Positions 1-64,000 of a stretch of DNA of 64,000 bases are shown here, one piece after another. Every line of letters begins with the position of its first letter. Position 1 is the stretch's first letter. The notes beneath the pieces are model-generated. The model had not been told where the DNA came from and did not search any database. It was given only the letters and a program-made list of their open reading frames with translations. The translations under genes and the position numbers were made by a program. The stretch is taken from assembly GCA_002842095.1 (NCBI GenBank), contig PHCB01000006.1, positions 206,044 to 270,043 of the forward strand, in the 5' to 3' direction. This DNA comes from a candidate division BRC1 bacterium HGW-BRC1-1 (lineage in GTDB: Bacteria; Sumerlaeota; Sumerlaeia; Sumerlaeales; Sumerlaeaceae).

Positions 1-179
1 ATGGGAAATACGTGATCGATGCAACCTTTGCGGTCCGCCTCGAAACGCTGACACCCCGGACGTTTTGAGACAGTCCGGCGCAGGGATCGATCCATCGGTT
101 AACAAGAACCCTTGCACCTCGGGCTTTGGGCGGGATGCTTCTGAATTTCTGCGTCTGAGCGTTTGCGCGGGGCTGTGCC

Positions 180-965
180 ATGAACTCACTCCTCACAAAA
201 TTTACCCTCGGCTTCTCCGCAACCGCGGTCTCTTTTCCGTGGTTGCCGGAGCAGTCATCGACGTATGCGCCGGGGATCGATGGATTGTTTTATCTGATCC
301 TCGGCATCTCGTTGTTCTTCATCGTACTGGTGCACGTGCTGATAGTTGTGTTCGTCTGGCGCTACCGTCAGCGGCAGGGGCGGCGGGCGTTTTATACGAG
401 CGGGAACCGGCGGCTCGAAGCTCTGTGGTTTTCCATCCCGGCGGTGATTCTGGTGGTGTTGGTGATCCTCAGTCAGTCGACGTGGTCGCGCATCAAGACG
501 GCGGCGGTGTGGCCCGCCGAAGCCCTCACGGTGGAGGTGCTGGCGGAACAATACGCCTGGAATTTCCGCTATGCGGGACCCGACGGCAAGTTCGGCGCCC
601 TCGACCCCGCGCTGATGGACCCTTACAATCCCTGGGGTCGCGTGGAGGATGACCCCGACGGGGCCGACGACGTGATGACCATCAACACCATGGCCATTCC
701 CGTGAACGAGCCGGTGCGCGTGCTGTTGCGCAGCAAGGATGTCATCCACAGTTTCTTCCTGCCCGATTTCCGCTACAAACACGACGCCGTGCCGGGGATG
801 ACGATGGAGTTCCATCTTGAGGCCACACGCCCGGGCGATTTTCCGCTGGCCTGCGCCGAGTTCTGCGGGCTTGGCCACTACCGCATGAAGGGAACCCTGC
901 ACGTGATGCCCCGCGCGGAATTTGACGCGTGGCTGACGGAGCAAGCCGAGGAAGGGCAACCATGA
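180..965 (+). CDS. coxB: Cytochrome c oxidase subunit II (CuA cupredoxin subunit, aa3-type)
   Basis: 261 aa with an N-terminal hydrophobic region. The C-terminal CuA motif HSFFLPDF...CAEFCGLGHYRMKG is present. Its TGA stop overlaps the ATG of subunit I (ATGA). Confidence 0.9.
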   Translation: MNSLLTKFTLGFSATAVSFPWLPEQSSTYAPGIDGLFYLILGISLFFIVLVHVLIVVFVWRYRQRQGRRAFYTSGNRRLEALWFSIPAVILVVLVILSQSTWSRIKTAAVWPAEALTVEVLAEQYAWNFRYAGPDGKFGALDPALMDPYNPWGRVEDDPDGADDVMTINTMAIPVNEPVRVLLRSKDVIHSFFLPDFRYKHDAVPGMTMEFHLEATRPGDFPLACAEFCGLGHYRMKGTLHVMPRAEFDAWLTEQAEEGQP

Positions 966-2752
966 TTTCATCGCAGGCAGACGCCACCACCGCCGACCGC
1001 TCTATCCCCGCCGCTCCTCGTCTGCGCGCGCCACGCCGCGCCTTGTGGCGCTACGTTTTCACCACCGATCATAAAATTGTCGCGTTGCAATATCTCTTCG
1101 GCACCCTGGCGTTTCTGTTTTTCGGCGCCTGTCTGGCCATGCTCATGCGGTGGCAGTTGGGCTGGCCCATGCAGCGCGTGCCGGGACTGGGACGCGTGTT
1201 GCCGGCGCTCTCGTCGCAGGGCGGCATCATCACGCCCGAGTTGTACTCCTCGGTCTTCTCGCTCCACGGCACTATCATGGTTTATTTCGTCGTCATCCCG
1301 CTGGCGGTAAACGCACTGGGCGGCTACCTCGTGCCGCTGATGGTGGGGGCTCGCAACATGACTTTCCCGCTGCTGAACGCCCTCAGCTTCTGGGCCTACG
1401 CGGTGGGCGGAACCATCCTGCTGGGCAGCATGTTCACCGAGGGCGGAGCGGCGGCGGCGGGCTGGACGGCCTACGCACCGCTGGCCGCGCTGGGCACGTC
1501 GGGACAGGACTGGTGGATCATCGCACTGCTGCTGGCCGGGGCATCGGGCATCATGAGTACGCTGTGCTACGTGACCACCATCGTGAACGGCCGCGCCGCA
1601 GGAATGACTTTGGGGCGTCTGCCGATGACGGCCTGGGCCATGCTGGCCACATCGGGCCTCACGCTGCTGGCGGTGCCGGCCCTCACTGTGGCGCTGCTGC
1701 TGCTACTGTTCGATCGCAATTTCGGCACGTCGTTTTTCATGCCCAGCAACATGATTGTCTCGGGCGAGCGCCTCGCGAACCCCGGCGGCGGGCAGCCGCT
1801 GCTGTGGCAGCATCTCTTTTGGTTCTACGCGCACCCGGCGGTTTACATCATGATCATGCCCGGCATGGGGATGGTCAGCGACATGCTGCCGGCGTTTGCG
1901 CGCAAACCGCTCTTCGGCTACAAGAGCACCGCCCTGGCGACATGCTCCATCGCCTTCCTGGGTTTCCTCGTGTGGGGGCATCACATGTTCCAGAGCGGCA
2001 TGAATCCGTACCTCGGCACCACGTTCATGATTTCCACCATGGCCATTGCCGCGCCCAGCGCGCTGGAGGTTTTCAACTGGCTGGCCACGCTGTGGCGCGG
2101 ATCGCTGCGGCTGGTCACGCCCATGCTTTTCATTCTGGGGTTCCTGTCGCTGTTTGTCATCGGCGGCCTGAGCGGCGTTTTCATGGCGTCGACGCCGGTC
2201 GATATTTATGTGCACGACACCTACTTCGTGGTGGCGCACCTGCACTACATTGTGTTTGGCGGCAGTATGTTCGCGATGTTCGCGGCCATCTATTTCTGGT
2301 TCCCCAAGATGTTTGGCGTGCTGCTGGGCGAGACCCTGGGCCGGTGGCATTTCGGGCTGACGTATGTGCTGTTCAACCTGACGTTTTTCCCCATGCACAT
2401 GCTGGGCGTGGGCGGCATGCAGCGGCGCATTTATGACCCCACGATTTTCCCGCACCTAGCGGCGATGCAGCCCGTGAACGTATGGATTTCCGTGAGTGCC
2501 TACGCGCTGTTTGTGGCGCAGTTGGTGTTCGCCTATAACTTTGTGCGGGGACTGTGGCGCGCGCACCAAGGCACGGGCCCGCGCGCAGGAGACAACCCGT
2601 GGGAGGCCAACACGCTGGAGTGGCAGACAACGTCACCGCCGCCCGAAGGAAATTTTGTGGAGCGACCCATCGTAGTGCGCGGCCCCCACGAATACGGCTC
2701 ACCCGAATGCGATGCCAAGGGCGTGGAACACCTGCCGCAGAATGTGGCGTGA
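962..2752 (+). CDS. ctaD: Cytochrome c oxidase subunit I (heme-copper oxidase catalytic subunit)
   Basis: About 597 aa and polytopic. The conserved motifs WFYAHPAVYIMIMPGMG, GHHMF and HDTYFVVAHLHY are present. I chose the start at ATG 962, overlapping the coxB stop, rather than the upstream in-frame extension that begins at 929. Confidence 0.9.
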   Translation: MISSQADATTADRSIPAAPRLRAPRRALWRYVFTTDHKIVALQYLFGTLAFLFFGACLAMLMRWQLGWPMQRVPGLGRVLPALSSQGGIITPELYSSVFSLHGTIMVYFVVIPLAVNALGGYLVPLMVGARNMTFPLLNALSFWAYAVGGTILLGSMFTEGGAAAAGWTAYAPLAALGTSGQDWWIIALLLAGASGIMSTLCYVTTIVNGRAAGMTLGRLPMTAWAMLATSGLTLLAVPALTVALLLLLFDRNFGTSFFMPSNMIVSGERLANPGGGQPLLWQHLFWFYAHPAVYIMIMPGMGMVSDMLPAFARKPLFGYKSTALATCSIAFLGFLVWGHHMFQSGMNPYLGTTFMISTMAIAAPSALEVFNWLATLWRGSLRLVTPMLFILGFLSLFVIGGLSGVFMASTPVDIYVHDTYFVVAHLHYIVFGGSMFAMFAAIYFWFPKMFGVLLGETLGRWHFGLTYVLFNLTFFPMHMLGVGGMQRRIYDPTIFPHLAAMQPVNVWISVSAYALFVAQLVFAYNFVRGLWRAHQGTGPRAGDNPWEANTLEWQTTSPPPEGNFVERPIVVRGPHEYGSPECDAKGVEHLPQNVA

Positions 2753-2782
2753 ACGTGAATCGCCCTTCTGACCCCGCCCGCC

Positions 2783-3694
2783 TTAACTGACCTTGTCGCC
2801 CACCAACAGCCCGAAGAGGACGATGAGATAGATGAGCGACGCGAAGAATGAGCGTCGCGCACGTGGTCGCTCCACTTTCAGAAACCAGGCGAAGGTGGCT
2901 GCCAGATAGAACATGCCCAGCAGGAATGCGCCCACCAGATAGAACGGTCCTGTCAGTCCCACCGCATAAGGAATGAAGCTCACAAAAATCATCCCGATGA
3001 GATAAATCACCGCCTGTCGCGCTGCGACCTGGCCACCGTAGTCGAGCACCGTCAGCAGCTTGAATCCGCCGCGCTGGTAGTCCTCGCGATACATGTATCC
3101 GATGGCCAGAGAGTGGGGCAACTGCCAGAGGAACATAATCGCAAACAGCACCATGGCGCCGTAGGTCACCTCGCCGCGGGCGGCGGCCCATCCGATGACC
3201 GGCGGCAGTGCGCCGGGCACAGCTCCCACCACCGTGCAGAGCGACGTGATGCGTTTCAGCGGCGTGTAAACGAAAACGTAGCTGACAAACGCCAACGCCC
3301 CCACTGCGGCAGCTACGGGGTTCACGGCGAGGGCCATGTAGGCCAGACCCACCATGGTCAGAATCATTCCCTGGGCGAAGGCCGCACCGGGGTTCATGCG
3401 TCCCGTGGGCAGGGGGCGGTTGCGCGTGCGTTCCATCAGGCCGTCGCGGTCGCGCTCGAGATACTGGTTCATGGCGCAACCACCGCCGGACATAATCCAC
3501 GTAGCTATAAACGTATTTACCAGAGCAAGCCAGTCGATGGAGCCAACCGTGCCGAGATAAAAACCGCCTGCGGTGGTGATGGCTGCCATGGTGGAAATGC
3601 GCGGTTTGGTGAGGGCAAGCATGTCCGAGACGCGGCTGATGGATTCGGCCGCTGCGACCGGATCCATTTGCTCCAGGGGGAGCGATTGCTTCAT
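2783..3694 (-). CDS. ctaB: Protoheme IX farnesyltransferase (heme O synthase, UbiA family)
   Basis: 303 aa and polytopic, with UbiA-prenyltransferase-like Asp-rich loops (NQYLERDRD). It lies beside the cox genes and heme A synthase, as is typical. Confidence 0.85.
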   Translation of the reverse strand: MKQSLPLEQMDPVAAAESISRVSDMLALTKPRISTMAAITTAGGFYLGTVGSIDWLALVNTFIATWIMSGGGCAMNQYLERDRDGLMERTRNRPLPTGRMNPGAAFAQGMILTMVGLAYMALAVNPVAAAVGALAFVSYVFVYTPLKRITSLCTVVGAVPGALPPVIGWAAARGEVTYGAMVLFAIMFLWQLPHSLAIGYMYREDYQRGGFKLLTVLDYGGQVAARQAVIYLIGMIFVSFIPYAVGLTGPFYLVGAFLLGMFYLAATFAWFLKVERPRARRSFFASLIYLIVLFGLLVGDKVS

Positions 3695-4713
3695 GCGGGG
3701 GCTTCTCCGGAAATCTGATTTGCGCCAGAGGAGTCCGTGTTGATGGTGACGGAGCGCGGAGCCACGTCGAGGATCTGAGAGGCGCGTAGGGCGATGTACA
3801 AGGTCAGCGCAAGAATGATCGCGCCCGTTACCACATGGGTGGTGGAAATCAGGATGTGGTGCATGGATGGCATTTGCGGTTCAAGCCGGGCGCGGTTGGC
3901 CCAGATGCTCCAGATGCCGAGGCTCACTTGCAGGATCAGCAGCAGGCCGGCGGCAGTGGAAAACCGGCGCAGCGGGGCGACGTCTTTGTATTCGCTCTGC
4001 ACCCGCGCAATCACCCAGCCGATGGCGACGACAACGAGAATGCCGCCGAGAATGTGCGACAACAGATGCCAGATGAAGGGTGCCTCGGGAATATCGCTGT
4101 GGCGCACACCGGCGCCCATGATCAACTGGAAGTAAACAATGGCCATCACGATTTTCGCGGTAAGCACCATCGAACGGTTGCCCGGGCGTTGGACGGAGAG
4201 GAGCGGAGTAGCATCGGATGAGGGCATCCAACTTCGACTGGTGAGCACCGCAATGGACAGCGTGAGGAGAAAAAACGCCTGGGCCAGACACGCGTGGACC
4301 ATGGAGACCCAAGGGGCGCGATAGGAATGGATGATCAGGCCACCGAACAGCGCCTGCGCCACCACGAGAACCACGGCCCACCAACCCAGCTTGCGCAGGA
4401 AGGGGCGCGACTCGCGCAACTGCATCCAGATGGCGAGGATGAGCGTCAACATGCCGGTGGTGGCGGCTATCACGCGGTGGGTGTCTTCATAGCGCAAACC
4501 GCCCACCCAGGTTTCGGCCTGGGGTATCCAGCTTCCGGCAAATTTCGGCCAGGTGGGGTCGCTGAGGGCGGCCTTGTTGCCCGTGATGAGCGCGCCCGCG
4601 CCGATGAGGATGAGCGTGAAAAGCGCGGTGAGCTTGGCAAAAGCCGCTAAACCGGGGTTGTACGAGAATGGCATCCGCAGACGCCGAGTCTTGGTGTTCG
4701 GAGAAGTTGCCAT
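3691..4713 (-). CDS. ctaA: Heme A synthase (CtaA/Cox15-like)
   Basis: Polytopic membrane protein with conserved His-containing helices (HACLAQAFF, HHILISTTHVVTG), immediately upstream of ctaB on the same strand. The automated ORF runs to 4896. I moved the start to the internal Met at 4713 (MATSPNTK...) because the upstream part covers an intergenic ATGGAC repeat. Confidence 0.7.
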   Translation of the reverse strand: MATSPNTKTRRLRMPFSYNPGLAAFAKLTALFTLILIGAGALITGNKAALSDPTWPKFAGSWIPQAETWVGGLRYEDTHRVIAATTGMLTLILAIWMQLRESRPFLRKLGWWAVVLVVAQALFGGLIIHSYRAPWVSMVHACLAQAFFLLTLSIAVLTSRSWMPSSDATPLLSVQRPGNRSMVLTAKIVMAIVYFQLIMGAGVRHSDIPEAPFIWHLLSHILGGILVVVAIGWVIARVQSEYKDVAPLRRFSTAAGLLLILQVSLGIWSIWANRARLEPQMPSMHHILISTTHVVTGAIILALTLYIALRASQILDVAPRSVTINTDSSGANQISGEAPA

Positions 4714-4825
4714 GGTTATGGGGGTCCGTGTGATGGTAAGTTCAGAAATTTGGAGACCTGTTGGGGACGGGTTTAGGTCGCGGAGGGTTTCAATGCAAGC
4801 AATAGGATTGTGGGTGGCGGGGGGG

Positions 4826-4870
4826 ATGGACAAAATGGACGAAATGGACTTTATGGACGATATGGACGGA
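4826..4870 (+). repeat. 9-bp periodic tandem repeat (ATGGAC-NNN)x5
   Basis: ATGGACaaaATGGACgaaATGGACtttATGGACgatATGGACgga, located between the SGNH hydrolase stop and the ctaA start. Confidence 0.85.
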
Positions 4871-4966
4871 AACTGTTGCCGCAAGGCTGTGTCCACTCGC
4901 GCAGGCAGATCTGCGACCGGCGCCCACGCCGGTTGCAGCCAGACGATTCGCTTAAAGTAAGCCGTT

Positions 4967-6550
4967 TTATTGGCTACTTTTTTTGGGGTACGCCACCACG
5001 GTTACGGTGGTCACATCGGCGCCGAGGTTGCTTAGGGGGCCTATGGCGGCGGCTTCCAGGCCTACTTCCAGCAGGTACTCGCCGGGTTCGTCGGGGGCGC
5101 GCAGTATGAGGGTGTTGGATGTGCTCTCGCCGGGCAGGAGATCGTGCGACAACTTACTGCTGGCGGCAGTGCCGGTGGTGGCCGCGCCCTCGGTGCGCCA
5201 GCGGCCGGTCACGGTTACGCTGCCGTAGTCCACGTTGGTGCGGTTGCCAAATTCTTCCACGCGATGATGACGCAGCCATGTGGTGTTGCCCGCGTTCTTC
5301 GCGATGACCGACACCGCCGTGTCAGCGCCCACCGTGGTTTCCAGTCGCGCATCGGCCACGGTCCAGGCGGCCAGTGGTTTGTCGCTGGCGGTCGTGTCGT
5401 AGCGCGCCGTTTTCACGATGCGGTCAAACTCTTCCTGCGTCAAATATCCCAAATGCCGCAGCACCCCCACCATTAGTCGAGCGGCCACGTTGTGCCCCGG
5501 CCCCGACAGATGCATGCCGTCGGCTTCGAACAAGCGGTTGCGGTCGCGAAATTCAAATGCTTCGTCCACGTCCAGCAGCATGGCTCCGGTGGCCGTGGCC
5601 GCAGCGCGCACCTGATTATTGTAAAGATTATGCAGGGCGGTCGGCGTGTTTTCGTCGGCTGCAAAACCTTCGTCGTGCAGATGACGGGTGTTTGCGGCCG
5701 TGAGGTTGGAGGGTTGTGTGGCGAGGATCGGCTGTGCCCCGGCGGCGCGCACGCTGGCCACCAGCGCCTCGAGATTTTCGGCGAATTGGTCGGGCCCCAC
5801 GCGAAGCGTACCGCTGGTTGTTCCGTCGGGGGGCGGATGCCATCGCGATCCCGCGGGTGCCGCGGCCATCTGGTACAGCCGCGACCAATTGAAAATCCTG
5901 TGGGCGGCTGCGGCAAAAAAGTTGCGTGCACCCAGTTCTTTGTCGGGCAGGTTCAGCGCCGGAAAATGATCGTTCCAACCGTAACTGATCAGCACCACAT
6001 CGGGATGCAGATGTTTCAGGCGACCCCACAGACGGCGGCCCTGTTCCGTGGTGTAGCCCGCCACGGAGGCGTTGATAACTTCCAGCGTGGTGGTGGTTTG
6101 GGCGCCGTTAGCCAGGCGCGCGGCAATGTCTGGAAAGACGCGGTAGGTGAGCGCGGAAACGGAATCACCCAGACAGAGCACGCGGATGGTTCCCTCTGGT
6201 TTTTTCTTCGCGGGCGCAACGTTGCCCAGCGTTCCGTCGGCGGATACAGGAATCCCGCCGAGGTTGGTGCCCGGTTCCAGACGCCACAGCAGATAGCGAT
6301 CCGCGGTGAAGGCGTCGGTGGCGAATCGGCGGTTCAACGCCATGGCACTGGCACGGCAGGTGGCGTTTTGCACCCCCATCGGAATGCGCGGTCGCGCAAA
6401 GCCAATGATGCGCAACGCCATCTCGGCGGCCATCAATGGCACTATCACCACCAGCAGCCAGAACACGATGCGTCGCACAATCAACATGCGACCCGTAACC
6501 CGGGGAGTGCGCATGCGTCGCTCGAGACGTTGGACAACTGGACTTGGCAT
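4967..6550 (-). CDS. SGNH/GDSL-family hydrolase with N-terminal TM anchor and C-terminal extra domain
   Basis: 527 aa with an N-terminal TM segment. A GDS block (RVLCLGDSVSA) and an SGNH block (LISYGWND) are present. Confidence 0.6.
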   Translation of the reverse strand: MPSPVVQRLERRMRTPRVTGRMLIVRRIVFWLLVVIVPLMAAEMALRIIGFARPRIPMGVQNATCRASAMALNRRFATDAFTADRYLLWRLEPGTNLGGIPVSADGTLGNVAPAKKKPEGTIRVLCLGDSVSALTYRVFPDIAARLANGAQTTTTLEVINASVAGYTTEQGRRLWGRLKHLHPDVVLISYGWNDHFPALNLPDKELGARNFFAAAAHRIFNWSRLYQMAAAPAGSRWHPPPDGTTSGTLRVGPDQFAENLEALVASVRAAGAQPILATQPSNLTAANTRHLHDEGFAADENTPTALHNLYNNQVRAAATATGAMLLDVDEAFEFRDRNRLFEADGMHLSGPGHNVAARLMVGVLRHLGYLTQEEFDRIVKTARYDTTASDKPLAAWTVADARLETTVGADTAVSVIAKNAGNTTWLRHHRVEEFGNRTNVDYGSVTVTGRWRTEGAATTGTAASSKLSHDLLPGESTSNTLILRAPDEPGEYLLEVGLEAAAIGPLSNLGADVTTVTVVAYPKKSSQ

Positions 6551-6630
6551 GAAGATCAGCTAAACTGCGGACGGGTTGCGCATGCAATGTTGAAAACCAA
6601 AGGTTCCGAAAAGGAGGCCAGCAATTCCCA

Positions 6631-8502
6631 TTGCGCGGGCGGGGTGAGGAACGGTTTATGGTGGGCATGATGCCACGTATCCCGGAGGGGCTTCGCGCCC
6701 GGCTGCCTGCTTTGGCGGCGCTATTGTTGGTGTCGGTCGTTGCTTTCAGTTTCGGGTTCGTGCCGCTGCGGGCCTCCCACGATGAATGGTGGCATCTGAA
6801 AACCGGCCAGTGGATTCTGGACCACCACCGCCTGCCGCTGAACGACATTTTCACCTACACCGGCGAGAACATCCGTTGGCACAATCACGAGTGGCTGTCG
6901 CAGATTCTCTTTTACAAAATTTACGAATGGGGTGACCGCCACGCCATTGGCGACCTGCGCGCGATGCTCACCTTCCGCGCGTTTGTGGTGGCGCTTACAT
7001 TTGCGCTGGTTGCGGTGGCGGCGCGCATCGCTTCGCGCAGTTGGGGCGTGGCGGCGCTGGTGGGTGTGGTCATGGCCGACATCTCCCGCCGGGCCATTTC
7101 TCCCCGTCCGCCCATCTTGTCATACCTCCTGTTCGCGGCGTTTCTCATCGTGCTCATGCAATGGAAGCGCGGGCGCCTGCGCGGACGATGGCTGTGGGCG
7201 CTGCCCGTGGTCTCGGTGTTGTGGGCCAATCTCCACGGCATGGTTTTGCTGGGCATTGCGGCCACCGGGGCGTATGCGGGTGGCGAGGTGCTGGAGTGGC
7301 TCGCAGCGCGCGTCGATGTGTGGTGGCGGAATCGTCGCAGTGCGGCGAGTTCCCCTGCTGCGGCATTTCCCTGGCGGCCCGTTTCACTGTTAAGTGGCGT
7401 GACACTGGCGTGCATCGCGGCGGCCACGATCAATCCCGCCGGGGCGGCGCTGTTCACCCTCAGCCGCAAGTTCATGACGGATCCGGTGCTTCAGCGCACC
7501 ATCGCCGAGATGCTCCCGACGCCTGGTTTAATACTTCGCTTCACCGACGCTGCCGGCATTCAGCAGTGGATGTTCAGCCCCATCAGCGTTTCATTCTGGG
7601 CGACGGTGGCATTGCTTGCCGTCTTGTTTCTTGTGAATCGAGGACGCCTGCGCTGCGGGGCGGATTACATCCTCACGGGGTTCTTCCTCAATCAGGCGGT
7701 CATGCACTGGCGTCTGCTGCCGCTATTCGGCATTGCGGCGGCAGGTTCCTTCGCTTATCTTATCCATGCAAGTTTGCTTCGCGCGGGGTTGTGGCGTCGC
7801 CCGCGAATGGGTGTGGCGATCTTCGCCGTGGCCTCTACGCTGGGGGCGGTGTATGTTTTCGCCGTGGGCGAGCCGCCGCCGCAAACCTTCGCCCGCCGCA
7901 ACGCGGACCTCTGGCGCGGCAAGACCCATGAGCCTTCCGATTACCCGGCCCCTATGATGCAGTTCATCGTCGACACGCAACTGCCCGACCGCATGTTCAG
8001 CGAGAGCAACTATTGCGGCTACGCCATCTGGCGGCTCAGCCCCGAGTACCACAAACTGTTCACCGACAACCGGTTCGATGTTTTCGGCAGCAAATTTTTC
8101 CGCCTGGAAACGGCGGTGTTGAACGCGCTACCGGCCGGTGTTGAGTTTATCGACGGCGAGCGCCTCGAAATGAGTTGGAGCGAGATTCTCGATCATTACG
8201 GCGTGAACTTCATAATGGTCAGTCGCGAGCAGAAGCTCAACCAGGCACTGCGCGATTCGCGGGCATGGCGGCTGATCTATTATTTTGCCCAACCGGATGA
8301 CCCACCCACATCGGGCTTCAATATCTGGTTGCGCAATGACCCTGCTTTCGCCGCAGTGGTCGAGCGTGCGCGGCGCAACTTCCGCACGCAAAACCCCATG
8401 AAGCAGCAACCCGATACCATGGCCCCCGAGCCAGTTACCACATCCACGGTCAGCGCGGATGCGTTTGAAACAACCGACACCCAAGGAAGTGATCATCCAT
8501 GA
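6631..8502 (+). CDS. Large polytopic membrane protein, possible GT-C-type glycosyltransferase
   Basis: 623 aa with more than 10 predicted TM helices. A luminal-loop motif HDEWWHLKTG follows the first TM helix, as in ArnT/PMT-like GT-C enzymes. The function is inferred from this alone. Confidence 0.45.
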   Translation: MRGRGEERFMVGMMPRIPEGLRARLPALAALLLVSVVAFSFGFVPLRASHDEWWHLKTGQWILDHHRLPLNDIFTYTGENIRWHNHEWLSQILFYKIYEWGDRHAIGDLRAMLTFRAFVVALTFALVAVAARIASRSWGVAALVGVVMADISRRAISPRPPILSYLLFAAFLIVLMQWKRGRLRGRWLWALPVVSVLWANLHGMVLLGIAATGAYAGGEVLEWLAARVDVWWRNRRSAASSPAAAFPWRPVSLLSGVTLACIAAATINPAGAALFTLSRKFMTDPVLQRTIAEMLPTPGLILRFTDAAGIQQWMFSPISVSFWATVALLAVLFLVNRGRLRCGADYILTGFFLNQAVMHWRLLPLFGIAAAGSFAYLIHASLLRAGLWRRPRMGVAIFAVASTLGAVYVFAVGEPPPQTFARRNADLWRGKTHEPSDYPAPMMQFIVDTQLPDRMFSESNYCGYAIWRLSPEYHKLFTDNRFDVFGSKFFRLETAVLNALPAGVEFIDGERLEMSWSEILDHYGVNFIMVSREQKLNQALRDSRAWRLIYYFAQPDDPPTSGFNIWLRNDPAFAAVVERARRNFRTQNPMKQQPDTMAPEPVTTSTVSADAFETTDTQGSDHP

Positions 8503-9734
8503 AAGAGATTCAACTCAACAAGGCCCTTTACAACGAGAAGGGCGCCCGTCCGGCTGGCGGAGCCAAGGATGGCACTCCTGCGGGGCCGCCGGTGCGCGAG
8601 CCGCGCGGATCGCTTTTCGCCCGACTCGGCGCGTTGCTTGTGGACCTGCTGTTACTGCATGGCGCGGCGATGGTTGTCGTGAAACTCACGCCCTCGGCCG
8701 TGGTCAAACTCGGCCCGCCCTCCGCATGGGTTGGTTTGCTGGTGGGCCTGATCTATTTTGCCGTGGGATACGGCCCCTCCACGGGCGGGCGCACACTGGG
8801 CAAGATGGTCGTGCGGTTGCGCGTGGCGGATCTCACCGGCCCGCCCATGCCCGCCTCCAGGGCGGCGCTGCGGGCGGTGTTGTTTCTCGCCCCGGCGGCC
8901 ATGTATCTTGCTGCCACGCAGATTGATGAATTCCAGTTTCGCCCCGATGCGCTGGCGGTTTTTCCCTTTTATGGATTGCTGGGATTGGCCTTCATGATTT
9001 CGTGGATTCTGGGCAACGCACTGTTTGCCATGGCCGATCCCCATGGACGCAGTTGGATCGATCGCTTTTGCGGTGCGGTGATCGTAACCACCGACGCGCC
9101 TGTGGAGGCGCAGGGGACGTTTGTGCGCTCTGCGCGGGAGGATGCAGACCCGGTGCGGTTGCGCAAATCGCGCATGTATCTGGGCGGGACGGTTATCACG
9201 CTTCTTATACTGGCGGGCTTCTGGCTGCATCTGAACAAGAAGATGCTGACGGAAAGTCCCGAGCGCATGCGCGAGGTTTGGATGGCCCGCAACACGGCGT
9301 TTCACGTGGCCGGGTTCCTGCCCCCCTACAAGATTCAGGATGAAGCCCCCCGGCGCGATGGCAAGGCGACCTCATCCAACGACGGGCAAACGAGCGTGGT
9401 GGTGTACCAATACTACGCGCGGCACGGCCTCGATGCGGCAGAACTGAAAACTCGTGAAGATGTGAACAACGCCGTGGATCGCGTGGCGGGTTGGTTCACC
9501 GACACGTCGAAATTCCTGGCCGAAGAACAGGGCCGGGAGGCGGAAAAGGCGCGGGCCGAAGGGAAGCCGGTTCCGGCGTTTCAGCCGCTGACGAGCGAGA
9601 AGTTTCGCATCCGCACCAGCTTCGCCGAGTACGCCGATTTGTTCTGGGCGTCGAACGCCCACGAAGTGCTGAGCCTGGAACGCATGGTGGATTTATCGGA
9701 CACAGGGACGACGACGGCCGCCCTGGCAGAGTGA
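8499..9734 (+). CDS. RDD-family membrane protein with C-terminal soluble domain
   Basis: The N-terminal region has an Arg/Asp-flanked TM segment typical of the RDD family (FARLGALLVDLLLL...GGRTLGKMVVRLRV). The start overlaps the previous gene's stop. Confidence 0.55.
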   Translation: MKEIQLNKALYNEKGARPAGGAKDGTPAGPPVREPRGSLFARLGALLVDLLLLHGAAMVVVKLTPSAVVKLGPPSAWVGLLVGLIYFAVGYGPSTGGRTLGKMVVRLRVADLTGPPMPASRAALRAVLFLAPAAMYLAATQIDEFQFRPDALAVFPFYGLLGLAFMISWILGNALFAMADPHGRSWIDRFCGAVIVTTDAPVEAQGTFVRSAREDADPVRLRKSRMYLGGTVITLLILAGFWLHLNKKMLTESPERMREVWMARNTAFHVAGFLPPYKIQDEAPRRDGKATSSNDGQTSVVVYQYYARHGLDAAELKTREDVNNAVDRVAGWFTDTSKFLAEEQGREAEKARAEGKPVPAFQPLTSEKFRIRTSFAEYADLFWASNAHEVLSLERMVDLSDTGTTTAALAE

Positions 9735-9751
9735 TGGACGAAATGGACGTT
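9734..9751 (+). repeat. ATGGAC-NNN repeat (2 units)
   Basis: ATGGACgaaATGGACgtt lies immediately after the RDD gene stop, in a convergent intergenic region. Confidence 0.6.
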
Positions 9752-9819
9752 AGGTAGGAGAGACCGTTGCAGCACTGTGATTCGTGAATCGGCCCACCGA
9801 ATCCTGCGCGACATCCCTC

Positions 9820-11397
9820 CTACTGTTTTTTCTCCGCATCCTTCTCTTTATCCAGAATCAGCACTGCGTCGTCGAAGCTGATTGGTTGCGGCGCCGCCAT
9901 TAGCATGCCGGTCAACGTGTAACGAAAATCGTCGCGGGTGCCATCCTGACTATCGCGGCCGGGGGCTATCAACACGCCTCCGTCCACGCTGGAGATGAGG
10001 AAATCATTCCCCCACTCATCTTTGGTTTCCTCCGCCGACAATACGTTTTTCGCCCGCAGGTCCCGCACGGTCATCGATGCCGACCGATCCTCCAAGTTTC
10101 GCCGATAGTCGATGATCTTGTTCAGGGTCGATTCCATGCGTCGTTTCGTGCCATTGACCCGTTCGGTATCCAGAGCCACCAGATCGTCTGGTTTCAGGGG
10201 TTTGGCTTCACCCTTGCGCCCGAAGGCACCCACGATTACCTGCGCCATCCACGACGGCTCTCCCCGTTCGGATGCGTGTTGAGCCTGCAGAAAACTTCCG
10301 CCCGCAATTATCAGAATCACTATGCCCACCAGCGTCAGCAGCACCACTTTGGCTTTCGGCGTGGGCGTTTCAGCGTCGGGCATTTCAGCCACGCTCACGT
10401 TCACAAACCCTTCCGTGAGGTAGGACGACGGCTGGTGTCCATCTTTGCCAACGGTGCCCTCGCTGGATTCCTGCGTAAGGCGGCGTTGTTCCTTCGCCAG
10501 ACGGTGCAGCTTGGCCGCTTCCAGGTTGCGGATCAGGCCCTCGTAGTTCTGATAGCGCTCGCCGGGGTCCTTGGCCATCATGCGCATGATGATTTCGCTC
10601 ACATCGCCGGGCACTTCCGGGTTGATGAGGTAGGGCGCCATGAGGGGCGTGTTCACGTGCTTCATCATGATGCTCATGGCAGAGTCGCCATCGAAGGGGG
10701 GCTGGCGTGTAACCAGCTCATAGAACGTGGCGCCGAGGGAATAGATGTCGGAGCGGTGATCGACCGACCGCGCCAGAGCCTGCTCGGGTGAGATGTAGCG
10801 GGGTGTGCCCACCACCATCCCGGTGGCCGTGAGAAAGGTTTTGTCGAAGATAGATTTCGCCAGTCCGAAGTCGATGATCTTCACTGTATCGCTGGGCGTG
10901 ACCACCAGGTTGCCGGGTTTGATGTCCCGGTGGATGATCGACTTGCGGAAGGCGGCCTCCAGCCCCTTGGCCACCTGAATCATGTAGTCACACAGGGTTG
11001 AATAGGGCAGCTCATCGCGGGCATTGCCCATGGCTTCCATCGACACCCCCTGGATGTACTCCATCACAATGAACGGGTTCTTCTCCTCGTCATACTCGAG
11101 GCCGTACATGCGGGCAATGTTGGGATGGTCGAGATCGGCGGCGGCGCGGGCTTCACGTTCGAAGCGCTTCAGAGTTTCGGGATCGGCATCCGTGGCCGCA
11201 TCTACCAGTTTCAGAGCCACCGTGCGCCCGTTTCGCGTATCCAGCGCCTTCAGCACTTCTCCCATTCCACCACGGCCCAGCACCGCCTGAACCTGATAAA
11301 ACCCGATGACGCGGTCTTGTCCGTCAGCGCCATCGTTGGCATCGGGGTACCCTGCGCCGCTTGTGAGTTTCAGTTCTTCGGGAGTGAATTCGTTCAT
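9820..11397 (-). CDS. Ser/Thr protein kinase (Hanks-type) with TM segment and extracytoplasmic C-terminal domain
   Basis: GRGGMGEV...ALK, HRDIKPGN, DFGLAK and GTPRYISPEQ motifs are present. A single TM helix follows the kinase domain. Confidence 0.85.
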   Translation of the reverse strand: MNEFTPEELKLTSGAGYPDANDGADGQDRVIGFYQVQAVLGRGGMGEVLKALDTRNGRTVALKLVDAATDADPETLKRFEREARAAADLDHPNIARMYGLEYDEEKNPFIVMEYIQGVSMEAMGNARDELPYSTLCDYMIQVAKGLEAAFRKSIIHRDIKPGNLVVTPSDTVKIIDFGLAKSIFDKTFLTATGMVVGTPRYISPEQALARSVDHRSDIYSLGATFYELVTRQPPFDGDSAMSIMMKHVNTPLMAPYLINPEVPGDVSEIIMRMMAKDPGERYQNYEGLIRNLEAAKLHRLAKEQRRLTQESSEGTVGKDGHQPSSYLTEGFVNVSVAEMPDAETPTPKAKVVLLTLVGIVILIIAGGSFLQAQHASERGEPSWMAQVIVGAFGRKGEAKPLKPDDLVALDTERVNGTKRRMESTLNKIIDYRRNLEDRSASMTVRDLRAKNVLSAEETKDEWGNDFLISSVDGGVLIAPGRDSQDGTRDDFRYTLTGMLMAAPQPISFDDAVLILDKEKDAEKKQ

Positions 11398-11553
11398 GAA
11401 ATAGCCGTGTTCCCGCTGCTTGCCAGAGGCCAGCCGCTATGATGATGAGATGCGCGTTGAGGGAGGAGGCACACTAACATCTCCTCCACACAATTTCGTC
11501 ACCGTGATCATGGAAAGGAATGAATCCTGAATCAAAGCAATTCCGACGGCAGA

Positions 11554-12576
11554 TTACAAAAAATTAGCCTTTGCAGCGGTGATCGCTATCACGTTTTCGA
11601 TGTCATCCACAGAGCATCCGCGCGACAGATCGTTCACGCTTTTCGCCAGACCCTGCAACACGGGCCCGATGGCTTCGGCCCCCGCGAGGCGTTGCACCAG
11701 TTTGTAGCTGATGTTGCCGGCATTGAGGTCGGGGAAAATGAGAACGTTTGCCTGCCCCGCCATGGACGATCCCGGAGCCTTGCGCTTGCCGATGCTCTCA
11801 ATGAGGGCGGCGTCGGCCTGCAATTCGCCGTCGCATTTGAGGTCGGGGCGAAGCTGGTTGACCAACTCGGCGGCCTCGCGCATGCGCGTCACGCTTGCGT
11901 GGGCGGCGCTGCCCTTGGTGGAGAAACTGAGCATGGCGATGCGCGGTTCGTAGCCGAGCAACTTCTGCATCATCTCCGCCGTGGCAATGGCGATGTCGGC
12001 CACCTGTTCTTTCGTCGGCTCAATCACCACCGCGCAATCGGCGAACATCATCACGCCCTGCTCGCCCAACGGGCAGTCGGGCACCACCATGACGAAATGG
12101 CTGGATACGGTTTTGATGCCGGCTTGCATGCCGATGCACTTGATGCTCGCCCGCAACACATTGCCCGTGCTGTTCACGGCACCGGCGGTCATGCCGTCGC
12201 CATCGCCCCGGGCCACGGCCTCGGCGGCAAAATAGAGGGGGTCGCTCATCACCTTGATGGCGTCTTCAGACGTCAGGTTTTCCTTGGCCCGCTTGGTGCG
12301 ATAGCTCTCCGCCATTTTGGACAGAAGGCTTTCGTCGGCGCGCGGGTCAACCAATTCCAGGGGGGTGATGTTCAGATTTTCGCCCTCAGCGATCGCCTCC
12401 ACTTTGGCGCGTTCGCCCACCAGCACCGGCAGCGCGAAACCCTTGCGTGCAACGGCAAGGGCAGCCTTCAAAGTGCGAACATCGTCGCCCGCCTCGGGCA
12501 GGTACACGCGCCGTTTCTTAACGGATGCGAGGGCGTAAATCTTCTCCTGAACAGCTTCAAGTCGGGTAGTCATCAT
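11554..12576 (-). CDS. pta: Phosphate acetyltransferase / phosphate butyryltransferase family
   Basis: 340 aa with Pta/Ptb family conservation throughout (LPEAGDDVRTLKA..., C-terminal SVDDIENVIAITAAKA). Confidence 0.8.
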   Translation of the reverse strand: MMTTRLEAVQEKIYALASVKKRRVYLPEAGDDVRTLKAALAVARKGFALPVLVGERAKVEAIAEGENLNITPLELVDPRADESLLSKMAESYRTKRAKENLTSEDAIKVMSDPLYFAAEAVARGDGDGMTAGAVNSTGNVLRASIKCIGMQAGIKTVSSHFVMVVPDCPLGEQGVMMFADCAVVIEPTKEQVADIAIATAEMMQKLLGYEPRIAMLSFSTKGSAAHASVTRMREAAELVNQLRPDLKCDGELQADAALIESIGKRKAPGSSMAGQANVLIFPDLNAGNISYKLVQRLAGAEAIGPVLQGLAKSVNDLSRGCSVDDIENVIAITAAKANFL

Positions 12577-12767
12577 GAGGGCCTATCATGCAGGTGAAAG
12601 TGAGGGTTTCAACCAGTTTTAAGGGCGCGAGAAGATGCACATATGTTTCATGTGTGGGAGACAGTGGTGACGTAAGGGAATGGGTCGCGCGTGCAGCACA
12701 CGGTGCAGGGTGGCGGTGGATGGTGCCGGTTGTGCGGCACCGTCACAATCCTTCGGAGGAATCTCCC

Positions 12768-12980
12768 ATGGTCAAAATACTGCTGGTCCTGCGCAAATTT
12801 TTCGCCAGTGCGCGCACGTTTATTTTTCTCAGCACCATCATCAGCGGTGCGGCGGCGTTGCACATCCTCAACCAGCAACAGGCCGACGCGCTACTGAAGG
12901 CGGCGGTCGAAATCGGCATCGCGTTCTTCGGCAGCACCTGGACCTACAGCGTAGGCCGGCGCGACATCGGCCAGCCCTAA
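12768..12980 (+). CDS. Small hypothetical membrane protein (70 aa)
   Basis: An ATG is preceded by GGAGGA about 8 nt upstream. The product has two hydrophobic helices. It sits in an otherwise empty 700-bp gap. Confidence 0.3.
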   Translation: MVKILLVLRKFFASARTFIFLSTIISGAAALHILNQQQADALLKAAVEIGIAFFGSTWTYSVGRRDIGQP

Positions 12981-13279
12981 CGCCTTTCCCGTTGTGGGAC
13001 CGGCCTCCTCGCCGGTTCCACTGGGAACGCTTTGTGGTGACCGATGAGGGCACACACGCAGGTCCGCCCCTACAAACGACGGATGCTCCCTCACGCATCG
13101 TAGGGGCGAACCTATGTGTTCGCCCAATCGCATGGGTGTTGGACTTCTTATAGATTTGGGGCTATCAGCAATCCGGCTGTTCCCTGAATCCCACCCGTCC
13201 CCCTTGGTATTTTTAACTGTCGATCCCAATATGTTTCCATATACTGGGGGCAGATGAAAACAGAGGCACCCGGTGGAGG

Positions 13280-14398
13280 TTGCAAGCCAACAGTTTGAGC
13301 GAAACCATGGAACAAGTCATCGAACTCAGCCAGTCTGAGTTGCTCGATTTTTGCGGGACCAACGATGAAAAATTGCGTGAAATTGAAACGCAATTCGGCA
13401 TTCGCATCATTCCCCGGGGCACCACGCTCAAGCTCCTCGGCACACCGGCAGAGGTGGGCCGCGCTACGAACCTCATCCAGAGCCTCGTTTCCTTTCAGCG
13501 CGGCAATCAATCGCTGAACAAGAAACAACGCCGCTACGCCATGGACAGCATCCGCGAAGACCGCGGCGAAGACCTGCGCCGCATCTTCAACGACCGCGTG
13601 GACATGCCCCACCGCCGCCGTCCGGTCTCTCCCATGACGGCGGGCCAGAAGCGTTATCTCGACGCCATCCGTTCCCACGATATCGTGTTTGGTATCGGCC
13701 CGGCGGGCACGGGAAAAACCTATCTGGCCATGGCCATGGCCGTGCATTACCTCATGAACAACCTCGTGCGGCGCATCATCCTGGTGCGCCCGGCTGTGGA
13801 AGCCGGCGAGAAACTGGGGTTTCTGCCGGGCGATATAGCCGCAAAATTTGACCCGTTTGTGCGCCCGCTGTACGACGCCCTGCAGGACATGATCGAGCCC
13901 GAGCACACACAGGCTCTCATCGAGAATGGCACCATCGAGATCGCGCCCCTGGCCTTCATGCGCGGGCGGACGCTGAACAATGCTTTCATCGTGCTCGATG
14001 AGGCTCAGAATACCACCCCTGAGCAGATGAAGATGTTCCTCACCCGCCTTGGCTACGACAGCAAAGCCGTGGTAACCGGCGATGTGACGCAGATCGACCT
14101 GCCCACCGGACGCGTCTCGGGTCTGGTGCATGTGCAGAATGTTTTGCAGAACGTGGAAGGCATTCGCTTCGTCGCGTTCGACGAAGGCGACGTTGTGCGC
14201 CACGAACTGATTCAGCGTATCGTGCGAGCGTACGAGAAGGCCGACCGCAATAATTCCCAACAGACCGAACTGCCGCTGACCACCGATCCCAGCCCGGCCC
14301 GGGACCGCGTAGCTTCAACGATGACAGATGTCGATGAGGATAACGCACAAACCACCGCCCCCGTGACGTCTTCCCCCTCGACGTTTCCGCTTGAGTAA
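13280..14398 (+). CDS. phoH: PhoH-like ATPase (PhoH/YbeZ family) with N-terminal KH-like extension
   Basis: Walker A GPAGTGKTY and Walker B/LDEAQN motifs are present. The start is uncertain: TTG at 13280 or ATG at 13307. Confidence 0.85.
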   Translation: MQANSLSETMEQVIELSQSELLDFCGTNDEKLREIETQFGIRIIPRGTTLKLLGTPAEVGRATNLIQSLVSFQRGNQSLNKKQRRYAMDSIREDRGEDLRRIFNDRVDMPHRRRPVSPMTAGQKRYLDAIRSHDIVFGIGPAGTGKTYLAMAMAVHYLMNNLVRRIILVRPAVEAGEKLGFLPGDIAAKFDPFVRPLYDALQDMIEPEHTQALIENGTIEIAPLAFMRGRTLNNAFIVLDEAQNTTPEQMKMFLTRLGYDSKAVVTGDVTQIDLPTGRVSGLVHVQNVLQNVEGIRFVAFDEGDVVRHELIQRIVRAYEKADRNNSQQTELPLTTDPSPARDRVASTMTDVDEDNAQTTAPVTSSPSTFPLE

Positions 14399-14440
14399 CC
14401 ATCGCTGTGCGGCCAGTCAATTATCTGGCTCAACGACTCC

Positions 14441-16726
14441 ATGGCAAACATCCTGAAAGCTTGGTCCCGGCAGCGTAAACGGGACCCCAACGAGGCGAAA
14501 CAGTCGCACCCCTCCCGCAGCCGATGGCGGCGGGCAGGTACGTGGGTGACTCTACTGTTGGTATGGGCCTGTATGGTCCTGCTCATTTCGCCCATGTTGG
14601 ACCGTCACCCTGATCTTCCCCGGCTCGACAGCGTGTGGAATGACCCGACTGTGGTGGCTCCGTTCGATCTGCTGGTGAGGGACGACACGGAAGCCGAGGC
14701 GGCACTGACCGACGACTCCCGCGCTCGCAAGGTTTTTACCTACGATCCGACTGCCGAAGCGGAAGCCCAGGCAGAGGCTACCACCCTCCTGAAAAACGCC
14801 CGCGAGGCCCGCTCGGCCAACCAACCGCCCGCCGCTTTCCATCGCGATGTGGTAAACCGCCTTGGGCTGGCCATCCGCCGCGACACGGCCGAGGTGCTCA
14901 TCTCCACGGCCAACAACCAGCGCACCGCTGTTGATCTTTCGGCGCTTCTGCGCCAACTTTTTGTGTTGCGTGGCATCAGCGCCGACAAACCGCTGCTGGA
15001 AGACGCCGCCGCCCACAAGCGCCTCAGCATTGTGGGCATGCTCAACCAAACCACCAGCGGACCGGTGGTGGCAAAGGTTCTCGCCTTTCCGGGCGAGGCT
15101 GCGGAATTCATACGTGGGCCGCTGGTGGAGTCCATAGAACTTTCGCCGCTGGTGCGTCAAGCCTACGCCGACATCATTACCCAACTCGTTCGACCCAACA
15201 TTTCCTTCAACCACGATGCGACCCTCGCCCAGCGCAAGGCGCTTGCGGCATCCCTGGTGAAAATGGTGCCGTTGGAAAAAGATGCCGTCATCGCCAAGAC
15301 CGGCGATGTTATCACGCGGTTTCAGGCAGCGGCTTTTTCGGCCATTTATCAAAGTCAGCTCGCCAACACGCTCATGCGTATCACGGCCAATGCGCTCCTC
15401 GCAGCGGTTCTCCTGGTTTTCATGATTCAATACACGCGTTCTTATCGAAAGAACCTCACCGCCACCTCGCGCAATGTGCTCATGGTGGGCATTCCGGTAT
15501 TGCTGGCGCTGGCGGCGGGTCGCTTCGCTTACAACCTCGATGGCACCAACCCGGTTCTCGCGTTCCTTTTCCCGGCCGGCATGGTGGCCATGTTGGGAAC
15601 CATACTCTTCGGCTCGCGTTTCGCGCTCATTCTCACCACCCTGTCCAGCCTGCTGCTGGGCATCCTCACCGACTACTCGCTGCAATGGACGCTGATTGCG
15701 CTGCTGGGCGGATGGACGGCCATCGGCGGGCTTTACAATATTCGTGAGCGGCGCGAGGTTCTGATGGCCGGCGTGCGTTTGTCGCTGATCAACTGCGTCG
15801 TCATCACCGCGGTGGGCCTCTCGGTGTTTCCCACTGTTCTCGGGGTTCAGGCGTACTTCGCTGCCGTGCTCAACGGTCTCGCATGTTACGTGCTCACCAT
15901 CGGCATGCTGCCCATTTTCGAGACGCTCTTCGGCATCACCACCGATGTGCGCCTGATGGAACTCACCAGCACCAACCACCCGCTCCTGAAACAACTTCAA
16001 GAACGCGCCCCCGGCACTTTCCAGCACGTTCTCAGCGTGACGAAACTGGCCGAGCAGGCCGCCGATGCGATCGGGGCAAACTTCCTGCTGGTGCGCGCCG
16101 GAGCGTACTTCCACGACACCGGCAAAATGGTGAAACCGAAGTACTTCACCGAGAACCAGGTCACGCCCGAAGAGCGCCGCATTCACTCGAAATTAACGCC
16201 CTACATGAGCACGCTCATCATCAAGAACCACGTGAAGCAGGGCATGGAGATTGCCAGGAAGCACCACCTGCCGCAGAAGGTTGTGGATTTCATTCCGCAG
16301 CATCACGGCACGTCGCTCATCAAATATTTTTACATGCAGGCCAAGGAACGCAGCGATCTGGGTGAGTTCCCGGAGGATGAATTCCGCTACCCCGGCCCGC
16401 GTCCGCAAACGCGCGAGGCGGCCATCGTCATGATCGCCGACAGCGTGGAAGCTGTGGCCACCGCCAAGCTGAACAAACCGGTCATTACCGAGGACGACGT
16501 GCGCAAGCTCGTGCTCGATACCGTCATGGAGAAATTTGGCGACCATCAATTCGATGAAGCGAACATGACCATGCGCGATCTGCACAAGATTACCGAGAGC
16601 TTCATTGCCAGCCTGATGGGGCGCTACCATCACCGCATTGATTACCCCACGCCGGAGAAGCGGGAGACGCGCGACGTCACCTATGCCGAGCCCCGCGTGG
16701 AGGCTCCGGTTTCCGTCGCTCGCTGA
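14441..16726 (+). CDS. 7TM-receptor-with-intracellular-HD hydrolase (PgpH/YqfF-like HDIG phosphohydrolase)
   Basis: An N-terminal extracellular region and seven TM helices are followed by a C-terminal HD domain (YFHDTGK, HHGTSLIKYF, ADSVEA). It is syntenic with phoH. Confidence 0.85.
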   Translation: MANILKAWSRQRKRDPNEAKQSHPSRSRWRRAGTWVTLLLVWACMVLLISPMLDRHPDLPRLDSVWNDPTVVAPFDLLVRDDTEAEAALTDDSRARKVFTYDPTAEAEAQAEATTLLKNAREARSANQPPAAFHRDVVNRLGLAIRRDTAEVLISTANNQRTAVDLSALLRQLFVLRGISADKPLLEDAAAHKRLSIVGMLNQTTSGPVVAKVLAFPGEAAEFIRGPLVESIELSPLVRQAYADIITQLVRPNISFNHDATLAQRKALAASLVKMVPLEKDAVIAKTGDVITRFQAAAFSAIYQSQLANTLMRITANALLAAVLLVFMIQYTRSYRKNLTATSRNVLMVGIPVLLALAAGRFAYNLDGTNPVLAFLFPAGMVAMLGTILFGSRFALILTTLSSLLLGILTDYSLQWTLIALLGGWTAIGGLYNIRERREVLMAGVRLSLINCVVITAVGLSVFPTVLGVQAYFAAVLNGLACYVLTIGMLPIFETLFGITTDVRLMELTSTNHPLLKQLQERAPGTFQHVLSVTKLAEQAADAIGANFLLVRAGAYFHDTGKMVKPKYFTENQVTPEERRIHSKLTPYMSTLIIKNHVKQGMEIARKHHLPQKVVDFIPQHHGTSLIKYFYMQAKERSDLGEFPEDEFRYPGPRPQTREAAIVMIADSVEAVATAKLNKPVITEDDVRKLVLDTVMEKFGDHQFDEANMTMRDLHKITESFIASLMGRYHHRIDYPTPEKRETRDVTYAEPRVEAPVSVAR

Positions 16727-16772
16727 TTCGCCGGCCGCGAGCGTTCGCAGTCACAAAATCATTTGCATATAG

Positions 16773-18266
16773 ATGCCACAGCGCGTTGAACCGCTCCCTT
16801 GCCTTGAAACCACGAAAAGTCGTAACTCTGGCGTTTCAACCCCTTCGAAAGCAGCACATGTGAAAATGAGCCAAAGAACTCCTCACCACTTCGTACCAGG
16901 CCCGACCTACGATGAAATGGCTAACCCCACGATTCTGCCTGCTCCGCTGCGTTCGGCGGCGGCCGCCGCCCGCGCCAACGAAATGGATCCGTTGAACCTG
17001 TTCAATATTAATTGGATTGGGTCCGACGACAAACCCCGCTGCGTGGTGCTGCCCAAATGTCTCACGCGCACGCGGGCGAACATCGTGGTCATGCTGGGTC
17101 GAGGGTTCCCCAGTGGCTCGCACAAGGTGGGCCCCGCCTATGCCACCATGGCCGAGAGCGAAGTGCTCGACATGGTGCGCCCCGACATGATCATGGTCGG
17201 CCCCTCCACGGGTAACTTCGGCATAGGCACCGCATACGTTTCGAACCTGAAGGACTACCCGTGCCTGGTGGTGATGCCCAAGGGCATGAGCCTGGAGCGC
17301 TATGAGCGCATCCGCAAATATGGCGGCGAACTCGACCTCACCCCCGGCACCGAGGCGGACGTCTGTCTGGTGCTCGACCGTGTGATGGAAATCCGCAAGA
17401 ACCCGAAACTTTTCGTGCTCGCGCAATTCGAGCTGATGCCCAACTACCGGTTCCATCGCCATGTGACCGGCCGCGCCTGTCTGGAAGCGGTGAAGGGTGT
17501 CGGCAACGGTGGTGTGGCGGCATTTGTCAGTGCTCCCGGCAGTGCAGGCACGCTGGCTGCCGCAGATGCCATCAAGGCGGTGCATCCCGGCGCGTTCACC
17601 GTGGCAGTGGAGCCGAAGGAATGTTCCACGCTCTACAACGCTGGCACGGGCCAGCACCGCATCGAGGGAATCGGCGACCAGATGGTCGTGCTCATTCACA
17701 ACGTGGGGCTGACCGATTACGTCATGACCATCCACGATGACGAGACCGTAAAGGGTCTGAAGGTGCTTCATGATGGCGCAGAGATGCTGCGTCGCACCTG
17801 TGGCGAAGGGCCGTGGGAATGCCTCGCGGAAGTTATCGGCATTTCGGGCGTGTGTAATATCCTCGGAGCCATCCGCACCGACCGGCACTTGAACCTTGGC
17901 GAGGATGACAACATCGTCACCATCGCCACGGACGGCTTCGACCGTTACCCCAGCGTGATGACCGACTTGGAGCGACGCGTGGGCGTCACCATCACCGAGG
18001 GCATGTTGGAAGATTGGTACGGCGATATTTATCAGCATTACTCGCCCGATGATTTTCTGGACCTGCGCCCGGCGGCCCAGCAGCAGCGTCTGTTCGAGCA
18101 GAAGGAAACCGTGTGGACCCGCTACGGCTACACGCGGGAATACCTCGATGAGATGCGCAGCCAGGATTTCTGGGAGAAGGAATACGGCCGTGTGCCCGAG
18201 ATGAACGACCGCATCAAAGAGTTCCGCTCGCAGCATCTCCCGCCCGACAACGACCTCGGCCTGTAA
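16773..18266 (+). CDS. PLP-dependent enzyme, fold type II (TrpB-like / cysteine synthase superfamily)
   Basis: GSHKVG is a Lys-containing PLP motif resembling TrpB GxHKxN. A GNFG glycine loop is present. The true start is probably internal, for example Met at about 16863. Confidence 0.5.
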   Translation: MPQRVEPLPCLETTKSRNSGVSTPSKAAHVKMSQRTPHHFVPGPTYDEMANPTILPAPLRSAAAAARANEMDPLNLFNINWIGSDDKPRCVVLPKCLTRTRANIVVMLGRGFPSGSHKVGPAYATMAESEVLDMVRPDMIMVGPSTGNFGIGTAYVSNLKDYPCLVVMPKGMSLERYERIRKYGGELDLTPGTEADVCLVLDRVMEIRKNPKLFVLAQFELMPNYRFHRHVTGRACLEAVKGVGNGGVAAFVSAPGSAGTLAAADAIKAVHPGAFTVAVEPKECSTLYNAGTGQHRIEGIGDQMVVLIHNVGLTDYVMTIHDDETVKGLKVLHDGAEMLRRTCGEGPWECLAEVIGISGVCNILGAIRTDRHLNLGEDDNIVTIATDGFDRYPSVMTDLERRVGVTITEGMLEDWYGDIYQHYSPDDFLDLRPAAQQQRLFEQKETVWTRYGYTREYLDEMRSQDFWEKEYGRVPEMNDRIKEFRSQHLPPDNDLGL

Positions 18267-18351
18267 CGCCCGGACGCAAATGGCAGGTTGACCGCGCGCA
18301 TTCGGGTCGGGAAAACCAACCCATCAGAATAGCCGCACCCCGAGGAGCCGC

Positions 18352-18912
18352 ATGAGCAAGGAGCTGTATCTCAAGATCACGCGTCCGCAGAACGTATGCG
18401 TCAAATGTGGTGCGGCCATCAATCAGGAGGGTCGACACCCGTCAGCGATTTTTTCCTCATCAACCCCCTCGGCGGCCGGCAGCGAAGAGGACGAGTCGGT
18501 GCTGAGGCAGGATTTCTGCCCCGACTGCTGGCTGGAGGTTGTCGGCACAGACTATTACAGCTTCTGGCTGGCGAAACGCGAGCGCCCGAAAACGCGCAAG
18601 ATTCAGAACCGCAAAGAACGCAACATCACGATGCTGGCGTATTTTGATTATATGTACCAGCAGAACGATGCAGTGAACGCGCAGCATCTCTTTTTTCTGG
18701 CGCACCTTTTGATGAAGTTCTCGGTTTTCAAATGGGTGCGCACCGAGCCTGCGGTGACTGCAGAAGGGCGCGAGCGCGTGGTATTTCGCAACGTGGTGAC
18801 GGACGATTACATCACCATCGAATCCGTCACCATGGACGAAGAGCGACTGGTGACCATCAAGCGCGAGATCGATGAATTCCTCGCGCGCGCTGTGATTGAA
18901 GTTCAGCCCTGA
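18352..18912 (+). CDS. Hypothetical zinc-ribbon protein
   Basis: CVKCG...CPDCW forms a CxxC...CxxC motif. A GAGGAG RBS lies upstream. No family was recognised. Confidence 0.45.
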   Translation: MSKELYLKITRPQNVCVKCGAAINQEGRHPSAIFSSSTPSAAGSEEDESVLRQDFCPDCWLEVVGTDYYSFWLAKRERPKTRKIQNRKERNITMLAYFDYMYQQNDAVNAQHLFFLAHLLMKFSVFKWVRTEPAVTAEGRERVVFRNVVTDDYITIESVTMDEERLVTIKREIDEFLARAVIEVQP

Positions 18913-18922
18913 GGGGCGGGCG

Positions 18923-19762
18923 TTAAACCTGAGCGGGTGGCTCGGGAGGCGGCTGCTGGATGGCCGGTTTTTGTGGTGCAGCTGTGTGAGGCGCGTCCAC
19001 CGTGGGCGATGTGTTCATCATGCTGGAGAAAGTTTTCATAATTTCCATGGGGAATGGGAAAACAATCGTGGATGATTTCTCGGCGGAGATTTCCACCAGC
19101 GTCTGCAGATAGCGCATCTGCATGGACATGGGGTGCGCGGCCATCATGTCGGCAGCCATGACCAGCTTTTCCGCTGCCTGATATTCGCCTTCGGAGGCGA
19201 TGACCTTGCCGCGGCGCTCGCGTTCGGCCTCGGCCTGACGGGCCATGGCGCGCTGCATTTCCTGGGGCAGGTCGACCTTCTTGATCTCCACGTGAGAAAC
19301 TTTCACGCCCCACGTATCAGTCTGTTTGTCGAGAATGCTCTGTAGCTCAACATTCAGCTTCTCGCGCTCACTCAACAGCTCATCCAACTCGCACTGGCCC
19401 AGCACACTGCGCAGCGTAGTTTGCGCCATCTGGCTGGTGGCGAACATATAATCCTCCACGGCGGTGATGGCGCTGTTGGGGTCGAGCACCTGGAAATACA
19501 CAACGGCGTTCACATGCACCGATACATTGTCGCGGGTGATGATGTCCTGCGGAGGAACGTCGAGGGTGATGATGCGCAGGCTGACGCGCACCATGCGGTC
19601 GATGGGAAAGTAGATCAGCACGAGGCCGGGGCCTTTGACATCTTTGACCAGGCGGCCAAGCCGGAATACCACGGCGCGTTCGTATTCGTTAAGAACCTGA
19701 AAGCACTTCGAGATATAAATAACGACCAGTACGATGATGACTAAAATTGCTTGAATTGGCAT
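18923..19762 (-). CDS. SPFH/band-7 (stomatin-like) protein with Pro-rich C-terminus
   Basis: An N-terminal TM helix is followed by the stomatin signature ([10 protein letters not shown]...[17 protein letters not shown]). The start is set at the Met preceded by a GGAGAGG RBS. Confidence 0.8.
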
Positions 19763-19855
19763 GGCGCTGAGTTCCTCTCCGGACGGTTGTTTACCGTTTG
19801 CCATGCAATCAAAGGTTGAAGCCGGTGGCAAGAGAATCCGGACTCGCTCTTTTTT

Positions 19856-21706
19856 ATGGCTGACAAAGCGATCGGTGCGGGGCAGGCGTGGGGTATGGAC
19901 TCGAAAAGATTTGCCTGTACCCAGCGATGGGTTTTTGCGCTGCTGGCGGTTTGTTTATTGGCGGCACCGGCCCGGGCCGATGAAAGCTCCGAGGCTCCGG
20001 CCGATGGCGATACGACGAAAATTTTGCGGGCCGAGCGGGTCCGTTTTCAGAAACTGACGATGAAATCCGCAGCGGGCGGATATGTGGTCAGCCCCGGGCA
20101 GGAAGTGCGCATCACGTGGGATGACTACGAGGCGGCCATGGAACTGGGCGCCACGTCCGTGCCGTTGCGTGCGCGCTGGTTCGATGCTAAATTCCACGAG
20201 ACAACCGGCCCGCTGGCGCCGGGGCGGTGGGGAGTGCGCGTGGAAGGGTTGTCCCCCAACGGAATGCCGATGCGGCGGTCGCTCACGTTTTATGCCCGAC
20301 CGCCATTTTTTCTATGGTATTCGGCACCCAATGACTTTTCGTTTCCCCCACAACCGGGGCCGATTTCCAAAGAAGTGTGGAGCGAGAACCAGACCGAGAT
20401 CGACGCCCTCGGTCGCGACATGATGGCCGACGCCATCAACCGTTCGCCCTCCACGGCGATCATGTTGAGCGCGTGGGGCGAAACCAACCCGACTCCGGGC
20501 CGCGAGCCAACCTCGCTGGAGTCGGCTGTGGAACAGGATCATGCGTACCATCTCGCGCTGAAGTTGCATCTCACGGGGCGCGATGCCGATGCGCACGCAT
20601 TGCCTGCGCCGCGCCACTTGGAAAAGCCGGCCACGGTTCTGCACAAGGGAACCGCCGCCGAGGCCGGAATGAAACCCGACACCCGCCACCGCATGGACGA
20701 CCTCTGTCGCCGCTGGGCCGAGGCCACCGGCGAACCGTTCACCGTGCTGGTTGCGCGCCACGGCGTGGTGGTGCTGCACGGGGCGTACGGCAAAGGCGAG
20801 GATGGCAAACCGGTGGGGCTCGACTATCGGGGTGACATTGCATCGATTACGAAATCCATAACGGGGATTTTGTTTGCGCGTTTTCTCGATGACGGACGTG
20901 TGGATCTGGACGACAGCGTGGCCGGTGTGTTCGACGATTTTCCGCCCGGAGATCCCCATGTGCCCACGTTCCGCGATTGTTTCATGCACATGAGCGGGCT
21001 TGAGGGGCATGGGTCCCACGGAGGCGTCGGCAATCCTGATTTCGAAAACATTGTGCTGGGCGGTCTGGACACTCTCGCGCCGGGCACCAGCTACGCCTAC
21101 ACGGGTACAGGCTACGACCTGATGGGCAAGGCCATGGAGATTTGGTCGGGCAAAACCGCCAGGCGTTTGCTGGTGGAGGACCTGTTTCGCCCCCTGGGGC
21201 TGAGCGACATTCCCATGAACCAGATGGGCATGGGTGCGCGGCCCACGGTGTGGGAACTTGCCGTGTTCGGCCAGTTGCTGGCCAACGGCGGCAGTTATGG
21301 CAACGTGGAGTTGTTCGGGCGGGAAACGTTTGAAAAGATGCTGCCCCGCAGCTATGCGGAGATGTATCCCGGCGTGGACGTGAAGGGTGAGCAACCGTAT
21401 GGCTTGGGTCTGGGGTTGCGGGACGACCGGCGCAGAGTGCCGGAGGCCGTGGGGGCGGCGGATGTGGACACGACGATGACCGCCGAGCAGCGCCTGAAAG
21501 CAGCGGTGGACGCGGCGAAAAAAGGGGAACTGCTGTTCAGCGAGCGCACCATCGGCCACGGCGCGTTATCGCAGTCAATTTATCGCATCGACCTGGAAAC
21601 AGGTTTGGTTTTTACGATGATAAGACGTCAGGGCGGGAAAGACTTTGGCAAGTGGTGCCCGCAGTTTTTTGAGGCCGTGGCGGATTCGGTGGTTGGCGGG
21701 GAGTGA
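19856..21706 (+). CDS. Secreted serine hydrolase of the beta-lactamase / PBP fold with N-terminal extra domain
   Basis: A signal peptide is present, and the SxxK motif SITK appears in the C-terminal half. The stop abuts an ATGGGA 9-bp repeat. Confidence 0.6.
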
Positions 21707-21741
21707 TGGGAATGATGGGAAGAATGGGAGTGATGGGACAG
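21706..21741 (+). repeat. 9-bp periodic repeat, ATGGGA variant (4 units)
   Basis: ATGGGAatgATGGGAagaATGGGAgtgATGGGAcag, in a convergent intergenic region. Confidence 0.75.
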
Positions 21742-21806
21742 ATAGCCCCTTAAGTATTTAACGTGAGGGGGGCGTTATCGCTGGTAGCGTTTCTCCAGGA
21801 AAAACA

Positions 21807-22709
21807 TTACGTTTGTCCGGTCCAGTCCACCTGGGCTACTTCTTTCCAGCGGTTGCGGATGGCTTCTTCTTCGGCGGCCGACAATGGGCCGTCTTGCAAT
21901 AGCCCCGCGTTTTCGCTCCAGCGGCCTGGTTTGCTCGTTCCCACGATGGCCACGCTCACACCCGGCTGGCCCAGCGTGAAACGCAATGCTGCGGCAACGG
22001 CTTCGTGCATGGGTTTCTTCGTGAAGTCGTAATCGAGCAACTGAAGCCGCCGCCAATACTCCGTGTGATACGTCTCCTCGGGGGCTTTGTCACCGTAGCG
22101 CCACGCGGCGTTCGCGATGGGGCGCTTGATGATGACACCCATGTTGTGCTGGCGCGCGAGGGGCAGGGTCAGGTCGATGGACTGTTGGTCGGCCACGTTC
22201 AGCGATGTTTGAAGCGCGTCGAACTGCGCGCATTCGATCGCAAACTTCGCCGCCTCGCCGTCGCCGCTGTAGCCGATGAAGCGCGCGTAGCCCTTTTGGC
22301 GCGCTTCCTGCAGCGCTTCGATCACCTCGCCGCGGCGAAGTTCCTCCTCGCCGCAGGAGTGCAGCTGGATGAGATCTACACGGTCGGTGCGCAGGCGCTT
22401 GAGGCTGCGCTCGATGCTGGCCAGCAGCGAGGGTTTCGTCCAGACGCCCTTGCCATCTTCGTGGCCGCATTTGGTGAACAGATGATATTCATCGCAGCGG
22501 TGAGAGATGGCCTGGCCGACCATCTCCTCGCTCTCCTTGTAGCACTCGGCCGTGTCGACAATGTTGAGACCGGCGTCGAGGGCGGAGTTAAGAAGTTCCT
22601 TAACGGTTTCCGGGGTGGCGCCGTCGTATCCGATTTCGGCTCCACCAAAACCGAGGGCGGTTACCTGCATGCCGGTTTTTCCAAACAGTCGTTTTTCGAT
22701 GAGGGTCAT
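21807..22709 (-). CDS. Aldo/keto reductase
   Basis: AKR-family conservation (LGFGGAEIG, IDTAECY, C-terminal region). The start is placed at the Met with an AAGGAG RBS. Confidence 0.8.
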   Translation of the reverse strand: MTLIEKRLFGKTGMQVTALGFGGAEIGYDGATPETVKELLNSALDAGLNIVDTAECYKESEEMVGQAISHRCDEYHLFTKCGHEDGKGVWTKPSLLASIERSLKRLRTDRVDLIQLHSCGEEELRRGEVIEALQEARQKGYARFIGYSGDGEAAKFAIECAQFDALQTSLNVADQQSIDLTLPLARQHNMGVIIKRPIANAAWRYGDKAPEETYHTEYWRRLQLLDYDFTKKPMHEAVAAALRFTLGQPGVSVAIVGTSKPGRWSENAGLLQDGPLSAAEEEAIRNRWKEVAQVDWTGQT

Positions 22710-22871
22710 GGTTGAGCTCCTTGGGGGTTGAGAGTTGGACAACTCGACAACCGCGATGTTGCCTCGCTAAAGCCGGTTTGGGAAGCAAAAGTTTACGGGT
22801 CGCGCACGGCGCAAACCCGACCGTTGGATTTTCGTTGAAGCGCGGGGGCGGGGCAGGTCTCATGCTTGGCC

Positions 22872-23618
22872 ATGAACATGACATCTCTTGAAGGCAAAAC
22901 AGCCGTCGTTACCGGCGGCAGCAGAGGCATCGGACGGGCCATTACAGAAGCGTTCCTGCGTGCGGGGGCGGATGTGGTCGTCAATTATAACAAGACGCCG
23001 GTGGATGAGCTGAAGGCGCTTGCGGCGGAACTTGGGCGTCAACTGGTGGACGTGCAGGCGGACGTCTCGCAGACGGCCGATTGTGAGCGGCTCATCGAGG
23101 CCGCCATGAGCACCTTCAAGAAGGTGGACGTGCTGGTGAACAATGCCGGCATCACGCGCGACACGCTGCTCATGCGCATGGACGAGGCGGCGTGGGACGC
23201 CGTCATCGCGACGAACCTGAAAAGCGTTTTTTCAACCTGCCGCGCGGCAGTGAAGCCGATGATCCGCGCCCGGGCCGGGAGCATCATCAATATCAGCTCG
23301 GTGTCGGGCATCATGGGCAACGCCGGCCAGTGCAACTACGCGGCCAGCAAGGCGGGAGTTATCGGCTTTTCAAAAAGCCTGGCGCGCGAAGTGGCCGCCC
23401 GAGGCGTGCGCGTGAATGTGGTGGCGCCGGGTTTCATCACCAGCGACATGACCGATGGTCTGGATGAGAAAATCCGCGAGAAGGTGTTGCACGAAATTCC
23501 GCTGGGGCGCTTCGGTCAGCCCGCCGACATTGCCAACGCCGTGCTGTTTCTGGCGTCGGATCTGTCGGGATTTGTCACCGGCCACACGATGGTCGTCGAC
23601 GGCGGCATGGCGATGTAA
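22872..23618 (+). CDS. fabG: 3-oxoacyl-[acyl-carrier-protein] reductase (SDR)
   Basis: TGGSRGIGRA, NNAGITRD and YAASKAG...PGFITSDMT motifs are present. Confidence 0.85.
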   Translation: MNMTSLEGKTAVVTGGSRGIGRAITEAFLRAGADVVVNYNKTPVDELKALAAELGRQLVDVQADVSQTADCERLIEAAMSTFKKVDVLVNNAGITRDTLLMRMDEAAWDAVIATNLKSVFSTCRAAVKPMIRARAGSIINISSVSGIMGNAGQCNYAASKAGVIGFSKSLAREVAARGVRVNVVAPGFITSDMTDGLDEKIREKVLHEIPLGRFGQPADIANAVLFLASDLSGFVTGHTMVVDGGMAM

Positions 23619-23621
23619 CGG

Positions 23622-24185
23622 TTAGTCCGCCGGAGCTTTATGGCGGCGGCGCGAACCGGGGAACAGACCCTTCACCAGAAATCCCTGCCAGACAATGGCG
23701 AGAATGAACACGGCCAGCATGGCCGGCACGGGCATCTGGTTGAGATATGCCACGCCGACCACGAGATAGTTCGCGCCAATAAAGCTGGTGATCACGATCA
23801 CCAGATGCCGCTGGAGGAACATGGCCAGCAGTCCGGTAACGACGGCTGTCACGAGCACGATGGTGATGGCCTGTGTGTCCCAGGCAAACACCGCGCCCAC
23901 CTGTCGGCTCACCACAAACAGAGCGATCAGCCTTCCGATCATGGCACCGAAAAGCAGCCCGCTGATAAAGAACGCAAGGCGTGTGACGGCGCGGATGAAA
24001 AGGTAACCCGCCACCGCCCCCACCACGCTGCAGATGAGCACCAGCATGTCCTGCTGGGTGGCTTCCAGCGCAATGACGCGCGAGAGAATTTCGCCGAAGA
24101 CGTATCCCAAACCCAGACCCAGACCGATGCCCGACAGGCGGGTTCCCCAATAAAAAACAACCCATCCGCCCAGACACAGCACCAT
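23622..24185 (-). CDS. Hypothetical polytopic membrane protein
   Basis: Five or six hydrophobic helices. The ORF extension to 24386 would overlap truB, so the internal Met was chosen. Confidence 0.4.
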   Translation of the reverse strand: MVLCLGGWVVFYWGTRLSGIGLGLGLGYVFGEILSRVIALEATQQDMLVLICSVVGAVAGYLFIRAVTRLAFFISGLLFGAMIGRLIALFVVSRQVGAVFAWDTQAITIVLVTAVVTGLLAMFLQRHLVIVITSFIGANYLVVGVAYLNQMPVPAMLAVFILAIVWQGFLVKGLFPGSRRRHKAPAD

Positions 24186-24241
24186 CCCGACGATGGTGAA
24201 GATCGATTCGATTTGGTTTTGCAGGGGCAAGGGCAGAGCGG

Positions 24242-25306
24242 TTATTTCAATCCGCGGGGGAAGATTCTCACGGAACGGAAATGAACGTCGAAGCGTGAGT
24301 CGTAAGGGTTGGCCTGGCGCATGGTGTCGAACCGCTGCGACTCGACCATGGCCAGCAGGCTGCCGTCGTCGCCCGCGATTCCGCACAGGACGCCGGATGG
24401 CACGGCGGCGGCGATCTCGGGGGATTCCATCATCTTTTCGTTAAGGGGCTGGCCGTTGAACAGGCGCGGCATGTAGGCCCTCAGCAGCGTGAAAACCGGG
24501 AAGCGCTGGGTGTCGATGGCTCCCGCGCCGCGGATCATGAACTCGTTGATACGCTCAGGGGAGGCGGCCAGTTCCTCGGTGGACATCGCCTTGTCGGAGG
24601 AAAACTGCCCGACCTGGGTCCGCTTCAGCGACAGAAGATATCCGCCGCAGCCGAGGGCACGGCCCAGGTCGCGGGCCAGAGACCGCACGTAGGTGCCCGA
24701 GGTGACGCGCGCCACGAACTTCACCTGCATGAAGTTTTCAGCGTGGCGCTCGGCGTCGCCCGCAAGCTGCCCCTCGGGAGCGCGCGCCAGCACGGGGACG
24801 GGCGCTTCCATGGGGCGCATTTCCAAAATATCAAACTGGTGGATGGTGACCGCGCGGGGCTCGATGACGACTTCCTCGCCCTTGCGGGCGTACTCGTAGA
24901 GTTTCTTGCCGGCCACCTTGATGGCGGCATAGCGCGGAGGGATCTGATCGATGTCCCCCACGAAACGCACCGCCGCCGCGCGCACGCGTTCGAGGGTCGC
25001 CTCGCGGGCGTCGGAAATCATGAGCGGCTCGCCCTCGCTGTCGTCGGTGGTCGTCTCGATGCCGAGGCCGAACCATCCCTCGTAGGTCTTGTCGCTCTCC
25101 ACGAGATAGGGCACCAGCTTGGTGTAGGGGCCGATGCACAGCACGAGCAGCCCCTCGGCGGCGGGGTCGAGAGTGCCGGTATGGCCGATCTGGCGTTCGC
25201 CAAGGGCCTTGCGGGCGACGTCGACGATGTCGTGGGACGTGGGGCCGCGCTGCTTGAGCACCGGCAAAATTCCGGCGATGTTCGAGGTGGGTCGTTTGTT
25301 CTTCAT
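24242..25306 (-). CDS. truB: tRNA pseudouridine(55) synthase
   Basis: GILPVLKQRGPTSHD...HTGTLDPAAEGLL motif. A C-terminal PUA-like region is present. Confidence 0.85.
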   Translation of the reverse strand: MKNKRPTSNIAGILPVLKQRGPTSHDIVDVARKALGERQIGHTGTLDPAAEGLLVLCIGPYTKLVPYLVESDKTYEGWFGLGIETTTDDSEGEPLMISDAREATLERVRAAAVRFVGDIDQIPPRYAAIKVAGKKLYEYARKGEEVVIEPRAVTIHQFDILEMRPMEAPVPVLARAPEGQLAGDAERHAENFMQVKFVARVTSGTYVRSLARDLGRALGCGGYLLSLKRTQVGQFSSDKAMSTEELAASPERINEFMIRGAGAIDTQRFPVFTLLRAYMPRLFNGQPLNEKMMESPEIAAAVPSGVLCGIAGDDGSLLAMVESQRFDTMRQANPYDSRFDVHFRSVRIFPRGLK

Positions 25307-25370
25307 CGGGCACTACGCAAGGCGACGAAGGGGGTGCTGCGCAAGGGTATTCTCAGCGAGGGGGGTGGTG

Positions 25371-25432
25371 ATGGACGATATGGAAGGGATGGACACTATG
25401 GACGAAATGGACACTATGGACGGGATGGACAG
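25371..25432 (+). repeat. 9-bp periodic tandem repeat (ATGGAC-NNN)x7
   Basis: ATGGACgatATGGAAgggATGGACactATGGACgaaATGGACactATGGACgggATGGACagg, between oppC and truB. Confidence 0.9.
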
Positions 25433-25447
25433 GATTCGCGCCCCAAA

Positions 25448-26638
25448 CTATTTGCGTTGTTGGTGCGGATCGATCGCGTCGCGGAGGCCGTCGCCGAGGA
25501 AGTTGAACGCGAACACCGTGATGAAAATCAGCGCCGCGGGCGCGAACAGCAGCCACGGCTGGTTCGTGATGGTGGAAAGGCTCTGCGCATCTTCGAGCAT
25601 GATGCCCCAGCTCACCTGCGGCTCCTGAATGCCCACGCCGAGATAGCTGAGAGCGACCTCGCCGAGGATGTAACCGGGCACCGCAATCGTCGCCGAAATG
25701 ACCACGTAGCTCAGCGTGTTGGGCAGAATGTGCCGCGTGATGATGCGGAAGGTGCTCGCCCCCAGTGCACGCTCTGCGGTGATAAAATCGAATTCCTTGA
25801 TGGCCAGCACCATGCCGCGCACCACGCGGGCCTGCCCCGCCCAACCCACGAAAGCGAGAATCACCACGATGATGAGATACATCTGCGTGCTGCTCATGTT
25901 GCGCCCGCCGATGCCCAGCACGGTCTGCGTCTGGAAATACGCGCGCAGCGCAATGATGAGGTAGAGCGTTGGGATGGAGAGGAGAAACTCCACGAGGCGC
26001 ATGATGAGGCGGTCGGTCCAGCCGCCGAAATAACCCGCGAGGGAACCCATGAACATCCCCGCGAGGAGGCTGATGGAAATGCCCACGAGGCCGATGGAAA
26101 GCGAAATTTTTCCGCCCTCGATGACGCGCGAGAAGACGTCCTTCCCCACACTGTCGGTACCGAACAGGGCCACAATGCCGGGCTTCTCGACGCCGAAAAG
26201 ATGGAGGTCAGTCGGGATGATCCACCAGAGTTTGTACGGTTCACCCCGCACGAGGAATCGCAGCGGGTATTTCTGGTTCACGTCATACTGGTAGTTCTGC
26301 CGCACGGGATCGTTCATACGCATGCCGTACACGAAGGGGCGCGCGTGGAACTTCCCCTTTTCATCCACGAAACGCGGCAGCGTGGGCGGGTGGTTGGGGT
26401 GGTCGTAATCGCCCGCAGCAGGGCTGACCGGAGCAATAAAACTGCCCAGCGCGGTGACGAGATACAGCGCCAACAAAACCAGCGCGCCAAACATGGCCGC
26501 GCGATTTTTGCGCAGACGACGCCAGGCCAGCGCCGAGGGCGAGAGCCCCATGGGCGCAGCGGCGGCGGCGTCTGCCGTCACGGCCGCGGCGAGTTCCTGC
26601 GTCAACTTTTCCGAGGGTGTGCGCGGGGCGTCAGTCAT
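25448..26638 (-). CDS. ABC transporter permease (OppC/DppC family)
   Basis: An N-terminal extension precedes a six-TM core with the EAA-like loop region (LVEFLLSIPTLYLIIALRAYF). Confidence 0.8.
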   Translation of the reverse strand: MTDAPRTPSEKLTQELAAAVTADAAAAAPMGLSPSALAWRRLRKNRAAMFGALVLLALYLVTALGSFIAPVSPAAGDYDHPNHPPTLPRFVDEKGKFHARPFVYGMRMNDPVRQNYQYDVNQKYPLRFLVRGEPYKLWWIIPTDLHLFGVEKPGIVALFGTDSVGKDVFSRVIEGGKISLSIGLVGISISLLAGMFMGSLAGYFGGWTDRLIMRLVEFLLSIPTLYLIIALRAYFQTQTVLGIGGRNMSSTQMYLIIVVILAFVGWAGQARVVRGMVLAIKEFDFITAERALGASTFRIITRHILPNTLSYVVISATIAVPGYILGEVALSYLGVGIQEPQVSWGIMLEDAQSLSTITNQPWLLFAPAALIFITVFAFNFLGDGLRDAIDPHQQRK

Positions 26639-27602
26639 GGCGAATCCTCGGGTCGTTCAGGCCCAGCAGAATATCGGCGGTCAGGTTGCCGATGATCAGC
26701 ATGACCGACGCCAGCATAACGGCGGCGGCCACGGTGAAGAGGTCCTTGCTCGTGTAAGCCTCGATGGTGGTGCGACCAAGGCCGGGCCACGCCATGACGT
26801 TTTCCACGAGGAACGCGCCGCTGAGGAGATCGCTGAAGGCGAAACCGAACAGCGTGATCATGGGGTTCAGGGCGTTGCGCAGCGCGTGGCGCATCACGGC
26901 GGTGCGGTGGCTGAGGCCCTTTGCCATGGCCGTGCGCACGTAATCGGCCTGAAGGGTTTCGAGGAGGTTGGAGCGCATCTGGCGCGTGTAGATGGCCAGC
27001 CCGCCCATGCCCAGAACGATGGTGGGCAACACCAGATGGTGCGCGATGTCTTTGAAACGCGACCAGGTGTCGGTCATCATGAAGTGGGTGTCGCTCTTCA
27101 TGCCGCCGGTTGGGAAGGTGCCGGTCACCGCCGCGAAGTAGACCGCAAACAGCGCCAGCAGAACCGACGGAATGCTGAGACCGATGAACGCGATGCCTGA
27201 AGCGATGCGATCCGGGAGTTTGTTCTGTTTCACTGCCGCGATAATACCCAGCGGCACGGCTATGGACCATGCGAAGATCGTGCTGCAGAAGGCCAGCAGA
27301 AAGGTGTTAAAGAGCCGCGCACCGATAAGCTCCGTTACGGGGATTTTGTAGGTGAAGGAGTGCCCCAGATTGCCGTAACGCACCACCCCCCAAAGCCATT
27401 TCAACCAGACAATATACCACGGCTGATCGAGCCCGAGGCGGATGACTTCCGACTTGAGGAAGGCGTCGGATATTTTCGGGTCGGCCCGCAGAGAAGCGAG
27501 GTAATCGCCCGGCGAATGGAACAGCAGAAAAAACGTGACCAGCGAAATGGCCAGCAGCAGCGGGATCGATTCCAGGATACGCCGCAGGACGAGCTTCAGC
27601 AT
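26631..27602 (-). CDS. ABC transporter permease (OppB/DppB family)
   Basis: The OppB-like N-terminus MLKLVLRRILESIPLL is present. The stop overlaps the next gene. Confidence 0.8.
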   Translation of the reverse strand: MLKLVLRRILESIPLLLAISLVTFFLLFHSPGDYLASLRADPKISDAFLKSEVIRLGLDQPWYIVWLKWLWGVVRYGNLGHSFTYKIPVTELIGARLFNTFLLAFCSTIFAWSIAVPLGIIAAVKQNKLPDRIASGIAFIGLSIPSVLLALFAVYFAAVTGTFPTGGMKSDTHFMMTDTWSRFKDIAHHLVLPTIVLGMGGLAIYTRQMRSNLLETLQADYVRTAMAKGLSHRTAVMRHALRNALNPMITLFGFAFSDLLSGAFLVENVMAWPGLGRTTIEAYTSKDLFTVAAAVMLASVMLIIGNLTADILLGLNDPRIRHD

Positions 27603-27639
27603 GCGGCGCGTCCGGGTTGCAGCTTGTGTTGTGTCGCTC

Positions 27640-29580
27640 TCACTTGAAGAAAAGCTCGTCTGAGTTCCACAGCACTTCGTGGGTGATGGCCGAGGGCTTC
27701 AGGTTACCGATGCTGTTGCGGGCCGCCACGAACACGCTGCTGGTCCACAGCGGCAGGAAGGCGCACTGGTCGGCCATGATGGCCTGCATGCGGTTAAACT
27801 TCTCGCGCTGGGCGTTGATGTCCAGCGTGGCGTTGAAGCTGCGAGCCAGTTCGTCGATCTCCTTCTCCCAGTCGGTGGCCGGAGCCTCCTGCGACGGGTT
27901 GAAGAAGTGCGTGCGGCCGCTGCTCAAATAGACGTTCATGCTGTTGGCCGGATGCACGCCGCCGCCGCCGAAACCGAGCAGGCAGGCTTCGTATTCGAAC
28001 GAGTCGGAGGTCTGGGTCACAAGCGCCTGAAAGTCGATGAACTGCGGGCGGGCATCGATGCCCACGGCTTTCCAATCGGCGGCCATGAGGCTGGCCACCT
28101 TCTCGCGCACCTTGTTGCCCTTGTTCGTGATGAACGTGAAGGAGACCGGATTGCCGGCGGCGTCCTCGCGGATGCCATCGTTGTTGCGGTCTTTCAGGTC
28201 CATGGCGTCCAGCAACTCTCCGGCCTTGGCACGATCGAACGGATATTTGGTGATGTTGGAATTGTACCAGAAGCGGCTGGCAGGTGACTCAAGGCCCCAG
28301 GTGCTGACAGCCAGCCCGCGCATCTCGGTGCGGATGACGCTTTCCTTGTCCAGCGCGTGCATGGCCGCCTGGCGGAAGCGCGCATCGGAGAACCACGCGT
28401 GGCGCGTGGGATCAACGTAGGGCTTGTTGCTTTTGGGGCTGAGGCCCATCTTCAGGTTGAACCAGAAAACGTTTGAGCCATCTCCCGGCCCGCAGTTGTA
28501 AACGGTGTAATCGCCCGCAGCAGCGCCGGCGGCAAGGTTTGAGAGAGAGTCGGGGCGCGGGCGGATGAAGGCATCGGCCTGCCCGCTCTGGAAACGCGAA
28601 AGCATCTGGTCCATGTCGGGTGCGTAGGTAATTACGAGCGTGTCGAGATAGGGCAGTTGCGTTCCCGCCTGATCGTACTTGTGGTAATACGGGTTCCGCT
28701 CCAGCACCACGCGCTGGCCCGATTCGTACAGTTTCAGCTTGAAGGGGCCACTGACGATAATCTTCGCCGGATCGACATTGATGTTCAGTGCCTGCTCGTA
28801 CGTGCCCGCCTCCAGTTCGTCCTCATAAGCGTGCTGGGGCAACGCCACAAGGCCGCCGATAAGCGCCTGAAACGAACCGCTGGGGGCGTCGAGTTTCACG
28901 CGCACGGTGTAGTCGTCCACCTTTTCCACGATGAACGGCTTGCCGTTTACCTGCAGCACATCCTTGCCGGCATTGGCCACCTTCGGGTCGAAAATAACGC
29001 GGGCCCCAAAGACCACATCGTCGGCGGTGATGGGTTTGCCGTCGCTCCACTGCAACCCCTCGCGAAGTTCGAGGATCCAGTTGCGCTGGTCCTCCTCCAT
29101 GCGCCAGGTCTTGGCGATGCCCGGCTGATAGGTTTGCGTCTGATTGTTGAATTCAACCAATCCCATGAACATGCGCGCGATGACTTCATTGGATGCGGAA
29201 TCGTTGGCGGTTATAGGGTCGAAGGTTTTCGGGCCATCTCCGAAGGCAACGTAGGTAAGGTTGCCGCCGCGCTTGCCGGGCGTGATGTCCCGGGCCGCGA
29301 GGGCGTCGGGGAAGGGCAGTTTGAAACCCTCGGGGGGCGTGTAAGTTGGATGCTCGATGCTCGCGCTGGTGATCTGGTCGGCGAGGGTTACGTTCACCAC
29401 GCCCGAAAGGCTCGCAATGGCGCTTGTAGTGCTGGTGGCGGTGGCCGTGGTTGCTTCGCCCCCCGCGGCGGCCTGGTCGCGCAATTCCTTGGGCGCGCAT
29501 CCAATGCACAATAGCGCCAGCGCCGCCAGCGTGGTGGTCCGCAGGGTGATGGCTCGCAGGCCGTTTGCGTTGATTGTCAT
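27640..29580 (-). CDS. ABC transporter substrate-binding lipoprotein (family 5, peptide/nickel)
   Basis: A lipobox LLCIGC follows the start MTINANG.... SBP_bac_5-like conservation is present. The upstream in-frame extension was rejected. Confidence 0.8.
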   Translation of the reverse strand: MTINANGLRAITLRTTTLAALALLCIGCAPKELRDQAAAGGEATTATATSTTSAIASLSGVVNVTLADQITSASIEHPTYTPPEGFKLPFPDALAARDITPGKRGGNLTYVAFGDGPKTFDPITANDSASNEVIARMFMGLVEFNNQTQTYQPGIAKTWRMEEDQRNWILELREGLQWSDGKPITADDVVFGARVIFDPKVANAGKDVLQVNGKPFIVEKVDDYTVRVKLDAPSGSFQALIGGLVALPQHAYEDELEAGTYEQALNINVDPAKIIVSGPFKLKLYESGQRVVLERNPYYHKYDQAGTQLPYLDTLVITYAPDMDQMLSRFQSGQADAFIRPRPDSLSNLAAGAAAGDYTVYNCGPGDGSNVFWFNLKMGLSPKSNKPYVDPTRHAWFSDARFRQAAMHALDKESVIRTEMRGLAVSTWGLESPASRFWYNSNITKYPFDRAKAGELLDAMDLKDRNNDGIREDAAGNPVSFTFITNKGNKVREKVASLMAADWKAVGIDARPQFIDFQALVTQTSDSFEYEACLLGFGGGGVHPANSMNVYLSSGRTHFFNPSQEAPATDWEKEIDELARSFNATLDINAQREKFNRMQAIMADQCAFLPLWTSSVFVAARNSIGNLKPSAITHEVLWNSDELFFK

Positions 29581-29777
29581 TGGGTGTTGCCTTTCGTCTT
29601 CGTGGATGATGCCCAAGCCATTGCTGCGAATGACCCTCCACATGGGCGGGGCGTCGTCAATCACCGAGCGCATGGGTGGTGCAACGATGACGTTTTTTTA
29701 TCTCTCGGGAGCACCGGAAAATTCAGGTTATTCTTGCACTTCGAGGCAGCTGAGGGCAACCGCTTTACGCATCACCC

Positions 29778-31265
29778 ATGACCATGGAAGCCCAGACTCT
29801 CATCGATTGCGTTGAACGCATCCGCGAGCACTTGCTGCGCGAGGACGCGACGCTGGGTGAACGCCTGGCGGGACTCCGGGTGGCGGATCATCGCAGTGCT
29901 GATGCAGGGTTGATGGCTGCGAAAAGCGTGGCCGTGGCTGCGGGGATCGATGATTCTACCCCCGCGGGTCGGCGCGATGTGCAGATGACGATGGTGGGAA
30001 TGGTCGGGATCGCAGAGGGCAACGGCACGGTGGCCGAGCCGGGCGCTGCGCTGGCAAGTCGCGCTGGCGCATCGCGGAAACGATCGCGCGCGCCGCTGGG
30101 CTTGTCGGTGCAGGAAGTGGAGTTGCGCGCCCGGAGCCTGCGTGATGGTCTGGCCGCCACCGCTGCGCTGGCCGAAGCGGTGGCCTGCGTGCGCAAGGTA
30201 TATCCGGGCCTCACGGGCACCCGCGCCCACGAGTTTCTCGCGGCCATCGGCTATCCCGCGCCGGTACCGTCGGTGGCACAGGTGCGTTTTGCCGGGCGAC
30301 TGGGGATCGTGGACGGCGATGTTTCCGCCACGCTGGCACAAGACCAATACGTGCAGCGGGTGCAGTTTGTCGGCGGGGAAACCGGCGAGGGAACGCTGGC
30401 GGTGGATCATCTGTTGGCGCTGTTCAGCGGTGCGCGATTGTCGCGCGGGTTGGAGCCGGTATGCGGCGCGCGTCCGCGCTGCGCGATCTGTCCCGTGTCG
30501 GCCCTTTGTGAGTATTTTGCGAAACAGGAGACGCCGAAGCCGGGCGACGGGGGCAATGGCGCGACGGCGGACAAGCATCTCTCCATTAAAGAATGGGCGG
30601 CGCCGGAGCGGCCCAGAGAACGTCTTCTGGCGGGCGAGAACCTGAGCGACAGCGAGTTGGTGGCGATCCTCCTGCGCACGGGCAGCCGGGGCAAATCCGC
30701 GGTGGATGTGGCGCGGCGACTTCTGGCCGACCATTGTGACAATGACCTGCGTCGTCTTGCTGAAAAATCGCCGCATCAGCTGAAGGAAGTCTCCGGACTG
30801 GGCGAAGCCCGGGCGGCAACCATCTGCGCCGCCATCGAACTGGGGCGGCGCGTGGCCAAGGGCGAACTGGACCGCCGCACCCATTTGCCTGTATTTCTTA
30901 ACAGCGCTGCCGTCTTCGAGCATTTTCGCTCGCGTTTCATGCACGCACGACAGGAGAAGTTCCTTCTGTTGACACTGAACACGAAGAATTGCATGACGCG
31001 GGAAGTGGAAATATCCTCCGGCAGCCTCAACGCGAGCATCGTGCATCCGCGTGAAGTGTTCCGCGAGGCAATAATGGAGAGTTCGGCAGGCGTGATAGTT
31101 TTACACAACCATCCCAGCGGCGACCCAACACCCAGCGCGGAAGACCGCGCGTTGACCAAGCGATTGGTCGACGCGGGGAAACTCCTCGGTGTGAAAGTGC
31201 AGGACCACGTCATCATCGGCGCGACGAGCTGGTACAGCTTCGCGGATTCGGGCTGGCCCACATGA
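29778..31265 (+). CDS. Fusion protein: endonuclease-III-like HhH-GPD/[4Fe-4S] domain + RadC (UPF0758, JAB/MPN) domain
   Basis: The N-terminal half carries an HhH-like YPGLTGTRAHEFL and a C-x6-C-x2-C-x5-C cluster (CGARPRCAICPVSALC). The C-terminal half carries the RadC N-terminal HhH (ERPRERLL...ELVAILLRTG) and the JAB motif HNHPSGDPTPSAED. Confidence 0.7.
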   Translation: MTMEAQTLIDCVERIREHLLREDATLGERLAGLRVADHRSADAGLMAAKSVAVAAGIDDSTPAGRRDVQMTMVGMVGIAEGNGTVAEPGAALASRAGASRKRSRAPLGLSVQEVELRARSLRDGLAATAALAEAVACVRKVYPGLTGTRAHEFLAAIGYPAPVPSVAQVRFAGRLGIVDGDVSATLAQDQYVQRVQFVGGETGEGTLAVDHLLALFSGARLSRGLEPVCGARPRCAICPVSALCEYFAKQETPKPGDGGNGATADKHLSIKEWAAPERPRERLLAGENLSDSELVAILLRTGSRGKSAVDVARRLLADHCDNDLRRLAEKSPHQLKEVSGLGEARAATICAAIELGRRVAKGELDRRTHLPVFLNSAAVFEHFRSRFMHARQEKFLLLTLNTKNCMTREVEISSGSLNASIVHPREVFREAIMESSAGVIVLHNHPSGDPTPSAEDRALTKRLVDAGKLLGVKVQDHVIIGATSWYSFADSGWPT

Positions 31266-32227
31266 CGCCGCAACCTCCCGCCGTTCTCTCGATTCAAAAT
31301 CTGACCAAGAAGTTTGGTCGCCACGTAGCCGTGAACGATCTCTCGCTGGAGGTGCAGGAGGGCGATCTGTTCGGATTTCTCGGCCCCAACGGCGCGGGCA
31401 AATCGACCACGTTTTATATGCTGGCCGGGTTGGTGAAGCCCACGTCGGGACGCATCGAAATTTTCGGACGGCCCCATACGGACCTCGCAGAAGTTCGCAC
31501 CCGCATGGGCGCTCTCATCGAGATTCCCGCGTTTTACGAGTATCTCACTGGGCGCAAAAATCTGGAACTGCTGGCGCGTCTGCAACCCGGCATTCCCCGC
31601 CACCGCGTGGACGAGGTGCTGGAACTGGTGGGGCTGGAGGATCGCGGCCGCGACCGCGTGCGCGAATACTCCCACGGCATGAAGCAGCGGCTGGGCATCG
31701 CGCAGGCCCTGCTCAACAACCCGCGCCTGCTGCTGCTGGATGAACCCACCAGCGGTCTGGACCCCGAAGGCAGCGGCCAGATGTGGGACCTGCTGCGCCG
31801 CCTCGCCCGCGAGGAGCGCATCACGGTTGTCATCTCCAGCCATCTGCTGCACGAAGTTGAAGAGGGATGCAACCGCATCGCCGTCATCAATCAAGGCGTG
31901 CTGGTGGCGTGTGATCAGGTGCGCAACCTGCTCTTTTTTTCCAAGGAAGATTACGTGCTGGTGTTCGACACACCCACGGGTCGCGCAGCCGCAGAGCTAT
32001 GGCTGCACGAGCGCGAAGGGATCGAAGTGTTGCCGGTACTGGAAACCCCGCTGGGCATGGGCGTGGCCGACGATTGCAGCGTGGCCGTGCGAATCCAGCA
32101 GGGCCTCGCCAGCGGCGTGATGGGCGAGCTGGTCGGGCGGGACCTGTCACCAAGAGCCATGATCCCCCAGCGCAAAACGCTGAAGCAGTTCTTCCTGGAA
32201 CTAACAAGACGCCAACCCGCCCGCTGA
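31262..32227 (+). CDS. ABC transporter ATP-binding protein (single NBD, ABC-2/DrrA-like) with C-terminal extra domain
   Basis: Walker A GPNGAGKST, signature YSHGMKQRL and Walker B LLLLDEPTSGLD are present. No permease gene is adjacent. Confidence 0.8.
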   Translation: MTPQPPAVLSIQNLTKKFGRHVAVNDLSLEVQEGDLFGFLGPNGAGKSTTFYMLAGLVKPTSGRIEIFGRPHTDLAEVRTRMGALIEIPAFYEYLTGRKNLELLARLQPGIPRHRVDEVLELVGLEDRGRDRVREYSHGMKQRLGIAQALLNNPRLLLLDEPTSGLDPEGSGQMWDLLRRLAREERITVVISSHLLHEVEEGCNRIAVINQGVLVACDQVRNLLFFSKEDYVLVFDTPTGRAAAELWLHEREGIEVLPVLETPLGMGVADDCSVAVRIQQGLASGVMGELVGRDLSPRAMIPQRKTLKQFFLELTRRQPAR

Positions 32228-32306
32228 GGGCGCGACCAGCAAACCCGACCGTGTTGCTGTCAGATTTGCTGATCGTCCATTTTGTCCATCCCCCCGTGCG
32301 CCGGGT

Positions 32307-35041
32307 TTACACCCGACGCAGAACCACGCATTTCAGATATTCCGACTCGGGGAAGCCCAACAGCACCGGGTGATCCGCCGGTTGGCCGCCACGAGCCACG
32401 ATCTGCATTCTCACACCGGCGTTGCGCGAGGCGCGTTCGAGCATTTCCTCGAACTCCCCGGGCATTACCTGTTGCGAGCATGAGCACGTGATGAGCACGC
32501 CACCGGGCGTTAACTTCTTCATGGCGTGGTAATTCAGGCTCAGATACGCCTTGAGCGCCTGGGGCACATGCACGCGCGATTTGGCGAAGGCCGGCGGGTC
32601 GCACACGATCACATCGAAGAAACCGTGCTGCGATTTTTTGTCGGCCATCCAATCGAAGGCATCGGCTTCTTCAAAGGTGACCACCGTTGCGTTATTGGCC
32701 TGGGCCGCCTGTCGCGCCATGGCAAGGGCCGTGGCTGACGAGTCGACTCCGATGACCTCGCGCGCGCCCCACTGGGCCGCGCACATGGCCCACCATCCAA
32801 CGTGGCAGAACATGTCCAGCACGCGTGCACCCTCACAGTACGGCTTCATGAATTTGCGGTTTTCGCGCTGGTCGAGATACAGGCCGGTCTTCTGGCCCTG
32901 GGCCGGATTGGTGAACAGCGTCACGCCGTCCACGTTTACCTGAAACTGCTCGGGCAGTTCGCCGCGCACGTGGGCTTCGCCGCGAATTTCCAGACCTTCG
33001 CGTCCACGCACATGACTGTCAGACCGCACCACCACGACGCTGTCCGGGAAATGCTTCTGCAGTTCCGCCACGCAACGCTCGCGCAGACGGTCGACCGCAA
33101 AGGTCAGAACCTGCACCACCAGCACGTTGCCGATTTTGTCGGCGATGAGTCCGGGCAGCCCGTCCGCATCGCTGAACACAACGCGGAACGAACCTTCCAC
33201 GAGGTCATAATGGACACGTCGCCGGTCCACTGCGGCTGCAATGGCCTTCTCGACGTAATCGCCATCGAAGCGCTCGGTGTTGGGTGAGAATATGCGCGCA
33301 CGAATCTTTGACTGGCCATTATAAATGGCGCTGCCAAGGAAACGGTCGTCGGCGTCGAACACATACACCGTGCCGCCGTCCTCGGTTTCACCCGCGACGG
33401 ACTTCACCATGTTGTCGAAAATCCACACGAGCCGGATGCGCTGCGTGCGGGTTTCTTCGCGCGTAACAACCATGCGAGGACGCGGGCCCACCGGACCGGT
33501 TGAAGGAGCTGAGGCAAAGGGGCGCGAAGCTGCGGGGGAATCCGTGGCAGTCTCTTCGCCATCGTCTTCGCCATCGTCTTCTCCACCTTCGTCGTCACCC
33601 GATTCTTCGTCTTCGTCGTCTTCATCCGAATCGGCAGCGTCGTCACCCTCTGCTTCTTCGTCTTCGAAATCTTCATCGAGATCCATCGAGCGGCTGTCGT
33701 CGAATACGACGTCATCGTCGTCCTCGTCAAAAGCTCCACCCATGGAGCCGATATCACCGTTTTCAATCTCGTCTTCCTGGGCGTCTTTTGCAGCCTGGAG
33801 AGCCGAGACTTCGTTGATCAGATTGACCGACGGCCGTGGTTTTGGCCGCAGCGGATCGCGATCTTTGGTCTCCGTATCACGGGAGCGATACCGTGGCACG
33901 GGATACTCGGTGTCGTCGCGCTCGGGCACAGTGGGTCGTGCCGGCGGACCAAACCTGCGATCGTCGCGCCCTTCGCCCCGCTGGTCGCCGTCTTCACGCT
34001 GGCCCCAGGGTTTGTAAACTTTGCCACCGCCACCACGGTCTTCGCGGGGTCGGTCGCCATACGGACGCGGCTTGTAACCGCCGCCACCGCCACTGCCACC
34101 ACGGGGAGGCCCGTCACCATAGGGACGCGGCTTATAGCCACCCTCTTCGCGGGGCCGGAAACCACCACCACCTTCGCGGGGTTTGTAGCCGCCTCCGCCT
34201 TCACGCGGTTTGAAACCACCACCCTCGCGGGGCTTGTCGCCATAGGGGCGCGGCTTGAAACCGCCACTGCGTGGGGGGCCGTCTCCGTAAGGGCGAGGTT
34301 TGTAACCGCCCTCCTCACGAGGACGATCGCCGTAGGGACGCGGCTTAAACCCGCCGCCGCTGCCACCTTCGCGCGGCTTGAATCCACCGCCACCGAATCC
34401 ACCTTCACGGGGCTTGAAACCACCTTCACGGGGTTTATAGCCACCGCCGCCCTCACGGGGACGATCGCCATACGGGCGTGGCTTGTAACCGCCACCGCCT
34501 CCGCCTTCGCGGGGTTTGTATCCACCACCACCTTCACGAGGCTTGTCACCATAAGGACGTGGCTTGTAACCGCCACCACCTCCACCTTCGCGCGGCTTGT
34601 AGCCACCGCCACCACCACCGGAATAGCCACCTTCGCGGGGCTTATAGCCGCCTCCACCCTCACGGGGCTTGAATCCACCTTCACGGGGACGATCGCCATA
34701 GGGACGTGGCTTGTAACCGCCACCGCCTGCGCCTTCACGTGGCTTGTAACCGCCCCCACCACCGCCAGAGTAGCCACCTTCGCGAGGCTTGTAGCCACCG
34801 CCGCCTTCACGGGGCTTGTACCCGCCACCGCCGCCGCCACCGGAGTAACCGCCTTCGCGGGGCTTGTCGCCATAGGGGCGCGGCTTATAGCCGCCCTCGC
34901 GGGGAGGACCACCTTCACGGCGCGCAGGAGGTCCGTCATCACGTCGCCAACCACCACCACCGCTCCCACCAAACTTGCCACCCGATTTTTTATCGGTGTC
35001 AGGGCGCCGCTTATCAAACTTATCGAACCGCTTCACTATTG
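32307..35041 (-). CDS. RlmI-type SAM-dependent rRNA (m5C) methyltransferase with very long Gly/Arg/Pro/Tyr-repeat and poly-acidic N-terminal extension
   Basis: The C-terminal ~400 aa show an RlmI-like PUA plus class-I methyltransferase fold (VGVDSSATAL, VIVCDPPAF). One continuous frame extends upstream through about 55 aa of Asp/Glu and about 480 aa of (GGYKPREGG/YKPRPYGDKPREGG)n. A GTG start with an AGGAG RBS lies near 35041. Confidence 0.6.
33990..34960 (-). repeat. Imperfect in-frame tandem repeats (~27-45 nt units) encoding GGYKPREGG / RPYGD(K/R)PREGG
   Basis: The repetitiveness leaves all frames open on both strands, which produced the phantom ORFs 33818..35017, 33325..34017 and 34478..35062. 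Confidence 0.8.
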
Positions 35042-37276
35042 GATCTCCTCGGGCGCCGTTGAAAATGAATCGTTGGGGGCAGGCTCGCGCTTCGCCTGAT
35101 AATTGCCCACATCCCATATGAATACAGGGGAAAAGCCAATGCGATATTGGAAATCGCGATTTTGATCGCCAACAGCACTCGTCGACAACGCACGCGCATT
35201 CTCTGGAGCGACCTCCGCGCCCAGCATATCTATAGCAGCCAAGGCTCCGGGGGGTGACGGCCGCAGTGAAATTAATTCCTCCTCACCCGGTTGGGATGTC
35301 CAAACAACATGGATTTTTCCCGGCACTTTGCTCGATTGGGGCAAAATTTGGAAGGTATTCACCGTTGCCCTGCCCTGCGTGGTGGTCTGGTCGGGAGCCA
35401 GTTGCAGCAGCAAAAACTGCAACAGATTGAACGCCACCGCAGCGGGTTTCGGGCGAAAAGCAGAATCAAGAAGTCCGCTGTGGGCGGACGCCTCTCCCTC
35501 CCAGGGCAGCCGCTCGCTGTCGCGAAGCTCGCTCCAGAAGGTCTTGTTCACCCCTCCCATCAGCGCGGTGGTGTAGCCCCGCACCAGCCAGTTGGCTTGC
35601 TCGGTCTCGTTCACGCCACCGGGCATGGTGCTCCACCCCAGCCCTGTCAGCCAGACTTCCTTGTCTTTTGTCCCACTGCGCAGGAGGATATCCTGTAACG
35701 CTGCGGTTTGCTCGGCCAGCTTCATTTGCGAGGGCAGCAACCGACCCGACGTTTGCGGGTCCAAACGCACGCTGACCACGTCGATCAACTGGGCCAAACC
35801 GTCAGCCAGCAGCGCCTCCATGAACTTCAGATCAAACCCCTCGGTGGAACCGGCCACCACACGGGGCCCCGCCGACACCCCCCGTACTTCCGCAGCGGTG
35901 GATTTCACCAGCTCGCGATATGCCTTCACGTCGGGCTTGGGGCTCCACCGCGTTGTGTTGGGGTTCACCCATATTTCGTATCCAAGAATTTTCATCGCAT
36001 AGCGTTCCACCATGCCGCGCACCCAACCGCGCCAGAGCAGCAAATCGCCGGGCGTTGTGGGCGCTTCACCCTGCTTGCTCCAGGCTGGCGGATGCGTGAT
36101 CGTGGTGATGAGGCGCAGATGTTCCGCGCGATAGGCATTCACCACGCGATCCATGCGATCCCAGTCGAAGATCAGCGGGGCCGTTTCCATACGATCCCAA
36201 TGGAAAGTCTCAATCGCCCAGAAGCCGCCCAACCGCCGATGCCAGCGCAGCATGCGGGTCGCATCGGCGATGGCCGCTTCATCCGTGGCCGACGCCATGT
36301 CGGCGCTCTTCACGCCAAACGGTGCGTTGTAGTTCAACGCCTCGCGGGGTGTGATGCTAAACGAAGAAAGCGATGAACGGTCGTGGGAAACAACCGTCGC
36401 CGTTGTGGGCAGACCCTCAAGGCGCACGAGGTAACCCATCACGCTGGTCGTGGTTACACCGTCGGGTTGCGGCTGAGTGGCTGCCTCGGGGAGCTGCGCG
36501 GCGGGATCGTTGCCAATGTACTCCTGCCGGTGGCCGGTCGCCTGGGGCAGTTCAGGCGCCGACTGCGCCGTGAACGTCACCTCGACGGACAGTTGTCCGG
36601 GTGTATGAAGGCGAATGGTGCGGTCGAATTCCGAAACGAAATCTTTAACATCCTGCGTTGTGGGGGTTGGACGCGCGATGGGCTTGATTGCCCGCACACT
36701 GTAATCCACGGCATTGGAAGCGAGTTCCGCCACCGAAAGATTGCGGGCCAACACGAGCGAGCCGCGACGATCGCGCACCTCCACGTGGGCACCACGGGGC
36801 ATGGTGCCTTCGCCAAAGAACCGCACATTACCCGTCAGCGGAAAACCGTTCATCACGACGAGTTGACCATCAAACCCGTCAAAAAAGAATGTGGTGCCCA
36901 GTCGGCCCTCGGATTTCACGGGCAGACGGATGGGCGAAACGGTGCGCCACTGGGGTTCGAAAATCTGAAGTTCAACTTCGTTCATGGTGCGTGCAAACAG
37001 GGTGGCCGTGGCGCGACCATCGCGCATCTGCAACTGGCGCGGCACCTCCAGCGAATCGGAGTCAGGCGTATAAACCCACAGCTCTCCAGTCAGCGCCACC
37101 GGCACGCTCGTTGCGGGGTCCACGGCTTGAAAAGTCACTTCGGCGTCGCGCTGCAAGGGCAGCCAGGCATCGCCTTTCACCACAACCACCGCTTCGCCGG
37201 ACGAAGCCACACCCTGCGCAGCCAACAGCATGACCGCCGCTGCCGCCATCATTCTCACACGCAACGCGAGACGCAT
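35036..37276 (-). CDS. Secreted large protein, probable TIM-barrel glycoside hydrolase
   Basis: A signal peptide MRLALRVRMMAAAAVMLLAAQGVASS is present. The central region resembles a GH catalytic barrel (ETFHWDRMETAPLIFDWDRMDRVVNAYRAEHLRLI..., ILGYEIWVNPN). The family was not resolved. Confidence 0.45.
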   Translation of the reverse strand: MRLALRVRMMAAAAVMLLAAQGVASSGEAVVVVKGDAWLPLQRDAEVTFQAVDPATSVPVALTGELWVYTPDSDSLEVPRQLQMRDGRATATLFARTMNEVELQIFEPQWRTVSPIRLPVKSEGRLGTTFFFDGFDGQLVVMNGFPLTGNVRFFGEGTMPRGAHVEVRDRRGSLVLARNLSVAELASNAVDYSVRAIKPIARPTPTTQDVKDFVSEFDRTIRLHTPGQLSVEVTFTAQSAPELPQATGHRQEYIGNDPAAQLPEAATQPQPDGVTTTSVMGYLVRLEGLPTTATVVSHDRSSLSSFSITPREALNYNAPFGVKSADMASATDEAAIADATRMLRWHRRLGGFWAIETFHWDRMETAPLIFDWDRMDRVVNAYRAEHLRLITTITHPPAWSKQGEAPTTPGDLLLWRGWVRGMVERYAMKILGYEIWVNPNTTRWSPKPDVKAYRELVKSTAAEVRGVSAGPRVVAGSTEGFDLKFMEALLADGLAQLIDVVSVRLDPQTSGRLLPSQMKLAEQTAALQDILLRSGTKDKEVWLTGLGWSTMPGGVNETEQANWLVRGYTTALMGGVNKTFWSELRDSERLPWEGEASAHSGLLDSAFRPKPAAVAFNLLQFLLLQLAPDQTTTQGRATVNTFQILPQSSKVPGKIHVVWTSQPGEEELISLRPSPPGALAAIDMLGAEVAPENARALSTSAVGDQNRDFQYRIGFSPVFIWDVGNYQAKREPAPNDSFSTAPEEIQ

Positions 37277-37332
37277 CGCTCTCACTTTCGCAGCCCCAGA
37301 TCGGGCAGCCATCATATTCAACAAAGCGGCGG

Positions 37333-37566
37333 CTACAGCTCCGCCCCACCCTCGAGTTTGTAGCCTTCCTCTTCCACCGCCGCCTCCAGCGCATGCTGGT
37401 CGGGCGGGTCGTGCTCGTAGGTGATCGTGGCGATATTTTCGGCCAGCACCACCTGTGCGTCCGACACACCCTCCACGCCCATCAGCGCCTTGGTGACCGC
37501 ACGAACGCAATGATTGCAGGTCATGCCTTCAATGCGCAATACCATGGATTTCGCTTTTCCCGCCAT
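37333..37566 (-). CDS. copZ: Heavy-metal-associated (HMA) copper chaperone
   Basis: 77 aa with the GMTCNHC metal-binding motif. Confidence 0.8.
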   Translation of the reverse strand: MAGKAKSMVLRIEGMTCNHCVRAVTKALMGVEGVSDAQVVLAENIATITYEHDPPDQHALEAAVEEEGYKLEGGAEL

Positions 37567-37569
37567 GGG

Positions 37570-37839
37570 TCAGTACTCCCTGTTGTTGATGGGCACCGCC
37601 ACCGCTGGAGGATCCGCGCGCCAATACTCAGCCCGCCTCGGTGGCGACACCTTGCGCCACACATGGCCGCAGCTATCGGACCACGTGGTTGGATAGTATG
37701 ACGGCGTGGCGATGACATATGTTCTCCCGCCGACCAAACGCGTGCAACCCACCGGCGACGGATTGACGCCACACTGCGCCTCCGCCGAGCCGCAAAGCCC
37801 CGCAACACAAAGCATCAGCAAAAAACCGCGACCCATCAT
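37570..37839 (-). CDS. Small secreted Cys-containing protein (hypothetical)
   Basis: A signal peptide MMGRGFLLMLCVAGLCGSAEA is followed by four Cys residues in the mature part. It lies immediately upstream of copZ. Confidence 0.35.
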   Translation of the reverse strand: MMGRGFLLMLCVAGLCGSAEAQCGVNPSPVGCTRLVGGRTYVIATPSYYPTTWSDSCGHVWRKVSPPRRAEYWRADPPAVAVPINNREY

Positions 37840-37921
37840 AGCCCTAACCTCATCAGAAAAATCTTCGACCAAACAACCAAACCAGACATCACCGGTCAAG
37901 AGCCGATGAACGATCTCCCAG

Positions 37922-37966
37922 TTTGTCCATAGTGTCCATTACGTCCATTGAGTCCATACCGTCCAT
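37922..37966 (-). repeat. 9-bp periodic tandem repeat (ATGGAC-NNN)x5, reverse orientation
   Basis: GTCCATagtGTCCATtacGTCCATtgaGTCCATaccGTCCAT. Confidence 0.85.
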
Positions 37967-37976
37967 CGCTTCCCCC

Positions 37977-39869
37977 TTACTCCGCCATCCGCCGGGCCAT
38001 GGCAAAATGCTTATGCCACAGAGCCGTGTACAGCGGATCCGCAGGGTCCAGACTCGACAGTTGTACCTCCGGCGGACTCGAGTGTAGAAACCGTTTTCCG
38101 CCGATGCTGATTCCCGCGTGGAATACCTTGCCCGATGGATCCATGAAAAACAGCACGTCACCTGCTCGCAGGTCGGGCTGATGCCACGGGGTGGCCACCA
38201 ACTGCCCGCACAGCACCTGCTGGCGCGCATCGCGAGGCAGCGTCACGCCCGCAGCGGACCAGGCGGCACTCGTAATCCCCGAGCAATCAAGACCCAGTCG
38301 GCTCCGCCCACCATACACATACGGTGTGGTCAGAAACTCCGCCGCAACGAAGGCGGCCATCTTTCCCAGCCGTCCGGTGCCCACCAAAGACTTTGCCTGA
38401 TCCACGGCCAGCGCATCGATGTCGGGCAATGCTCCCGGTGGCAGGCGCAGGTTTGCGCCATCAACCATCAGCGGCAGGCGCGCGCCCGCTGGAATGCGCA
38501 GGTTACCCGCCCAGCCATCGCGCGGCACTGACGTCTTTTGCGCATTGAGCCAGCGATCGAATTCCGGCCCCGCCACCCGCGTGACCTGATCCGCTCGTAC
38601 CCAGCCGATGTAACCCTCGCCGCCCTGCACCAGCAGCGCGAAGCCGTCGTCGCTTTCGTCCAGCAACCACAGCGGCTCGCCCAGCAGAAGCTGCGACTGG
38701 ACACTGTCGCCCTGACGCGCAGAGGCCCACGTCATGGCCATCGGTACGCGCACGATGCCAAACCGTTTCTCCCCCAGCCGTGCCGAAGGCAACGTCTCCA
38801 TGCGGTTCACCACCGGATCGCAACCCACCGACAGCATTAATTCCTTGGTGGCGGAAGTGAGAAACGGGTGGCTGCTTTTGCCCGACAACACCCAACCCTC
38901 GTCGGTTTTATCGACCTGCGCATCGAGCAGGAAGAACACCGGTTCGGTGATTACGAAACGCTGGTAAACCTCGAGCATCTTCTGCACCTCAGCGGCGGTT
39001 TCCGCCGGGCGTGCAAGGGGCCACAGCGTGCGCGAGTAGGAGCGAATGCCGTCATGCAGCTTGGGCCACGCAGGGAGCTTGTCGCGAAAATCTCCGGTGG
39101 GAGCAACCGCGGGCGGTGCGGACGCTGCTGTCTCTGCTCCGGAATTATGATCCTTCCATCCGGCGACAATTGCTTCGTACAACGCGCGTGACTCCTCGCG
39201 ATGAAAACCCCGCGTTGCAAGGCGTTGGGCGTGTGTTGTCTCGTCTGCGGATCCGAACCACACGGTGGCATGAACGGGCGCCTTGCCGCTCACCGCCACT
39301 TGCACATCGAACCCCAGAGCCTTTGACAACATCCTCGCAGCCTCCGCCGCCAACCCTTCGTTGCTCTCGCCTTGCGCCATGGGCAAAGCCGTTTCGATTT
39401 CATCAGGCAGGTGGCGCACGGTCAGCACCAGATCCGGGTCCTGCTCGGCCACGCGTTTGCTCCGCTCGGACAATGGCTGCGGGGCTGCGTCCCACCGAGT
39501 GGTGGTGACCTTCGCACCGGCTGTCACGAGAGCATGATACAGATGTCCGGTCGTCAGCACGCTCGCGTCCGCTGCCAGAGTAGCCGTGGTCACCTTCGCA
39601 TCGGCTGTGGCTTCCTGTCCGCCCGCAGGATCCAGAAGAATAGTCAGCCCCGCCAACGGCTTGCCGTCTTTGGGCACGAACGGCAGCGCCGCGCCGGGAA
39701 TTTCCATCGGTGTGTAAAGCTCGGGAGACATCGTCAGATCATCGAAAGTGGGCGACGCGCCATTCTCCGCAGCCCCCGCATAAATCCCACTCACCGCCAT
39801 GCAGAGCACGACGCAGAATAGGCGGACGTTAGAAACAAACGGACTTTTGGCGGGGTTTTTCAGAGCCAT
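37977..39869 (-). CDS. NlpC/P60 (C40) cell-wall peptidase with large N-terminal domains
   Basis: The C-terminal motif GLDCSGITSAAW...FHAGISIG contains the Cys-His NlpC/P60 catalytic core. The start is at the Met preceded by a GGAAGGA RBS. Confidence 0.7.
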   Translation of the reverse strand: MALKNPAKSPFVSNVRLFCVVLCMAVSGIYAGAAENGASPTFDDLTMSPELYTPMEIPGAALPFVPKDGKPLAGLTILLDPAGGQEATADAKVTTATLAADASVLTTGHLYHALVTAGAKVTTTRWDAAPQPLSERSKRVAEQDPDLVLTVRHLPDEIETALPMAQGESNEGLAAEAARMLSKALGFDVQVAVSGKAPVHATVWFGSADETTHAQRLATRGFHREESRALYEAIVAGWKDHNSGAETAASAPPAVAPTGDFRDKLPAWPKLHDGIRSYSRTLWPLARPAETAAEVQKMLEVYQRFVITEPVFFLLDAQVDKTDEGWVLSGKSSHPFLTSATKELMLSVGCDPVVNRMETLPSARLGEKRFGIVRVPMAMTWASARQGDSVQSQLLLGEPLWLLDESDDGFALLVQGGEGYIGWVRADQVTRVAGPEFDRWLNAQKTSVPRDGWAGNLRIPAGARLPLMVDGANLRLPPGALPDIDALAVDQAKSLVGTGRLGKMAAFVAAEFLTTPYVYGGRSRLGLDCSGITSAAWSAAGVTLPRDARQQVLCGQLVATPWHQPDLRAGDVLFFMDPSGKVFHAGISIGGKRFLHSSPPEVQLSSLDPADPLYTALWHKHFAMARRMAE

Positions 39870-39967
39870 GATTTTTCCTTCCGGCAATGCGGATATTCGA
39901 AATAGCGTATTAATCTCTGACGGTCCAGTCGGTCATTTTGCAACCCAAATGCTGGCACTATCCTCCT

Positions 39968-39996
39968 TTGACAACGGGACTTGATCGCGCTTTAAT
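39968..39996 (+). promoter_or_regulatory. Candidate sigma70-like promoter for iscS
   Basis: TTGACA, a 17-nt spacer, then TTTAAT, ending 17 nt upstream of the iscS ATG. Confidence 0.4.
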
Positions 39997-40012
39997 CCCT
40001 TCAGAAATCGCC

Positions 40013-41173
40013 ATGCAACTTCCCGTTTATCTCGACAATCACGCCACCACGCCGGTGGACCCCCGCGTGCTGGAAGCGATGATGCCTTATCTCACTTTCC
40101 GCTTCGGCAACGCCGCCAGCACCACCCATTCGTTCGGGCAGGAAGCGCTCGAAGGGGTCGAGAAGGCGCGGCGTCAGGTGTCCGATGCCATCGGTGCGGA
40201 ACCGCGCGAGATCGTCTTCACGTCCGGCGCCACCGAGAGCAACAACCTCGCCCTCATCGGCGCAGCCCAGGCGAACCTTCCGCGCGGCAACCACATCATC
40301 ACCGTGGCCACCGAACACAGGGCCGTGCTGGACCCCTGCGCTGCGCTGACGCGGGCGGGCTTCGACGTGACGATCCTCCCGGTGCGACCCGATGGCCTGC
40401 TTGATGTCGACCGACTGCGCGACAACTTCACCGGGCGCACAACGCTGGTGAGCGTAATGATGGCCAACAACGAAATTGGCACACTGCAACCCATCGCGAA
40501 AATCGGTGCCATGGCCGCCGAACGCGGCGCACTGCTGCACGTGGACGCCGCCCAGGCGCTGGCCTATCTGGATATCAACGTGATGCGAGACAACGTCCAT
40601 CTCATGAGCCTCAGCGCCCACAAGGCCTACGGCCCCAAAGGCGTGGGCGCGCTGTACGTGCGGCGGCGCAACCCCATGGTGCGCGTGACCGAACAAATGC
40701 ACGGTGGAGGGCACGAGACCGGGCGACGCTCGGGGACCCTCAACACGCCGGGCATCGCTGGGCTGGGCGAGGCGGCGCGGCTTGCACGCGAATCCTTCGC
40801 CAGTGAAGCACCGCGTCTGGCCGCACTGCGCGACCGGCTTTTGGCATCGCTGCAACGCGACATCGACGGGCTGGTCGTGAACGGCACAATGGAGCACCGC
40901 CTGCCCAACAATCTCAACATTTCCATCCCCGGCGTGGAGGGCGAAACGCTGCTCATGAGCCTGCGCGACGTCGCCCTCAGTTCCGGCAGCGCGTGCAGCA
41001 CGGCGTCAGCGGAACCATCCCACGTGCTGGCCGCGCTGGGCGTGACGCCAGCCCTGGCGCATGCGTCGCTGCGCCTGGGCCTCGGCCGCTGGACCACCGA
41101 AGAAGAAATCGACTACGCCGCCCAACGCCTCACAGAAACCGTGAAACGGTTGCGATCCATGGGGTTTTCGTAG
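40013..41173 (+). CDS. iscS: Cysteine desulfurase (IscS/NifS family)
   Basis: MQLPVYLDNHATTP, the SAHKAYGPKGVG PLP-Lys motif and SGSACS are present. Confidence 0.9.
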   Translation: MQLPVYLDNHATTPVDPRVLEAMMPYLTFRFGNAASTTHSFGQEALEGVEKARRQVSDAIGAEPREIVFTSGATESNNLALIGAAQANLPRGNHIITVATEHRAVLDPCAALTRAGFDVTILPVRPDGLLDVDRLRDNFTGRTTLVSVMMANNEIGTLQPIAKIGAMAAERGALLHVDAAQALAYLDINVMRDNVHLMSLSAHKAYGPKGVGALYVRRRNPMVRVTEQMHGGGHETGRRSGTLNTPGIAGLGEAARLARESFASEAPRLAALRDRLLASLQRDIDGLVVNGTMEHRLPNNLNISIPGVEGETLLMSLRDVALSSGSACSTASAEPSHVLAALGVTPALAHASLRLGLGRWTTEEEIDYAAQRLTETVKRLRSMGFS

Positions 41174-41284
41174 GGAGAAGATCGAGTCGCTCCTGAGCGC
41201 ATTTTTGCACAAGACCCTCAACGATTCACGCCACCTCTGACTGTAGGGGCGGACCAGCGTGTCCCCCCTCCGTGTCAGGTTATT

Positions 41285-42049
41285 TTACTCCCCGGTCTGC
41301 GTCAGTTCCAGAAACAGCTCTTCTAAGTCGCCGTCGTTATGGGTGCGGGTGCGCAGCTCGTCGATGGTGCCCAGGAAAATCAACTTCCCTCGCGAGATGA
41401 TGCCGATCCGGTCGGCCAGTTCCTCGGCGACCGATAACAGGTGGGTCGACAGAAACACCGTTTTTCCCTCGTGCGCCTTTTGTTTGAACAGCCGCTTCAT
41501 GGTGCGGGCGCTTTGCGGGTCGAGGCCCACCATCGGCTCGTCCACAATCACCACTTCAGGATCATGCATGAGCGCCGTGCTGATGACCAGTTTCTGCCGC
41601 ATGCCGTGGCTGTAGTTTTCGATCAACTTGTCGGCCGCGCCCATCAGATCGAACGGCGTGAAATACTCCTCCATGCGGGCGTCGCGCACATCCGCGGGGA
41701 TGCTGAACAGATCACCCACAAACCGAAAAAAATCGCGCCCCGACAACTTCTCATACAAATACGGATGGTCGGGGATGTACCCGATGCGCCGCTTGGCCTC
41801 TACCGGCTCCACCTGCACGTCGTGGCCGCCCACCAACGTGCGCCCCGCGGTGGGACGCACCAATCCGGTGAGCGCCTTGATGGTGGTGGTCTTGCCGGCG
41901 CCGTTGGGCCCGAGAAACGCAAAGAACTCGCCCCGGGGGATGCTCAGGGAAAGGTCATCCACCGCCGTCAGATCGTCATAGGTTTTGGTCAGCCCCTCGA
42001 TGAGGATACCCGGCCCCGTCGCTTGCGCAGCTTCCACGTCCGTCATCAT
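41285..42049 (-). CDS. ABC transporter ATP-binding protein (single NBD)
   Basis: Walker A GPNGAGKTT, signature YSHGMRQKL and Walker B VVIVDEPMVGLD are present. Confidence 0.8.
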   Translation of the reverse strand: MMTDVEAAQATGPGILIEGLTKTYDDLTAVDDLSLSIPRGEFFAFLGPNGAGKTTTIKALTGLVRPTAGRTLVGGHDVQVEPVEAKRRIGYIPDHPYLYEKLSGRDFFRFVGDLFSIPADVRDARMEEYFTPFDLMGAADKLIENYSHGMRQKLVISTALMHDPEVVIVDEPMVGLDPQSARTMKRLFKQKAHEGKTVFLSTHLLSVAEELADRIGIISRGKLIFLGTIDELRTRTHNDGDLEELFLELTQTGE

Positions 42050-42112
42050 GTTTTCTTTGCCCGAGCTTCCCGCTGAAGATGTGCTTCGTGGTGGCGTGAT
42101 CCGCCCCCGATG

Positions 42113-43540
42113 TTACTTTTCCGCTTTGACCTTATCCAGACGTTCCAGAAACTTCTCCGGCTTCTCAAACTCGTACAAGGTCAGATTTTCGAGGTTTTTC
42201 CCGCGGGGCGTTACAAAGGCCACGGTGGGCAGCGACATCGATTTGTACTTTTTCTGCAACGCGGAGTTCTCGTCGGTTTCCTCGGTGCAGTCGATCTTCA
42301 CCAAAACGAAATCCGTCTGGAGAATTGATCGCACCTGTGGCGTCGAGAATGTCTCCTTGTCAAGTTGCTTGCAGGCGGCGCACCATTCGGCCATAAAATC
42401 GATCATCATGGGCTTGCCGGTCTCTTTGGCGATGCGCAGTCCCTCGGCCTCGTTGGTCAGCCATACGATGCCGTCTTTCGACGTAGCGGCTGCAATGCCG
42501 GAGGTTTGTCCGTCGCCCGCGCTGGTCAGTGTGCCTGAAGTTTCACCCGACCCCTTCGCACCGTCTGCGGGTACGGCCATGGCCACTCCAATGGGTGCTG
42601 CGCCAAACGCCTGCGGAGTGAGCACAAATCCTGCATACAGTCCAATGGCGAGGCTCAGCACTCCCACCGTGCGCCACGACCAAAGCAGGCTGCGGAACGC
42701 TTTGCGCTCCTTGGCCTTCACCAGCAGCAGCAGTCCCGTGGCGGAACCCGTCATTGCGACCAGCACCCAGAACAAACCATCTTGCATGATGGGCCGCACG
42801 TAGTACACCGCCACGCCGATCATGACCAACCCCAGCAACTTTTTTACGTCTTCCATCCAAAGGCCGGAGCGCGGCACCCGACCCAGAAACGCCGGAAATG
42901 TACCGAGCAGGAGAAACAGCAAACCGATACCCAGTGCATAAGCGAACAACAGTGATATCCCCACGATGCCGCTGCCTGACTGCGCCGCCACCACCAGCAC
43001 ACCTGCCAGCACGGGGCTTCCGCAGGGCGAGGCCACCACGCCGGTCACCAGTCCGAGCAAGAAAGCCCCGCCGTAACCCCCGCGGTTGGTGCCGGTTTGC
43101 ATGCGGCTCGTGATGGCCGCCGGCATCTGGATGGTGAAAAAATCCATCATGGCGAGACCCATGGCCACGAAGAACACCGCCATGGAAAGTACGAACCATT
43201 TGTTTTGAAGGAGAAACCCGATGGTGCCACCGGTGCGCGCGACGAAGAACCCCAGCGCGGAATATACTATGGCAATGCCGAGAACGAAAACGAGGCTGCG
43301 CAGAAATCCCGTGATGGGCTTCTGGCCCACGCCCCGCGCACCAATGATGCTGAGCGTAATCGGGATCATCGGATAAAGACACGGCGTGAGACTGACCATG
43401 ACCCCGCCCAGAAAAACAGCCGCCAGAGTGAGAAACAACCCGCGCGTTGCGAGCATTTCTCCCACGTTCGAACCCGCCGCGTGCGTCACGGCCGTCAGGG
43501 CCAGCAGCGCGGGTACCATCAAAAACATTCGCTTTTTCAT
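42113..43540 (-). CDS. DsbD/CcdA-like thiol:disulfide interchange membrane protein with C-terminal thioredoxin domain
   Basis: A signal peptide and an eight-TM core with paired Cys are followed by a C-terminal WCAACKQL thioredoxin motif. Confidence 0.75.
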   Translation of the reverse strand: MKKRMFLMVPALLALTAVTHAAGSNVGEMLATRGLFLTLAAVFLGGVMVSLTPCLYPMIPITLSIIGARGVGQKPITGFLRSLVFVLGIAIVYSALGFFVARTGGTIGFLLQNKWFVLSMAVFFVAMGLAMMDFFTIQMPAAITSRMQTGTNRGGYGGAFLLGLVTGVVASPCGSPVLAGVLVVAAQSGSGIVGISLLFAYALGIGLLFLLLGTFPAFLGRVPRSGLWMEDVKKLLGLVMIGVAVYYVRPIMQDGLFWVLVAMTGSATGLLLLVKAKERKAFRSLLWSWRTVGVLSLAIGLYAGFVLTPQAFGAAPIGVAMAVPADGAKGSGETSGTLTSAGDGQTSGIAAATSKDGIVWLTNEAEGLRIAKETGKPMMIDFMAEWCAACKQLDKETFSTPQVRSILQTDFVLVKIDCTEETDENSALQKKYKSMSLPTVAFVTPRGKNLENLTLYEFEKPEKFLERLDKVKAEK

Positions 43541-43576
43541 ATGCCTCCCCTTACACGGGCAAGCACACCTTCTTCT

Positions 43577-44881
43577 ATGATGAACTCCACCTCAAATTTT
43601 GATCATCCAGCCGCACCCCTCGACCCGGCCAATGGTCTGGAACTGGAAAGCATCGCCAAACGCTTCCAAATCATCACCGGCAGCAGCGGCCGCCTCTCGG
43701 GTTTCCTTGCCAACCGCCTCGCCAACCGCCGGTTTCGCAAGGACCTCTGGGCGCTTGACGATGTTTCGTGCGAGGTGAAGCGCGGCGAGATTCTCGGCAT
43801 CGTGGGCTCCAACGGCGCGGGCAAGAGCACCCTGCTGCGCATCATCGCGGGGATCACCCCGCCCACCACCGGCCAGGTGCGGCGCGTGGGCCGCGTCGCC
43901 GCGCTGCTTGATCTCACCGCCGGATTCCATTTTTCCCTCACCGGATACGAAAATCTTTTTCTGGCCGCAGCCATCCTGGGCATTTCGCGCGAGCGTATGC
44001 GTGCCATCATGCCCGAGGTAATCAACTTTGCGGGCATCAACCATGCCTACCTCGAACAACCCGTCCGCACATACAGCAGCGGCATGATCACCCGGCTGGC
44101 TTTCTCGCTGGCTGTTTTCACGGACCCCGATCTCATCCTCATCGACGAAGTGCTGGCCGTGGGCGATGCCGAGTTTCAGGCCCGCAGTGCCCAGCGGCTG
44201 CTACAGTTTCGCGAAGAGGGCAAGGCCATGATCTTTGTCTCCCACTCAAGCGATGCCGTGGCCGAACTGAGCGACCGCGCCCTGTGGCTCGACGCCGGCC
44301 ACGTGCGGCTGGCGGGTGGTGCATCGGAGGTGATCAAGGCATACTCCTCGTATCTGAACACGCGCATCGCCCAACGCTCGCGCATGGATGCCGAGGCCGC
44401 CATGAACGATCCCGTGATTGCAGCCACCGTTGCGGAATCTGCGGAGGGAATCATCACACCCCCGGCGGATGCGGTTTTTGAAAGTGTGACGCTCGACAAC
44501 GGCGACGGCGCATCGTGTGAAGTTTTCCAGACCAACTCAGCGCTGCGGGTTCGGATGGTCATCCAACCCCGTGTACCGCTCCAGAACGTCGACCTGCTCT
44601 ATCAGGTCCTGCGCGAGAACCGCGCCGTCATGGAGGAATCCACAGCCAGCGAACACGGTCTGGAGCTACCCGATGGCGGGGAGCCGTTCCGGGTGACCCT
44701 GCGGTTCGATCCGCTGCTGCTCCTTCGCGGCAAATACACGCTGGCCTTCCACCTCATCGAACGCAACAACCCCGCAAAGATCCACGGCTCCTGCAACGAA
44801 ATCCACTTCGAAGTGGAAATGCCCTTCACCGCCAGCCACGTAATGCCCTCGCTGATCCCCAGCGAATTCTCAATGGATTGA
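43577..44881 (+). CDS. ABC transporter ATP-binding protein, Wzt/TagH/KpsT-like (polysaccharide export type) with C-terminal extra domain
   Basis: GSNGAGKSTLL, YSSGMITRLAFS and LILIDEVLAVGD motifs are present. A ~190-aa C-terminal domain follows. The upstream ORF extension overlaps dsbD on the opposite strand and was rejected. Confidence 0.75.
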   Translation: MMNSTSNFDHPAAPLDPANGLELESIAKRFQIITGSSGRLSGFLANRLANRRFRKDLWALDDVSCEVKRGEILGIVGSNGAGKSTLLRIIAGITPPTTGQVRRVGRVAALLDLTAGFHFSLTGYENLFLAAAILGISRERMRAIMPEVINFAGINHAYLEQPVRTYSSGMITRLAFSLAVFTDPDLILIDEVLAVGDAEFQARSAQRLLQFREEGKAMIFVSHSSDAVAELSDRALWLDAGHVRLAGGASEVIKAYSSYLNTRIAQRSRMDAEAAMNDPVIAATVAESAEGIITPPADAVFESVTLDNGDGASCEVFQTNSALRVRMVIQPRVPLQNVDLLYQVLRENRAVMEESTASEHGLELPDGGEPFRVTLRFDPLLLLRGKYTLAFHLIERNNPAKIHGSCNEIHFEVEMPFTASHVMPSLIPSEFSMD

Positions 44882-44887
44882 AAGCCT

Positions 44888-45117
44888 GGCATCCCTCCGG
44901 GATGCGGACGTTTAAGGCGTTGTGGTCCGGTGGTGTCGCTACGCTCAACCACCGGCTAAGAGCTGGCGCCCCCTCCAGGGGCTGAAAACAACCCCGCTGA
45001 AAAAACGGTTCAGCCTGTCCTCATAACACCGAGGTCATCCCGGAGGGAGACCAGCCATTAACCTATCTTGAGTTCATAACTCCGGGGTCATCCCGGAGGG
45101 ATGCCAGCTATTAGCCG
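44888..45117. repeat. Intergenic palindromic repeats (CATCCCGGAGGGA core, 3 copies; two ~42-bp direct repeats)
   Basis: GGCATCCCTCCGGGATGC is at 44888. Direct repeats TCATAACnCCGnGGTCATCCCGGAGGGAnnCCAGCnATTAnCC are at 45022-45063 and 45075-45116. Confidence 0.7.
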
Positions 45118-45211
45118 GGGGGTGAGCGCAGCGATACCCCCGGAACCAAGACGAAAAAGGTTCGACCCCGGAAGGGGTCGCAGAAACAGCCGGCCTTCTT
45201 CCCACCCCCCC

Positions 45212-46201
45212 CTATAACTTCGCCCCGGTGTGGTGGACGAACACGTCTTCCAATGTCGGGCGGCCGATGCGTGCCGATTTCACCATTCCGGTGAAAGCCT
45301 CCACCACCTCGATCAACATCCGGGCGGCATCCACGTCGTTGTCCGCGGGCACTTCCAGACGCACGCTTTGCTCCAACTGTTGCGCGCCTTCGTGCCCCCG
45401 CGCACGCAACCCTTCCATCAATCGCTCCGGCTCGTCGGTTTCCAACACCACAACTTCCGCGCCCACTTCGCGGCACAAGGTTTCCGGCGATCCCACCGCC
45501 ACCACGCGCCCCTCATGCAAAATTGCCACCCGATCGCAATGCTCCGCTTCCTCCATGAGGTGCGTCGTGAGCAGGCTCGTCACGCCATGGGACCGCCGCA
45601 GCTCGGCCAGTTCCTCGCGCAGGTTCAACCGCGCCGATGGATCCAGTCCCGTGCCCGGTTCGTCCAACAATAACAACCTGGGTCGGTGCAACAACGCCTT
45701 GGCGATCTCGACCCGCCGCTGCATGCCGCCCGACAAACGCCCCACGGCGTCGCTGGTGCGGTCAGACAACCGCACCGACTCCAGCGCCTCGGCCATGCGA
45801 TCGCGCAGCACCTTGCCCGACAGCCCGTACAAATGCCCCTGATGCAGCAGATTCTCGCGCACCGTCAGATGGCGATCGAGACTCGGGCTTTGGAACACAA
45901 CACCGATCACCTGACGCACGGCGTCGGCCTGAGCATGAACCGCCTGCCCGAACACGTGAGCCTCTCCTGCGGCGGGTTCGATCTGAGTGCTCAGGATGCG
46001 GAACAGCGTTGTCTTACCGCCGCCATTGGGTCCCAGCAGACCGAAGATCTCGCCGGGTTGCACCGTGAGGTTCACCGCGTCCAGTGCCGTGCGATCGCCA
46101 TAACGATGAGTCAGATTTCGAATCTCCACAGCGGCCGTTGTGTCGGTTTGCGCAACGGGTCCCGCGCCGGAAGGATTGGTGCTCATGGTCAAATCTGTCA
46201 T
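45212..46201 (-). CDS. ABC transporter ATP-binding protein (single NBD, DrrA/NatA-like)
   Basis: Walker A GPNGGGKTT, signature LSGGMQRRV and Walker B LLLLDEPGTGLD are present. The start is at MTDLTM. The upstream extension overlaps the neighbouring membrane-protein gene. Confidence 0.75.
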   Translation of the reverse strand: MTDLTMSTNPSGAGPVAQTDTTAAVEIRNLTHRYGDRTALDAVNLTVQPGEIFGLLGPNGGGKTTLFRILSTQIEPAAGEAHVFGQAVHAQADAVRQVIGVVFQSPSLDRHLTVRENLLHQGHLYGLSGKVLRDRMAEALESVRLSDRTSDAVGRLSGGMQRRVEIAKALLHRPRLLLLDEPGTGLDPSARLNLREELAELRRSHGVTSLLTTHLMEEAEHCDRVAILHEGRVVAVGSPETLCREVGAEVVVLETDEPERLMEGLRARGHEGAQQLEQSVRLEVPADNDVDAARMLIEVVEAFTGMVKSARIGRPTLEDVFVHHTGAKL

Positions 46202-46221
46202 GGGATGGTTTCTTCCATAGG

Positions 46222-46794
46222 TCACAAATATGCTGCAAGCGCCACCACGGGCCAAACCACCGCCGTGAATGCGCCGTACCACGCGAGAGCCGTGGTGGCG
46301 GGCGCGGACGAGCGGACCGCCGCGCGAAGCAGCAAAAGGATATACAACGCCGCGTGCAGCAAAAAGAAAACGATCATCGCCCGGCGGCAAAAAGTTGTGA
46401 GTCCCGGCTCCATCGGAAAAATTTCTCCGAACAATGTAAGCACCGGCGAGGCCGCCATCATCGCGCCGACGGTCAGCGTGATGGTGATCAACCGCCGTAG
46501 TTTCCAGGGCGCGCCATCCCACCCAAACACCACCGCCCCGCCGGCCAGCAGCAGTGTCACCGCGGGGGCGAATGCAACACCCCAGTGGGGCGCGATGACG
46601 AAAGCCGTGGGCAGCCCCTGCCCCACGCGAAGCACCAGAACCACCCCGCCCAGCGCCGCCAGCGCCACCCATTGCGTCGCCAGAAAAATCCACAGACCCA
46701 ATAATACATTGGGCAACGCGGGGATGGGTTCAGGGGCGGAGACGTGGCGAGGGGATAAGCTCATGACCCCGTCTTTCTCGTGCGAAAAATGCAA
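46222..46794 (-). CDS. Small polytopic membrane protein (possible cognate permease-like partner of the downstream ATPase)
   Basis: 190 aa with about six hydrophobic helices. Its stop lies 20 nt before the ATPase start. Confidence 0.45.
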   Translation of the reverse strand: MHFSHEKDGVMSLSPRHVSAPEPIPALPNVLLGLWIFLATQWVALAALGGVVLVLRVGQGLPTAFVIAPHWGVAFAPAVTLLLAGGAVVFGWDGAPWKLRRLITITLTVGAMMAASPVLTLFGEIFPMEPGLTTFCRRAMIVFFLLHAALYILLLLRAAVRSSAPATTALAWYGAFTAVVWPVVALAAYL

Positions 46795-46844
46795 AGTCTA
46801 CCAAAAGCAAAATGCAGACAGGAATGTCCGCGCCCCTTAATTTT

Positions 46845-46896
46845 TCCTCCCCAAAAAAGAAAATCGACCGGAGCCCCGTTAGGAGCTCCGGCCGAG
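46845..46896 (-). terminator. Rho-independent terminator after secreted-protein gene
   Basis: On the minus strand a CCGGAGC(N9)GCTCCGG hairpin is followed by UUUUCUUUUUUGGGG. Confidence 0.6.
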
Positions 46897-46942
46897 TTAG
46901 TTTCGCCGTTGACGGCGGATCAGTGCGAAATCGCGCTGAACC

Positions 46943-47494
46943 TTAGTCCCAAGGCGAGCAGCCGAGGTCGTCACCCTGAAGGTCGATCATCAGGATACCG
47001 GCCACGAAGTCGACAGCTTCCGAAAGGGAAACCGCAACCTGGGCACCGATGATGCCGACGTGGAGGTCCGCGCCGACTTCAGACGGATCGCGCTGCAAGC
47101 AGCCATTGACGTAGCCAAGGAACGCAAAGCCGGCTTCGTCGATGCACTCTTCGTAGACGGGCAGAACGCGGCCCTTCATACCGAAGCGGGTGGTCTCGTA
47201 CTGACCAAAGCCAACCTCAAGCAGCTCGGTCGCACGAACGTTAACGCCAAAGCCCGTGCCAAAACCAATGCTGGCGCGGCCGATGTCGATGAAGTCCAAC
47301 GCGCGGTTCGGCACATAATACAGAAGCGTGTGCAGGAAGTCGCACTTCTTGGACGGGGCACATACTGGCTCGCAGGGAACCGCAGCAACCGGAACCATAC
47401 GCGCAGGAAGCTCACCACCGGCCATAGCCGAGGTGGCACCTACAAACAAGGCAGCCGCTGCAACCAGCGACGCAAACAACTTAACTCGATTCAT
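46943..47494 (-). CDS. Hypothetical secreted protein
   Basis: A signal peptide MNRVKLFASLVAAAALFVGATSAMA is present, with an AGGAGA RBS upstream of the ATG. Confidence 0.45.
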   Translation of the reverse strand: MNRVKLFASLVAAAALFVGATSAMAGGELPARMVPVAAVPCEPVCAPSKKCDFLHTLLYYVPNRALDFIDIGRASIGFGTGFGVNVRATELLEVGFGQYETTRFGMKGRVLPVYEECIDEAGFAFLGYVNGCLQRDPSEVGADLHVGIIGAQVAVSLSEAVDFVAGILMIDLQGDDLGCSPWD

Positions 47495-47701
47495 CAAGAA
47501 TCTCCTTTCCTCAATAGATCCGAATTTACGAATCTGTGGGACACTTTGTTGCACCACTCTACAGGATTGCAAGCACAATCTGCGAAAAAAAATGCTTTAG
47601 ACGTCAGCGGTCGGAATTTTGTTCCCGAAAATCTTTTCGACAGTTCGATTTCATCCTGATTGCATGGTACTCGTCACGGACATTGAAGGAGCTACTGAAC
47701 C

Positions 47702-49150
47702 ATGTCAACACCATATTTATACCCCCTCGTCGCCCGCCTCAACCACGCACACATAGTCGTTGTGGGAGATATCATTGTCGACCATTATGTTCGCGGTATC
47801 TCCGAGCGCATCTCTCCCGAGGCCCCCGTGCCCGTGGTGCTTTTTGAATCCGAGGAAAGTATTCCCGGCGGCGCGGCCAACGTTGCCCGCAACATTGCCT
47901 CCATGGGCGCGCACGCCTCGTGCATCGGGGTGAGCGGCACCGACGCCGACGGCGACCAACTCATCAAGCTGCTCAAAAATCTTTCCATCGAGACCGGTTC
48001 TCTCGTGCGCGACGCCAACCGCGCGACCACCGTGAAGACACGCGTCATGGCTCTGAACCAACAGATGATTCGTCTCGACCGCGAAACCAACGCGCCGGTC
48101 TCGCCCGAAACCGAGGCGCGTCTCATCGAACAAATCCGCGACGCCATGGCGGGCTGCCATGCCGTGGTGCTGAGCGATTATGCCAAGGGGGTTCTCACGC
48201 CCGATGTAATCGCCGCGACCCTCGACCAGGCACGCCGCATGCACATCCCCGTGCTGGTTGATCCCAAGGGGCGCGCCTATGGCCGTTACCGTGGCGCCTA
48301 TGCGCTCACGCCCAACGCCCGCGAAGCGGCCGACGCAACCGGCATCCCCACCAACACCCACGATGGCCTCGCCGCAGCCGCCGCTGAAATTATGCGACAG
48401 ACCGAATGCCAGCTTCTGGTGATTACGCGTGGCGCCGACGGCATCGCGCTGTTCGAACCCGGCGCGGCACCGCTTTTCATGCCCACCGAGGCTCTTGAAG
48501 TTTTCGACGTGACCGGTGCCGGCGACACTTTTGTCGGGTTGCTCGCCACTGCAATTGGCGCAGGCATCGACCATCACAAGGCCGCCGCGCTGGCGAATAC
48601 CGCCGCCGGGGTGGTGGTGGGCAAAAGCGGCGCCGCCGTGATTTCGCCCGATGAACTTCGTGCCGCATTAGAAGAGCGCGCGTCGAAAGCCAAAATTGTA
48701 CGACCGGAAGAACTTGGCGAGTTGGGCGAGAAACTCCGCGCCGGGGGCAAACGCATTGTGCTCGCCAATGGCTGCTTCGATTTCATCCACGCCGGCCACA
48801 TCGATTTTCTCCAACGCGCCCGCGCACTGGGCGACGTGCTCGTGCTGGCCACCAATTCCGACGCCGCAATCACACGACTGAAAGGTGCGCCCCGACCGGT
48901 CATTCGTCGCGACCAGCGCCTGCGCCTTCTCGCCGCCATCAACGAGGTCGATTACCTGACTGTGTTTGAAGACGACACCCCCCACGAGATCATCCGCGCC
49001 CTGCAACCCGACGTGTTGGTGAAGGGCAAAAACTACACCACACCCGAAGTCGAGGGCCACGAGATCATATCAGCGCAGGGCGGCAACGTGGTGCTGCTCG
49101 ATCTCATTCACGAACTGTCGACCGGAGATATTTTGAAGCGGGATAAATAG
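47702..49150 (+). CDS. hldE: Bifunctional D-beta-D-heptose 7-phosphate kinase / D-beta-D-heptose 1-phosphate adenylyltransferase
   Basis: An N-terminal ribokinase-like domain (DTFVG, GAGD) is joined to a C-terminal cytidylyltransferase domain (GCFDFIHAGH). Confidence 0.85.
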   Translation: MSTPYLYPLVARLNHAHIVVVGDIIVDHYVRGISERISPEAPVPVVLFESEESIPGGAANVARNIASMGAHASCIGVSGTDADGDQLIKLLKNLSIETGSLVRDANRATTVKTRVMALNQQMIRLDRETNAPVSPETEARLIEQIRDAMAGCHAVVLSDYAKGVLTPDVIAATLDQARRMHIPVLVDPKGRAYGRYRGAYALTPNAREAADATGIPTNTHDGLAAAAAEIMRQTECQLLVITRGADGIALFEPGAAPLFMPTEALEVFDVTGAGDTFVGLLATAIGAGIDHHKAAALANTAAGVVVGKSGAAVISPDELRAALEERASKAKIVRPEELGELGEKLRAGGKRIVLANGCFDFIHAGHIDFLQRARALGDVLVLATNSDAAITRLKGAPRPVIRRDQRLRLLAAINEVDYLTVFEDDTPHEIIRALQPDVLVKGKNYTTPEVEGHEIISAQGGNVVLLDLIHELSTGDILKRDK

Positions 49151-49431
49151 CGCGCCCGTGTCGGCGCTCAGCCGTCACCTTTTTTCCTGCTTGACATATC
49201 ACCATCACAATTTCACGAACCCTGCAGATTGGCAGTTTCGCTTGTGGAGTTCTCAGTGAACCAGACGCCCTCGATCCGTTTCCCGGGGCGGCGAAGTCTT
49301 CCTTGGCACGCCGCGAACAATTGCGTGTGCCCTCCCACCCAGATCTCCCCTTTCAATTTGTCGACCGGCCCCGCGCCCGCGACAGAACCAGGCACCACCA
49401 CATCGTCCGGAAAGGGGGTGAAATACTTAAA

Positions 49432-49635
49432 ATGCCGCAAGGAAAAGTGAAGTGGTTTAACGATAAGAAAGGCTTCGGATTCATCGAGCCGCTCAATGGA
49501 GGGGAGGACATTTTTGTCCACCACTCTTCGATCACCATGGATGGATTCCGCACGCTCGCCGAAGGCGAAGCCGTGGAGTTCGAACTGATTGACGGCCCCA
49601 AGGGATCGCAAGCCCGCAACGTAACAAAAGCATGA
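49432..49635 (+). CDS. cspA: Cold-shock protein (CSD)
   Basis: [16 protein letters not shown] and VHHSSI motifs. 67 aa with a long 5' UTR. Confidence 0.9.
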
Positions 49636-49731
49636 CAACCCCGGGGAACGCCTCTCCCGCTCTATATAAATTCCAACCGTTTTAAGGCGAACCCACCGGC
49701 GCGTCGCAACGCCGGATAACTAAAACAAGAA

Positions 49732-49780
49732 AAGCCCGCTCCACCCTCTGACAAGGATGGTGCGGGCTTCAAAATTTTAA
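49732..49780. terminator. Bidirectional terminator hairpin between cspA and iscA
   Basis: AAGCCCGC(N22)GCGGGCTT with T/A-rich flanks on both strands. Confidence 0.5.
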
Positions 49781-49787
49781 CAGCCCG

Positions 49788-50114
49788 TCAGGCGGAAAAG
49801 GACGTCCCGCATCCGCAGGTTTTTGTGGCGTTGGGATTGATGAATTTGAATCCGCCGTTCATCAAATCCGTGCTGAAGTCCAGCGTCAGGCCGTTGACGT
49901 AAAGATAGCTTTTCGGATCGCAGAAGATCTTCACACCGTCGAACTCAAACACCTGATCCGCCGGACCATGTTTTTCATCGAGGTTCATGCTGTATGAGAG
50001 CCCCGAGCAACCGCCGCCCTTTACGCCCACCCGCAGCCCCATGCCCGACTGAGCCTGGGCTCCGATCACGCGCTTCACTTCATGCAATGCAGTTTCGGTC
50101 AATGTAATCGCCAT
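49788..50114 (-). CDS. iscA: Iron-sulfur cluster insertion protein (HesB/IscA/ErpA family)
   Basis: 108 aa ending with the C-terminal CGCGTSF motif. Confidence 0.85.
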   Translation of the reverse strand: MAITLTETALHEVKRVIGAQAQSGMGLRVGVKGGGCSGLSYSMNLDEKHGPADQVFEFDGVKIFCDPKSYLYVNGLTLDFSTDLMNGGFKFINPNATKTCGCGTSFSA

Positions 50115-50182
50115 GGTCGGCGGGCCTCCTGTGGAATTTCTGATGCGTAATACAGAACTGCCTCTGTACTATTTAAGGTAAA

Positions 50183-50218
50183 ATGGGATTTATGGGATGT
50201 CTGGGAGTTATGAATTTC
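50183..50218 (+). repeat. 9-bp periodic repeat, ATGGGA variant (4 units)
   Basis: ATGGGAtttATGGGAtgtCTGGGAgttATGAATttc, in the iscA/gspE divergent region. Confidence 0.65.
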
Positions 50219-50450
50219 TCGACCTGGTTCAATTGCCATTTCACGGTCCATGGGGGAGCATACGGTTGAACCTTACCGTGTTGTGCAGGTTCCACCGACT
50301 TCAACCCCCGCCCGAGTGGTATGGTTTTTGATCAATGACTTCAGTGCGGAGATTTACTTTTCCGCTCCCGGATGCGCCGGGTTGGCTTCAGACCTCCGCT
50401 TCACCCGCGGCGCAATCGGGGCAGATGGCAGGATATGAGGATATGTTGCA

Positions 50451-52187
50451 ATGATGTTCGACACCGAAACTCAACTGGGCAAGGCGCTCGTAGCCAAGGG
50501 ATTGCTCGATACCGACAATCTCGAAATCGCCCTGCGCGAACACCACAAGTCCGGTGAGCGCCTCGGCGACGTGCTGGTAAAGATGAACCTCGCAACCGTC
50601 GACGATGTCCTCCACTGTCTGGCCGATCAACTGCAACTTCCCTTCGTGCGTCTGGGCGATATTCAGATTCCCAAGTCCGTCATCGAGCGCGTGCCTGCGA
50701 AACTCGTCAGCCACTACCACTGCGTGCCCATCGAGCAACACAACGGCTCCATTCGGGTCGCCGTGAGCGATCCCCTCGACGTCCACATGCTCGACGACCT
50801 GCGCTTCAACTTGAAGCTGGAGGTGGAGCCCGTGGTGGCTTCCCCCAAGGATATCGCCGCCGCCATTAACCGCTATTACGGCATCGGCGCGGCCACCATC
50901 GAGGAACTTGAAGAAGACCGCGGCGCGGAAACCACGCTGGATGTGGACCGTGGCATCGAGGACATCGACGAGATGGCCGAGGATGCGTCCATCGTCCGGT
51001 TCGTGAACCAGATCATCAAGGAGGCCATGGCCGACCGCGCGACCGACATTCACGTGGAGCCCTTCGAGCAGGAACTTCGCATCCGTTACCGCATCGACGG
51101 CATGCTCTACGAGGCGACGATCCCGCCGAGCATCAAGCGGTTCCAGAGCGCCATTATTTCGCGCATCAAGATCATGGCCGACATGAACATCGCCGAGCGC
51201 CGCCTGCCCCAGGACGGCAAGATCAAGGTGAAGATGGGCGAGAACGACTATGACTTGCGCGTGTCGACCCTGCCCACACCCTACGGCGAGTCCATCTCCA
51301 TCCGTATTCTTTCGCGCGACAGCGAGCTGATCTCCCTCGACCGTCTCGGCCTCGACGAGCACAATCTGCTGTTGCTGCGCCGGATGATCCAGAAGCCCCA
51401 CGGCATTCTTTTCGTCACCGGCCCCACCGGCTCGGGCAAAAGCACCACGCTGTACGCCGCCCTGAGCGAGATCAACCAGGTCGACAAAAAGATCATCACG
51501 GTGGAGGACCCCATCGAATATCGCATCTCCGGCGTGACGCAAACGCAGGTGAACGCGCAGATCGACCTGACCTTCGCCCGCGTGTTGCGCACCATGCTGC
51601 GCCAGGATCCCGACGTAATCATGGTGGGTGAGACCCGCGACCCGGAAACCGCCCAGGCCGCCATCCGTGCCGCCCTCACGGGCCACATGGTTTTCAGCAC
51701 GCTGCACACCAACGACGCCGCCGGCGCCGTGAGCCGCCTGCTCGACATGGGCATCGAACCGTTCCTCATCGCCAGTTCCGTGGAGGGCCTCATCGCCCAG
51801 CGCCTCGTGCGCGTGTTGTGCAAGATCTGCAAACAGTCCTTCCAGCCCGGCCCCGAGGTGCTCAACCGCCTGCGCCTGAACAAGCTCGAAACCGATGGAG
51901 CAGAGTTCATGAAGCCGGTCGGGTGCGAGAAGTGCCGCTACACGGGCTTCCGGGGGCGTACCGCAATTTATGAAATCATCAAAGTCGACGAAAACATGAA
52001 GCCCCTCATCGTCGACCGCAAACCTTCGAACGTATTGAAAGCCTCCGCCCTCGCAGCGGGAATGCGCACCATCCGGGAAGACGGCTGGTTCAAGGTGCGC
52101 GCCGGCATAACGACCATCGACGAAGTACTGCGCGTGACGATGGAAGACGAATTCGGCGGCGCTTCGTATGAGGACGCCCTTCAATGA
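50451..52187 (+). CDS. gspE: Type II secretion / type IV pilus assembly ATPase (GspE/PilB family)
   Basis: An N-terminal GspE_N-like domain is followed by Walker A GPTGSGKSTT. Asp and His boxes and a tetracysteine CKIC...CEKC are present. Confidence 0.9.
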   Translation: MMFDTETQLGKALVAKGLLDTDNLEIALREHHKSGERLGDVLVKMNLATVDDVLHCLADQLQLPFVRLGDIQIPKSVIERVPAKLVSHYHCVPIEQHNGSIRVAVSDPLDVHMLDDLRFNLKLEVEPVVASPKDIAAAINRYYGIGAATIEELEEDRGAETTLDVDRGIEDIDEMAEDASIVRFVNQIIKEAMADRATDIHVEPFEQELRIRYRIDGMLYEATIPPSIKRFQSAIISRIKIMADMNIAERRLPQDGKIKVKMGENDYDLRVSTLPTPYGESISIRILSRDSELISLDRLGLDEHNLLLLRRMIQKPHGILFVTGPTGSGKSTTLYAALSEINQVDKKIITVEDPIEYRISGVTQTQVNAQIDLTFARVLRTMLRQDPDVIMVGETRDPETAQAAIRAALTGHMVFSTLHTNDAAGAVSRLLDMGIEPFLIASSVEGLIAQRLVRVLCKICKQSFQPGPEVLNRLRLNKLETDGAEFMKPVGCEKCRYTGFRGRTAIYEIIKVDENMKPLIVDRKPSNVLKASALAAGMRTIREDGWFKVRAGITTIDEVLRVTMEDEFGGASYEDALQ

Positions 52188-52229
52188 TTCCAACCATGAC
52201 ACCAGCCCGCCGGGAGGCCCGCCGCTAAC

Positions 52230-53450
52230 GTGCCTTTGTTCAGTTACAAAGCCAAGGATTCCACCGGGCAGATCATCGCGGGCACCCTCGAGGCCGAATC
52301 GGTGACGCTCGTCACGTCGCGCCTTCAGGCGATGGGTTACTTCCCGGTTTCCATCGACAACGAATCGGCACGCAAAAAATCTCGCACCGGCGTGACCTTG
52401 CACCGCAAGGGGCGCGTGAAGGTGAACGATCTGGCCACCTTCAACCGCCAACTGGCCGATCTCCTCGGGTCGGGGATTCCGCTGGTGCGCGCACTGGGTG
52501 TCATCCAACACCAGACGACCAACCCGACGCTGACAGAGATCATCACCCAGATCACGCAGGACGTCTCGGGCGGCGATTCGCTGGCCGTGTCCATGGGCAA
52601 ACATCCGCGCGTTTTCAGCAAGCTGCACTGCGCCATGGTGAAGTCCGGCGAGGCCGGCGGCATGCTCGACACCATCCTCACACGACTGGCGGACTTCGCC
52701 GAAACGGAGGCCGAGCTTCGCGGCAAAATCAAAAGCGCACTGGCCTATCCCGCCGTCATGGTGTTCGCGGGCACGGGCGCAGTGATCATCATGATGACCG
52801 TCGTCATGCCGAAGATCACGCGCATTTACACCGAAATGAACCAGGCCCTCCCCGCGCCGACGCAAATCCTCATCAGCACCAACGCAATTCTCCAATCCTA
52901 TTGGTACATAATCCTCCTTGTCCTCGGCTCGGCATTTTTCATTTTCTGGCGCGCCATCCACACCGTTGAGGGCAAGCGCGCAGTGGATACTGCAATCATT
53001 CGCATCCCGTTGCTGGGCGCCCTCATCGTGAAAAAAGAAGTGGCCAACTTCGCCCGCACGCTCGGCTCACTGCTCCACAACGGTGTGTCCATCCTGCCCG
53101 CGCTGGAGATAACCCACGAGGTTTTGAACAACCGCGTGGTGGCCGACGAGGTGGCGAAGATTCCCGCCAATGTAACCCAGGGCGAGGGGATCGCCGCACC
53201 GTTGAAAAAGAGCACGGTGTTCCCTCCCGTGGTGGTGAACATGATCGCCATCGGCGAGGAAACCGGCCATCTCGACGACATATTAATGAAGGTGGCCCGC
53301 AGCTACGACATGGAAGTGGACCGCCAGATGAAAACGCTGACGAGCCTCATCGAGCCGATCATCATTCTGGCCATGGGTCTCGTGGTGGGTTTCATTGTGG
53401 TGGCAATGCTGCTGCCCATATTCTCCATCGATCCGGCGGCCGGCGGCTGA
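52230..53450 (+). CDS. gspF: Type II secretion system platform protein (GspF/PilC family)
   Basis: The MPLFSYKAKDSTGQ N-terminus, duplicated GspF domains and three TM helices are present. Confidence 0.85.
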   Translation: MPLFSYKAKDSTGQIIAGTLEAESVTLVTSRLQAMGYFPVSIDNESARKKSRTGVTLHRKGRVKVNDLATFNRQLADLLGSGIPLVRALGVIQHQTTNPTLTEIITQITQDVSGGDSLAVSMGKHPRVFSKLHCAMVKSGEAGGMLDTILTRLADFAETEAELRGKIKSALAYPAVMVFAGTGAVIIMMTVVMPKITRIYTEMNQALPAPTQILISTNAILQSYWYIILLVLGSAFFIFWRAIHTVEGKRAVDTAIIRIPLLGALIVKKEVANFARTLGSLLHNGVSILPALEITHEVLNNRVVADEVAKIPANVTQGEGIAAPLKKSTVFPPVVVNMIAIGEETGHLDDILMKVARSYDMEVDRQMKTLTSLIEPIIILAMGLVVGFIVVAMLLPIFSIDPAAGG

Positions 53451-54034
53451 TGCGGCTTCGCGACATAGCATTCCGCAGACGGTTTGCGCGCAAATCCCGG
53501 CGCGCCATGACCCTGCTGGAAATCCTCGTCGTGATGACCGTCATGGCCATACTCATGGCCATCGCCTTCCCCAGCATGCGCGGCATGAACGACCACAACA
53601 AGCTGCGCGCCACGGCCCGCGAGATTGTCGCGCTGTCGAAGTATGCGCGCAACGAGGCGGTGTTCGGCGAGCGGCGGACACAGATCTTTCTCGACGTGGC
53701 CAAGCGCGAATTCTGGCTGGACCTGCGCACGCCCGACGCCAAAACCGGCGAATACCGCACGGGGAAAAATAAAAACCAGTTCGAGCAACGACGCACGCTG
53801 AACAAGGATATCTGGTTCGACGAGGTGACGACGCTCGATCGCAACGTGATCCGCGACAAGGTCATCGCGCTGGATTTCTTCCCCGATGGCACCGCCTCTC
53901 CGGCCATGATCACGCTGACGAACAAGGCGGAAAAGCGCATGACCGTTGAACTGCTGAAGGGCAGCGGCATGGCCGAGGTAACACCGGGCTCCATCGCCGA
54001 CAAACAGGAACGCGCCGCCGAGGGCGAACGATGA
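53450..54034 (+). CDS. Pseudopilin (GspH-like), prepilin-type N-terminal helix
   Basis: A basic leader is followed by MTLLEILVVMTVMAIL. Confidence 0.6.
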   Translation: MRLRDIAFRRRFARKSRRAMTLLEILVVMTVMAILMAIAFPSMRGMNDHNKLRATAREIVALSKYARNEAVFGERRTQIFLDVAKREFWLDLRTPDAKTGEYRTGKNKNQFEQRRTLNKDIWFDEVTTLDRNVIRDKVIALDFFPDGTASPAMITLTNKAEKRMTVELLKGSGMAEVTPGSIADKQERAAEGER

Positions 54035-54531
54035 TGCGCCTCCATCGTCCACGCCGCCGACGCGCAGGGTTCGTGCTGCTCGAAGTGCTCGTTTCCATGG
54101 TGATCCTCGGCATCTCCGTGGCCACGCTCATGCGCTCCTTTACCATGTCGCTGCAGGCCCTGCGCACCAACCAGATTGTGCACCAGGCCACGGTGCTGGC
54201 CGACCAGCTTGTGGCCGACCTCGAACTGGCGCCCCCCACGCAATCGAGTTCGGAGGGAAGCTTCGAAGAGCAGGGCTACCCGAACTTTTCGTGGAGCATG
54301 CGCTACGAGGAAACGGAGCCACGCTACCGCTCCGCCACCACGAAGAACAAAGTTAAACTGCGCCCTCTGCGCCATGCCCTGGTGAAACTCACCTACGACG
54401 ACGGCCGGCGGAAACGCTGGGTGCCCCTGTCGGTGGATGTGTACCTACAGCCCATCGAGCGCTGGAGCTATCAGTCGAAATTCTTCAACGAACTCTTCAA
54501 AGAGGAACCCGAGGGAGGAGGCCGCCGATGA
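54031..54531 (+). CDS. Pseudopilin (GspI-like)
   Basis: RRRRAG|FVLLEVLVSMVIL is a prepilin cleavage/methylation motif. Confidence 0.6.
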   Translation: MMRLHRPRRRRAGFVLLEVLVSMVILGISVATLMRSFTMSLQALRTNQIVHQATVLADQLVADLELAPPTQSSSEGSFEEQGYPNFSWSMRYEETEPRYRSATTKNKVKLRPLRHALVKLTYDDGRRKRWVPLSVDVYLQPIERWSYQSKFFNELFKEEPEGGGRR

Positions 54532-55556
54532 TCCTCCGCCGCCGCCCCGCCAAAGGCTTCACCCTCATCGAACTGATGGTCGCCATGGTGATTTTCACGC
54601 TCGTCATGTCGTCGGTCTTCATCTCGTTTCGAACCGCGGTGTCCAGCTACGACCTCGGCATCATCACCAGCGAGCGTGGCCAGACGGAACGCTACGCCAC
54701 CACCGTGCTCACCAACGACCTGCGCAACGCCTACTACCTCAGCCCGTCGCGCTACAACATCACGCGCCGCCAGAAGGAAAACATGGCCATGCAGCAGGAG
54801 GCGCGCCTGCTCAAGAGCTCTTCAACCCGCGACACCGAAAGCGACAATTCGCTGCTGGATGATCTGCCGCCTCCCATCGATCTCAACTTCCGTGCCATGG
54901 ACAACGGCGAGACCGACGAGATTTCCTTCGTGCGCCGCCAGGGCATGAACTACAACGAAGACCGCATGCCGTGGGGCCTTGAGCGCCTCCGCTACTTCAT
55001 ACAAGACGGCGCGTTGTATCGCAGCATCGACGACGTGAGGGGCGCCGAGACCGACGAATACGGCAACCCCATCCCCAAGGAAATCCCCCCGCGCGTGGAA
55101 AAAATCGGCACGAACGTGAAGGGGATCGACTTCAAGTTCGGTTACTGGTACGATAAAGAATGGCTGACCGCCACCGACTGGGACAGCAATTCGCCGCGCT
55201 ACCGCAACCCCGTCACCGAGGACTCGGAACAGGACCAGACCAACGAAGAGACGCTGCCCGACTCGCAGTCCGCGCTGTTGAAACAGCAGGAAATGGAGCA
55301 GCGGGTGGATGACATGCCCTCCTGGGTGGAAATCACCTACGAGTTTGCCAACCCCGCCAAGCCCGACGCGGTCACGAAAATCCGGCAGGTGGTGATGCTG
55401 CCCCAGGCCCAGGAAACGTATGTCCCCGAGGAAATTTTCGAAGAAAGCTCAAAGCTGCAGCGCATGAAGCAGGAAGGCGGCGAAAAGAGCGACGCCCGCC
55501 CCAACGATCGCCGTCCCTCGCGCTCATCCGGCGGCGGAAAGTCGACCCGCCAATGA
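54528..55556 (+). CDS. Pseudopilin (GspJ-like, enlarged)
   Basis: The KGFTLIELMVAMVIF motif is present. 342 aa with an acidic, Gln-rich tail. Confidence 0.6.
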   Translation: MILRRRPAKGFTLIELMVAMVIFTLVMSSVFISFRTAVSSYDLGIITSERGQTERYATTVLTNDLRNAYYLSPSRYNITRRQKENMAMQQEARLLKSSSTRDTESDNSLLDDLPPPIDLNFRAMDNGETDEISFVRRQGMNYNEDRMPWGLERLRYFIQDGALYRSIDDVRGAETDEYGNPIPKEIPPRVEKIGTNVKGIDFKFGYWYDKEWLTATDWDSNSPRYRNPVTEDSEQDQTNEETLPDSQSALLKQQEMEQRVDDMPSWVEITYEFANPAKPDAVTKIRQVVMLPQAQETYVPEEIFEESSKLQRMKQEGGEKSDARPNDRRPSRSSGGGKSTRQ

Positions 55557-56881
55557 CATTCTTCGCGCCCCGATTTGCGCGCCGCCGCCGCGCCCTCGTG
55601 CTTGTGCTGGTCCTCTGGCTCATCGTGGTCATGGGCGTCATCGCCACCAGCCTCGCCTACGAGGTGCAGGTGAACTCGAAGCTCGCGCTCATCCAGAAAC
55701 GCCAGTTCGTCGCCCACACACTGGCCCGCAGCGCCATCGCCATCGGCATGACGCACCTGCAAAATGACATCCTCATGGACCGCGAAGAAGACCCCCAGCA
55801 GATGTTCGATGCCTATTGCGACGTGTGGGCCCAGCCCGACCGCAAGGAGAAGGAAATCGAAGTCAAGATGGGCGAGGGGACCTACGAACTCGAAGTGAAC
55901 GACGAAGAGGGGAAACTGAACCTCAACTTCGCCAACCAGAAAGTGATGAAGGCGATGCTCCTCCTGTACGACTACGACGAGGATGATGCCGAAATGATCG
56001 CCAACGCGCTGGTGGATTTCCGCGACCCCGACGACATGTCGCTGGGCGAGGCGGGCACACCCGAAGACGAATACTACAGCGGTTTGCTGGGCCAGCGTTT
56101 CACGCAAATTGGCGACACTTCCGAGGCGCCCATTTACACCTGCCCCAACGAAAACTATCTGACCACCGACCAGTTGCTGGACGTGTTCGGCATAGAGCCG
56201 GAGGTTTACTACGGCTTCGATCCCGCGTCCGAGGAGGCGAAAGAACTGCGCATCCGTAACGAAATAGCCGCGGGCCGCACGCCGGTGGTGCGCAAAGAGC
56301 GCAGCCGCAAGGGCGAACTCAGCCCCCTGCGCGACATCCTGACGGTGCACGGCTCCGGCAAGGTGAACATCAACACCGCGCCCGAGGAAGTACTGACCAT
56401 CCTGTTTTATGCGGGCAACGACCTGGGCGATCTTCCCGCCGCCCGCTCCGCCGCCGAGGCGGTGGTGAAGGCCCGCGGGTCCGACCGACGCGGCAGCAGC
56501 CCCCGCGCCGACGACGCCTTCAAATCCGCCGCCGATCTGGCGAAAATCCCCGGCGTTAACGTCGGCGCGCTGACTCAGGGCGGAGGCGGCGCCGGCGGCG
56601 GCGCGATCCAACTGGCTTTCCGATCCGAGACTTTTTCCGTGACAGGAATCGGACGCGTCGGAAGCATCAAAAAAACCATCACCACTCTCGTGTCACGCAC
56701 CCTCGACACGTACAACCCCGACGATGCCCGGCTGACGAACACCGACAAGGGTTTCAGGGCGGGGCGGCGCGGGGGCGGTTTCGCAAACAGGAAACGCACG
56801 GTCTCTACCCGAGGGAAAAAGGGCGAGGACGACAATTTTATCCGCATTCCGGCTATCCGGGTGCTGCAGTGGACGGAATAA
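55553..56881 (+). CDS. GspK-like minor pseudopilin
   Basis: An N-terminal hydrophobic helix LVLVLWLIVVMGVIA is followed by a tandem HhH region (VNINTAPEEVL). Confidence 0.6.
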   Translation: MTFFAPRFARRRRALVLVLVLWLIVVMGVIATSLAYEVQVNSKLALIQKRQFVAHTLARSAIAIGMTHLQNDILMDREEDPQQMFDAYCDVWAQPDRKEKEIEVKMGEGTYELEVNDEEGKLNLNFANQKVMKAMLLLYDYDEDDAEMIANALVDFRDPDDMSLGEAGTPEDEYYSGLLGQRFTQIGDTSEAPIYTCPNENYLTTDQLLDVFGIEPEVYYGFDPASEEAKELRIRNEIAAGRTPVVRKERSRKGELSPLRDILTVHGSGKVNINTAPEEVLTILFYAGNDLGDLPAARSAAEAVVKARGSDRRGSSPRADDAFKSAADLAKIPGVNVGALTQGGGGAGGGAIQLAFRSETFSVTGIGRVGSIKKTITTLVSRTLDTYNPDDARLTNTDKGFRAGRRGGGFANRKRTVSTRGKKGEDDNFIRIPAIRVLQWTE

Positions 56882-56893
56882 CGGAAACCATTT

Positions 56894-58831
56894 ATGCCAA
56901 CCATCACGGCCATTGAATTTACACATGCTGAATGCCGCGTTGCACTTGCCGAAACGGGCAAGGGCAAGCCGGCCCTGAAACATCTTTTTGCCTTCGCCAT
57001 ACCACGCCCCGAGGACCTCGCCGAGCGCGTGGAAAAGCGTGCGGCTCTGCTGCGCGATGCGCTCAAAAACCACAAGATCAAACCCGGTCGCGTGCGTGTG
57101 CTCATCCCCAAGAACGAAGTCATGGCCCGCATGGTGACTCTGCCCGGAACCACCGAGGCGGAACTCAACAGCATGGCCCGCTTCGAGGCCGAGCGCCACA
57201 TCCCCTTCAACCCCGAACGCCACATCGTGTCGCACCACGTTCTCTCGCACCTCGGCGTGCAGGGCAGCCAGGTGCTGCTGACCGCCGTGGACCTGCCCGT
57301 GGCGAAGGAATATCTCGACACCTGCACCGCCGCCGGCCTCACCGTGGAACAGCTTGGCGTGGCGTCGCTCTCCATGTTCAACGCCCTCTCGGCCTTCAAA
57401 GACGCCGAGATTGCCGACAAGGTGGTGGCGCTGGTGAACGTGGGCATGAACTCCACGGACTTCATCATCGCCAGCAATGGCATCCTCAACTTCACCCGCA
57501 GCAGCAGTGCGGGCATCGCGCGTCTCATGGCCGACCTGGAGGAGGCCGGCACTCCCCTGCCCGGTGGCATCCAGAGCCTCAACCTCATCGACGCGCAGGA
57601 ACCCACCCGTTTCTTCCGTCCCTCGGCGGCTGCTGCTGCATCCGCCCCCGCCGCGCCTCCCATGGATCCTTACGACAGCATCTACGACATGCCGAGCATC
57701 CAGATCGAGGGCGACACCATCATCACCGGCTCCGGCGTTGAACCCGCGTCGAAGCCCGCGCCCCCCGCCGACCCCGGCACCGCCGCCTTCAATGACTGGC
57801 TCCAGCGTCTCATGCAGGAAATCCGGCGGACCTACGAATACGCCCGCCGCGAATTCAACTGCCCGCCCATCAGCGAGTTTTACTTCACCGGCGAGGGCAC
57901 CCTGCTGCGCAACCTCGCGCCCGTGGTGGAGCAAGCCCTGTCCACCACTTCCATCGCCATCGATCCGACCATCGCCTTCGACGTCCCCCCGCGCCTCGAT
58001 CCGGAAATCGCGCTCCTGCGCCCCTCCGCCGCGGCCCTGGCGGGCCAGTTCATGCAGGCCGGAACCCACACCGTTCAAGTCAACCTGCTGCCCCCCGAAT
58101 ACATGGAGAAGCGCGCCAACAAACGCCAGCAGCAGAGTCTCATCGTCAGCGCGGTCATGCTCGTGGTTTTGCTGGTGTTGCTCTTCCTCTGGGCATCCGA
58201 CGCCGTAACACGCCAGCGTGAAGGACTCGTGCTGCTCAAAGACAAAAACCGCGACATGAAAACCCAGGTCGACGAACTCGAATCCATGAAGAGCCGCCTG
58301 CAAATCATGGAGAAATCCTTCAAGGACAGCCACAGCGCCCTCAAGATTCTCGACGACATCAGCGGGCTGGCGATGATCCCCGAGACCATCACCCTCACCC
58401 GGTTTGAGTACAAGAAAGACGACGAAGTCAAAATCCAGGGCCACGCCAAAACCTTCGCCGACATCAATCGCTTCCGCATGGAGCTCGAAAAGATGGGCTT
58501 CTTCAGCGAGGTTAAACAGGACGAGGGCAGCGGCAAGCCGCGCGTGCTGCAGCGGCGCACGGAACCGATCTTCGAGTTCTTCATGACGGCGAAATTCGCC
58601 AAGGGCAACGCCCGCAACCAACGCACCAGCGACCGAAGCTCCACGCGCGATGAAACCAGCGCGCCCACCGACGAGAACCCGGTTAATGAAGGAGCAGAAG
58701 CCGCGGCCCCCACCGAACCGACCGTCGTCGATGAGGGTGGCGACCTCGAAACCACCGCGGGCGATGCCGCCGACACACCCGAACCACCCGCAGAAAACCC
58801 GGCCGAGGAGACCACCAATGGCGCTCAGTAA
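56894..58831 (+). CDS. GspL-like assembly protein (PilM-like cytoplasmic actin-fold domain + TM + PilN-like coiled-coil periplasmic domain, acidic tail)
   Basis: The domain order matches GspL, with the LLPPEYMEKRANKRQQQSLIVSAVMLVVLLVLLFL TM anchor. Confidence 0.55.
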   Translation: MPTITAIEFTHAECRVALAETGKGKPALKHLFAFAIPRPEDLAERVEKRAALLRDALKNHKIKPGRVRVLIPKNEVMARMVTLPGTTEAELNSMARFEAERHIPFNPERHIVSHHVLSHLGVQGSQVLLTAVDLPVAKEYLDTCTAAGLTVEQLGVASLSMFNALSAFKDAEIADKVVALVNVGMNSTDFIIASNGILNFTRSSSAGIARLMADLEEAGTPLPGGIQSLNLIDAQEPTRFFRPSAAAAASAPAAPPMDPYDSIYDMPSIQIEGDTIITGSGVEPASKPAPPADPGTAAFNDWLQRLMQEIRRTYEYARREFNCPPISEFYFTGEGTLLRNLAPVVEQALSTTSIAIDPTIAFDVPPRLDPEIALLRPSAAALAGQFMQAGTHTVQVNLLPPEYMEKRANKRQQQSLIVSAVMLVVLLVLLFLWASDAVTRQREGLVLLKDKNRDMKTQVDELESMKSRLQIMEKSFKDSHSALKILDDISGLAMIPETITLTRFEYKKDDEVKIQGHAKTFADINRFRMELEKMGFFSEVKQDEGSGKPRVLQRRTEPIFEFFMTAKFAKGNARNQRTSDRSSTRDETSAPTDENPVNEGAEAAAPTEPTVVDEGGDLETTAGDAADTPEPPAENPAEETTNGAQ

Positions 58832-59417
58832 ACGTGAGATGAAAATTCTATGGCTCACGGGCATTGTCGTGGCCGGCGTTACCCTGTGGCAGACCGTCCT
58901 CGGCCCATCCTGGGACGCCTACACCGGCCAGCAAGAAGCCCTCGACAGCGAGCGCGCCAAGTACAACGCCAACGTGGAAACGCTGAACAAGCGCCGCGAG
59001 ATCGAGGACGGGTTCCGCAAGATCGAAGCCTCCTTCCCCAAGGAAGACCCCGACCGTGTGCCCGAGGACGCCTTCTCCGAAGACGCCATGTTCGCCGCCC
59101 AAACCATCCTGCCGGGCCGCGTGCCCCAACCCGGACGCGTGGAACGCGAAGAAATTCCCGACGTGGAAGATTACGAAATTCTCACCTTCCCCATCACCTC
59201 CGTGGGCGAGCTGGAGAACATCGCCCTGCTGCTCAAAGGCTTCGACCAGAAAGGTTTCCTCGTGAAAAACCTCATGATCACCCATGCCAAATCCATCGAT
59301 GATCCGGACCTGCGCCTCGAAATAACCCTCGCCCGCATCGTCAAAGTGGATCAACCCGAGATGCGCCCCAGCGGCCTGGGATTACGCCGCGGAACCCGGT
59401 CAGGAGTGCGCCCGTGA
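58818..59417 (+). CDS. GspM/PilO-like inner-membrane protein
   Basis: An N-terminal TM helix is followed by a coiled coil. The start overlaps the upstream stop. Confidence 0.5.
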   Translation: MALSKREMKILWLTGIVVAGVTLWQTVLGPSWDAYTGQQEALDSERAKYNANVETLNKRREIEDGFRKIEASFPKEDPDRVPEDAFSEDAMFAAQTILPGRVPQPGRVEREEIPDVEDYEILTFPITSVGELENIALLLKGFDQKGFLVKNLMITHAKSIDDPDLRLEITLARIVKVDQPEMRPSGLGLRRGTRSGVRP

Positions 59418-59935
59418 ATCGTCAGAGCCTCATCATAAACCTCACCCTGTTGCTCGCCATCATCGGTGTGACGTACCTCATCTACACCGCCCCCGAAGAA
59501 CAGGAAAAGCTGCCCACGCCCATCACCATGGCAGCAGCCCCGCCGCGCGAAACCAATTTCGACCCCGAAAGCGTGCGTAACACATACACCAATTTCGGCG
59601 AGGCCAAGCTCTACCAGGCCATCATGACCCCCACGCCCACGCCCACGCCACCACCGCCACCGCCCGAGAAAACGCCCGACATCCACAACGCGCTGAAGGC
59701 CTGGCGCCTTATGGGAGCCGGCGACGGCGAGGCAACCATCGAAGACCGCGGCGCCAAGGAAGACAGCGACCAACGCATCTTTTTCATGAAGGTTGGCGAG
59801 GAACGAGAAGTGAACACCGAAGTCGGCGGCAAAAAAGCCAAGCTCTCGAAAATCGACCAATCCGGCGACGTCCCCGCCGTGGAATTCACCATGGAAGGCA
59901 GCGCCGAAACCAAAAAGGTGAAGATGGAATTCTAG
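59414..59935 (+). CDS. GspC/PilP-like TM-anchored protein with Pro-rich linker
   Basis: An N-terminal TM helix, the linker TPTPTPTPPPPPP and a C-terminal beta domain. It is translationally coupled to the upstream gene. Confidence 0.4.
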   Translation: MNRQSLIINLTLLLAIIGVTYLIYTAPEEQEKLPTPITMAAAPPRETNFDPESVRNTYTNFGEAKLYQAIMTPTPTPTPPPPPPEKTPDIHNALKAWRLMGAGDGEATIEDRGAKEDSDQRIFFMKVGEEREVNTEVGGKKAKLSKIDQSGDVPAVEFTMEGSAETKKVKMEF

Positions 59936-59950
59936 CGTGGGCTTTTACAG

Positions 59951-59974
59951 GAGGGGGACATTCCTGTCCCCCTC
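59951..59974 (+). terminator. GC-rich terminator hairpin after the T2SS-like operon
   Basis: GAGGGGGACA-ttcc-TGTCCCCCTC is a perfect 10-bp stem. There is no clear U-tract. Confidence 0.5.
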
Positions 59975-60509
59975 GTCTGTCACAGGTTATGGACTTGTGG
60001 CTGCTGGTCGCGGCTCTCTCCCACTGCCCCCTCTCCTATCTCCAACCACAAACCCCGCCTTCGCGAGCACATAAATCCACAACGGCTGAATGAACGGTCG
60101 AATTTCTAACTGCAAGGCTAAATTAATAGTTGCAGGCTCACCCTTTTACACGGTAACTCTGTGTACGAACGCGATTAAGCACCACACCCATCGCGCTCGA
60201 AATCCGAATTTGATTCAAGGCCCCGCAAGAAGGAGGATCAACACCCTCTCGAAACCGCGCAACGCGCCCCGGCCGCCTCAGTGGACAGGGACGCCTCGCT
60301 ACCCGTTCGTTTCGAGATCGTGAAAAATGTAACAGGCGAACCGAACCGCTGTGACCCCGACGCCGGGTAGATCAGGGGAAAAAATCTCCCCGACGACGAC
60401 GCCACAATCTTCACCCCCCGCTCTTCGGCCCCGCCAGAAACCATAAGCCCTCCATGCAGGCTTGGAACTTCCGTGTGCCACTTAAAAACCGGACCACCCA
60501 CAGAACCGA

Positions 60510-61028
60510 ATGTGCATGAACCCCATCGTCGGAACAGCAGCAGCAACCAAGGAAGGGTGCAGAGAAGTGGAAATTGACGTACGCAACAAGTGCAAGACGA
60601 ACATCATCACGGGCCATCGCCTGAAGAAGATCACGAACAACGTCCTGAAACTGGTGCTCGAGGAGAAAGGCCGCGCCAACGCGGAAGTCTCCATTGTATT
60701 TGTCGATGACGCCGAAATGCGCAACCTCAACCGGAACTTCCGGGGCATCAACAAGAGCACAGACGTGCTCGCCTTCCCCATGAACACAGGCAAGTTCGCC
60801 AACATCAACCCGGACCTCCTGGGCGATATCGTCATCAGCGTCCCCACGGCCCGCAAATACGCCGAGATGAACGAGCGCTCCCTGGAGCGCGAGCTGTCCG
60901 TCCTGCTCATCCACGGCGTGCTTCATCTGCTCGGCTTCGACCACGAATCCGCCAAGGAAGAAGTGGCCATGCGCGAGCTCGAAAGCGAATTCCTCATGCT
61001 GGTGGAAGAAGAACTCACCTTCGCCTGA
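60510..61028 (+). CDS. ybeY: rRNA maturation endoribonuclease YbeY
   Basis: The HGVLHLLGFDHE zinc-binding motif is present. The exact start is uncertain. Confidence 0.8.
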   Translation: MCMNPIVGTAAATKEGCREVEIDVRNKCKTNIITGHRLKKITNNVLKLVLEEKGRANAEVSIVFVDDAEMRNLNRNFRGINKSTDVLAFPMNTGKFANINPDLLGDIVISVPTARKYAEMNERSLERELSVLLIHGVLHLLGFDHESAKEEVAMRELESEFLMLVEEELTFA

Positions 61029-61108
61029 GAGCAACCCAACAGGCAGGTAAGTTGAACCAGGGGCAGGCCGCCAAAGCCTGCCCTTTGCTATTTTCAGGGG
61101 GCGAGGGG

Positions 61109-61141
61109 ATGGACGATATGGACACTATGGACGTTATGGAA
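61109..61141 (+). repeat. ATGGAC-NNN repeat (4 units)
   Basis: ATGGACgatATGGACactATGGACgttATGGAA. Confidence 0.8.
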
Positions 61142-61286
61142 CGCCAATCTCCTGATTGGCACCCACAAGACACAAGGCGCAGGTGAGGCGGCTTCTCAGG
61201 CAGAGAAAGTCCGCTTTATTTTCTTCTCGGTGTCTTACCAGCGCTCCTCCTCGCCCGTTTAAAAGCGCCAATCAGGAGATTGGCGT
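61141..61286. repeat. MITE-like module: two 18-20 bp palindromes in inverted orientation flanking about 105 bp
   Basis: ACGCCAATCTCCTGATTGGC (61141-61160) and GCGCCAATCAGGAGATTGGCGT (61265-61286) are present. Each is itself a GCCAATC-N4-GATTGGC palindrome. Confidence 0.6.
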
Positions 61287-61408
61287 TCCCAGGAAAAAAA
61301 GCTTCCCCCAAACAAAGAAGCGGGGGCGCTTCAGCGCGGAGAACTCCGCCACCGATGCGCCCCCGCTAAGGGGTTTTATTTCAAACCAGGACTAAACCCG
61401 CGAAGGGA

Positions 61409-62482
61409 TTAGTACAGGCTCCACTCGTTGACGGCAGCAGCCGGCGTGGTGGGCTTGGTGTAGACCTGGATGACGCCATCGGGGGTACCCGTATTCACAC
61501 CACCATTGAGGACATACAGATAATCCACGCCACCAGCAGTATAAGCGGCGCAGTCGCCAGCACGATAAATGCCAGCCAGCGTCTGAATCACGTTGCCCGT
61601 GGCAGCATCAACCACATACGCATTGTTCTCCGTGCCACCGGCCGCTACGTCCCAGTTGCCATGGATCAGAGTGTCGTCCTTGGCAAAGTAGGTCAGAGAA
61701 GGCTTGACTTGGAACGAGGTGTCGAAGGGCGGAGGTGTGCCACCGGTCTCCCAAGGGGTAACCGTGGTGTAGCCAGCGGGTGCTGCTGCCGTGCCGCCCG
61801 TCACCTTGACGACTTTGCCGCTCTTCATGAGGAAGATCTCGTCATTGCCGCCGACGGTGTCTTGCTTGATGGCGACGTCGCGGACATAGAGGCCAGCAGT
61901 CCAGGGCCAGCTCGTGATCTCGTCGCCGGTTGTAGTGTTAAACACGACGGCTGCGGAGCCGTGCAGGTTAACGGCAAGGAGGGTTCCATTGCTGAACAGG
62001 GCGTTGCCACTGAAGCGAGCCTGGGCGGAAGGATAGAGAACGGTGCCAGCAGTGCCGAACGCTGCAGCTGCGGTACCGGTGCTATCGAATTTCCGAATCT
62101 TCGACGGGGTAACAACTCCCGCGCCGTCGTCACCCGAGAGGTAGACGTTGTTAGCGGCGTCGGTGCTGATGCCCTGCCAACCGTTCCCCAGATCCTCGGT
62201 AGAGGCCGACGTAACCAGCGTGTAGGTGGGCGTGGTGAGGCTGGTGGTGGGTGCGGTGGCTGACCAGACCAGCTTGTCGGTGGCGCCTGGGGTGACGGCG
62301 ACGTACATTTTGCCAGCCGAGTCGACAGCAATGCGGACGGCTGCGATACTGTGATCCGTCGCGGGTGTGAAGTTGGAGGGGGCACCGAAGCTACCGGCGA
62401 AGGCCCAGTCGGCGGGTCCGGCGAAGGCGACGCCCGACGCGAGAGCGACGGCCGCGGTCAGGAACATAACTTGTTTACGCAT
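61409..62482 (-). CDS. Hypothetical secreted protein (Thr/Gly/Ala-rich, probably beta-rich)
   Basis: A signal peptide MRKQVMFLTAAVALASGVAFA is present. Confidence 0.45.
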   Translation of the reverse strand: MRKQVMFLTAAVALASGVAFAGPADWAFAGSFGAPSNFTPATDHSIAAVRIAVDSAGKMYVAVTPGATDKLVWSATAPTTSLTTPTYTLVTSASTEDLGNGWQGISTDAANNVYLSGDDGAGVVTPSKIRKFDSTGTAAAAFGTAGTVLYPSAQARFSGNALFSNGTLLAVNLHGSAAVVFNTTTGDEITSWPWTAGLYVRDVAIKQDTVGGNDEIFLMKSGKVVKVTGGTAAAPAGYTTVTPWETGGTPPPFDTSFQVKPSLTYFAKDDTLIHGNWDVAAGGTENNAYVVDAATGNVIQTLAGIYRAGDCAAYTAGGVDYLYVLNGGVNTGTPDGVIQVYTKPTTPAAAVNEWSLY

Positions 62483-62755
62483 AATCTAAAACTCCTTGTT
62501 AAAATAATAACACATGGGAAATTTCACGCCGGACATCGATTGATAGTCCGGGTGATCTTTCCTGCAAATACAGTGGGCGATGCCGTGGAGATATTACAAG
62601 CATAAAATGAAGGCATATTGCTGATGGTTGAGAGAAATCACTGCGTCCAAAGACATGCCAGCCGCATAGACGCAAGCCGTTTGACAACAGATTTTTACGA
62701 ATTCGTAACAAAATAACCAAGCCGGGTTTTGGGAGGGGGATGAGGTGTGGGGGAG

Positions 62756-62800
62756 ATGGACGGGATGGACTTTATGGACGGTCTGGACACAATGGACACC
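62756..62800 (+). repeat. 9-bp periodic tandem repeat (ATGGAC-NNN)x5
   Basis: ATGGACgggATGGACtttATGGACggtCTGGACacaATGGACacc, in a divergent intergenic region. Confidence 0.85.
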
Positions 62801-63060
62801 CGCCCGAAGCCTCCTGCCTGGACCAATCAAGAGATGGTGTTCCCGGCAAAAACACATCTGTATTATCTCTTCTGCTTTTCTTTGTGTCTTGGTGGCTTTG
62901 TGTCAAAGCATCTGCATTTTGGTTAACCGCACACGACGAAATGTTTGCCGCTGCGGCGAAACGGATATTTCACTATTCTCGTCTTGACAATCCTAGGCGG
63001 GTTGTCTCCCGTCTGTGACCTGTAGCTACACCATCAATCCATCTTAGAAGGGTTCTAATA

Positions 63061-63924
63061 ATGCGTAAACTTATGTTATTTGCATTGGTAAGTGTGGCCT
63101 CCTCGGCTGCGTTTGCCGCGAGCGTCACAGAAACATTTGCCGGCTTGTCTGGCAACGGAACTGCCGTCCTGACCGGCACCTCGTCCATCCCTGGATTCAC
63201 GCTGAACACTGGCGGCAGCGCAGCCCCATTCTCGAAGGTCGGGAACACGGAAGCTTTTCCGGGCCTTGCCAATAATGTTTATTTCGACACGGATGGTTCG
63301 GTGAACGACTGGCCCCAGTTTGACGGCGGCACCATCAACACGAACGCCAATGTGGTTCAGGTCGCCGTTCCGTTGAAGGTAAAGTCGCTTGGTGCTGCCG
63401 CCGCAAATTGCAGCGTGGACATCCTGACGTTGGACCAGACGGCCGGCGCGTACTCGCCTTACTTCAACTTCCGCGCCTCCGGTGGAATTTTCCGCACAAC
63501 GGACGAGAATGGTTGGCCCGGAGTTGCCAGCCCGCTCAGCACCACAGCCTTCGATCCGGCCTCGCCAAACAACTGGCGTGACGCCGACAGCGGACGCTGG
63601 CATCTGCTGGTCTTCAAGATCTCCCCGAGCACGACTGCGGGAGCCGGAGCTTATACGGTATGGGACATCAACCCCAGCACCGGAGCTGCGACTGTGGTAC
63701 AGACCTACACGGGTGCCACGAACGGTGCCGTTCAGGCGACCGTGAACCGCTTCTGCGCCGGTCTCTGCATCGCCGGAGGCGCGGTGAGCGACACAAACAC
63801 ACGAATCCTGATCGACGACATCACCTTCTGGGATGACGCTTTCGCGTCGGACACCGCCTTCCTTGAGGCTGCCCGGGCCAAGTACAACGTCGTGTCCGGC
63901 GTCTCCGACTGGCAATTGTTCTAA
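63061..63924 (+). CDS. Hypothetical secreted protein
   Basis: A signal peptide MRKLMLFALVSVASSAAFA is present. It is adjacent to, but not a paralogue of, the 61409 gene. Confidence 0.45.
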   Translation: MRKLMLFALVSVASSAAFAASVTETFAGLSGNGTAVLTGTSSIPGFTLNTGGSAAPFSKVGNTEAFPGLANNVYFDTDGSVNDWPQFDGGTINTNANVVQVAVPLKVKSLGAAAANCSVDILTLDQTAGAYSPYFNFRASGGIFRTTDENGWPGVASPLSTTAFDPASPNNWRDADSGRWHLLVFKISPSTTAGAGAYTVWDINPSTGAATVVQTYTGATNGAVQATVNRFCAGLCIAGGAVSDTNTRILIDDITFWDDAFASDTAFLEAARAKYNVVSGVSDWQLF

Positions 63925-64000
63925 ATAGAAGGATTTCGCCCGCACCAGATTGATGGCGAAAAACAATTAAATCCCCCGGGATCGGCATCCAAGCCGGTTC

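Follow-up and report, generated by a model that had tools for sequence, protein, structure and literature searches.

Interspersed (ATGGAC-N3)n arrays in non-coding DNA of a Sumerlaeota bacterium and of other phyla: a putative phased protein-binding platform

The window analysed here is a 64,000-nt stretch of contig PHCB01000006.1 from candidate division BRC1 bacterium HGW-BRC1-1 (Sumerlaeota). The focal locus lies between oppC and truB, with the array 14 nt from the oppC stop codon and the edge of its head 51 nt from the truB start. Since oppC and truB are minus-strand genes, the array is antisense to both. It is built of hexamers of the ATGGAC type, each followed by three spacer bases, and is one of nine arrays of 2–7 units in the window (Table 1). 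The eight loci listed in the preliminary description of this DNA were all present with the coordinates and strands given there, and one more was found.

Table 1. Arrays in the window, with their heads and units
Position	Strand	Head	Units
4810..4870 (array 4826-4870)	+	GTGGGTGGCGGGGGGG	5 units, ATGGAC-(AAA, GAA, TTT, GAT, GGA)
9734..9751	+		2 units, ATGGAC-(GAA, GTT)
21688..21741	+	G-rich	4 ATGGGA units (spacers ATG, AGA, GTG, CAG)
25358..25433 (focal locus)	+	GAGGGGGGTGGTG	7 units, one ATGGAA
32275..32295 (array 32275-32289; newly found)	-	GGGGGG	2 units, ATGGAC-(AAA, GAT)
37922..37983	-	GGAGTAAGGGGGAAGCG	5 units
50183..50209	+	no G-rich head	3 ATGGGA/CTGGGA units
61097..61144	+	GGGGGCGAGGGG	4 units, the last ATGGAA
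62731..62800	+	GGGAGGGGGATGAGGTGTGGGGGAG	5 units, one CTGGAC

The array at 4826 is placed between the stop codon of a GDSL lipase gene and the start of ctaA, antisense to both of these minus-strand genes. At 9734, the array starts with the final A of the TGA of an RDD-domain gene, in a region convergent with a Ser/Thr kinase gene, and the 21706 array overlaps in the same way the TGA of a beta-lactamase-family gene, convergent with an aldo/keto reductase gene. The earlier claim that several arrays start within 0–3 nt of a stop codon applies to these two real genes, in which the A of the TGA is also that of the first ATG. The 32275 array lies 17 nt past the stop of a PUA-methyltransferase gene, and the first 23 nt of this locus (head and first units) are the same as those opening the 4826 locus. 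The 37922 array is sense to an NlpC/P60 gene, 10 nt past its stop, and a hairpin with a T-rich tail follows downstream. The divergent spacer between IscA and GspE carries the 50183 array, the weakest of the nine. At 61109, the array is located between the intrinsic terminators of ybeY and a convergent secreted-protein gene, next to a 23-bp inverted repeat; flanked by two convergent terminators, it is probably outside both mRNAs. The last array, at 62731, occupies a divergent spacer between two secreted-protein genes of unknown function. Pfam supports ctaA, truB/oppC, IscA/GspE and YbeY as flanking genes, in agreement with the neighbours named previously, except that no copZ gene was found.

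All nine arrays are in non-coding DNA, which makes up 9% of the window (coding fraction 0.91); the probability of this by chance is 4e-10. The sole overlap with an ORF concerns one of 87 aa, which has no Pfam match and is not called as a gene on the public contig covering the region. The description of the family as intergenic, dispersed and adjoining unrelated genes is confirmed.

Searching for ATGGACNNNATGGAC with at most one mismatch gave 24 matches in the window, compared with 0.18 expected, and none of 100 shuffled sequences reached this number. The count is thus far above the chance frequency against which the preliminary description proposed to check it. Tandem Repeats Finder reported a period of 9 (or 18) at every previously listed locus, and distances between consecutive ATGGAC starts in the window are 9 (18 times), 18 (twice) and 27 (once). 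For periods of 7, 8, 10, 11 and 12, no hexamer in the window forms arrays of at least three units, and at period 9 only ATGGAC and ATGGGA do so, the latter variant being used at 21706 and 50183. A strict 9-bp periodic family is therefore real.

Base counts at the six hexamer positions of 37 units are A35, T37, G37, G37, A30/G7 and C28/A9, so that ATGG is near-invariant (35–37 of 37 units). Information content amounts to 1.0–2.2 bits at positions 1–6 and to 0.08–0.46 bits at positions 7–9. The 3-base spacer shows little constraint except for a shortage of C, found at 11 of 111 positions (10%). A G-rich head is usually present upstream of the array, and with nine loci in 84 kb the density in the source genome is about one array every 9 kb.

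Series of spacers differ between loci, hence arrays are not copies of each other. Beyond the G-rich head and the hexamers, window copies share no sequence, and derivation from a common IS/MITE consensus, named previously as a possible refutation, was not borne out. A MITE was rejected on the same grounds, although some other lineages show inverted flanks or conserved heads. The vocabulary of spacers is not narrower than positional base frequencies predict, and its restriction as a sign of copying was not significant (p = 0.11–0.13). The hexamers are thus kept by constraint, and not by recent copying.

We have also addressed the orientation of arrays with regard to transcription. Where the neighbours of a window array are co-directional, the array is antisense to them in two cases and sense in one. 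Across phyla, 32 antisense, 25 sense, 18 convergent and 11 divergent cases were counted on heuristic gene calls, equal to the background mix, and orientation is thus independent of transcription. Most arrays are found at the 3' ends of genes or between terminators, and not in promoters. A general role as terminator was rejected, because genes flanking the 61109 array have canonical terminators of their own and array orientation is random. A Rho-utilisation site on the C-rich strand fits by composition, but the bias is only 32 versus 25 and Rho does not need an invariant hexamer. Clustering of flanking ORFs and of all 706 ORFs of array loci disclosed no gene family enriched beside arrays, and CsrA, Hfq and MraZ gave no tblastn match in the fetched array loci. 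Signals of a replication-polarity element of the Chi or KOPS type are weak: the local G-rich bias of the array strand is slight (43 of 70 loci, p = 0.008), neighbouring arrays have the same orientation in 17 cases versus 8 (p = 0.11), and third-codon-position skew in the window tracks the coding strand, not the replichore.

The repeat had been considered genome-specific. We found instead the same hexamer arrays in many phyla and more than 100 genomes, at several loci per genome and often as inverted pairs, with an identical core in phyla spanning 34–72% GC. Carriers include Sumerlaeota, Verrucomicrobiota (Akkermansia among them), Lentisphaerota, environmental Chlamydiota, Planctomycetota, Hydrogenedentota, Cloacimonadota and Chlorobi. 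Arrays occur in direct, convergent and divergent arrangement, as in known operator and centromere iterons, and GGGG is found upstream of 36 of 150 arrays, compared with CCCC in 4 of 150. Repeats that do encode (MDX)n or Gly-X-Y, with an identical DNA pattern but distinct from these arrays, exist in Actinobacteria, Paenibacillus and viral contigs. Because coding repeats make the same pattern, raw counts cannot mark ATGGAC as special, and in viral control scans unrelated hexamers with a 9-nt period were at least as common. It is the within-locus control that singles it out: in 843 kb of array-bearing loci, 123 9-bp arrays with heterogeneous spacers (96 loci) were detected only for ATGGAC and its phase shifts, while any unrelated hexamer formed three such arrays at most.

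This distribution is patchy and turnover is rapid. No array was present in about 100 kb of DNA from five or more other Sumerlaeota genomes, where ~ 11 were expected, and arrays were absent from two orthologous sites in relatives with flanking proteins 89–94% identical. Copy-number variation was not seen; arrays are identical in every assembly compared, all of them at least 99.9% identical overall. The proposal of a slipped-strand-prone, phase-variable element finds no direct support in this comparison, and the location of most arrays outside promoters speaks against phase variation. An ordinary microsatellite or VNTR was rejected for the lack of copy-number difference between these assemblies and for the uneven conservation over the unit.

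Comparison with known repeats upheld the view that the arrays differ from REP/BIME elements, CRISPR and ordinary microsatellites. CRISPR repeats of ~ 23–55 bp and spacers of ~ 21–72 bp contrast with 6 and 3 bp here, and Pfam disclosed no cas genes among those flanking the window arrays. REP/BIME elements with their RAYT transposases (PMC3733652) are similar in abundance (hundreds of arrays per genome are expected at the present density), in intergenic location, often at gene 3' ends, in mosaics of alternately oriented units and in a short tag conserved across phyla. REPs are, however, imperfect palindromes of 20–40 bp folding into hairpins, while the window arrays have neither dyad symmetry nor predicted structure. 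Membership was rejected since the arrays are head-to-tail direct repeats without a GTAG/CGTC tag or a RAYT-like gene, and no recurrent family is present among the 706 ORFs.

Cyanobacterial STRR heptamers are dispersed short tandem repeats. Direct repeats of the TAACTGA heptamer are distributed in Beggiatoaceae, cyanobacteria and Bacteroidetes (PMC4679880). Both resemble the arrays in being intergenic, in sets of 2–6 copies, occasionally many more, with numerous sets in a genome, in neighbouring genes without functional pattern, and in a patchy presence across phyla that suggests horizontal spread. Their units are 7 nt long, fully conserved, in one orientation and mostly just upstream of start codons, whereas the arrays have 9 nt with three free positions and no preference for orientation or start codons. 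We regard the arrays as the same general kind, and not as a member, on account of unit length and sequence.

The nearest parallels in architecture are plasmid iterons. At the pCXC100 centromere, the RHH protein ParB binds nine unspaced 9-bp repeats with the consensus AGNTGGAAA, cooperatively and with one dimer per 9 bp, leaving a footprint with a period of 9.07 +/- 0.08 bp (PMC3074162). In both systems, 9-bp direct repeats that are not palindromic follow each other without spacing and have few conserved positions, with up to nine copies there and 2–7 here, and TGGA takes the same position in AGNTGGAAA and in the array unit NNATGGACN. Related type Ib/II centromeres and operators are the omega heptads, MetJ metboxes and ParR iterons. 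The KfrA operator of plasmid RA3, composed of five contiguous 9-bp repeats in both orientations, is bound by an oligomerising DNA-binding protein (PMC7783346); its contiguous direct and inverted 9-bp repeats are comparable to the arrays, but its sequence is TGTATTGTA and it is a single autoregulatory site overlapping one promoter. Contiguous short (7–11 bp) direct or inverted repeats are thus common to plasmid-type iterons and the arrays. The former are found at one locus per replicon beside the gene of their binder (par or kfr), as the pCXC100 centromere is beside parAB, while the arrays occupy many chromosomal loci with unrelated neighbours and no par genes.

With a probability of about 0.4, we interpret the arrays as putative phased platforms to which an oligomerising, sequence-specific protein binds, most likely on duplex DNA. 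A trans-acting protein would read ATGG(A/G)(C/A) once every 9 positions and skip the next three bases. A small dimer or oligomer may polymerise head-to-tail along the array in a cooperative manner; successive sites would be turned by ~ 309 degrees, so that seven units (63 bp) would correspond to six helical turns. Arrays would grow by slippage or by local, sometimes inverted, duplication, with spacers drifting later while hexamers are kept, and would be gained and lost fast in evolution. The complex may serve as a generic chromosomal landmark (in nucleoid organisation, insulation or anchoring) and not in the control of particular genes. The protein-binding part of the earlier proposal is in this way the best reading, while a gene-specific regulatory role is unlikely because array orientation is random and flanking genes are unrelated.

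Consistent with the platform are the strict phasing, far above chance, the hexamer kept while spacers vary, the lack of coding or RNA signal, the independence from direction of transcription and the specificity for ATGGAC in the within-locus control. Against it, no candidate binding protein was found and no gene family is enriched beside arrays, and known 9-bp iterons are single loci beside par/kfr genes. The strand asymmetry, expressed in C-poor spacers and upstream GGGG, would be more natural for reading of single-stranded RNA or ssDNA than for duplex reading.

An action as RNA, in which unstructured rows of AUGGAC would titrate a single-strand RNA-binding protein or mark transcripts, is unlikely but deserves attention. 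The binder could be a CsrA/RsmA-type dimer or a factor reading the loops of the TwoAYGGAY motif. The core site of CsrA is A(N)GGA and the loops of TwoAYGGAY carry AYGGAY; AUGGA fits the former and AUGGAC both, in multiple repeated sites as in TwoAYGGAY RNA (RF01731) and sRNAs of the CsrB/RsmZ type. Rich in G and poor in C, the array strand shows no more folding than shuffled sequence (z-scores -1.8 to +0.6), so that the sites would stay single-stranded. G-rich heads are enriched upstream, several arrays are situated within 3' UTRs right after stop codons, and a conserved head in Lentisphaerae includes a sigma-70-like TTGATA-18-TGCTAT reading into the array. CsrA itself is patchy, present in ~ 30% of genomes and common in Planctomycetota (PMC13443453). 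These features are opposed by the random orientation to flanking genes noted above, with both kinds also in the window, and by the position of the 61109 array between two terminators. Around GGA, the arrays have invariant A, T and C, where CsrA is less strict. In TwoAYGGAY and CsrB/RsmZ RNAs, hairpin loops display the motif and the sRNA is a defined unit with a promoter and terminator of its own, whereas the arrays have no hairpins presenting GGA and no fixed transcriptional orientation. Folding z-scores on both strands range from -1.8 to +1.6, no better than for shuffled sequence. Rfam at the gathering threshold, including RF01731, gave no match in the window, and for the focal array nothing relevant at E <= 10; in 20 other array loci it identified only tRNAs and copies of Acido-Lenti-1, not consistently linked to arrays. 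Based on these results, a structured RNA, a known RNA family and membership in TwoAYGGAY were ruled out. As a CsrA sponge, the arrays would offer GGA motifs, but they match no sRNA family and have random orientation, and the array loci searched encode no csrA. In an AYGGAY-rich preprint on the TwoAYGGAY motif (10.64898/2026.09.22.753630), term counts gave no mention of ATGGAC or CsrA.

A comparably small chance is given to a selfish, mobile or enzyme-generated repeat, in which a transposase-, recombinase- or RAYT-like enzyme acquired by horizontal transfer would bind or target the hexamers and would install and expand the arrays, any effect on the host being incidental. Each cycle could, for example, add a 6-bp target duplication and a 3-bp footprint. 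The patchiness within Sumerlaeota, the two empty orthologous sites and the identical core across a wide range of GC content point in this direction, and so do the 23 nt shared by the 4826 and 32275 loci. Conserved heads or tails typical of a lineage abut arrays at unrelated sites, such as a 40-nt head in Lentisphaerae and elements with inverted flanks in Chlamydiae. Spacers common to both arms were observed in 8 of 18 inverted pairs, a mixed result with respect to spacer complementarity. In addition, a head followed by 6-bp repeats and 3-bp spacers resembles a leader with a repeat-spacer array. However, the neighbourhood of arrays shows no enrichment of transposases or of any other enzyme family, terminal inverted repeats and target duplications are missing from the window arrays, and the distinct spacer series show that different loci are not copies; intact hexamers with randomised spacers require constraint in situ or very fast turnover. 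Arrays are also rare on viral contigs, and BLAST of a synthetic array against plasmids gave no match, possibly through low-complexity masking. DRT10 reverse transcriptase, which makes 9-nt tandem-repeat cDNA, has no link to the arrays in sequence or genomic position.

Structural DNA or RNA acting without a protein reader, such as two-tetrad G-quadruplexes (GG-N7)n, R-loops, a microsatellite or a DnaA-titrating cluster of 9-mers, is highly improbable. GG does recur every 9 nt beside runs of G5-7, and the ATGGGA array at 21706 fits (G3+N6)4, but loops of a quadruplex do not require conserved A, T or C, and A1 (35/37), T2 (37/37) and C6 (28/37) are conserved; in a microsatellite, conservation would be equal at all nine positions. 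The actinobacterial DnaA box is TTGTCCACA, and GTCCA in the 9-mer units matches its core. The general consensus is TTWTNCACA, with conserved CACA positions at which the hexamer differs: the reverse-strand unit NNGTCCATN mismatches the box at position 8 and is free at position 9. A DnaA-box cluster was rejected also because DnaA is universal and the arrays are patchy.

Translation, as (Met-Asp-X)n mini-ORFs behind a Shine-Dalgarno-like G-rich head or as Gly-X-Y peptides in the frame GGA-CNN-NAT, is close to refuted: a G-run with ATG does resemble a ribosome-binding site and start codon, and public gene callers put ORFs of 55–56 aa on two arrays, but stop triplets are present in 4.0% of ATG-frame spacers compared with 4.7% expected (159 arrays; ATGGACTGAATGGACTGA is an example against an open frame), would-be ORFs run antisense into Pfam-supported genes, and downstream peptides are unrelated from locus to locus. 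GGA-CNN-NAT is the only frame that can never hold a stop; it would demand GGA and NAT codons in almost all units, with invariant A and T at synonymous third positions, although in real genes of the window GGA encodes 15% and GGC 56% of Gly, and NAT accounts for 33% and NAC for 67% of NAY. All frames were rejected on stop-triplet rate and codon usage, and the suggested (Met-Asp-X)n coding is abandoned.

Returning to the phased platform, a host DNA-binding protein alone does not explain how one lineage would come to have hundreds of arrays and its close relatives none, and a spreading mechanism seems to be needed. As a somewhat doubtful extension, (ATGGAC-N3)n could constitute an undescribed class of prokaryotic interspersed repeats with REP-like density in more than ten phyla, installed and read by a horizontally transferable protein with one protomer per 9 nt. 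The layout of head, 6-bp repeat and 3-bp spacer may reflect an active array-building mechanism. A literature search for ATGGAC or GTCCAT arrays retrieved no published account and the family is apparently undescribed.

The arrays are of practical importance for annotation and assembly. They mislead gene callers, as seen in the 55–56-aa “genes” starting on arrays in public assemblies, and they can break short-read assemblies, several long arrays being found at contig ends. If one protein reads the arrays, many poorly studied phyla would share a new protein-nucleic-acid system that spans the chromosome. Because of the patchy distribution, this reader protein would be findable by phyletic profiling. 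Carriers include Oligosphaera ethanolica DSM 24202, available from a culture collection, as well as members of the cultured species Victivallis vadensis and of the cultured genus Chlorobaculum, which makes the idea directly testable.

Arrays of ATGGAC or variant hexamers, in which each unit is a hexamer plus a 3-nt spacer, are denoted here by their window start coordinates. Allowing up to one mismatch, ATGGACNNNATGGAC gave 24 matches in the whole window vs 0.18 expected, and shuffling it 100 times never produced a count near this; the repeat is thus far above chance frequency. All eight loci claimed there were confirmed (4826, 9734, 21706, 25371, 37922, 50183, 61109, and 62756), and a ninth array, 32275, is absent from its list. 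The strict 9-bp register also held: start-to-start spacing of ATGGAC is 9 in 18 cases, 18 in two, and 27 in one, and Tandem Repeats Finder reported period 9 or 18 at every array locus. Arrays of at least three units at period 9 are formed by two window hexamers alone, ATGGAC and ATGGGA, and by none at periods 7, 8, 10, 11, or 12. Coding sequence makes up 91% of the window, and nine of nine arrays are intergenic, in the non-coding 9% (P ~ 4e-10 by chance), in agreement with the location first described. The 10 kb fetched past each window end contained no added arrays, giving a total density of nine arrays per 84 kb.

Base counts over 37 units are A35, T37, G37, G37, A30/G7, and C28/A9 in the hexamer, and the three spacer positions carry 0.08–0.46 bits of information. 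C is scarce in spacers (11 of 111 positions, in a window of 61% GC); position 7 favours G or A, and position 9 favours T or A. In two arrays the hexamer is ATGGGA from end to end and the spacers all differ; an array is thus uniform in its hexamer variant. That hexamers stay intact next to randomised spacers implies constraint on the hexamer. On the 5' side of seven of the nine arrays, on the ATGGAC strand, is a G-rich head almost devoid of C, with a run of five to seven G, and arrays 32275 and 4826 share an identical 23-nt stretch of head plus first units. The range of spacers is not significantly restricted relative to expectation from the base frequencies at each position (p = 0.11–0.13), which indicates that arrays are not simple copies of each other. 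In addition, a perfect inverted repeat, GGAACGCCAATCTCCTGATTGGC, begins within the last unit of array 61109, its sole occurrence in the window.

A suggested reading as (Met-Asp-X)n was not borne out: among the spacers of 159 arrays, drawn from many organisms, 63 of 64 possible triplets are found, and stop triplets amount to 4.0% vs 4.7% expected. The frame GGA-CNN-NAT, in which a stop codon is impossible, would demand a GGA (or GGG) glycine codon and an NAT third codon in nearly all 37 units. In twelve Pfam-supported window genes, GGA represents 15% of Gly codons and NAT 33% of NAY codons, which would place near-invariant array bases on synonymous sites; this frame was rejected because those bases would need codons uncommon in real window genes. 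ORFs of 55–56 aa publicly predicted from the array ATG at two arrays are probably false genes, artefacts of the “G-run + ATG” combination. Structured RNA was rejected on folding z-scores of −1.8 to +1.6, the GUCCAU strand folding more poorly than shuffles, and Rfam gave no match at gathering threshold and, at E ≤ 10, none of relevance. REP, CRISPR, and plain microsatellites were each dismissed, as was a MITE, since window copies have only head and hexamers in common and are not fragments of the one IS/MITE consensus considered in the preliminary description.

With regard to Pfam-supported neighbours, four window arrays are located in convergent spacers and two (50183 and 62756) in divergent ones, 4826 and 25371 are each antisense to two co-directional genes, and 37922 is sense. 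Arrays 9734 and 21706 each overlap a real upstream gene by one base, the A that ends its TGA stop being also the first A of the array. Array 37922 has a stop codon on one side and a terminator-like hairpin on the other, and 61109 is flanked by canonical hairpin-plus-T terminators of two convergent genes; this location between two terminators places it probably outside both transcripts. By heuristic gene calls, cross-phylum orientation (32 antisense, 25 sense, 18 convergent, 11 divergent) agrees with the background mix of intergenic types (416 co-directional, 108 convergent, 106 divergent). No protein family was enriched among array-flanking ORFs or among all 706 ORFs of array loci.

The proposed genome specificity was contradicted by scanning a single genome from each species, which revealed at least 117 loci with four perfect units in many phyla. 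Dominant among the matches listed are Verrucomicrobiota (including Akkermansia, Prosthecobacter, Chthoniobacter, and Spartobacteria), Lentisphaerota (including Oligosphaera and Victivallis), environmental Chlamydiota, Planctomycetota, Hydrogenedentota, Cloacimonadota, Chlorobi, Sumerlaeota, and Armatimonadota, with some Desulfobacterota, Nitrospirota, and Acidobacteriota. Genome GC at array loci ranges from 34 to 72%, spacers are heterogeneous in 132 of 159 arrays, and many genomes hold several loci. True coding repeats, which are a different thing, account for a minority, found in Actinobacteria, Paenibacillus, and similar organisms. Raw pattern counts prove nothing, since in viral contigs unrelated hexamers at 9-nt period gave at least 120 matches each vs 81 for ATGGAC, nine nucleotides being three codons. 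In array-bearing loci (843 kb), 9-bp arrays with heterogeneous spacers come only from ATGGAC and its phase shifts, 123 in 96 loci vs at most three for any unrelated hexamer.

Across phyla, 36 of 150 arrays have GGGG in the 30 nt upstream, and 4 have CCCC there. A partner array within 60 nt is convergent for 31 arrays and divergent for 10, and both arms have spacer sequences in common in 8 of 18 testable pairs, pointing to inverted duplication as one route of spread. Some lineages have their own conserved sequences directly adjoining arrays at unrelated sites. As an illustration, the ~40-nt Lentisphaerae head, AACCGGTCACYCGTTGATAATTGTTGTTCCCGCAAGCTGCT, includes a sigma-70-like TTGATA-18 nt-TGCTAT reading into the array, and in each of the two palindromic elements of a Chlamydiae MAG a 9-nt loop separates a forward ATGGAC array from an inverted one; the first element also has inverted outer flanks, CGTCAACTTAAGG / CCTTAAGTTGACG, and thus a MITE-like shape. 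Several arrays (L014, L041, L065, and L096) are at contig ends, which suggests that long arrays break short-read assemblies.

Coordinates of arrays and other features in the window and in fetched loci (L numbers, own coordinates; L470 and L472 overlap the window)
Feature	Location	Strand	Remarks
Ninth array	window 32275-32289	minus	2 units
PUA + SAM-methyltransferase (RlmI-like) gene	window 32307-35117	minus	~370-aa N-terminal low-complexity region
27-, 81-, 147-bp DNA tandem repeats	window 34035-34910		encode RlmI-like region
Direct repeat, 43 nt	window 45021-45063, 45074-45116		intergenic, 86% identity
Inverted repeat, 23 bp	window 61138-61160, 61267-61289		106 nt enclosed
Predicted ORF, array 4826	L470 14627-14794		
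Predicted ORF, array 62756	L472 9696-9866		
Dispersed repeat, 431 bp	L470 2421-2851, 5872-6302		92.6% identity; same genome, just outside window, in the 10 kb on its left
Conserved ~40-nt head	L018 1569-1609; L020, L110, L112, L114		Lentisphaerae MAGs; abuts arrays, sites otherwise unrelated
Two paralogous ~150-bp palindromic elements	L017 3300-3520, 5630-5850		Chlamydiae MAG; 2.3 kb apart
Very long arrays	L006 1635-1940; L037		Chlorobiaceae; at least 34 units, nearly all one spacer
Acido-Lenti-1 RNA, three copies	L030 1270-1334, 5572-5636, 6224-6288		Oligosphaera ethanolica; identical scores, within 8 kb
Insertion, ~390 bp	L124 ~4375-4765		vs L125; upstream of truB

Other repeats were also observed. 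The RlmI-like region is Arg/Gly/Tyr-rich, with (GGYKPREGG) and (YKPRPYGDKPREGG) repeats; such tails are often associated with RNA binding. One copy of the 43-nt repeat gave a sub-threshold Acido-Lenti-1 Rfam match (20.5 bits vs the 37-bit cut-off). In O. ethanolica, a 7-unit ATGGAC array is 46 nt away from one Acido-Lenti-1 copy; neither of the two remaining copies adjoins an array.

HGW-BRC1-1 strain assemblies from different samples carry identical arrays, being at least 99.9% identical overall and therefore silent on hypervariability. The oppC-truB spacer contains no array in a relative whose TruB is 94% identical; there, the truB-proximal half is conserved and the array-holding half replaced by unrelated sequence. 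In another relative, with 89% identical RDD protein, the RDD gene stop is TAA and no array is found there. Some 100 kb of sequence from five or more other Sumerlaeota genomes contained no array vs about 11 expected. Distribution is thus patchy at shallow evolutionary depth, yet the core is the same in distant phyla, an argument that whatever makes or needs arrays was acquired horizontally. Between L124 and L125, with identical TruB, the insertion is bounded by a 9-bp direct repeat, GCCCGCCTG, and holds decayed 9-bp-phased GTCC units.

That ATGG(A/G)(C/A) is read by something in 9-nt phase can be securely inferred. The most likely reader would be an oligomerising, sequence-specific protein (probability roughly 0.4) that would bind arrays as duplex DNA, one motif per 9-nt step. 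Orientation independence, direct and inverted arrangements, lack of RNA structure, and inter-terminator location favour it; it is weakened by the strand asymmetry in composition, by how many loci there are, and by the lack of a candidate protein. Exactly the same geometry is found in sites of pCXC100 RHH ParB, which binds cooperatively to nine unspaced, non-palindromic 9-bp repeats with a footprint period of 9.07 ± 0.08 bp and whose consensus, AGNTGGAAA, has TGGA at the same place as ATGGAC arrays (PMC3074162), and of plasmid RA3 KfrA, whose target is a row of five contiguous 9-bp repeats that occur in both orientations (PMC7783346). An RNA platform, which is improbable, would account for strand asymmetry and for the resemblance of the hexamer to A(N)GGA/AYGGAY, but leaves random array orientation unexplained. 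It is just as improbable that arrays are a selfish repeat: patchiness, heads, and insertion polymorphism would follow, yet no enzyme was found, and intact hexamers beside random spacers are not easily explained.

No description of ATGGAC arrays was found in Rfam or the searchable literature. The nearest analogues are two kinds of dispersed heptamer repeat with no known function, TAACTGA (PMC4679880) and STRR, and plasmid iteron arrays. We consider it possible, if somewhat doubtful, that ATGGAC arrays mark a new, widely distributed protein-nucleic-acid system.
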